Source: Candidatus Lokiarchaeum ossiferum
GTDB taxonomy: Archaea > Asgardarchaeota > Lokiarchaeia > Sigyniarchaeales > Promethearchaeaceae
Direction of reading: 5' to 3'
Length of the DNA: 32,000 nucleotides
NCBI GenBank assembly: GCA_025839675.1
Contig: CP104013.1
Coordinates: forward strand, 1,620,001-1,652,000
A program made the position numbers and the translations under genes. This document shows positions 1 to 32,000 of this stretch, one piece after another (position 1 is the stretch's first letter; every line of letters starts with the position of its first letter). The notes under the pieces are model-generated. The model had not been told where the DNA came from and did no database searches. It worked only from the letters and a program-made list of their open reading frames with translations.

Positions 1-11
1 CACGTTCTTTA

Positions 12-2570
12 CTAGAGAAATAATTTACCATCCGAAAATATCTCGCTAACCTTTACAATATTTTTATCTTTATCATATTTAAACAAAATTAGCAAATCTC
101 CATGCTCTTTATGGGAAAAAATCCCCGATTCAACAGCTCTTTTAATATACCACGGATCTGCTGTAATATTACACTCTGGATAATTGTTGCATCGATAAAA
201 TTCTTTGGTTGAAGTGATAATCTTTTTCATTTCTGTTTCGCATTTGGTGCAATAAACATCTAATTTTCCCCGTGTGGCTTCCCATTTTTTCATGATTTCT
301 AGAATTAGGGCATTAGTTTCTTCTTTCGATTGAGATTTCGAAGATTTTTCCGATTGTCTTTTTATAGGAGGTTCATCTTGCGATTTTTTTATGGGAGAAA
401 TTTCTTGAGAAATGAAGAGATCACACTCAAAAATAGTTTCCATTTGCTGAGAATCAACACCTTTCGGACAATCCATCATATTTTTACACATGAAACACCA
501 AGGAATTCCTGGTTCCATCTCAATCTCTTGCTTTTGTTTTTTTGGTCTTGAAGGAGTTATATCAATATCTTTGGATAGAAGTTCCAAGACATCCAAGTCT
601 TCAAATTCCTCATCAACATCGAGATCTAAACCGGAAATAACTTCAGATACATCATCCCCGCCAATAAATTGTTGTTGTTTTTGTTGATCGTGAGATAATT
701 TTTCAAAATATTTCTCATAAGCATAAAAAAATTCATCTTGATATTTTTGTCGATTGATGCGGTATAGATCTATTTGATTTGTTTTGGTGAGACCATCCGT
801 TTTGTAATAAAGTTGAATAAAGAAATCATCAGAATTAATATCTTGAAACTCAAACTGAGGAGGAAAATTAAGAGGGCGATCAACACACTGATGGAGATCC
901 AAAGATGGAAAAAGAGAAAAACACCATGGACAAAGTTGTTGGATAACAGTTCCGCGCTTTTTAGGCTTTTTTTTAAGTTTCGACTCTATTTTTTCTTGAA
1001 CGAGAGCAAGTTGTTCTTCTTTTTCTTGTTGCAAAATTTGGGCTTCATATCGTTTCGTAATTAGATATTTTAAACTGGGTGGATTTGCTTTATTTAATAA
1101 GTTAAAACATTCTTCGAATAGGGATTTGTATAAAGAACCATTCAATTTGAACACATCAATTTTCCCAGATCGATTCCAAATCCCAATATTCTGATATAAA
1201 TAAACAAAAATCCAATCCGTACACAGATATTTAGGAACATGAAAATCAGTAGGATAGGAATCGGGTAAATTTTTACAGAGATGTTTACTCAGATCGTTAT
1301 ATTGGGAAATACAGAACGGACATACTTGTTTTACATTTTTTCGGTTAATATAGAGTTTTTCATAAAAATTGAGTTTTTCTTGAACTTTTATGTCAAATTG
1401 ATTATCGGGAAGAGAAAATTCGGCAGTATCTAGATATGTTTCTTCTGAATCTGAATGAGACGCGGGAATTTGTTTAGGGAAAAAGATTCTTGTATAATAT
1501 TTCAGAAAAATTTGGAGATAAAGAGTCCGGTTCAATAAATATATATCAAATTGGCCAGAAGAGTCAATTGCATCCAATAAAGAAAATGATACGGCACAAA
1601 ACATCTGATTTGCCACCAAATCTGATGAAAATTCAAAGTTATAAGGTTTAAACTTACACGAATGGTCCCGGAAATCAGTTATTTGATGCATACAAAAAGG
1701 ACAAAGCAAAATCAAACCCAATGTCTCATTATTGAGAGATGCAAGTTCATATTTGTGAGAAAATTGATCCCAATCGGGGAATTCTCTTATAGAAGATAAC
1801 TTGGATGGAATTTTTGATGAATCAGATCTATCAGTATCCCTTTTTGCTTTTAAACGTTGCTGAGCAATCAACCGAATCAAAATACCTTCGGCATTTATAT
1901 AAACGTCGGAGTTTGCACCATTTAGGGCAGACAGAATTGCAGTACAATATTCAGTATATTTCTTTCTATTTAATTTAGATTTGAGTAAAAAGCCCCTATC
2001 ATCCCACCCTTCGGTTTCCTGGTATAGATGTTTGTAAAAAGCATCATCTCCGAGAAATTTTCGAAAATTCGATCCTAAAGGTGATTTTTTGCACTTGTGG
2101 AAGTCTAAACGAATAAATTCATCGAAACAGTAGGGGCAAACTTTGGGAATTTTTGATGATGTGTAAGACTTTTTAATAATTTTGGGAGCAGGATGGCGAA
2201 TTGAAGCCTCAAATTGAACAATGGCTTCTTGATCAGAAAAAGCTTTATCATCCCATATCTGATCAATTGATAATTCGAGGTTATTCGATAATCTCAAATA
2301 CATTTTAATAAAAAAACGTTGATATTTTTTTCGATCTAATTTTGTTCCATCAATGTAATGAGTTTTTGAGTTAAAAATCCCTAATTTTTGATATAGTCTA
2401 AGATAATGGACAGAAGAATGCATTTTTTTATTTCTAAATGAAAAATTCATGGGAGCAATTTGACAACGATGGCGAAAAATTTGTTTAAACTTACGATAAC
2501 AAAAAGGACAAATTTGACGTACTTCTACTGGATCATTCATTGATTGCGCGGGGGATTTTATTTTCTTCAT
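12..2570 (-). CDS. Large multi-zinc-finger protein with five tandem CPxC-x9-HxC modules and a C-terminal topoisomerase-type C4 zinc finger; function unknown
   Basis: The ORF has 853 codons, with ATG at 2568-2570 and TAG at 12-14. Five modules of about 125-145 aa each open with C-P-[FYW]-C-x9-H-x-C (first Cys at aa 21, 145, 290, 417, 547). Each is followed by P-x-N-F and a [FY]xxLYQxxG...L[ND]RxxY segment. An acidic linker spans aa ~637-665. The C-terminal YCTKCE...FYRCNNYPEC (aa 774-800) has the spacing C-x2-C-x16-C-x5-C. Confidence 0.85.
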   Translation of the reverse strand: MKKIKSPAQSMNDPVEVRQICPFCYRKFKQIFRHRCQIAPMNFSFRNKKMHSSVHYLRLYQKLGIFNSKTHYIDGTKLDRKKYQRFFIKMYLRLSNNLELSIDQIWDDKAFSDQEAIVQFEASIRHPAPKIIKKSYTSSKIPKVCPYCFDEFIRLDFHKCKKSPLGSNFRKFLGDDAFYKHLYQETEGWDDRGFLLKSKLNRKKYTEYCTAILSALNGANSDVYINAEGILIRLIAQQRLKAKRDTDRSDSSKIPSKLSSIREFPDWDQFSHKYELASLNNETLGLILLCPFCMHQITDFRDHSCKFKPYNFEFSSDLVANQMFCAVSFSLLDAIDSSGQFDIYLLNRTLYLQIFLKYYTRIFFPKQIPASHSDSEETYLDTAEFSLPDNQFDIKVQEKLNFYEKLYINRKNVKQVCPFCISQYNDLSKHLCKNLPDSYPTDFHVPKYLCTDWIFVYLYQNIGIWNRSGKIDVFKLNGSLYKSLFEECFNLLNKANPPSLKYLITKRYEAQILQQEKEEQLALVQEKIESKLKKKPKKRGTVIQQLCPWCFSLFPSLDLHQCVDRPLNFPPQFEFQDINSDDFFIQLYYKTDGLTKTNQIDLYRINRQKYQDEFFYAYEKYFEKLSHDQQKQQQFIGGDDVSEVISGLDLDVDEEFEDLDVLELLSKDIDITPSRPKKQKQEIEMEPGIPWCFMCKNMMDCPKGVDSQQMETIFECDLFISQEISPIKKSQDEPPIKRQSEKSSKSQSKEETNALILEIMKKWEATRGKLDVYCTKCETEMKKIITSTKEFYRCNNYPECNITADPWYIKRAVESGIFSHKEHGDLLILFKYDKDKNIVKVSEIFSDGKLFL

Positions 2571-2711
2571 CTCCTGTAACTTGACAAAACAATAACTTGA
2601 TTAATTTTGATGGATGGTTCCAAAATAGGATGAAAAATCAAAATTAGAATCAAAGAAAAAAAAATCTTTGAACCTAAATTTTTAATCATTGGAAAAAATA
2701 ATAGAAATATT

Positions 2712-3161
2712 GTGGAGAAATGGACAGAAAAAATTCAACTATATCAAAACATTGTTGAAACGACACAAATTCATGGACCGATTTCAAAACTGATTGGGAT
2801 GAAATTTGTTCATGTTGAAAAAGGGAAAACGAAATTTGAACTAACTCCTAACGAAAATCATTACAATCGAGGTGGATCCGTTCAAGGCGGAGTATTATGT
2901 ACTATGGCGGATGCTTCCATGGGATTTGCTTTTGGCTCAACAGTAGATATTGATCAAGAATTCACAACCATTGAAATGAAAATCAATTTCATTCGACCAG
3001 TATTCATTAATCAAACATTACTTGCAATTGGTAAAGTTGTTCATAGAGGAAAAAGAACTGGTGTAGGAGAAAGCACGATTTATTTTAAAAAAGAATTCGA
3101 ATTAACTGGAGACGCAGCCAAACCGGTAGCTAAGGCTTCGTGTAGTTTGATAATTCTTTAA
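2712..3161 (+). CDS. PaaI-family hotdog-fold acyl-CoA thioesterase
   Basis: The ORF is 149 aa with a GTG start at 2712. The segment GGSVQGGVLCTMADASMGFAF and the overall length match the PaaI/4HBT hotdog thioesterase pattern. Confidence 0.8.
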   Translation: MEKWTEKIQLYQNIVETTQIHGPISKLIGMKFVHVEKGKTKFELTPNENHYNRGGSVQGGVLCTMADASMGFAFGSTVDIDQEFTTIEMKINFIRPVFINQTLLAIGKVVHRGKRTGVGESTIYFKKEFELTGDAAKPVAKASCSLIIL

Positions 3162-3162
3162 T

Positions 3163-4074
3163 TTACATCGATTTAAGATTTTTATGCTTCCACTTTGAAA
3201 CTTCATCGGAATTGATAAGAAAATGTAATTCTTGCAAAATATATTCTTTATCTTGTCCAAAATTTTCGGATTCAGTGGTTGTATAGTTACTGATATGATC
3301 ATTTCTAAATTGTGAAGTTATTTTTGATTCTATTTTTGAAAGAAGTAGAAATTCTTCTTCTAAAACTTCTCGAGGAGTTAAAATCTCAAATTTTTTCATC
3401 TTGATTTCTTGTTCTAAAGGAGAACCAGGTAACACATTAAGTGTCCTGAATCTAAATATAGTCGGATTTACAGCATTAATTACCTTAGCAGTTTCTTTTG
3501 CATGCATTTTAGACCATTTCCTTCCGCCTAAACCCAAAATAATATAAAGCGAAGCCTTGATTCCGCAGCTCATTAATTTTTGAATTGCTCGGATCTCCAT
3601 TTTTTGAGTCTGACCTTTATGCATATATTTTAGCAAAATATTATAGCCGGACTCAATCCCAATATAACAAATTGATAAACCCAAATTTTGGAGCGTTTTC
3701 AACTCTTCTTCGGATTTTTGAAGAATATCAAGTACCTTCGCATAACAACTAACCCTCCTAACATGATGAAAGTTGTGTTTTATTCTTTTAAGAATTGATG
3801 CTAATTGAGCAGTCGGAACAGAAAGTGCATTTCCTCCACCAAGAAAAACGGATTGTGCTTGTGGAACTTCCTTGGACCAAATATCAATATCTATATAAAT
3901 TTGTTCCAATTCTCTTATTTCATATTTTTGAATCAGCACATTTTGATTGTTGAAAGAATTTCGATATGTATTACAAAATCGACACCGATTCCAACTACAT
4001 CCACCTGTGATTGGAATTAAAACTGAAAAAGCTTCAACAGGGGGACGAATGATAATATAAGAAGCAGGAATCAT
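3163..4074 (-). CDS. Radical SAM domain protein (Elp3-like core, no acetyltransferase domain)
   Basis: The ORF is 303 aa with ATG at 4072-4074. The cluster motif GGCSWNRCRFCNTY has the spacing C-x4-C-x2-C. FLGGGNA and YIGIESG are typical of the SAM-binding strands. It converges on the thioesterase with a 1-nt gap. Confidence 0.85.
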   Translation of the reverse strand: MIPASYIIIRPPVEAFSVLIPITGGCSWNRCRFCNTYRNSFNNQNVLIQKYEIRELEQIYIDIDIWSKEVPQAQSVFLGGGNALSVPTAQLASILKRIKHNFHHVRRVSCYAKVLDILQKSEEELKTLQNLGLSICYIGIESGYNILLKYMHKGQTQKMEIRAIQKLMSCGIKASLYIILGLGGRKWSKMHAKETAKVINAVNPTIFRFRTLNVLPGSPLEQEIKMKKFEILTPREVLEEEFLLLSKIESKITSQFRNDHISNYTTTESENFGQDKEYILQELHFLINSDEVSKWKHKNLKSM

Positions 4075-4272
4075 TGTTAGTACTTCTAGGAGACAACCTA
4101 TAAGAATCCTTATTAAAATGTGTTTTTGATTATTAGAACTGAGGACATTTAGTCTATTTAGTTCACCAAAAAAAACGAGAAAACTTTTTATATTGGAATT
4201 TTGATCAAATATTTAGTATTTTGAAAAAAAATACTCTGAATTTTGAAGAAAAAAAATCTAGATGAGAAAGTT

Positions 4273-4482
4273 ATGTCGGACGAGTACTACGATTTTAACC
4301 AATTTTCGAAGTCCACTAAATCCAAAAGGAGAAATAGAGGACCAGTTGAACGAGAGAACCGCAAAATTAAAACAAAACCTCGGCAAAAGGATTATCATTT
4401 AATTGCCAAGCAAGTAAAACAACGGGAAAGGTACGATTGGATTCCAGAGGAAATTTATGAGCGATATAGTGAATTAGACTGA
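4273..4482 (+). CDS. Small basic hypothetical protein
   Basis: The track ORF starts at TTG 4243, and I prefer the in-frame ATG at 4273 (MSDEYYDF...). The protein is Lys/Arg-rich and I recognise no motif. Confidence 0.4.
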   Translation: MSDEYYDFNQFSKSTKSKRRNRGPVERENRKIKTKPRQKDYHLIAKQVKQRERYDWIPEEIYERYSELD

Positions 4483-4532
4483 ATAGAAATCGGAAATAAA
4501 GATTTTTTTAGGTTTTTTCTTTACTCAACATA

Positions 4533-5258
4533 ATGAGAAAATTTCTAGTTTTTGATCTAGGGGAAACATTGATCGATTTTAATATGACTGGGGTCTGGCG
4601 TGAGCAGATGCGGTTAGATGTCATTCCAAAAATGTTCACAAATTTAAAATCATTTCACTCCACAATCACGAATTTTCCTCAATACTCAACCTTCTTAGAC
4701 ACTGCATATGCATCGATTGCGAGAGGAGGATATCCCGTGAGTATGATTAATAGAATAAAAAACGCTTTAACAACACTTAAAATCCCCTTCTCTCAGAAGA
4801 TCATCAATAGTCTACTTCAACCCTTTGATCAAGTCTTCGCCACCAAAGCGAAAATCTATCCACAAGTCAAATCCACTCTAGAGGAGTTAAAGAATTTAGG
4901 GTATATTTTAGGACTATGGTCTAATACCCCATGGCAAAGTCCGGGATATATGAGTGAACGAGTGATGAATCGATTTAACATTCGAGAGTATTTTTCCGCA
5001 GTCCATTTTTCTGGTGATTATGAAATTAGAAAACCTAATGCGAAAGCACTGGAAATTGTGCAAAAATCGTCTCAATTCAAGAAAGATGACATGATATACA
5101 TTGGTAATGCGGAAGTGGATATTCAAACAGGGAGTAATTTTGGAATTCCGACGGTATGGATAAAAAGAAATGGAGATATACTCTCGGAAAAATGTCCTCG
5201 TCCAACCTATGAATTGAATTCTATATCGGAATTAGGATCGATATTACCCATTCAATGA
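4533..5258 (+). CDS. HAD-superfamily hydrolase (variant motif I)
   Basis: Motif I reads FDLGETL, a D-x-G-x-T variant that lacks the usual second Asp. Motif II is LWSNTP, the motif III Lys sits in RKPN, and motif IV is YIGNAEVDIQTG. Confidence 0.8.
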   Translation: MRKFLVFDLGETLIDFNMTGVWREQMRLDVIPKMFTNLKSFHSTITNFPQYSTFLDTAYASIARGGYPVSMINRIKNALTTLKIPFSQKIINSLLQPFDQVFATKAKIYPQVKSTLEELKNLGYILGLWSNTPWQSPGYMSERVMNRFNIREYFSAVHFSGDYEIRKPNAKALEIVQKSSQFKKDDMIYIGNAEVDIQTGSNFGIPTVWIKRNGDILSEKCPRPTYELNSISELGSILPIQ

Positions 5259-6770
5259 TCAATAATCGGCAGGAGAAATTCCAAAAGTATCATCCAAATC
5301 TGAAACTAATCCGTCTTTGGCATCAATTATTGTTGGGCTTTGACCTGGAACCAATCGAACGATTTTTGGCAGGTAATTTGCTGATTCGGCAGAAGGGTGA
5401 GACTTAATATTTGAGGCAGAAAAAATCGTGCAACAGAGATCATTTGTAAAATCAAACCTTATACCCGTTTTAAGATATTCATTCGATCGAACCATGTAAT
5501 GACATTTGTTCGCTTGTAAAAAATGATTAAAAGCTTCTTGAGAAAAGCCAGATGATTCATCCATAGATGATAACGTTTCAGGTTTTGATGTATAAATTCT
5601 TTGAAGATCAATACCCAATTCGTTAAATTTTATCTTTCCAAGGGGTAATAGTGAATCCATCTCATTTAAAATAAAAGGTTTATTTGGATTTGTTGAATTG
5701 ATCGGGATTCCAGTGTTTTGGGCAAGAATGTTGATTTGCCCTTGATTCATTGAAGCGATATGAAAATAAGGCATTCGTGAAAGAACGTGCATAATCAGAC
5801 GATAAATTTGCTGAAATTTAGGGGGTGTTAACGATTCACTAGTTATTTGTAACGAGAGGGGAGAAATCATTTCATGAAAATCTTTTGCACCTCGCAAAAG
5901 TACCACATTTTCTGGATATTTCAGAGTAAATAAACTAAGTAGAGCAAACATTTCAATCCCAGAGTGATCATCATTGAAATAATTACCTAAGAATATAATC
6001 TTCACAGCGGGGAAATTTTCAATGATTGGGATGAAATAGTTGCATAAATTCTGTAGTTGCTGGAAATCCCCACAAATATCTCCAACATAATACACATAAT
6101 TCACAGGCTCGCGAATAAGGGGAACTTTACTTTCTTCTAGATGAAAAATCATCGAAGAAAAAAGATGAATATAATCATTGGAATTTAAAGGTATTTCATC
6201 AAAATAGCAGAGCTTCAGAGAAAGAAGATATTGATTGATGATCTGATTTGTTAGAGAGGGGGATAAAGTTGCGAAATCTAAGGAAAAATCGAAATTAGAA
6301 AATATTTCTGCAAAGGGATCCAGAGATGAGACATCTTCTGTTGATGATTTCACATTGGAATTGGGCGCATTATGTAAAGCAATTTCTTCAATTTGTTCAC
6401 CAATTAATTTGTCTGAAGGCAGTGGAGAAACATTGCTAATCACTTCGGCATCCTCAAAGGCATTTTTTTGCATCACTAATTGGGCAGGCATCCCATCCCA
6501 ACGTTTTCGGATTGTCAGTAACCCATCACACTGATATTGATTCAAGCATTCACAAATACCTTCATGAACAGCCATCCTAACAACTCGTTTTGGCCAATAT
6601 TCTAAACATTTTGGACAATGGATTAAAAATCTCTTTTCTGCCTTAAAGAAGATCTTATTATTACAATGGGAACACTGATAGTGTTTTATATCGCTAGATG
6701 TGGATAAATGAAGAGTTTTACACGATGAACATTCGAAAAAATGGATCTTTTCTGGATTGCTATCAGACAA
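5259..6770 (-). CDS. Zinc-ribbon protein fused to a degenerate PPP-type (calcineurin-like) Ser/Thr phosphatase fold
   Basis: The ORF is 503 aa. It starts at TTG 6768-6770, preceded by GGAG 8 nt upstream on the coding strand. The N-terminus has CSSC-x15-CSHC and CPKC...CEC ribbons. The C-terminal half aligns by eye to PP1/PP2A motifs (LKYPENVVLLRG), but GDxHG is GDICG, GDxVDRG is GNYFNDD and GNHE is GAKDFHE. Confidence 0.8.
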   Translation of the reverse strand: MSDSNPEKIHFFECSSCKTLHLSTSSDIKHYQCSHCNNKIFFKAEKRFLIHCPKCLEYWPKRVVRMAVHEGICECLNQYQCDGLLTIRKRWDGMPAQLVMQKNAFEDAEVISNVSPLPSDKLIGEQIEEIALHNAPNSNVKSSTEDVSSLDPFAEIFSNFDFSLDFATLSPSLTNQIINQYLLSLKLCYFDEIPLNSNDYIHLFSSMIFHLEESKVPLIREPVNYVYYVGDICGDFQQLQNLCNYFIPIIENFPAVKIIFLGNYFNDDHSGIEMFALLSLFTLKYPENVVLLRGAKDFHEMISPLSLQITSESLTPPKFQQIYRLIMHVLSRMPYFHIASMNQGQINILAQNTGIPINSTNPNKPFILNEMDSLLPLGKIKFNELGIDLQRIYTSKPETLSSMDESSGFSQEAFNHFLQANKCHYMVRSNEYLKTGIRFDFTNDLCCTIFSASNIKSHPSAESANYLPKIVRLVPGQSPTIIDAKDGLVSDLDDTFGISPADY

Positions 6771-6979
6771 TTTGGGTACTCCAATGTGAGAATTTGATAA
6801 TTAATCATTAACGCTCCCATTTTTATTTTTTTGGCTACGATCCTTAAGAAAAAAAAAACTTTTTTAAAAAAACTGAAATTGAATCCTACAACATTTTCAA
6901 TATTTTGTCGAAGGATATATTAACTCATTAATATAAGTCACTTAATCTACCTATACGAGTGTACTAACCAATGAAAAAT

Positions 6980-7903
6980 TCAATTATCGTTGTTTGGATT
7001 GATTCCAGAAGAAATGGAATCATCATCGCTGGATCGAAACGCATAAGCCATCCGTGGAGTATTAAAAGAGAACCCGATGCCTTTCTCATTCAGAATAATG
7101 ATACCACCCAACCCATTAACTTTTTCTCCGAGCAGTGTAATTGCCAAATCTGCAGCTTCTTGCGGAGAATATCCCTTCCGGATAAAATCTATTGATTGAC
7201 GGGAAATCATTACTCGCATTAGATCTTCACCATACCCGGTAGCTGCCACGCCACCAATAGATTCAACATACCCACCAGATCCCCATAACGGAGTATCCCC
7301 CACTCTTCCAGGTCGTTTAAATGGGGTTCCCCCAGTTGATACAGCAATTGCGATATTATGAGACTTATCCAAACAAACACATCCTACGGTTCCCATTCCG
7401 TTAGTTTTTTGATAGCTTCCAAAAGCCTCCTTTGGTTCAAAATGCTTCATTTCCTTTATTGCATGATAACGTTGCAATTCCCTACCCACCAATAAATCTT
7501 CAGGATTGCATTCAGGGATTTGTTGTTCCCGTGCAAAAATATTAGCACCTTCCCCCACCAACATGACATGCTTTGTTGTGTCCATTATTTTACGAGCAAC
7601 AGAAATAGGGTGAAAAACATTTTGGATTCCACAAACAGACCCAATGCGATACTCATCTGTCGCGATAATTGCATCCATCTCCACTTCACCTAGCTGGTTG
7701 ACAAAGGACCCTTTCCCAGCATCAAATGTTGGATCTTGTTCCATTAACCTTACACATGCTTCTGCAGCATCAATAGCGGAAGTTCCATCTTCCAAAAAAT
7801 CATATGCTAACTTACAAGCAGCACGAACTCCACATAAATGATTTTCTACAGCATCATCTGGGATATCCCATGCACCTCCGTGAACAATTACACCAAATTC
7901 CAT
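6980..7903 (-). CDS. Isoaspartyl peptidase / plant-type L-asparaginase (Ntn hydrolase, asparaginase-2 family)
   Basis: The ORF is 307 aa. The autoprocessing and nucleophile site reads GTVGCVCLD. HGGAW lies near the N-terminus and GGVAATGYGE near the C-terminal half. An AAGGAG Shine-Dalgarno motif lies 9 nt upstream of the ATG at 7903. Confidence 0.9.
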   Translation of the reverse strand: MEFGVIVHGGAWDIPDDAVENHLCGVRAACKLAYDFLEDGTSAIDAAEACVRLMEQDPTFDAGKGSFVNQLGEVEMDAIIATDEYRIGSVCGIQNVFHPISVARKIMDTTKHVMLVGEGANIFAREQQIPECNPEDLLVGRELQRYHAIKEMKHFEPKEAFGSYQKTNGMGTVGCVCLDKSHNIAIAVSTGGTPFKRPGRVGDTPLWGSGGYVESIGGVAATGYGEDLMRVMISRQSIDFIRKGYSPQEAADLAITLLGEKVNGLGGIIILNEKGIGFSFNTPRMAYAFRSSDDDSISSGINPNNDN

Positions 7904-8060
7904 AAATTATTTCTCCTTAAATAGTCCAAGATCGCTCAATATTAATTTTTTTTTACAAATGAAAAAGCTTCTAATCCAAAAGAATTTTTCTTAACCCTTT
8001 TATAATCCAAATACCTAAGTTTTTTTTTCCAAGGGAAGTTAGAATATCCTAGTGAAAATT

Positions 8061-8453
8061 ATGGAATCTACAAAATATAATGAGGATCTTTGGGATGAAA
8101 TTCCCGCTTATGCGTTTATGGCTTTAGGAAGAAGAGGAAGAGAAGAAATCAGTCTGACCCAATGTTTTATTCCCAATTGCAGCTGCAATGGAGATGATAA
8201 ACTTCATCCCTTAGTTAAAAAGATGGAAACAATACCAGCTTCAGATCAGAAGTTTTCCATTCAGAAATCGAAATATTTAATCCATTGTGATTGTTGCAAC
8301 CAACAATTTCATTTAGTTTTCGAAAAACATCTTTCTAATGAACCTAAAAAAGAAGATTTGAATGAGGAAGCGATTCTCTTGGAACGTGTATATGCATCCG
8401 ATGCAGATGATCAAGTAGATTATGGAGAAATCGGATTTGTTCAACCAAAATAA
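8061..8453 (+). CDS. Hypothetical Cys-rich protein
   Basis: The track ORF starts at GTG 8052, and there is an in-frame ATG at 8061. It contains CFIPNCSC and HCDCC clusters, which could bind metal. It lies 10 nt upstream of the next HAD gene, so the two are probably co-transcribed. Confidence 0.5.
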   Translation: MESTKYNEDLWDEIPAYAFMALGRRGREEISLTQCFIPNCSCNGDDKLHPLVKKMETIPASDQKFSIQKSKYLIHCDCCNQQFHLVFEKHLSNEPKKEDLNEEAILLERVYASDADDQVDYGEIGFVQPK

Positions 8454-8463
8454 TATTAAATAA

Positions 8464-9165
8464 GTGGATAAGAAGATTGTGGAAGGCATTACTTGTGTTT
8501 TATTTGATTTAGACAATACCTTGATAGAAATTCCCAATACTTGGATCTATTTTGACACTCTCATACAAGATGTGATGGAACAGATCTTCAACTTACCCAT
8601 CCCCCCTAAAGAACAACGAGATACATTATGGCGGTCGGGAAAAGAATATATCAAGATATTACAATCTTGGGGAGTAAAGGATCCTGATGAATTTTGGTAT
8701 CATTTTGATCAATTCGATGCCAAGAAAAGACGAGTATTGATTCAACAACAAAAACTTTTCTTATATGAAGACACCCTTCCTACCCTAAATAGACTCAATA
8801 AAATACCTGAACTTAAAATAGGTATTGTAACCAACACTCCCACATTTCTAGCGATAGAAGAATTAGAGGCGTATAATCTAACTCATTTTTTTAATGAAAT
8901 TATCGGATTAGGGGAAGATCAATCTATTTGCAAACCAGAACCCACTGGGATTAATCAAATTTTACGAAGGATGGATAAAAACCATAAAAATACCCTTTTT
9001 ATTGGAGACTCATTAGTAGATATCCAAGCTGGAATAAACGCTCATGTCACCCCCATTTTGATAGATAGACATAGAAGAAAAAGCAAAGGATTGAAAGGAA
9101 TTCATCCTTCAAAGTATCTCTACTGCAATTCGTTGCAAGAAATTTTTAATTTAGTCCAATTTTAG
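8464..9165 (+). CDS. HAD-superfamily phosphatase (phosphoglycolate phosphatase-like, subfamily IA)
   Basis: The canonical motif I is FDLDNTL, motif II is VTNTP, motif III is KPEP and motif IV is FIGDSLVDIQAG. The start is GTG at 8464. Confidence 0.85.
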   Translation: MDKKIVEGITCVLFDLDNTLIEIPNTWIYFDTLIQDVMEQIFNLPIPPKEQRDTLWRSGKEYIKILQSWGVKDPDEFWYHFDQFDAKKRRVLIQQQKLFLYEDTLPTLNRLNKIPELKIGIVTNTPTFLAIEELEAYNLTHFFNEIIGLGEDQSICKPEPTGINQILRRMDKNHKNTLFIGDSLVDIQAGINAHVTPILIDRHRRKSKGLKGIHPSKYLYCNSLQEIFNLVQF

Positions 9166-9246
9166 CAGAAATCATGTTTCTTCCATATAATTGCGTGTGA
9201 TTGTTATGGGGTATAAGTTTAAAAAATCACAAAACAAGTTCAACCT

Positions 9247-10860
9247 ATGGCCGTAACATTGGAAACAAAAGTTAAACATGTATCAGTCTATCAATCAGGT
9301 GCCAGATTAACACATATTGGAGAGTTGGAATTAAAACCAGGCAAGAATACGCTAGTTATCAAAAAACTCACCAAAAGACTGGATAAAGAATCGGTTCGAG
9401 TCAAAGGCACCGGACATGGACAAATTATAAATGTGAATATTGAACGTCACACCCAAAAAGAAAGTAAACTGCCAGAATTGAATGAAATACGGAAAAAAAC
9501 AGACCAATTACAGCGAGAACTACACTACACTCAAGATAATCTGAAGATGTTGGAAGAACGGTATCAAAATCATATCGATTTTTCCAAAATTTTTTTTAAA
9601 AGAGCTCCAACCTATTTCAATAAAAATGAAATAAACCTCGAAAAAATTTCAGCAATGGAACAACATATTGAGAAAAAGGATGAGCTTTATCTATCAAAAC
9701 GCCACGAATATGAAAGTAAATTAGAAAAACTAAATGATGAACTCCACGAACTTCAAAAGGAAGCAAATAATATCGGAACAGCCCAAAAAATCGAAGAATT
9801 CTATGAGATTTCCATTAATTTAGAGGTTCTTCAAGAAGGGAAATTTGAGATTGAGGTACAATTTCAAATTCCTGATGCCTATTGGATTCCATTTTATGAT
9901 GTAAATTTAAGCGAAAAAAATGCACATCTGAAATTATTAGGAAACGTGTTTAATAACTCAGGTGAGGATTGGAAAGAGGTACAATTAGAAATTTCAAGTG
10001 CAAACTTGCGACCAGTAAGAATCATTAAACCCAGGCCGATGATCGTAAAAGAACTGCAACCTCTTCCCCCACCAAGGCCAGTGAGCGCTTCTCTTAAAAA
10101 GAGGGGAAAGATGAAAGCAATGAGCGGTAACATTATGAAAGGTGGGAGAGATATGGAAGAATCTATCGGATTTGCAGCTGAAGCAGAGCCATTAGCTAGA
10201 TCAGTTCCAAGAATGCAACAACGAATGGCAAAAATCGATGAAAGTTTAGGTGTTCAATCTTACCAATTACCCACACCCTTAAATATTCCTTCAGATCGAC
10301 ATCCACATCCAGTAACTTTAGTTGAAACGATTTTAGATACGAAGAAAGGATATTTTTGGAGTGTAGCTGCCCCAGATATGATAATCATTAAAGATACTAT
10401 CACAAATGGAGATTTATTATTATTGCCTGGTAATGCCAAGGTTTATTATGAGGGAGAATTTATTGGAGAATCTCAAATACCTTTAATTGCCCCAAAAGAA
10501 TCTCTTGAACTCGGAACTCGACGGACATATGATCTCAAGGTAATTAAACGGTTAAAAAACAGATCTTCCAATAAAGAAGGGATCTTGAAAGGGAAAATTG
10601 GTAAGGCTTACCAATATGAAATTGAAATTTCGGTGCTAAAGCCTAATAAATATAAATTAAAACTGATGGATCGAATGGTGCATTCCGACTCTGAAAAAAT
10701 AAAAGTTGGGAAATCTAATTTCAATATCGAACCAGAATCAAAAGATCTCGGCATTTTGACATGGAATTTAGATTTAACAGGAAAAGAAAAAATAGTGATT
10801 TCGTATGATTACGAGGTCATCTGGGAAAAAGAAATCCGAATCACCCCCGCTCTACCTTAA
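9247..10860 (+). CDS. DUF4140/DUF4139-type protein (MuiA-like conserved hypothetical)
   Basis: The ORF is 537 aa. The N-terminal VSVYQSGARLTHIGELELKPGKNTLVIKKLTKRLDKESVRVKG matches my memory of the DUF4140 N-terminal domain. A coiled-coil middle and a beta-rich C-terminal half follow. A TATA-like TTTAAAAAA at 9218-9226 lies about 25 nt upstream of the ATG. Confidence 0.7.
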   Translation: MAVTLETKVKHVSVYQSGARLTHIGELELKPGKNTLVIKKLTKRLDKESVRVKGTGHGQIINVNIERHTQKESKLPELNEIRKKTDQLQRELHYTQDNLKMLEERYQNHIDFSKIFFKRAPTYFNKNEINLEKISAMEQHIEKKDELYLSKRHEYESKLEKLNDELHELQKEANNIGTAQKIEEFYEISINLEVLQEGKFEIEVQFQIPDAYWIPFYDVNLSEKNAHLKLLGNVFNNSGEDWKEVQLEISSANLRPVRIIKPRPMIVKELQPLPPPRPVSASLKKRGKMKAMSGNIMKGGRDMEESIGFAAEAEPLARSVPRMQQRMAKIDESLGVQSYQLPTPLNIPSDRHPHPVTLVETILDTKKGYFWSVAAPDMIIIKDTITNGDLLLLPGNAKVYYEGEFIGESQIPLIAPKESLELGTRRTYDLKVIKRLKNRSSNKEGILKGKIGKAYQYEIEISVLKPNKYKLKLMDRMVHSDSEKIKVGKSNFNIEPESKDLGILTWNLDLTGKEKIVISYDYEVIWEKEIRITPALP

Positions 10861-10871
10861 TAATTCCAAAC

Positions 10872-10879
10872 TTTTTTTT
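10872..10879 (+). terminator. Oligo-T tract (T8) 12 nt after the DUF4139-like gene stop
   Basis: The sequence CTTTTTTTTA follows directly after the stop. Archaeal RNA polymerase is known to terminate at oligo-T tracts. Confidence 0.4.
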
Positions 10880-10908
10880 AGCTTTTTAACTAATTATAGC
10901 TCAATTTC

Positions 10909-12780
10909 ATGGAAAACCAAATTCGTTCTTTATCTAAAGCAATTGTTGCTAAATCGCACAAGGCAAAAATTATCGAATGGTTTGATCTCCATGTAGATGA
11001 AACAGGTAAGAAATTTGGTTTTAATTTTGATTTATGTAATCTGAATTTGAATAATAAAGACAATGAAAAATCAATTAACGATAATCGATTAATTGTGGGA
11101 ATAGATTGGAAAATGAGTTCAGAGGATTTTGTCAAAAATCTTGGAAAAATATTTTCAATTTGCGTCAATCAACGATCTTTAGACTCAAAAACAACTTTGG
11201 GACAAGAATTTACACCGATGGACACAGTTTCATCTATTTTCAATGGAATTGTAGATTTGAAAAACATTTGTGAAACCACAAATATCCTTGATTTTGCTTG
11301 TGGAACAGGAAATTTTATCGGATGGTGCCTTAGATATCAATTAGAAGCGTTTTTCAAAGATCAAAATGAAAAAAGAACACAAAATATGACTAAAAATTTC
11401 AATAACAGATTAGAAACATTATCCCATCACTTGATTGCGGTGGATATTGATCCCCTGTCTTGTTTTACTACGGCGATATATACATCTTTAATAATTTTAC
11501 ATTTCATTCTACGATTTAATTTAACATTTGATAAAAAAATACAAAAAATGTGTTTTCCAGTTTGGATTATTCATGAGAATTTCTTCGATTTTGGAATGAA
11601 ATATCCGACAATCTCTCCAGAGATTATTTTAGGCAACCCACCCTATTTATTTTCACGAAATCTTCCTGTTGATACACTTAAATTTTTGAAATCGAGAAAA
11701 TTTCAATCCGCACGTGGACAATTTGATCTTTCAGATGTGTTTTTGGAACACTCTATGAATTTATTGCAATCTGGGGGAATTTTAGGGGTGATTATTCCAG
11801 AAACAATAACCATTTTAGAAAATCGACAGAAAATCAGAAAATATCTCATTAAAAATTCGGATGTCCTAAAAATTCAACATGTTTCAGGTACTTTCACAAA
11901 TATTTCTGTTGAAAATATTCTTTTGTTTGCTCAAAAAAGTCAAAAGATACATAATGAGATGCTGACGATTTCTTGGGAAAATTTCCAATCTCAAATTATC
12001 AAAAGAAGCGATTTGCTTGAAAAAACACATTTTCCGCTAATATATTCCACCAATATTACTAAAGAAATCATTGCATGGGTTGAAAAGAATTTCATCTCAA
12101 TAGATGAATGGAATGAAATACATCCGGAAGTTGCAATTAAAGTGTTTAGAGGGGTGGAACTCTCAAAAAAGGGAGAAATCATGCAATGCCCAAAATGTGA
12201 TAAATGGATGCCCTATTCCCAAAAAAGAAAGACATGTTCCCATTGCAATTCAGAATTAAATAGAAATGGAAAAATTAAGAAAATAATCAAGAAAATGGAG
12301 AAACTTGGCGAGGCAGAAAAATTTCGCCCTTTCATTCCGCATTTTACTACTAATCAACCTTGCGTTATACCAAGTGCAAGAATTGAACTTGGATATTCCG
12401 GGATCAAATACAAAAAACTGCATGATTTTTGCCCGCAACGCATATTAGTTCGACAATTACTTGCAAAAAAACGGTTATGCGCAACTACTGTGAATGACCA
12501 TTCTCTCACTTCCCAAAGTATTTACAATATTATCTTACCCCAACCATTGCAAGCAGATATTCAGAAACTTCGTAATATTTTGGCATCTGATTTGATATCC
12601 TATTATAATTATACCACATTCAGTAAGGGAAAACGGCTTTTTTCTCGAATTCTTTTACAAAAACTCAAAAATCTTCCGTGGATCCCACGCAACCAAAAAT
12701 ACTCTATTATAAACCAACTCCCAAACCATTTCATCCCTGAAATTACCACACGACTTGGGGAAAAAGATACCTTAATATAA
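10909..12780 (+). CDS. N6-adenine DNA methyltransferase (gamma-class, Eco57I/TaqI-like) with an internal zinc ribbon
   Basis: GQEFTPMDTV is motif X-like. LDFACGTGNF is motif I (aa 127-136, nt 11287-11316). AVDIDP is motif II. ILGNPPYL is motif IV (NPPY at nt 11635-11646). CPKCDKW...CSHCNSEL is a zinc ribbon, followed by a target-recognition-like C-terminus. Confidence 0.85.
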   Translation: MENQIRSLSKAIVAKSHKAKIIEWFDLHVDETGKKFGFNFDLCNLNLNNKDNEKSINDNRLIVGIDWKMSSEDFVKNLGKIFSICVNQRSLDSKTTLGQEFTPMDTVSSIFNGIVDLKNICETTNILDFACGTGNFIGWCLRYQLEAFFKDQNEKRTQNMTKNFNNRLETLSHHLIAVDIDPLSCFTTAIYTSLIILHFILRFNLTFDKKIQKMCFPVWIIHENFFDFGMKYPTISPEIILGNPPYLFSRNLPVDTLKFLKSRKFQSARGQFDLSDVFLEHSMNLLQSGGILGVIIPETITILENRQKIRKYLIKNSDVLKIQHVSGTFTNISVENILLFAQKSQKIHNEMLTISWENFQSQIIKRSDLLEKTHFPLIYSTNITKEIIAWVEKNFISIDEWNEIHPEVAIKVFRGVELSKKGEIMQCPKCDKWMPYSQKRKTCSHCNSELNRNGKIKKIIKKMEKLGEAEKFRPFIPHFTTNQPCVIPSARIELGYSGIKYKKLHDFCPQRILVRQLLAKKRLCATTVNDHSLTSQSIYNIILPQPLQADIQKLRNILASDLISYYNYTTFSKGKRLFSRILLQKLKNLPWIPRNQKYSIINQLPNHFIPEITTRLGEKDTLI

Positions 12781-12784
12781 TGCA

Positions 12785-13159
12785 TCAATCTTCTATTATT
12801 GCAAAATAACGCTTTAATGCTTTTTCAATTATTTGTTCATCAGAAATTTTTTCTTTATAAGACTGTTCTCGTAATTCTTGGATGCTTTTGATATAATCTT
12901 CAGCATCTTTGGTTAAAGCGATAACGGGTTTATCTACTTTCTCGATTAACATCTTGTAAATTCGAAACAGTGCATCATTTGAAGAACGTGAAGATTGTTC
13001 CGCATCTTTAAACAGTTCAGAGTGTACCAAAATTGCTAATTCTTCTTCTAACTTTTCAATTTTGCGAAAAACTCGATGAAGAATCACTTTCTCATAATTA
13101 GCAGAAGATAAATGTTCATCCGACATAAAAAATAATCGTTCTGCTTTGGAGAGTAGCAT
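12785..13159 (-). CDS. Hypothetical helical protein
   Basis: The ORF is 124 aa with an ATG start and charged, helix-forming composition. I recognise no motif. Confidence 0.45.
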   Translation of the reverse strand: MLLSKAERLFFMSDEHLSSANYEKVILHRVFRKIEKLEEELAILVHSELFKDAEQSSRSSNDALFRIYKMLIEKVDKPVIALTKDAEDYIKSIQELREQSYKEKISDEQIIEKALKRYFAIIED

Positions 13160-13240
13160 ATGAAGATCATAAATTTCAGAAATATATATGTTTCCCCCAA
13201 GAATTATTACGAAAAATGGTAATCATTCTATTTAAGGACC

Positions 13241-14449
13241 CTATTTAAATAAAATTGAAAAAACTTTCGGGATCATTCTATAATATTTAAACCCCAAATA
13301 GAAAATATAGCGGATAAATGTCCCTTCTTGGAACAATTTCTTAATTACTTTCAAAGGAAAATCCATATCAGCATACTCTCGTATAACATTCTGTAATGAT
13401 GTTGTGGTATAAAGATGGAAAAAGTGATTGAATTCATGGGGAGCAAGTGCTTCCAAAAGAATACGAATAATATAATGAAGTTTCAATTCGCGACCAATAG
13501 ATTTTCGTACTTTTCTTTCGTAATGATGATATAAAAAGTTATGTGAAAAATTCTTTTGGGAGATGGCAAGAGAAATAGCGGGGGCAAGAATTTTTGCGGC
13601 AGAAACCAGCATGATAATCCCACCCCCAGTTGTTGCTTTTACCATACATGCCGAATCACCAATTAAAACAGTATTTTGAAAAACCATAGGAGCTAATAAT
13701 CCCACTGGGAGTGCTCCCCCTTGTCGATCAATTTGATTTACTGAAGAGAGATTTAATTTTTTTAAAAATAGCTGAAACGCTTTATTAGGATGGTTTTTTG
13801 TGGCTAATCCCACCCGACAAACACTTCCTTCTTTTTCAGGAACGACATAGCCAAACAATTCCTTCCAGCGCGGATTAAAATACATAGATGTCTGATCGAT
13901 CGGATATTTCATTTCAAATCTTGCTTGTACGGCTGGAATGACATAATTTTTTTGATTGAAATGAGCTGCCACTTTAGAAAAAGGGCCATCAGCACCCACC
14001 ACCATGCGAGCCTTAATAATTCGTTTTGAAGTTTTAATTATTACATCGGTTTTCGACAAAGCCCAATGCTTTAGATATTTCTCTCCAAGATAATATTTCA
14101 CCCCTAAACCTTGTGCTTTACATCCAAAATACGCATCAAAGCGAACTCTATCAATAATCACAGGTGATTCTGATCCTGACATTTTAATTGATACTAAATT
14201 CGGAGCCACAATTTCCGCTATATGAACACGATTTAAAATAATATCGTCGGGGAAATCAAGTAAAGTTAAAATTTTTTGGGAAATTATTCCTGCACATTGA
14301 AAAGGTTTCCCGAGTTCGTAGTGTTCCTCGATAACTATACAATTTACGTTTTTTTCTGCGAGTAAACAGGCGAGATAATTTCCAGCAATGGAACCTCCAA
14401 TGATACACACATCCACATCCACATCAAAGTTAACCTTGGATTTTTCCAC
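13241..14449 (-). CDS. FAD-dependent oxidoreductase, geranylgeranyl reductase family
   Basis: The start is GTG at 14447-14449. The dinucleotide-binding motif is DVCIIGGSIAGNYLACLLAEKNVNCIVIEE. CAGIIS and GDSACMVKATTGGGI match conserved GGR-family segments. Confidence 0.85.
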   Translation of the reverse strand: MEKSKVNFDVDVDVCIIGGSIAGNYLACLLAEKNVNCIVIEEHYELGKPFQCAGIISQKILTLLDFPDDIILNRVHIAEIVAPNLVSIKMSGSESPVIIDRVRFDAYFGCKAQGLGVKYYLGEKYLKHWALSKTDVIIKTSKRIIKARMVVGADGPFSKVAAHFNQKNYVIPAVQARFEMKYPIDQTSMYFNPRWKELFGYVVPEKEGSVCRVGLATKNHPNKAFQLFLKKLNLSSVNQIDRQGGALPVGLLAPMVFQNTVLIGDSACMVKATTGGGIIMLVSAAKILAPAISLAISQKNFSHNFLYHHYERKVRKSIGRELKLHYIIRILLEALAPHEFNHFFHLYTTTSLQNVIREYADMDFPLKVIKKLFQEGTFIRYIFYLGFKYYRMIPKVFSILFK

Positions 14450-14526
14450 AATTAACTATATGAATCTAAGTATTTCATTTTTTCATAAAGCAATAGTTCA
14501 AAAATACCCTTTCCTTTCATTTCACC

Positions 14527-15498
14527 ATGCTATTTGTGGGCGATGAATTGAAGCGACAAAATTCAAAAGCAAAAACTTCCACCGAACCAACTCTATTCAA
14601 ACCCATTTTTCTTCCTAAAGAAGAACCAAAAGAAACACTGATCATCGAGGGACGAGGAAAATATTCAATCCGGAATAGTCTCAACAATCTTACGGGGACA
14701 GAATGGATTAAATTCACACGCTCATGGTTTGAGCACCATCCCCCACCACGAAATAAAAAACAACAAGAACATCTCCACCCCGCTAAATTTCCCGAAGATT
14801 TAATCGGAAAATTTATCCAGTACTTTACCAAAGAAGGAATGTGGGTATTGGATCCTTTCTTAGGCACGGGATCAACTTTAGTTGCTTGCGATGCGACACG
14901 TCGAAATGGAATTGGAACGGAATTAACGGAAAAATGGGCAAATATCGCAGCTAATCGTACCCAACAGTATGTGATCCAAGGAGATTGTCGAGAACTAAAA
15001 AATTATGCGCTTCCCCCCCTCGATTTTTGCATCTCTAGCCCTCCCTATTGGGATATGCTTCACCACTCCCGCGGTGGTTCTGCAAGTACCCAAAAAGCAC
15101 GGATCAGGGAAGGGTTTGATGCTACTTTTTCGGATGATGAGCGAGACATGGGGAATGTGGAAGATTATGATGATTTCATTGAGATGTTGCTTCAGCTATA
15201 CAAAGAAATTTTTGATTTAATGCGTCCTGGGGCTTATTGTGCAGTTGTGATGCAAAATTTACTAAAAAAAAATCAGGAATTTTATCCGATTGCGTGGGAA
15301 TTCGCTTTAAAGATGCGAAACTTTGGGTGGCAATTATGTCAAGAATTTTTGTGGTGCCAACGAGATAAAAAACTAGGTATCTGGGGCTATCCCAACACAT
15401 ACATTTCCAATGTCCATCACCATTATTTTTTGATTTTTCGAAAGCCACTGCCTAAAAAGAAAAAAAAAAGTCGACGAAAGAAAGAAAATAATAATTAG
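14527..15498 (+). CDS. N4/N6 amino-DNA methyltransferase (PF01555-like sequence blocks in permuted order)
   Basis: HPAKFP lies at aa 84-89. VLDPFLGTGST is motif I (nt 14851-14877). IGTELTEKWANIAANR follows it. Then comes CISSPPYW, motif IV (SPPY at nt 15037-15048), followed by YDDFIEMLLQLYKEIFDLMRPGAYCAVVM. The C-terminal tail is basic (KKKKKSRRKKENNN). Confidence 0.8.
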   Translation: MLFVGDELKRQNSKAKTSTEPTLFKPIFLPKEEPKETLIIEGRGKYSIRNSLNNLTGTEWIKFTRSWFEHHPPPRNKKQQEHLHPAKFPEDLIGKFIQYFTKEGMWVLDPFLGTGSTLVACDATRRNGIGTELTEKWANIAANRTQQYVIQGDCRELKNYALPPLDFCISSPPYWDMLHHSRGGSASTQKARIREGFDATFSDDERDMGNVEDYDDFIEMLLQLYKEIFDLMRPGAYCAVVMQNLLKKNQEFYPIAWEFALKMRNFGWQLCQEFLWCQRDKKLGIWGYPNTYISNVHHHYFLIFRKPLPKKKKKSRRKKENNN

Positions 15499-15525
15499 TA
15501 ATTTGTATTCATTGGAAGTAAGAAA

Positions 15526-16089
15526 ATGGATTTAAAAAAAATTATTGATGATATAGACAAGCAAATTATTGATATGCTCCAAGAAGATCCTACACTCACC
15601 CACAGTAAAATTGCGAAGGAATTAAAAAGATCCCAACCGGCTATTGGCGCTCGGGTCAAAAAACTCACAGAAAAAGGGATTCTAGCCACCCAAATCGGAG
15701 TTAATTTCAATCAACTTCAAGAACTAAACTTGGTGAAGGTTGAATTAAAAACGACAAGAGTTGAAGATGTTTTAGAGTTGTGCCAACATTGTCCTTATGT
15801 CTTGAATGCCTTAAAAACATCAGGTAATTACAATATAACCATCTTTTTGGCATCTGCAAGTTTGAAAAAATTGGATAATGTCCTCGACCGCCATTTTCGA
15901 GAAAAAGACTATGTCTCCCAGTTAAAAATGGATTTAGTCACCGATTTTGCCAAAAAATTTGTTTTACCCATGAATTTTCAAGCAGAAATGAGCGACGATG
16001 GAGATGATCCATGTGCTAACCACCCTCTTTGTGCCTTAGCACGTAAAAAAGCAGGTATGCGAAGTCCTGCAGAACTAAATTTAGTATAA
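15526..16089 (+). CDS. Lrp/AsnC-family transcriptional regulator with Cys-bearing effector domain and C-terminal extension
   Basis: The N-terminal winged HTH reads DKQIIDMLQEDPTLTHSKIAKELKRSQPAIGARVKKLTEKGIL. A RAM-like domain follows (VKVELK...NITIFLAS). There are cysteines in CQHCPYV and in DPCANHPLC. Confidence 0.8.
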   Translation: MDLKKIIDDIDKQIIDMLQEDPTLTHSKIAKELKRSQPAIGARVKKLTEKGILATQIGVNFNQLQELNLVKVELKTTRVEDVLELCQHCPYVLNALKTSGNYNITIFLASASLKKLDNVLDRHFREKDYVSQLKMDLVTDFAKKFVLPMNFQAEMSDDGDDPCANHPLCALARKKAGMRSPAELNLV

Positions 16090-16107
16090 GAAATCATTAT
16101 TCATTTG

Positions 16108-16116
16108 TTTTTTTTT
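16108..16116 (+). terminator. Oligo-T tract (T9) about 19 nt after the Lrp/AsnC gene stop
   Basis: The sequence TTTGTTTTTTTTTCG lies downstream of the TAA at 16087-16089. Confidence 0.45.
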
Positions 16117-16287
16117 CGTGTTGTTATTCCGGTTTCTGCCTTGTTTCACATGCAAACGAATTAAATATAATATCTTTTTGCGGCAACTATGAAAAAAAAG
16201 ACAATTTACCGCGAAAAAATTATGGACAATTTGTGAAAAATTAAAAAATCGTTGAAGCTTTTAAAGATTACTAGGAGATTTTTAAAA

Positions 16288-16746
16288 ATGGTTAAAGAAG
16301 TAATGCAAGCAGAGCTCGAAGAGCTTATCAAATGCAAAAAAATAGTAATTGTTGATTTTTCAGCAACTTGGTGTGGCCCTTGCAAGTCTATTGCAAAAGT
16401 ATTGGAATCAAAAGTGACCCCCCAATTAGAAAATGATGACGATGTCGCTCTTGTTAAACTTGATATCGACAAAAATAAAGAACTGGCCACAGCCCTTCAA
16501 GTTATGTCTGTTCCTACGATGATGTTCTTCTTCTGCGGTCAACGCATCGTATTTCAAGGTGAAAATGGAAAACAAGAAGATCGTATTGTTGGTTTTGATC
16601 CTAATATTGATAAAATGATTTTAGGATTAGTCGACCAATTGAAAAAAACACCCGAACCTGCTGCTGGTGGATGCGGATGTGGTTGTACCGGTTGTGGCAC
16701 TGAAGGTGGCCATGATAGCGATCCCGATAAAGGCTGTGGATGCTAG
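16288..16746 (+). CDS. Thioredoxin with a Cys-Gly-rich C-terminal tail
   Basis: The active site is WCGPC, and VPT (cis-Pro region) and FxxG elements are present. I prefer ATG 16288, which has AGGAG at 16274-16278, over the track TTG at 16252. The tail GGCGCGCTGCGTEGGHDSDPDKGCGC is encoded at 16666-16743. Confidence 0.9.
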   Translation: MVKEVMQAELEELIKCKKIVIVDFSATWCGPCKSIAKVLESKVTPQLENDDDVALVKLDIDKNKELATALQVMSVPTMMFFFCGQRIVFQGENGKQEDRIVGFDPNIDKMILGLVDQLKKTPEPAAGGCGCGCTGCGTEGGHDSDPDKGCGC

Positions 16747-16751
16747 TTATC

Positions 16752-16759
16752 TTTTTTTT
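16752..16759 (+). terminator. Oligo-T tract (T8) 6 nt after the thioredoxin stop
   Basis: The sequence reads TAG TTATC TTTTTTTT ATAAA. Confidence 0.45.
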
Positions 16760-16954
16760 ATAAATCTTTAATTTTGGAATATTGAAATATTATAAAAAAT
16801 CCTTTCTGAAAGGATTCTGTCCCATTTTTGGTGGTAAATTAAACTAAGTAGATTTTTTGAATTATTTTTCGATCAATCTCACTTTCTATAATTGTAAAAT
16901 CAAACTTTAAAGCATGATATCATTCTAAGCTTTATTAGCAAAAAGGTAACTTTT

Positions 16955-18727
16955 ATGATTCAATTCCAAATAATCTCAAAGAGGAAAGCGAATAGACGGG
17001 ATTTTTATTTCTTAATTATCATTATTGGATTCATTACTTCATATTGCTTAAACTATGATTCAAAATTGTTGAAGACTAAAACTTCAGAACACTCGTCTTT
17101 TTCTAAATTGGATAATTTAACAAGAGCCCCTAAAAGCAGTACAACTCATGATCCAATCTATATTAAAGAAGATAATTGGTCATCATTTGATGTGGTTACT
17201 GGAAACGGTACTGCTTTAGATCCTTATGTGATATCCGATCTAATAATTGATGCCAGAAATAATGATGAAAATTGCATTGAGATTGAAGAATCTGAAGCAT
17301 ATAGTATCATTCGAAATTGCACATTTATTAATGGAAGAAATGGTTTAGTTTTACGAGATGCTTCTTTTTGTTCAATCGTTGAGAATAATGTAGTCAATAA
17401 TACTAATAGTGGAATTTTATTATCTAATTTGAAAAATTGTTCATTTACAGGAAATACAATTATTTGTATGAAAAAGAATTCTGGATACTTCTGGAGCATT
17501 GGCACCGGTATTAATATTATCAATTTGAAAAACTGTTCTTTCAACCAGAATTTAGTATTAAATTGTCCATTGAATGGAATTTATCTTAAAGATTCGGAAA
17601 ACTGTATTGTAACGGAGAATTCTATTGAAAACAGCACGCTATATGGTATCAACTTGCAAAATTCGGAAAACTGTATTTTATTACAGAATTCTATAGGGGA
17701 AGGATCAAAACGTGGAATTTATGTCTCTGAATCGAATAATTGTACTTTGAACGGTAATATAATTAACATAACAACACGTGATGGAATTATATTTTCAAAA
17801 TCTAACAATTGCAAATTGTTCCAAAATCAAATCTATGGTTCCGGAATTTCTTTATATAGTAGTTTTAATAATCAAATTGACACCAGCAATAAAGCAAATA
17901 GTAAAATAATTCACCTCTACGAAAATATTCAAGGAATTTCCCTAATACGGGAACCGAATGTTGCTCAAGTTATTCTAATCAATTGCTCAAACTCACAAAT
18001 AATGAATCTTAAAATTTCTGAAACTTCTATGGGAATTTCAGTTCAAAATTCTCAAAATTGTACAATCAAAAATAATGAAATAGCTGATTCCAATTATGGA
18101 ATTGATTTCAAATATTCTCAAAATTGTACAATCAAAAATAATGAAATTACTGATTCCGATTATGGAATTGATTTCAAATATTCTCAGAATTGTTTTGTTA
18201 ATGGAAATATTGTGAAAAATATTGCAAGTACTGGAATTTTTTTTTTAAGTACAGAAAATTGTACAATTGATACAAACTCAGTTGAAAATATTTCAGATTG
18301 CGGTATTGGGATTCAATTTTCGGAGAATTGTACAATATTGGGAAATTCTATTCTCAACACGGAAGATACCGGAATAATGTTATTATTTTCAAAGAATTGT
18401 ACTCTGACAAGAAATTTTATTACCAATAGTTCAAAATTTGGTATAAGGTTATATTTTTCATGCAATTGTTCAATTACGGAAAATTTAATCACCCACAATA
18501 AGTACGGTATTTATTTGGCGATAGGTTCTTGTGATAATTTAGTGTGGAATAATACTCTCTCAAATAATTCAGAGAAGGATATTCTAGATGACGGAGTCAA
18601 TAATTTGATCATTGGAATAGGATTACCCTTGATTTTAAGTTTAATCCTTATCATTTTAATTAGTTTTCTTGGAATAGGGGGCATTATTACAGGAATTTTT
18701 CTTTTATTAAAAAAAAAGATGGATTAA
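16955..18727 (+). CDS. Right-handed parallel beta-helix (PbH1/NosD-like) repeat surface protein with an N-terminal signal/anchor and a C-terminal TM anchor
   Basis: The ORF is 590 aa. The N-terminal hydrophobic segment is FYFLIIIIGFITSYCL. There are more than 15 repeats of 22-23 aa of the form xxNCxIxxNxI...GI. The C-terminal TM segment LIIGIGLPLILSLILIILISFLGIGGIITGIFLLL is followed by KKKMD. I counted about 21 N-x-S/T sequons by hand. Confidence 0.8.
   Translation: MIQFQIISKRKANRRDFYFLIIIIGFITSYCLNYDSKLLKTKTSEHSSFSKLDNLTRAPKSSTTHDPIYIKEDNWSSFDVVTGNGTALDPYVISDLIIDARNNDENCIEIEESEAYSIIRNCTFINGRNGLVLRDASFCSIVENNVVNNTNSGILLSNLKNCSFTGNTIICMKKNSGYFWSIGTGINIINLKNCSFNQNLVLNCPLNGIYLKDSENCIVTENSIENSTLYGINLQNSENCILLQNSIGEGSKRGIYVSESNNCTLNGNIINITTRDGIIFSKSNNCKLFQNQIYGSGISLYSSFNNQIDTSNKANSKIIHLYENIQGISLIREPNVAQVILINCSNSQIMNLKISETSMGISVQNSQNCTIKNNEIADSNYGIDFKYSQNCTIKNNEITDSDYGIDFKYSQNCFVNGNIVKNIASTGIFFLSTENCTIDTNSVENISDCGIGIQFSENCTILGNSILNTEDTGIMLLFSKNCTLTRNFITNSSKFGIRLYFSCNCSITENLITHNKYGIYLAIGSCDNLVWNNTLSNNSEKDILDDGVNNLIIGIGLPLILSLILIILISFLGIGGIITGIFLLLKKKMD
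18049..18192 (+). repeat. Tandem 66-bp (22-codon) duplication inside the beta-helix gene
   Basis: Copy 1 (18049-18114) and copy 2 (18115-18180) differ at 3 of 66 positions. A third copy starts at 18181 and diverges after about 12 nt. The duplication encodes SQNCTIKNNEI[AT]DS[ND]YGIDFKY twice. Confidence 0.9.
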
Positions 18728-18828
18728 CTTCATTAAAAAGAGAAAAAGAAGAAATTTATTAACCAAAACGATAAAAAACGTTATAAAATCGCATACTTAT
18801 CTTTTTTTATATTTATATATTTAGTTGT

Positions 18829-19680
18829 TTAAATAGCATCATCCTTTAATTTTTTAATAAAATTGCTATCGATCCAGTATATTTCTGATTCTCTAACAAA
18901 GAAAAACGCTTTTCCATCGGGCGTTAATCCTGGAAATCGTTCACTTCCTTTAGAGTTAATCGTAGGTCCGAGGTTCATGGGTTTAGTCCATTGATCATCT
19001 TCGGTATGGAATGAAATAAAAAGATCAAAATCCCCAATACTTCCTGGCCGATCAGAAGAAAAAATCAAATAACTTTCATCGGGAGAAATAAAAGGTATCC
19101 AATCATGATGGGAACTATTGATTTGTGGGGGAAGTAATTCTGGAGAACTGAATATTCCCTTTGATTGCCGAATTCTATAAATTCCCATATTGTTTTTCAC
19201 ACCATCCAAAATACTCGTGAAGTAAAATGTTCCTGACTTACTTATACTGGGAGTGGATGTAAAAATATGTGCGAATTTATCGCCAAAAGTTAAATAAGGC
19301 ACGCTCCATCCATCTTCGGTCCGATCCACTTGCCATACTCGAAGAGTATTCGCTTCCGAAGTGGAATCTAAAGGTCGCTTTGAATAAAAGTATAAATGTT
19401 GATTATCAAAAGAAAAAACCGGCCCTCCATCGACAAAATCACTTGAAAACGAAGCGAGTTGGGCAGGATTCCATTTTCCATTTTCAAACCGAGAAAAATA
19501 GATCTTTTGGGGTGTTTCTCCTAAAGGGAAAGTTATCATGGACCAGTAACATTCTTTATGGTCGGCTGAAAGAGCTGGACTACTATGGTTATGTTGATCA
19601 GTTGAAATAATACACGGAACAAATTCTTGCGGGATATTTGTTGGAAAGGATTGTCCGTAATACTGCATATCTTTATTCAT
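18829..19680 (-). CDS. PD40/TolB-like beta-propeller repeat protein
   Basis: The repeats are of the WD40-like PD40 type: HLYFYSKRP, SPDESYLIFSSDRPGSIGDFDLFISF and LTPDGKAFFFVRE. No obvious signal peptide is present. Confidence 0.7.
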   Translation of the reverse strand: MNKDMQYYGQSFPTNIPQEFVPCIISTDQHNHSSPALSADHKECYWSMITFPLGETPQKIYFSRFENGKWNPAQLASFSSDFVDGGPVFSFDNQHLYFYSKRPLDSTSEANTLRVWQVDRTEDGWSVPYLTFGDKFAHIFTSTPSISKSGTFYFTSILDGVKNNMGIYRIRQSKGIFSSPELLPPQINSSHHDWIPFISPDESYLIFSSDRPGSIGDFDLFISFHTEDDQWTKPMNLGPTINSKGSERFPGLTPDGKAFFFVRESEIYWIDSNFIKKLKDDAI

Positions 19681-20134
19681 AAAAAATGAATGGTAGGGTT
19701 TAATATAAATTTATTTATTTGATTTCCTACAATTAATTGATTCACACATAGAATAATCACTTGATCAACATAATTATTAAACAAATTATGGCTAATTTCC
19801 TTGATTCCTCCAAATTTATTCAATGTATGCTCGAAAAAACCCATTTTCTGAGATCTCACATACTTGTGTAAAAGACAACACAGAGAAACTTCACAAATTC
19901 TTTTTGAGTCAATTGAAGAAAATATCGCACCTTTGGATACGACTGATACACTTCATGTCAAGGTTTAATTGTGATTTTTGGGATACTCAAAAATAGGATC
20001 AATTTGATATTATTCCCTTTGGTATGATTCCAAGCGATAATCTAAATCATTTAACGTTCTATTATTTGACCTCATCGCTTAAATAAAAGTAAATTTCTGA
20101 TTATTTTAGGGATTTGATTTCGGAAGAATTTTGT

Positions 20135-20545
20135 ATGAGACACAAGAAAAAAATTTTCGGGTTAATATTAGGTCTGACATTGGTGGGAAGTTGGTGCTTT
20201 TCAATTGAAGGGATGTCATATCTCGGACATCTCCCCAATGAAAGGTTTGCTTGTATCATCACGCACTTAGAATATCCACCAGATTTATTTGAAGGTCAAC
20301 AGGTGGAATTCCGGATTTCGGCAACTTCTCTATCCTGTTTTTCAGATCAAGAATTATATCTCCGCAAATACAAGATCTTTCGATTAATTGAAGGTCATTT
20401 TTACTACTATCAAGACCCCAAGTTGTTTTATTGTGAAGCAGAATTACCAGTTAGTATGAATTTCACATATATATTTCCGTTTGCGGGAAATTGGAAAATA
20501 AAAATTAATGATTTTCCCATCATAGTTTCAGTTCAAAGAAATTAG
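20135..20545 (+). CDS. Small secreted or membrane-anchored hypothetical protein
   Basis: I prefer ATG 20135 over the track TTG at 20114. MRHKKKIFGLILGLTLVGSWCFS looks like a signal peptide. A T7 run follows at 20561-20567. Confidence 0.5.
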   Translation: MRHKKKIFGLILGLTLVGSWCFSIEGMSYLGHLPNERFACIITHLEYPPDLFEGQQVEFRISATSLSCFSDQELYLRKYKIFRLIEGHFYYYQDPKLFYCEAELPVSMNFTYIFPFAGNWKIKINDFPIIVSVQRN

Positions 20546-21211
20546 TCATCAAATTGAATGTTTTTTTATCAATAAATCATAGAGGATAATTATTTCTCCT
20601 AATATTGGTAAGATATCAAGTTATAGCATAATGGATGATATATTTAGGGATTATTTTCTTCATAAAGCCGATGTCGAATAGAAATTACAATAGGATGATC
20701 GATCAATAGTAGAGATTTTTCTAACAGTGATAACTCAACAGCAGTACCTTCCCATGCTAAACGTTCAAATTGGTGAGAAATGGCACTTATAAATAATATA
20801 TGGAGCAGAAAAAATTAGATTTGAGCGTTGTTAAATTAATAGAATGGCATTAAGATTTAAATGTAAAATTTAACATAAGATAATCGGAAATAAGTCAATT
20901 TTTTATTCCCAAAAAGAGAAAAAATTAATTTTTACGCCAACAATATAGCTGATGGAATTAATAAAGCTTGTTATCCATTTGATTTGGATGGAAATTGTTT
21001 CTCTATGATTATAATTCTATTCAGCCTAATGGAGCGACATCAAATTAATGATGGAATGCAGCAGATTTTAGATTTCTTAAGAGAATCCCTTTGAAATCCT
21101 TCAAATATTCAATTAATGAACTTAAAATCAATCCAGCTGAGATAAAATCGAAAAAATCGTTTGAAATAATCGTTTTTACTACAAGGAAAGAAAATTCCTA
21201 AAATTTGATTT

Positions 21212-21231
21212 AATGTCCTCCGGAGGACATT
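21212..21231. repeat. Perfect 20-bp palindrome AATGTCCTCCGGAGGACATT in a long ORF-free region
   Basis: I checked the sequence by hand and it equals its own reverse complement. It is the most GC-rich spot of the 20546-21446 intergenic region. It is followed by CTTTTAT on the + strand. Confidence 0.85.
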
Positions 21232-21425
21232 CTTTTATAAATAATTTGGAGATAGAATTATAACGTGCTTAATTTAGCGAAAATACAGCCAAAACTAGAT
21301 TGGAATTATCATCGATAAGAAATCATAATGAAATATGACATGACAGAGTAAGAAAATAAAAATAGAGCGGAATATTGAATGCAGATATTATGGAGAAATG
21401 ATCCCGATCATACGAAAATGAGAAT

Positions 21426-21446
21426 AAAAAAAGAAAGACCAAAAAA
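21426..21446 (-). terminator. Two oligo-T tracts (T6 and T7 on the minus strand) immediately after the stop of the 290-aa gene
   Basis: The plus strand shows A7 (21426-21432) and A6 (21441-21446) directly abutting the stop codon complement at 21447-21449. Confidence 0.45.
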
Positions 21447-22319
21447 TTAAGCCGATAAATCTTTGACCATAGTACGAAGTTCTTGATTTTCCTTCTCCAA
21501 TTTATTTATCTGATTTTCCAATTGCTCCATTCGCTTAACTATGTCCTTGATGATAGTAGAATCAAAGATAGAATCTCGAATTTTATTAAGTTTGGCTTCA
21601 ACTTGAGATTCCACCTGAGTTTCAATTCTGTGGAAATTCGATTCCATTTTGGTATCCAAGTGATGCTCAATGTTAGCTTCTAAACGAGAGGCAACTTTGG
21701 TAGAGATAACGGGTTTGGAAACAGCAGCTTTTCCTGCTTGAAGTTTAAAAGGTTGAGGTGTGAATCCTTCGCCCATTGGAATCTTTGCAAATGTACGTTT
21801 TCCGACAGCCATTACATGATCTTCTCGACTGGTTGCGGTTTGGTTGGATGCAGCGAGAGCAGGAGATAATTCGGCAGCAATTTTTTTATCCGCTTCAGAA
21901 ATAGTTTTTTTTTCTTTAACAAAACCCGAAGCTTGGTGTCGTTTGACTTGAACATTTTCTGGAACTTTCTCCAATTTTACCGAAGTACGTTCTGATTTTC
22001 CTGCGGTTTTTTTTGCTAATTTCTGTTCTTCTAAATTACGCAAAGCCTTTTGTCTCAAGAAACCAATAGTTTTTTGAATCTGATAAGTGTTGATGTTAGG
22101 AATTGCCAGTACACTGAGAACCCATCCCGTAAGATGATTGCCTAAAGGAAGTTCCTCGGGGTTCGGAGTATCCTTATACACTTTACTTGCTAAAACATCT
22201 CGTGCTTTAACTAGCCGGATCGCCCAAAAATTATTTACTTTGCCCATTTCAAGCTGATATGATGATCCAGCAATCCCAAGTTGAGGGGTTAAGGGTTGAA
22301 AATTTTGATTATTACTCAT
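21447..22319 (-). CDS. Hypothetical protein with an N-terminal globular domain, a low-complexity middle and a C-terminal coiled coil
   Basis: The ORF is 290 aa with an ATG start. The C-terminal heptad-like stretch is IIKDIVKRMEQLENQINKLEKENQELRTMVKDL. I recognise no catalytic motif. It is transcribed divergently from the JAB/MPN gene across 103 bp. Confidence 0.6.
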   Translation of the reverse strand: MSNNQNFQPLTPQLGIAGSSYQLEMGKVNNFWAIRLVKARDVLASKVYKDTPNPEELPLGNHLTGWVLSVLAIPNINTYQIQKTIGFLRQKALRNLEEQKLAKKTAGKSERTSVKLEKVPENVQVKRHQASGFVKEKKTISEADKKIAAELSPALAASNQTATSREDHVMAVGKRTFAKIPMGEGFTPQPFKLQAGKAAVSKPVISTKVASRLEANIEHHLDTKMESNFHRIETQVESQVEAKLNKIRDSIFDSTIIKDIVKRMEQLENQINKLEKENQELRTMVKDLSA

Positions 22320-22422
22320 ATAACATCTATCTCTCTAATTATTCCTTTTTTATTTACCTATAAGTGATATTTCTTTTTAGGAGTATTTATTTCCTTCTTT
22401 TTTGTGATTTAGGAATCCAACA

Positions 22423-23487
22423 ATGTTTGCAAGAAACCAAGATCCGATCGGTCATGGAAACCCAAAAGGTATAAGGAAAGCAAACGAAATAATAATAAAA
22501 GAAATTTTACTGGTGAGAGAAATGGTTCAAAGTCGGGGTACTGTTAAACTTAATTTGGAAATATATAAAACAATTATTGCAACTACGACACGCTATGCGA
22601 ATGCGCGGATACCTGAGGAAGAATGGGCAGAAGTGTACGGATTATTATATGGGTACAATGATGGGGACAATGTAATAATTACAGAAGCGATTCCCTTTAC
22701 CCATACAAAAAAACAGCGTCATATTTTGAAAGTAGAATTTGATGAAGAAGATTATGCTTTAGCGGCATCAATTGAAAGCGATTTTTATATGAAAGACCCT
22801 CCCCAATATATCGTAGGGTGGTATCATTCTCATCCTGGAATTAAACTAATGTTATCTCAAGATGATATTAAAAACCAGTTAGCTTGGCAGTCCAATAATC
22901 CCTTAGCAATTGCCCTCGTGTTTAACCCGGTCCGTTTACTCAAGCAAATGGAAGTACCTGCCAGAAAGGGAGATCCTGTGACTCAGTTACATTTGGATTC
23001 GGGTTTTGAGATTTATCGGTTGGATGACCCCAATCGTGGGATTGAGGCGGCTTTTCATGCAATTCCTTTTGAATTCACAGATTATACTTTTGATGAAAAC
23101 TTGTTATCCAATGCCCAAGAGTTTGTACAATGGGTAACAAAAGCGTTTCCACGAGGGGATGCAATCCTTGCAGACTATCAGCGATTTATTGATAATACAT
23201 GGCAAAAATTAATTGAAACCTATGAAGGAACAGTCAGTTATGTCCAAAGACTGAAACGAAAAGGCGAAACAACGCGTATTTCAGGTATTATTACATCGCA
23301 AAGTCAAGAAGCTGCAAAAATTTTGGATCAAGGAAATGCAATGATCAATGTGTTTAAAATGATGAAGATTTATCTGGAATACAAAGAGCGCGAACGCTTA
23401 GTTCCACAGATTGATTCATTATTATCCGATTGGGATCAAAAATCAAATGGGTTTTTGGATAAATTCAAAACCATTTCTACGCTTTAA
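22423..23487 (+). CDS. JAB1/MPN/Mov34 (JAMM) metalloprotease with a long, eukaryote-like architecture
   Basis: The ORF is 354 aa. The upstream Glu lies in EEEWAEVYGLLYG. The JAMM motif is HSHPGIKLMLSQDD (H135 codon at 22825, D148 codon at 22864). The following QLAWQ...AIALVFNP resembles MPN+ proteins. A helical C-terminal extension of about 150 aa follows. Confidence 0.85.
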   Translation: MFARNQDPIGHGNPKGIRKANEIIIKEILLVREMVQSRGTVKLNLEIYKTIIATTTRYANARIPEEEWAEVYGLLYGYNDGDNVIITEAIPFTHTKKQRHILKVEFDEEDYALAASIESDFYMKDPPQYIVGWYHSHPGIKLMLSQDDIKNQLAWQSNNPLAIALVFNPVRLLKQMEVPARKGDPVTQLHLDSGFEIYRLDDPNRGIEAAFHAIPFEFTDYTFDENLLSNAQEFVQWVTKAFPRGDAILADYQRFIDNTWQKLIETYEGTVSYVQRLKRKGETTRISGIITSQSQEAAKILDQGNAMINVFKMMKIYLEYKERERLVPQIDSLLSDWDQKSNGFLDKFKTISTL

Positions 23488-23507
23488 AGGTTTAGCAGCG
23501 GGAATTT

Positions 23508-24359
23508 TTACATGTGGCGCCCACAAATTTTTTTGATTTCTTTGTAACGCGTTCTTAAAGTAATATCTGAAATTTTCGCATATTGAGCAATAATCTGTTG
23601 ACTGCGAGGAATTCGTTCGCGTAAACAAGCAAAATAAATCACACCTGCAACAATACCTACCGAATTTAGGCCACTTGTATTTTCATGTTTAAGATAAATT
23701 GATAAAATCAAATTAGCTTGTTGAACAACAAATTCATCAAGACCTAAACTCGCACAAAGTTTTGGAATTAATGGAGCGGGATTACTTTCTGGTTTAACAA
23801 GGTGTAATTGGCTCATTAATAAGTAATAATATCGATATGCGAGTCGAGAAGAAAAGTTATGATCTTCAATTACTTCTTCTATGGATAAAGGATGTTTATT
23901 CAGTTTTGCTGAATAAAAGAAACAGACTTGTGAAGTGAGAATTACATTATGAATTTTAAAATTCGGGCATTGGATTGCTTTTTGGAAAAGATAAATACTA
24001 CGAGTAACAATGTATTCCCCCAATCCAAAACGAGCGCAAAGTCGTTTAATTTCATTAATTCCAATGGTTAGCTTTCGATCATCCCAACTTTTATTCCGAT
24101 TTAACTTCAAAGCCCGTTTTAGGTTTGGGTTAATATTCATGAGTGATTTTTTAGAGATCGAAATGGTAGTTTCATCAGAATATGGCACTCCATCCCAACT
24201 GGAAACAATTATGTTAGTTTCTTTTACAAGACCACACAGATTGCATACAATTTGCCCAGAAGGCATATCAGTAATAAAATTGTGAGAATGTGTCTCAAAA
24301 TCGATCGATGCAGAACTATCATTGGGATGATAGTTTGAGATGGTTAAAATTTCCCCCAT
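23508..24359 (-). CDS. tfb: Transcription initiation factor B (TFIIB homologue), divergent N-terminal ribbon
   Basis: The ORF is 283 aa. It has the second ribbon knuckle GQIVCNLCGLV and two cyclin-like repeats (RLCARFGL..., KLCASLGL...). The first CxxC knuckle is absent, with HSH in its place. Confidence 0.8.
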   Translation of the reverse strand: MGEILTISNYHPNDSSASIDFETHSHNFITDMPSGQIVCNLCGLVKETNIIVSSWDGVPYSDETTISISKKSLMNINPNLKRALKLNRNKSWDDRKLTIGINEIKRLCARFGLGEYIVTRSIYLFQKAIQCPNFKIHNVILTSQVCFFYSAKLNKHPLSIEEVIEDHNFSSRLAYRYYYLLMSQLHLVKPESNPAPLIPKLCASLGLDEFVVQQANLILSIYLKHENTSGLNSVGIVAGVIYFACLRERIPRSQQIIAQYAKISDITLRTRYKEIKKICGRHM

Positions 24360-24466
24360 AAAAAGATAAAGGGATCGCGCCTATATGGAATACTTCAAGT
24401 TAGCATTTTTTCCAAATATAATGGGAAAAGAATGAACGTAAAAAACGCAAGAAGAAATAAAAAGAT

Positions 24467-24832
24467 TTATACTAACTTTGAGATTTTTGCGCAAGTACGC
24501 TGAGTATCTAAGAAAACTAACCCCAATTTAATATCTTTTGTTGTAGAAATAGTAAGAACAGAATTAGGTCCTGCGGACATTGTTATTATATATCCATTGA
24601 CTCCTCGAACAAACACCATTTCAAGAGTGCCCTTACCAAGTTCTTGAGCAGCACGCTCCCCTAACGACAAGATAGCAGCAGTCATAGCAGCAATCCGAGT
24701 TTCATCAGCATTTGAAGGTAAGGCGGATGCAATGGGTAACCCTTCCACCGATACAATTGCCGCAGCTTGAACCTCGGGAATTGAAGCAAGTAAATTTTTT
24801 AGGATATCATCAAGTGTTTCGTCATTACTCAT
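24467..24832 (-). CDS. Roadblock/LC7 (MglB-like) domain protein
   Basis: The ORF is 121 aa. LLASIPEVQAAAIVSVEGLPIAS...AAMTAAILSLGERAAQELGKG...NGYIITMSAGPNSVLTIST matches the roadblock/LC7 pattern. Confidence 0.85.
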   Translation of the reverse strand: MSNDETLDDILKNLLASIPEVQAAAIVSVEGLPIASALPSNADETRIAAMTAAILSLGERAAQELGKGTLEMVFVRGVNGYIITMSAGPNSVLTISTTKDIKLGLVFLDTQRTCAKISKLV

Positions 24833-24880
24833 GTATTTTACAGCCCTTATTGGAGATATTTTTAACTTTTTTTTATTGAT

Positions 24881-24909
24881 GGTATTTTTCCTTAGACTAA
24901 GGTAATACC
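24881..24909. promoter_or_regulatory. Interrupted palindrome upstream of the roadblock gene (candidate operator)
   Basis: The element reads GGTATT-ttt-CCTTAG-a-CTAAGG-t-AATACC. It lies 49-77 nt upstream of the ATG at 24832 and just distal to an A/T-rich TATA-like stretch. The 1-nt centre argues for a dsDNA site rather than an RNA hairpin. Confidence 0.3.
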
Positions 24910-25301
24910 GCAGCTACTTACTTATCTATGTTTTTAATATGTTTAATATGTTTTTTAATTTATGTAGTGCAATCAAAACACCATTTTTATGGGGATCAAT
25001 TTTTTTCACATTTCTGTAGTAGGCTTATTTATGGTAATTTTTAAATGCTCCTATCGTACCTTCCTTTTTTAAAAATCACCCTAATTACTAAACATTAAGG
25101 TAAGACCCCTTCTTATACATTCTTTTTTACATTAAAAGATATAAATGTTTGCATATAGGAAAAATAGAACCATCTACAAGAAAATTTATAAATTTAACAG
25201 ACATAATATATTTACGGCACGATCTTACAAATGAATTAGAAGATTTCATAAATCGCTTCATACTTCTTCCCAATTCATCATAACCCTAAGAAGGTAATTA
25301 A

Positions 25302-25496
25302 ATGGTCATAGAACGTCAAAAGATGAAAAATATTACAATTGCACTACCTGAAATCTATGTTGAAAATATTGAGAAAATTCAACAAATTGGATTGGTGCCC
25401 AGTAGATCGGAAGCAATTCGATTAGCTATTCGTGAATTTCTCAAAAAGGAGATCCATACCTGTCAGCTTTTAGGTTACGACCTCAAAGTGGAATAA
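25302..25496 (+). CDS. Ribbon-helix-helix (CopG/NikR-N-like) DNA-binding protein
   Basis: The ORF is 64 aa. ITIALPEIYVENIEKIQQIGLVPSRSEAIRLAIREFLKKE fits the beta-strand plus SRSE-helix RHH signature. Confidence 0.7.
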   Translation: MVIERQKMKNITIALPEIYVENIEKIQQIGLVPSRSEAIRLAIREFLKKEIHTCQLLGYDLKVE

Positions 25497-25585
25497 TTTT
25501 TATTCCTTTTTCTTTTTATTACTCCTTTTTCTAATTTTTGACTTGTTTTCACATTTTATTTAAACTAAATCGCATTAAATCCATT

Positions 25586-26590
25586 ATGGAATTTTCTTCT
25601 GAAAAAATCACCCTTTTTCACAGCGAGATCACTACATTTAATTTTCTTGAACATCCTCATGGAGGATTTTTAATCAGTTATTTACCTGAAAACTCTTCCA
25701 ATATTGTTATGATGCAACAAGATCAAAGATATTCGGAATGGAGTCATGAAATCCCCCAAAATAAATCGAATTTTCAACAACTAACCGAAAAATGGAATAG
25801 GATTGAGGGTTTTTCATCTTGTTTTGATAATAAGGGAGATTTATTGAGATTTTTCAACGTAAAAACTAACGAGGGACAAGTAAAGTTATATTCCACAGCA
25901 TCTTATTCATATGGGAAACATTGGGATTCGCTTAAAGAGATGACGGATGAATTTCAATCTTGGAAAATTGTAACCCAACCACTCAAGATTAAAACGGGAA
26001 TTAATATAGGACAAATAGTATTATCTATTGAAGATCCTCGAGTTAATAGAGCGATGACTGTGTTTACAAAAGATAATGGAAGATCGTGGAATTTCTCGTT
26101 ATTTGTTGAACCTCCAGAAATTGAGGAAGAACCAGAAAATTTTCATAAAAATGGAACTTTATCACCAGTTACAATCGAACTTAAAAATAATCAACTCAAA
26201 ATGTATTGTAGAACACTTGATCCATCAAGACTCACAGAATCTATGTCATTTGACATGGGATCAACATGGACAACACTAGTTTCGACTTCAGTACCAGATT
26301 TTTCAAAAAAAGATGCCTTTACTGCTTATTGTGTACCGAATATCGAGGGGACTAAAAAAAACATTTTAATCTTAGGAGCAACAGGGCGAGAAAACCAACT
26401 AACACCTACTTTATGGTATTCAAAAGATGAGGGAAAAACTTTTGAAGTTGTTTGGAAATCCCATAGCTTAGAATCCAACCCGATAAAGCATAGTATTATT
26501 TATTTAGATAAAGAAAAAATTATACACTGGTTATTTGTAATTTCAGATAATATGATTTACCATTATTGGACATCTTTATCAAGTATTTGA
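25586..26590 (+). CDS. BNR/Asp-box repeat (sialidase-like beta-propeller) protein, apparently cytoplasmic
   Basis: I prefer ATG 25586 over the track TTG at 25538. The Asp-box-like motifs are TKDNGRSWN, SFDMGSTWT, SKDEGKTFE and SYSYGKHWD. No signal peptide is present. Confidence 0.7.
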   Translation: MEFSSEKITLFHSEITTFNFLEHPHGGFLISYLPENSSNIVMMQQDQRYSEWSHEIPQNKSNFQQLTEKWNRIEGFSSCFDNKGDLLRFFNVKTNEGQVKLYSTASYSYGKHWDSLKEMTDEFQSWKIVTQPLKIKTGINIGQIVLSIEDPRVNRAMTVFTKDNGRSWNFSLFVEPPEIEEEPENFHKNGTLSPVTIELKNNQLKMYCRTLDPSRLTESMSFDMGSTWTTLVSTSVPDFSKKDAFTAYCVPNIEGTKKNILILGATGRENQLTPTLWYSKDEGKTFEVVWKSHSLESNPIKHSIIYLDKEKIIHWLFVISDNMIYHYWTSLSSI

Positions 26591-26629
26591 TCATTTAATT
26601 CCCAACTCATTTAAAAGAGCGAAAAAATC

Positions 26630-27613
26630 ATGAAAAAAAAATATACTACAAAAATCTTAGGAGCAAAAGGATTACTGGACAAGGAGATAAAAGAATATTA
26701 TGGGAGACTTAAGGATCTACGAAGTTCAATTAATAGTGATTCACAATCAACCCAAGCTCAAGAAAATTTGTTTGAATTAACCGGAGGTTTGCGTTTTTTT
26801 TACCAAGAATGGATTTCAAATGTTAAACCCTATAATGTAACACCTAAGAAACTAATCTTTGTATTTCATGAGGCATACGGAAGCTCAGATATCTTCTTCC
26901 CCCTTGCGGATATTTTAGGAAAAGAAGGGTTTTTAATAATAGGATTAGATTATCGGGGTCATGGAAGAACGGGAGGACAAGCAGGAGGACATCTCGGAGA
27001 TATTGATAATTTCGATAATATTATCGATGATTATAGATCTTTAATTTCTTCCTATGAGGAAAAATATGATTTACCAATTATATTCATAGGATATGATATA
27101 GGTGCCCTAATTGCTTTGAAATTAGCAGCTAAACACCCTCCAAAAAACTTTGAAGGATTGATCTTTATTTCCCCCATCATTCAGTTAAAAGATCGGTTAA
27201 AACATGCTTTTCTATATCCAGCACTCACAATCGGAAAATTATTTTCAAAAGGAAATCCAGTACAACCAATTATTCCAGAAAAAATGGAAAAAACTTACTA
27301 TCGTGAATATCAAGAATATGCGCAAAACAATCCACTTCGGCTCAAAGAAATGTCTTTGAGAATGTTCAAAGCCATTCTTCAATTGATAAGACAGTCTAAA
27401 AGATTAAATAAAAAAATTAATTCTCCATGTATGATTTTGCAAGGTACGAAGGATACTTTGGTTGATGTGTTCGCAGTTCACAATTTTTATAATAATTGGT
27501 CGCATCCAAATAAAAAAATTAGATTATATGAAAATGCAGGCCATAATCTGCTAATGGATAAGTTTACCAATGAAATTTATGAAGAAATACGTTTATTTAT
27601 CAATTCAATCTAA
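26630..27613 (+). CDS. Alpha/beta hydrolase (lysophospholipase/monoglyceride-lipase-like) with Asp at the nucleophile elbow
   Basis: VFHEAYGSS...GLDYRGHGRTGG is typical of the Hydrolase_4 type. The nucleophile elbow reads G-Y-D-I-G (D156 codon at 27095-27097) instead of G-x-S-x-G. The C-terminal GHNLLMD supplies the His. Confidence 0.8.
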   Translation: MKKKYTTKILGAKGLLDKEIKEYYGRLKDLRSSINSDSQSTQAQENLFELTGGLRFFYQEWISNVKPYNVTPKKLIFVFHEAYGSSDIFFPLADILGKEGFLIIGLDYRGHGRTGGQAGGHLGDIDNFDNIIDDYRSLISSYEEKYDLPIIFIGYDIGALIALKLAAKHPPKNFEGLIFISPIIQLKDRLKHAFLYPALTIGKLFSKGNPVQPIIPEKMEKTYYREYQEYAQNNPLRLKEMSLRMFKAILQLIRQSKRLNKKINSPCMILQGTKDTLVDVFAVHNFYNNWSHPNKKIRLYENAGHNLLMDKFTNEIYEEIRLFINSI

Positions 27614-27681
27614 GGTGAAAAAAAATAACAGATTTTACAACAGAAAAGGAAGCTTTTGAGTATATCGAGCATGTCGGAATA

Positions 27682-28941
27682 ATGTGGAAATTCAAGTTTT
27701 ATGGGTTTTTTAAAAATCTCCAATTTTTTGAACCCTACTTACTTCTTATTTTCATTAATTGGGGATACTCTTTCTTCCAAATTGGTATTTTCGTGATGAT
27801 TCGCGAAATATTTACGTACTTGTTTGAAATCCCTTCAGGTATAATGGCGGACAAATATGGCAAAAAAAATGAACTCTTATTATGTTTTCTCTTCTATATC
27901 TTATCCTTCTTTCTATATTTCTTAGGACCGGGATGGTTTGCGGTCATTTTCGCATCAATTTTGTATGGTTTGGGGGAAGCTTTTCGATCGGGGACCCATA
28001 AAGCGATGGAATTGCAATGGATGGAAAAAAAGGGTTTGTTAAAATATAAGGCATATATTTATGGAAAGACTAGATCTTGGTCATTGTATGGCTCTACTTT
28101 AAATTCGGTACTCGCAATTGTCATAGTATTTTTTATTCCCGCAGAAAAATGGATCTTTTTGTTAGCAACAATTCCATTTATCTTGGATTTTCTTTTAATT
28201 AGTTCTTATCCCTCTTATATGAATATTAAATTAGAAAAATCCAAGTTAAAATGGCACCAACAGCTAAAACAAGATTTTCTGGATTTATTTACTGTATTCA
28301 AAAATCGAAGATTGCGTAAGGGAGTTTTCACTTCAGCGACCTTTGATTCAATTTTCAAATCCTTGAAGGATTATATTCAACCAATCATAAAAATTTTCAT
28401 AGTAGCGATATTAATCAATTATAGTTTAGATGAGACCCAGGAAGATTTCTATATTAAATTAATATTAGGTATCATTTATGCCATATTTTACCTCGTCTCA
28501 TCTTTTTCATCCAAAAATGCATATAATGTCATACAACGAATCAAAAATACTAAACGCACCATTGATCTTCTCTTTGATTTCTTTGCAATTTTACTTCTTT
28601 TAGAAGCAATTTTCATGTGGTTGAAAGTCCCGATATTGATCATTCTAATCTATATGGTAATTTATGGAGTATATAACCTACGTCGTCCTATGTTGGTTGG
28701 ATATATTGGAGAATTAGCCCCAAAAAATCAAAGAGCAACAGTTTTAAGTGTGGAATCTCAAATAAAATCCTTTTTAACATTTCTTTTAGCTCCGATCTTA
28801 GGGATCATTGTAGATTACACATCAATTCAAGTATTGTTTATTATTTTAGCAGCAGTGATAATTGGGGTTAATTTCTTGTTTTTGCGCGGAGAATGTTCCA
28901 CTCAAGAGATTAACTGTGATTCTGCTGATTCAATCAATTGA
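27682..28941 (+). CDS. Major facilitator superfamily transporter
   Basis: The ORF is 419 aa with about 12 hydrophobic segments. PSGIMADKYGKKN resembles MFS motif A. The start is ATG. Confidence 0.8.
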   Translation: MWKFKFYGFFKNLQFFEPYLLLIFINWGYSFFQIGIFVMIREIFTYLFEIPSGIMADKYGKKNELLLCFLFYILSFFLYFLGPGWFAVIFASILYGLGEAFRSGTHKAMELQWMEKKGLLKYKAYIYGKTRSWSLYGSTLNSVLAIVIVFFIPAEKWIFLLATIPFILDFLLISSYPSYMNIKLEKSKLKWHQQLKQDFLDLFTVFKNRRLRKGVFTSATFDSIFKSLKDYIQPIIKIFIVAILINYSLDETQEDFYIKLILGIIYAIFYLVSSFSSKNAYNVIQRIKNTKRTIDLLFDFFAILLLLEAIFMWLKVPILIILIYMVIYGVYNLRRPMLVGYIGELAPKNQRATVLSVESQIKSFLTFLLAPILGIIVDYTSIQVLFIILAAVIIGVNFLFLRGECSTQEINCDSADSIN

Positions 28942-29715
28942 AAGTAAATCTCCATCATGTGCTACAGAAATATTTGAAAATTTTTTTTTTGCTTCCTTTA
29001 GAAAACCTTCTTCTTCAATTTCTGTAAGATCTGGCAAATGGGTTAAAATTAATTGAGAGGCTTTTGAAATTGATGCGAGCATTGCCGCATCTTGGGGCGT
29101 ACTATGCATTAATTTATGAGCTAAAGATTTTTGAGAATCATCAAATGATGCTTCATGAATGATAACAGTACCTGCTGGAATAAAATTATGGAATTCTTTA
29201 TTTGGTGCAGAATCTCCAGAATAAAATAATCGACCATTAAATAGAAAAGAATAACATTTAGGGTGATGAATCGATTCTATCCAGTCAATGGAATACTTAT
29301 CGGTATTAAAATTAAGAGATAAAGGATTTTCATGAATATAAGGTAATTCAATGAGGCGAATTTGATAATTTACATTTTCAAATGGACAAAAAGTAACTTG
29401 AATAATTTGTTCAATAGCTGATTTATACCCTTCAGGTACATAAATTTTGGGAGACATCCGGATTTCCTTAAAATTTTTATTTTTTGTATAAAAAGCCCAC
29501 TTAAATAATAAAGAAATCAAACCAAGAATATGATCAGGATGAACATGGGAAACAAAAATTGCTTGAATTTGATCAAGAGGATAATCAAATTTAAAGAGAG
29601 ATTTTAAACAACCTTCACCACAGTCGATTAAAATTTTCCCATCTATTATTATTGATGGTAAATTTCTTGTTAGAGTTATTCCATATCCACTAGTACCCAG
29701 AAAGCGAAGTTTCAT
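28930..29715 (-). CDS. Metallo-beta-lactamase-fold hydrolase, RNase Z-like
   Basis: MKLRFLGTSG...RNLPSIII...LIDCGEG...AIFVSHVHPDHILGLISLL carries the HxHxDH motif and an RNase Z-type N-terminus. Its 3' end overlaps the MFS gene by 12 nt. Confidence 0.8.
   Translation of the reverse strand: MKLRFLGTSGYGITLTRNLPSIIIDGKILIDCGEGCLKSLFKFDYPLDQIQAIFVSHVHPDHILGLISLLFKWAFYTKNKNFKEIRMSPKIYVPEGYKSAIEQIIQVTFCPFENVNYQIRLIELPYIHENPLSLNFNTDKYSIDWIESIHHPKCYSFLFNGRLFYSGDSAPNKEFHNFIPAGTVIIHEASFDDSQKSLAHKLMHSTPQDAAMLASISKASQLILTHLPDLTEIEEEGFLKEAKKKFSNISVAHDGDLLSID
28981..28990 (+). terminator. Oligo-T tract (T10) 40 nt after the MFS stop, embedded in the 3' coding end of the convergent MBL gene
   Basis: The sequence AAAATTTTTTTTTTGC encodes Lys-Lys-Lys on the opposite strand. 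Confidence 0.35.
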
Positions 29716-29760
29716 ATTTTACAATCTCCAAGCGAGGAGCAAAAAAATTGAAAGGAATTT

Positions 29761-30525
29761 CTAAAAATTAAAGGAAGAACCTTCATAGGAAGTAATAATT
29801 TCTTTTATTCGGGCCAAGTATTGTCCAATATTTGATTTTTCATGTTCAGGAATTGATATGGCGAGAATTCGTTCAGAATCAAATTGTACAATTAGTATAT
29901 TTGCCCCTTTACCTTGTAAAATCGTATAATCCATGGGAGTTTTCATCATCACTTGTGTCAAATTACTTAAAGCGGAGACTTGAGATCCAACCATCGGTCC
30001 TTGAACTTTTCCATTATCGATTATTTTGATAGGTAACCCTTCTTTTGAAATTATTGCGAGAAATGTTGCGGAAGGAATCGCTCTCATTATTTTCACCATA
30101 GGATCTTCAGTAATATAATCACTCGTTTCAACAAAAGCAGCAATTTTAAGCAATAAATTATCAAGAACTTTTTGATATTTTATAATACCTTCTAATTCTG
30201 CGAGTTTTCGATTTAAAATTGCGGCAGCAGACACATCTTTAACAATAGCCATTAAAATAACATGATTTTCAACAGTTAAATAAGAAGAATTCAAATCATT
30301 TTTTGCAATATGAGCAAAGAGACCTTTAGAGATATATTGAAAACTTGTAGCCGAGGCAATCAACTCATTCTCATTAAAATCTGTTAGTTCAGGTTTGAAT
30401 TTAGTATAAATATTAGTAGCTATATCAGTTCCAACAGAAAATCCTTGAATTGCAACATTCTCCTTCATTGCCTCTTCGATTATTTTGGATATAGATTTAA
30501 TTAATTCCTCATCATTATTGCTCAT
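29761..30525 (-). CDS. Tandem roadblock/LC7 domain protein
   Basis: I prefer ATG 30523-30525 (MSNNDEELIK...) over the track TTG at 30648. The second half, IMRAIPSATFLAIISKEGLPIKI...GANILIVQFDSERILAISIP, parallels the single roadblock protein at 24467-24832. The first half has a similar but weaker pattern. Confidence 0.7.
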   Translation of the reverse strand: MSNNDEELIKSISKIIEEAMKENVAIQGFSVGTDIATNIYTKFKPELTDFNENELIASATSFQYISKGLFAHIAKNDLNSSYLTVENHVILMAIVKDVSAAAILNRKLAELEGIIKYQKVLDNLLLKIAAFVETSDYITEDPMVKIMRAIPSATFLAIISKEGLPIKIIDNGKVQGPMVGSQVSALSNLTQVMMKTPMDYTILQGKGANILIVQFDSERILAISIPEHEKSNIGQYLARIKEIITSYEGSSFNF

Positions 30526-30673
30526 AAATTTAAAAAAGCTTTCATACCCTAAAATGATTTCAGAAGAAAATTTAAAATTGCAAAAAAACGAAGATAAATT
30601 ACAAAGAACATTTTGGTGAAATTGTATCGACGACCAAGAAAAAATCAAAAATCTGGAAAAGACCCTTCAAGCT

Positions 30674-31183
30674 TTGAATGAAGAAATGAATTTTTTGAAA
30701 GCAGATCTTGATGATGCGGATGAAGAAGTAGAACGATTAGAGGAACGTTTGTTAGAATATGAAGCCAAGGATGGAATATTTCTATCCAAAGAGAAAGTGA
30801 TGATAAAAATAAAAAAAATGCTTTCCCAAAGCCTTCACAGCATTAATATAACCACTCCCTCTATAATGGATTTGGAGAAATTGGATTTATTTGAAGTTTC
30901 TTCATCCATCAGTATCAAAGCATCTTGTGAAGTCGATTTTTCCAATATCCAACACCAAGAAATTTTAGAAGATTTGGAAAACCTTGATAATATATCTATT
31001 CGATTATATTCAGATCAAGATCGATTCTGTGCATTAAGAGATGGGGAAGAATTACTTTTAGCTTCAGTTGGGGATGAATACGATCAACTTCTGTTTTTCC
31101 GCACAAGGGATGTGAAGCAAATTAAAATGTTTACTACTCTTGTAATGGAAGCGTGGGTAAAAGGGAAAAAAATCAATAAGTAA
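30674..31183 (+). CDS. Coiled-coil protein with a C-terminal alpha/beta domain (weak resemblance to TrmB C-terminal domains); 5' end uncertain
   Basis: The track start is TTG 30674, with ATG at 30683. The N-terminal heptad-like stretch is LKADLDDADEEVERLEERLLEYE. Coiled-coil-like coding continues upstream in the same frame to a TGA at 30617-30619 and beyond it to ATG 30554 (see findings). Confidence 0.6.
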   Translation: MNEEMNFLKADLDDADEEVERLEERLLEYEAKDGIFLSKEKVMIKIKKMLSQSLHSINITTPSIMDLEKLDLFEVSSSISIKASCEVDFSNIQHQEILEDLENLDNISIRLYSDQDRFCALRDGEELLLASVGDEYDQLLFFRTRDVKQIKMFTTLVMEAWVKGKKINK

Positions 31184-31187
31184 CAAA

Positions 31188-31793
31188 TTAAGAAATTTCT
31201 TTTTTTTTATGGAAAAGACGTTGAACTAATTTGGCTCGTTTTGTGTCAATATTAAAATCGATAAGATTCGCCTTTTTTAATTCATGGCAAGCACGTAAGA
31301 TCATGGCCCCTCCAATACCAGATGCAGATTTCAAATGATCTACAGTCATTTCTTCAGCATCCCCATGCAATAAATAAAGAACTTTGAAATGAGGTTGACT
31401 GGCATAAATTTCTTCGAATAAAGCTCTATAGATAGATAATGTTGCACGCATGTCGTCTAGAGAGATTTCTTCACTATCACTTGCGATTTTAGTAAATTTC
31501 TCCAATTCTTCTTTCACTTGGGCATATTCTAAAAGCAATTTATGTTGTTCATTGGTTAACCCAGATATTTCTTGTTCTTGTTTATTTGTTTTTTCCTGCA
31601 AAACACGTTTCTGGGATTCAAGATATTCTTTTTGAACTTCAAGTTCGATAAAATCATCGCGTGTTGCTGATATAATTCTATTTAATCCAGATAACAATCC
31701 AGTTATATTGGATTCCGCAGAATGTAAGATATCTAATGCAGCATCTAATTTTTCAATTCGATCTTCTTTTGGACTATCTAATGGTATTTCCAT
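31188..31793 (-). CDS. Coiled-coil protein with a C-terminal winged-helix DNA-binding-like domain
   Basis: The ORF is 201 aa. The central coiled coil is ELEVQKEYLESQKRVLQEKTNKQEQEISGLTNEQHKLLLEYAQVKEELEK. The C-terminal MTVDHLKSASGIGGAMILRACHELKKANLIDF looks like a wHTH. It converges on the previous gene with a 4-nt gap. Confidence 0.65.
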   Translation of the reverse strand: MEIPLDSPKEDRIEKLDAALDILHSAESNITGLLSGLNRIISATRDDFIELEVQKEYLESQKRVLQEKTNKQEQEISGLTNEQHKLLLEYAQVKEELEKFTKIASDSEEISLDDMRATLSIYRALFEEIYASQPHFKVLYLLHGDAEEMTVDHLKSASGIGGAMILRACHELKKANLIDFNIDTKRAKLVQRLFHKKKEIS

Positions 31794-31870
31794 CTTCTTA
31801 GATAATACTTCTCAATTAAAATATTTAAATTCTATCCAAATATGATGAAAGATTGACAAAAATGATGAAG

Positions 31871-32000
31871 TCAATTGCTAAAAAATTCGGAATATTTTTT
31901 ATTCTGAAATGATGTTGCAGGGCAACCAAGGCATGTACCATCTTTATACATCCCACAAAACAAACAATTCATCCCACAAGGAGTGTTTTTGTTTTCTTTC
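31871..32000 (-). CDS. Partial (3' end only) Cys-rich ORF running off the window edge, DUF3795-like pattern
   Basis: It is not in the track because it is under 60 aa. The minus-strand translation is ...KNTPCGMNCLFCGMYKDGTCLGCPATSFQNKKYSEFFSN, with the stop at 31871-31873. The CGxNCxxC...CxGC spacing is reminiscent of DUF3795 proteins. Confidence 0.35.
   Translation of the reverse strand, partial: KENKNTPCGMNCLFCGMYKDGTCLGCPATSFQNKKYSEFFSN

Follow-up and report, generated by a model that had tools for sequence, protein, structure and literature searches.

The hypothetical protein NEF87_001320 of Candidatus Lokiarchaeum ossiferum is a modular metal-binding protein with seven predicted sites: each of its five modules has a C2HC knuckle, and a C4 cluster and a C4 ribbon follow. 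The modules form a domain family that is new, whereas the kind of system is not. What had been an orphan can now be divided into three conserved elements that are new, namely the C2HC-plus-helical module of 85 aa, the repeated C4 cluster and a C-terminal domain with its conserved tail, joined to a recognizable Top1-type ribbon that is predicted to bind ssDNA. Asgard genomes are rich in unannotated lineage-specific genes, few of which have a defined domain structure. Curators can define a new domain family from it, and experimenters working with the cultivated L. ossiferum gain a concrete candidate adaptor, associated with nucleic acids, that can be put to the test. Eukaryotes typically have tandem arrays of zinc modules in varying number, which archaea rarely do; the family is therefore a modest but clear-cut example of this architecture emerging in an Asgard lineage.

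RESULTS

A conserved gene encodes five copies of one module

The window, a 32,000-nt stretch of contig CP104013.1, contains a complete, uninterrupted reading frame whose translation matches NEF87_001320 at 100% (Table 1). The pattern CP[FYW]C.{9}H.C matched the protein exactly five times by regular expression, with first cysteines at aa 21, 145, 290, 417 and 547 (codons beginning at nt 2510, 2138, 1703, 1322 and 932), and was absent from every one of 20,000 shuffled versions. The reading frame, the motif copies and their positions are exactly those given in the initial annotation. The protein has 27 Cys in total, and the motif Cys/His ligands of the knuckles, cluster and ribbon are all intact (23/23). 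Comparison with the orthologue P0002 (65% identity) gives an overall dN/dS of ~0.11, a sign of purifying selection, and the gene is real and conserved. Identity to this orthologue is graded: 91% at the C-terminus, 86% in the Cys cluster, 82% in module 5, 56–68% in the other modules and 40–62% (mostly 40–50%) in the linkers.

Table 1. Features of the NEF87_001320 locus (coordinates within the window)
Feature	Coordinates	Strand	Evidence or remark
Reading frame, NEF87_001320, 852 aa + stop	12..2570	-	Translation; identity to database protein; dN/dS ~0.11 versus P0002
Module 1, aa 15-104, knuckle CPFCYRKFKQIFRHRC + helical part	2259..2528	-	HMM i-E 1.2e-24
Module 2, aa 139-228, CPYCFDEFIRLDFHKC + helical part	1887..2156	-	HMM i-E 1.3e-23
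Module 3, aa 284-373, CPFCMHQITDFRDHSC + helical part; most divergent copy	1452..1721	-	HMM i-E 1.3e-17, 50 bits
Module 4, aa 411-500, CPFCISQYNDLSKHLC + helical part	1071..1340	-	HMM i-E 3.9e-24
Module 5, aa 541-630, CPWCFSLFPSLDLHQC + helical part	681..950	-	HMM i-E 1.5e-24
Acidic motif DVDEEFEDLDVLELLSKDIDI (family consensus DMDLLELLSRDIDI), within the acidic linker	558..620	-	Aligned in 8/10 family members
Cys cluster CFMCKNMMDCPKGVDSQQMETIFEC, C-x2-C-x5-CP-x13-C, aa 692-716	423..497	-	Four invariant Cys; presumed metal site
Conserved helix NALILEIMKKWEATRGKL before the ribbon	261..314	-	Predicted helix H101-118 of fragment
Top1-type C4 zinc ribbon CTKC-x16-C-NNYPE-C, aa 774-800	171..251	-	PF01396
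C-terminal alpha+beta domain, aa 801-845, helix + three-stranded sheet	36..170	-	pLDDT 83-92
Tail SDGKLFL	15..35	-	S, G, K, F invariant, L nearly; predicted coil
AT-rich divergent intergenic region, 141 bp; presumed promoter region	2571..2711
4HBT thioesterase gene, divergent from NEF87_001320	2712..3161	+

The repeat takes in more than the knuckle, as had been proposed; its unit is the whole module of ~85 aa, separated from the next by linkers of 35–55 aa. Compared pairwise by BLASTP as ~90-aa units, the five modules match each other with E-values of 3e-5 to 3e-14. An HMM trained only on the modules of other proteins, leaving out NEF87_001320 and its 65% orthologue, finds all five domains (Table 1), while 200 shuffled copies reach a top score of 10.5 bits, so that the five-fold repeat is statistically supported. 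Module 3 is the weakest match (50 bits versus ~70 for the others), in agreement with its earlier description as the most degenerate copy. In an alignment of 45 family modules, P-x-N-F-x-F and LYQ...KLNRxKY are conserved columns, and each module retains a polar patch, D-x2-K-L-N-R-x-K-Y, where its long helix begins.

The stretch between knuckle and His is non-helical in the AlphaFold2 model of module 5 (pLDDT 86.4, pTM 0.76), and all five modules are predicted to be structurally alike, with a beta-hairpin knuckle packed on a two-helix subdomain. Their net charges are heterogeneous, from +16 to -4. Module 1 is strongly basic (net +16, pI ~10.5) and has positional orthologues in two other proteins (P0003_m1 and P0008_m1); module 2 has one (P0003_m2); module 5, the best conserved, is acidic (pI 4.7). 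Of the 45 family modules, only 16 have a clearly basic charge. Module positions are kept across paralogues of ~30–45% identity. The modules are old and non-equivalent, every position having orthologues in other proteins and a charge of its own, and the heterogeneous charge disfavors a uniform reading of nucleic acid by every module.

The module matches no curated family

We found no match for the module in Pfam or NCBIfam, even at E<=10, or among PDB sequences, and no significant Foldseek match for its model in PDB and BFVD. The precomputed Pfam record for the protein identical to NEF87_001320 is empty, and a literature search found no description of its family. The repeated module thus fits no curated family, and the earlier suggestion of novelty stands for the whole module. 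It does not stand for the knuckle alone: gastropod Mab-21 and CARD proteins carry unnamed tandem CPTCGKxFKQLSxHKCK fingers with the same full C-x2-C-x9-H-x-C spacing, which align to the module profile with an hhalign probability of 96% over 25 columns. The finger of C17orf80/MTNAP1 (Pfam PF28519) is C-x2-C-x9-H-x3-C (PMC10445727). All three share C-P-x-C-x3-[FY]-x2-L-x2-H, with nine residues from the second Cys to the His, but the MTNAP1 finger ends in H-x3-C where the NEF87_001320 modules end in H-x-C. The likeness of the gastropod and MTNAP1 fingers is limited to ~25 residues and lacks the ~60-aa helical extension of the modules; given so short a Cys/His motif, it possibly arose by convergence.

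Known zinc-binding units were compared and rejected. Classical C2H2 fingers are C-x2-4-C-x12-H-x3-5-H with a beta-beta-alpha fold, in 28-aa units with 7-aa linkers. Eukaryotic arrays of them (PF00096) resemble this family in placing zinc-stabilized units in a row, with a copy number that depends on the paralogue (two to seven here). However, the modules have x9 and H-x-C in place of x12 and H-x3-5-H, their units and linkers are far longer, no profile matches at Pfam E<=10 and their model is without the beta-beta-alpha helix. UBZ4/zf-C2HC_2 fingers are C-x2-C-x(>=9)-H-x3-C, and a helix carries their last two ligands. Such UBZ-type fingers had been called superficially similar but differently spaced, and the spacing does differ: H-x-C occurs in 45/45 family modules, and PF13913 matches neither NEF87_001320 nor its isolated knuckles. 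Retroviral-type CCHC knuckles (PF00098; C-x2-C-x4-H-x4-C) were rejected on spacing and for lack of a match. The top Foldseek match, the zinc-finger-associated domain ZAD (PDB 6FP5), also has a long C-terminal helix after its zinc knuckle, but the alignment has an E-value of 2.3, 29 aligned columns and a TM-score of 0.15. ZAD has four Cys and a treble clef.

An acidic linker, a Cys cluster and a topoisomerase-type ribbon follow the modules

The acidic linker (aa 631-690, pI 4.1) and the WCFMC cluster are present as first described. The LLELL motif in the linker is predicted with low confidence to form a short helix, and its consensus fits neither a LIR/AIM nor an MIM-type motif. The cluster can be refined from a single 'WCFMC...C' element to a conserved third type of repeat: relatives carry one to three copies, and 19/19 copies share the spacing C-x2-C-x5-C-x14-C. 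AlphaFold confidence for the cluster is low, and it has no Pfam and no PDB sequence match. Ferredoxin motifs are CxxCxxCxxxCP and SPASM motifs are CX2CX5CX3C. We rejected the [4Fe-4S] ferredoxin/SPASM class for the cluster, as its spacing is unlike either and none of the 19 copies has a Fer4 or SPASM match.

The C-x2-C-x16-C-x5-C pattern with NYPEC was found where the initial annotation had placed it. Its ligands (C774, C777, C794 and C800) are invariant in 11/11 family members, and the aromatics three residues before and after the third Cys (F791 and Y797) are conserved as F/Y throughout the family. The match of NEF87_001320 to PF01396 has an E-value of 3.8e-5 and scores 23.8 bits for the full protein and 27.6 bits for a 100-aa fragment, below the Pfam gathering threshold of 32 bits; all 11 family C-termini match at E<=0.01 (best E 2.6e-8). 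The ribbon is modeled as three strands (pLDDT ~90). In a Foldseek search with the C-terminal domain, only E. coli Top1 (4rul_A) among the leading matches has a functionally informative name, at a probability of 0.57 and a non-significant E-value of 0.23; its domains D5-D7 (PDB 4RUL) are Topo_C_ZnRpt ribbons (PF01396). HMMER aligns the family's F/Y with EcTOP1 F616 and Y728. In topoisomerases, the aromatics flanking the third Cys (EcTOP1 F616 and Y622 positions) pi-stack on ssDNA bases (PMC9369019, PMC4678816). The PF01396 matches and both stacking aromatic positions (PMC9369019) bear out the assignment of the ribbon to the topoisomerase type.

Topoisomerase IA ribbons share with the family ribbon the C-x2-C ... 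C-x5-C ligands, the aromatics at +/-3 of the third Cys and the three-stranded ribbon (predicted here). Unlike them, the family ribbon is single, not in a tandem array, lacks a topoisomerase core and precedes an alpha+beta domain particular to the family and then a conserved tail. By sequence comparison, constraint in the protein is strongest over the C-terminal ~100 aa (dN/dS 0.055). Foldseek returned no significant fold match for the alpha+beta domain; likenesses to RelE-type toxins, PUR-alpha and PCNA were rejected (E>0.2, short or high-rmsd alignments). The tail does not fit the consensus of an HbYX-like motif.

The family is small and known only from Lokiarchaeum-type assemblies

Searched exhaustively, 1.84 billion representatives yielded no more than ~13 clusters of the family, and all members with a source name are from Lokiarchaeum/Promethearchaeota. 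On this search and these source names, the family is small and so far seen only in Lokiarchaeum-type (Promethearchaeota) assemblies, in line with the suggested lineage specificity. Scans for the C-terminal pattern in GTDB genomes, JGI metagenome contigs and IMG/VR gave unconfirmed pattern matches only. Three bacterial repeat proteins (P0014, P0017 and P0019), which match profile positions 33-79 only, in 4–14 stretches, were rejected as members; their scores are summed low-complexity/repeat matches. Members have two to seven modules, one to three Cys clusters and a strongly conserved C-terminus, and independent assemblies contribute at least 10 proteins of the same architecture.

L. ossiferum has two further paralogues, NEF87_000691 and an adjacent 1273-aa gene, that adjoin each other at a separate locus; one of the two has three modules and the other seven. 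A 148-aa protein is also encoded at the paralogue locus. In three loci, paralogues adjoin a coiled-coil + wHTH protein. Paralogue loci end with an HdrD/TfrB-like 2x[4Fe-4S] protein, followed in one by a peroxiredoxin; two genes lie between the Fe-S gene and the paralogue, and the Fe-S gene is absent from the NEF87_001320 locus. The neighbors of NEF87_001320 (thioesterase, radical SAM and HAD genes) offer no link to nucleic acids. We dropped the idea of the Cys cluster as a peptide modified by the neighboring radical SAM protein, as the divergent thioesterase gene lies between them and paralogue loci are without a radical SAM gene. A thioredoxin gene is located in the window at 16252..16746.

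At the syntenic site of a related MAG (GCA_029935835.1), the orthologue is a pseudogene with a ~2.1-kb internal deletion, an in-frame stop within knuckle 1 and a truncated C-terminus. The gene is therefore dispensable in that genome, and its narrow distribution together with this loss argues against a core cellular role.

DISCUSSION

Our tentative inference is that NEF87_001320 works as an adaptor: tethered to nucleic acid, it would display several binding modules that differ from one another. Anchoring would be by the Top1-type ribbon, on nucleic acid that is single-stranded or locally unwound, with F791 and Y797 corresponding to both of the aromatics that base-stack in E. coli Top1. The five differentiated modules, kept apart by charged or flexible linkers, would provide surfaces on which different partners dock separately; module 1, which is very basic, may also contact nucleic acid, and the likely role of the acidic LLELL motif and of the conserved GKLFL tail is that of short docking peptides. 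The adaptor reading is supported by the repeat statistics, conserved columns and confident module model; by positional orthology, heterogeneous charge and graded constraint; by the PF01396 matches, the presence of Top1 in the Foldseek list, the HMMER alignment of the aromatics and the aromatic rule; and by the architecture shared between independent assemblies. Against it count the lack of a homologue of known function, a PF01396 score below threshold and a Top1 Foldseek match that is not significant, the minority of clearly basic modules and the acidic module 5, the neighbors, and the loss in the related MAG.

Also counted against it is that Top1 C-terminal ribbons bind the RNA polymerase beta' subunit (PMC4678816), so that a ribbon is no proof of DNA binding. 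The same observation favors a pure protein-protein scaffold, a possible but doubtful alternative, where the ribbon, C-terminal domain and GKLFL tail dock on a protein, such as RNA polymerase or a partner of the cytoskeletal or coiled-coil type, without any nucleic acid and the modules recruit other proteins. Module charges spanning acidic to basic, the conserved linear motifs (acidic LLELL and the coil tail) and the coiled-coil + wHTH neighbors of the paralogues are consistent with such a scaffold, but the family-wide conservation of both base-stacking positions (PMC9369019) and the extreme basicity of module 1 argue against it.

It is unlikely that the module is a new, Lokiarchaeum-born zinc-stabilized fold whose arrays act as modular readers, each positionally conserved module recognizing its own nucleic-acid or peptide element, with the C-x2-C-x9-H-x-C knuckle possibly linked in evolution to the same-spaced fingers of animal innate immunity. 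If so, poly-zinc-finger recognition would have been invented independently in archaea, among prokaryotes closely related to eukaryotes.

It is quite improbable that the gene is a dispensable duplicate confined to its lineage, evolving fast, lacking any conserved molecular role and heading for loss. The syntenic pseudogene, the tiny family and the fast divergence of the linkers point that way, but strong purifying selection, strongest at the C-terminus, the intact ligands and module positions kept across paralogues speak against it.

Still less probable is a role in redox or metal handling, with the Cys cluster binding Fe-S or the many Cys sites buffering or sensing metal or redox state. Its appeal lies in the number of Cys, the four invariant Cys and CP dipeptide of the cluster, reminiscent of ferredoxin motifs, and the HdrD/TfrB-like, peroxiredoxin and thioredoxin genes. 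Against this, the cluster matches neither Fe-S class in spacing or in Pfam, the Fe-S gene is two genes away in the paralogue loci and missing from this one, and knuckles with a His ligand are typically structural Zn sites.

Repeat-rich genes are in principle liable to misassembly, and a fusion or assembly artefact (separate genes merged or repeats collapsed) had been named as a possible refutation; this has a negligible probability, as we found nothing in its favor, the same 852-aa protein is on a 6.03-Mb genome record and an independent Logan contig, P0002 has five modules in identical order, at least 10 relatives have the architecture in common, and modules sharing only 22–34% protein identity are too divergent to collapse.

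A repeated module and its distribution

The 852-aa zinc protein has exactly the sequence of NEF87_001320, a hypothetical protein from Candidatus Lokiarchaeum ossiferum (record 6.03 Mb), and other genes in the window (Roadblock/LC7, a JAB protein and TFB) are consistent with an Asgard genome. We confirmed in full what the initial annotation had observed in this open reading frame. All five CP[FYW]C-x9-H-x-C motifs were found (aa 21, 145, 290, 417 and 547) with exactly matching codon positions, and none of 20,000 shuffled versions of the protein contained even one; the C-x2-C-x16-C-x5-C ribbon also lies where it had been placed. As claimed, the repeat extends beyond the knuckle to a whole unit of ~85 aa: the five modules align along their length with common elements P-x-N-F-x-F, FFxxLYQ and KLNRxKY, match one another pairwise by BLASTP (E 3e-5 to 3e-14) and are all detected by a profile built from other proteins only (i-E 1e-17 to 1e-24; shuffled controls, at most 10.5 bits). 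Module 3, described as the most degenerate, has the lowest profile match of the five.

Coordinates of the zinc-protein gene, its relatives and neighbouring genes (window positions unless a contig is named)
Feature	Position	Strand	Remark
852-aa ORF	12..2570	-	open frame
C4 ribbon	171-251		
503-aa ORF	5259-6770	-	syntenic in L007 (493 aa)
Eco57I/TaqI_C-type fused restriction-modification methylase	10909-12780	+	syntenic in L007
N6/N4 DNA methylase	14527-15498	+	separate gene
Paralogue locus	L003:235-9095		L. ossiferum-type contig
Paralogue locus	L002:687-10009		
Paralogue locus	L005:261-4927		
Pseudogene orthologue	L007:7690-8447		JAPOGW010003698.1
Small knuckle protein	L009:4310-6654 (locus)		
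Small knuckle protein	L010:3893-6297 (locus)		

We searched 1.84 billion cluster representatives exhaustively with the module profile (HMMER, E<=1e-3) and obtained 25 proteins, of which ~13 are true relatives (P0002-P0012 and the fragments P0015 and P0016). Three bacterial repeat proteins were judged spurious, their summed repeats matching the helical half only. Similarity in the rest is confined to the ~25-residue knuckle. The relatives with a named source come from L. ossiferum and a 'Promethearchaeota archaeon' MAG, and the others from Logan, ENA and JGI assemblies, a distribution that bears out the proposed lineage specificity. No relative was confirmed when GTDB genomes, JGI metagenomes and IMG/VR were scanned with patterns. 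Among the GTDB species representatives even the source gene was missed, because L. ossiferum is not included or is masked there or because the confirmation step did not work; absence from GTDB genomes is therefore not a biological result.

Predicted fold of the module and look-alikes of its knuckle

The module has no match in Pfam or NCBIfam, even at E<=10, and the nearest PDB sequences are C2H2 fingers without significance (E 0.9-2). A confident AlphaFold2 model calculated from 45 aligned modules (pLDDT 86.4, pTM 0.76) starts with a beta-hairpin knuckle and an extended loop carrying H-x-C; a short helix (41-50) and a long one (67-88) follow, with a small hairpin between them. This predicted fold has no counterpart in Foldseek searches of PDB (best, a ZAD domain, E 2.3) and BFVD (best E 3.1). 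The earlier statement that the module cannot be assigned to a known family thus stands in all of these searches. Its conserved columns are mainly ligands and aromatic core residues, together with a polar patch where the long helix begins (D61-x2-K64-L-N66-R67-x-K69-Y70).

The knuckle itself has look-alikes. Tandem gastropod fingers (CPTCGKxFKQLSxHKCK), among them those of a CARD protein of Littorina and of a protein of Batillaria, share its C-x2-C-x9-H-x-C spacing and match it in profile-profile comparison (probability 96%, 25 columns), while a close variant in a Haliotis Mab-21 protein ends in H-x2-C rather than H-x-C. The C17orf80/MTNAP1 finger, C-x2-C-x9-H-x3-C (PMC10445727), shares C-x2-C-x9-H but differs in the last spacing. 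Based on these fingers, the knuckle belongs with the short CCHC fingers, a class known only loosely; judging from so short a motif, the likeness may reflect either homology or convergence. What is new is the helical extension of 60 aa, which makes the module as a whole new too.

The gastropod proteins (P0013, P0018, P0020, P0021, P0022 and P0026, from Haliotis, Littorina and Batillaria) carry the fingers fused to Mab-21 (cGAS-like) or CARD domains, and Pfam covers their fingers partially, through the first half of zf-C2HC_2. They look like an unclassified animal zinc finger of innate-immunity-type proteins. Separately, two small archaeal-type proteins with knuckles CPxCGxxFxxLxxH(x1-4)C, each with a faint precomputed match to PF28519 MTNAP1_ZnF, are encoded immediately 3' of a JAB/MPN gene (~530 aa), an adjacency that may connect this finger class with a ubiquitin-like system.

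Architecture of the family

Part order is identical in all complete family members. First come 2-7 modules, then an acidic linker containing the motif DMDLLELLSRDIDI and a second repeat in one to three copies; after these lie a conserved helix, the C4 ribbon, an alpha+beta domain of ~45 aa and, last, the conserved S[ED]GKLFL tail. The second repeat, PLCFSCxNMxNCPRGxDSxxMExxFxC, is a Cys cluster with four invariant cysteines (C-x2-C-x5-CP-x13-C); its 19 copies have no match in Pfam or PDB, and its modelled confidence is low (pLDDT ~45). With five modules, one cluster and one ribbon, the window protein has seven predicted metal sites.

The proposed topoisomerase-type finger is supported by profile and residue evidence. 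PF01396 matches the full window protein at E 3.8e-5 (23.8 bits, below GA 32) and each of the 11 C-termini in the family with E at most 0.01 (2.6e-8 for the best). In Top1 ribbons the third Cys is flanked on both sides by an aromatic residue three positions away, and in E. coli Top1 these residues, F616 and Y622, stack on ssDNA bases (PMC9369019, PMC4678816); the window protein has F791 and Y797 there, positions conserved in the family. The C-terminal model (pLDDT 83-92) is a three-stranded ribbon followed by a helix and a three-stranded sheet, for which Foldseek returned nothing significant (E. coli Top1 was listed at E 0.23).

Modules resemble their positional counterparts in other proteins more than they resemble the other modules of their own protein, indicating that the array is old and its units individually constrained, rather than recently amplified. 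Net charge ranges from +16 in module 1 to -4 in module 5 (mean over 45 family modules, +1.8).

Selection and loss

The one 65%-identical orthologue, P0002, is conserved unevenly: amino acid identity is 91% in the C-terminal ~100 aa, 86% in the Cys cluster, 82% in module 5, 56-68% in the other modules and 40-62% (mostly 40-50%) in linkers. With synonymous sites close to saturation, dN/dS is ~0.11 overall and 0.055 in the C-terminus. The low dN/dS and graded identity indicate a functional gene.

The gene is nonetheless dispensable in at least one relative. MAG GCA_029935835.1 has the same neighbourhood (Eco57I-type methylase, DUF4139/4140, HAD, radical SAM, 4HBT) and a pseudogene at the syntenic site, whose remnant carries the annotation of a 72-aa ORF. 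Loss of ~2.1 kb from inside the gene (window nt ~2458 to ~331), at a short CAA(A)TCG microhomology, fuses knuckle 1 to the pre-ribbon helix, an in-frame TAA lies within knuckle 1, and the C-terminal domain has a premature stop. A second contig, L008, is 100% identical to L007 and was counted with it as one source.

A candidate mechanism

The protein is a conserved beads-on-a-string array of predicted metal sites under selection, with the Top1-type ribbon domain as its most constrained part and N-terminal modules alike in structure yet individually differentiated. We tentatively favour a nucleic-acid-anchored adaptor with several binding sites: the ribbon would hold it to nucleic acid that is single-stranded or unwound, the modules would serve as distinct docking units, and the acidic motif and conserved tail would be docking peptides. 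The scaffold or reader role suggested by the initial annotation is a putative one. A scaffold binding proteins only is a less probable reading, to which the binding of RNA polymerase by Top1 ribbons lends weight. An accessory gene in decay is improbable given the low dN/dS, and a redox or Fe-S role slightly more so, having neither motif nor profile support (the cluster spacing is neither a ferredoxin nor a SPASM motif). An artefact, against which dN/dS and graded identity also argue, has a negligible chance.

The module, Cys-cluster repeat and C-terminal domain are absent from every curated family searched; a tandem zinc-module array joined to a nucleic-acid-binding ribbon is already known in kind. 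Significance is favoured by a clean new domain family, a cultivable Asgard archaeon and a eukaryote-like array architecture; on the other side, the distribution is narrow, one relative can do without the gene and no tie to an open question has emerged so far.

Paralogues and gene neighbourhoods

The window gene, divergent from a 4HBT thioesterase gene, shares this synteny with P0002, which gives no functional hint. The methylase genes lie 8-12 kb away with no apparent link to the zinc protein. The 503-aa ORF has several N-terminal CxxC pairs and, by eye, motifs like those of a degenerate metallophosphatase (GDICGD, GNYFNDDHSG), with no match in Pfam or NCBIfam.

At a separate locus, the L. ossiferum paralogue P0006 (NEF87_000691; 3 modules, 2 clusters) is directly followed by a 1273-aa protein (7 modules, 3 clusters), bringing the organism to at least 3 paralogues and 15 modules. 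This tandem of short and long forms recurs in a second organism (P0010 and P0003); the L005 locus has the short form and lacks the 7-module member. The same genes follow in all three loci: a ~335-aa coiled-coil and MarR-like wHTH protein, a ~148-aa protein and an HdrD/TfrB-like 2x[4Fe-4S] protein. After module 3 and before module 4, the 7-module P0003 (L002) has ~90 aa rich in E, R and K (aa ~455-545) that look like a single alpha-helix spacer, which fits rigid module spacing. Contigs L003, L004 and L005, from three different sequencing runs, all break off ahead of the short paralogue, with 235-261 bp left on its upstream side, which suggests that repeat or variable sequence just upstream breaks assemblies.
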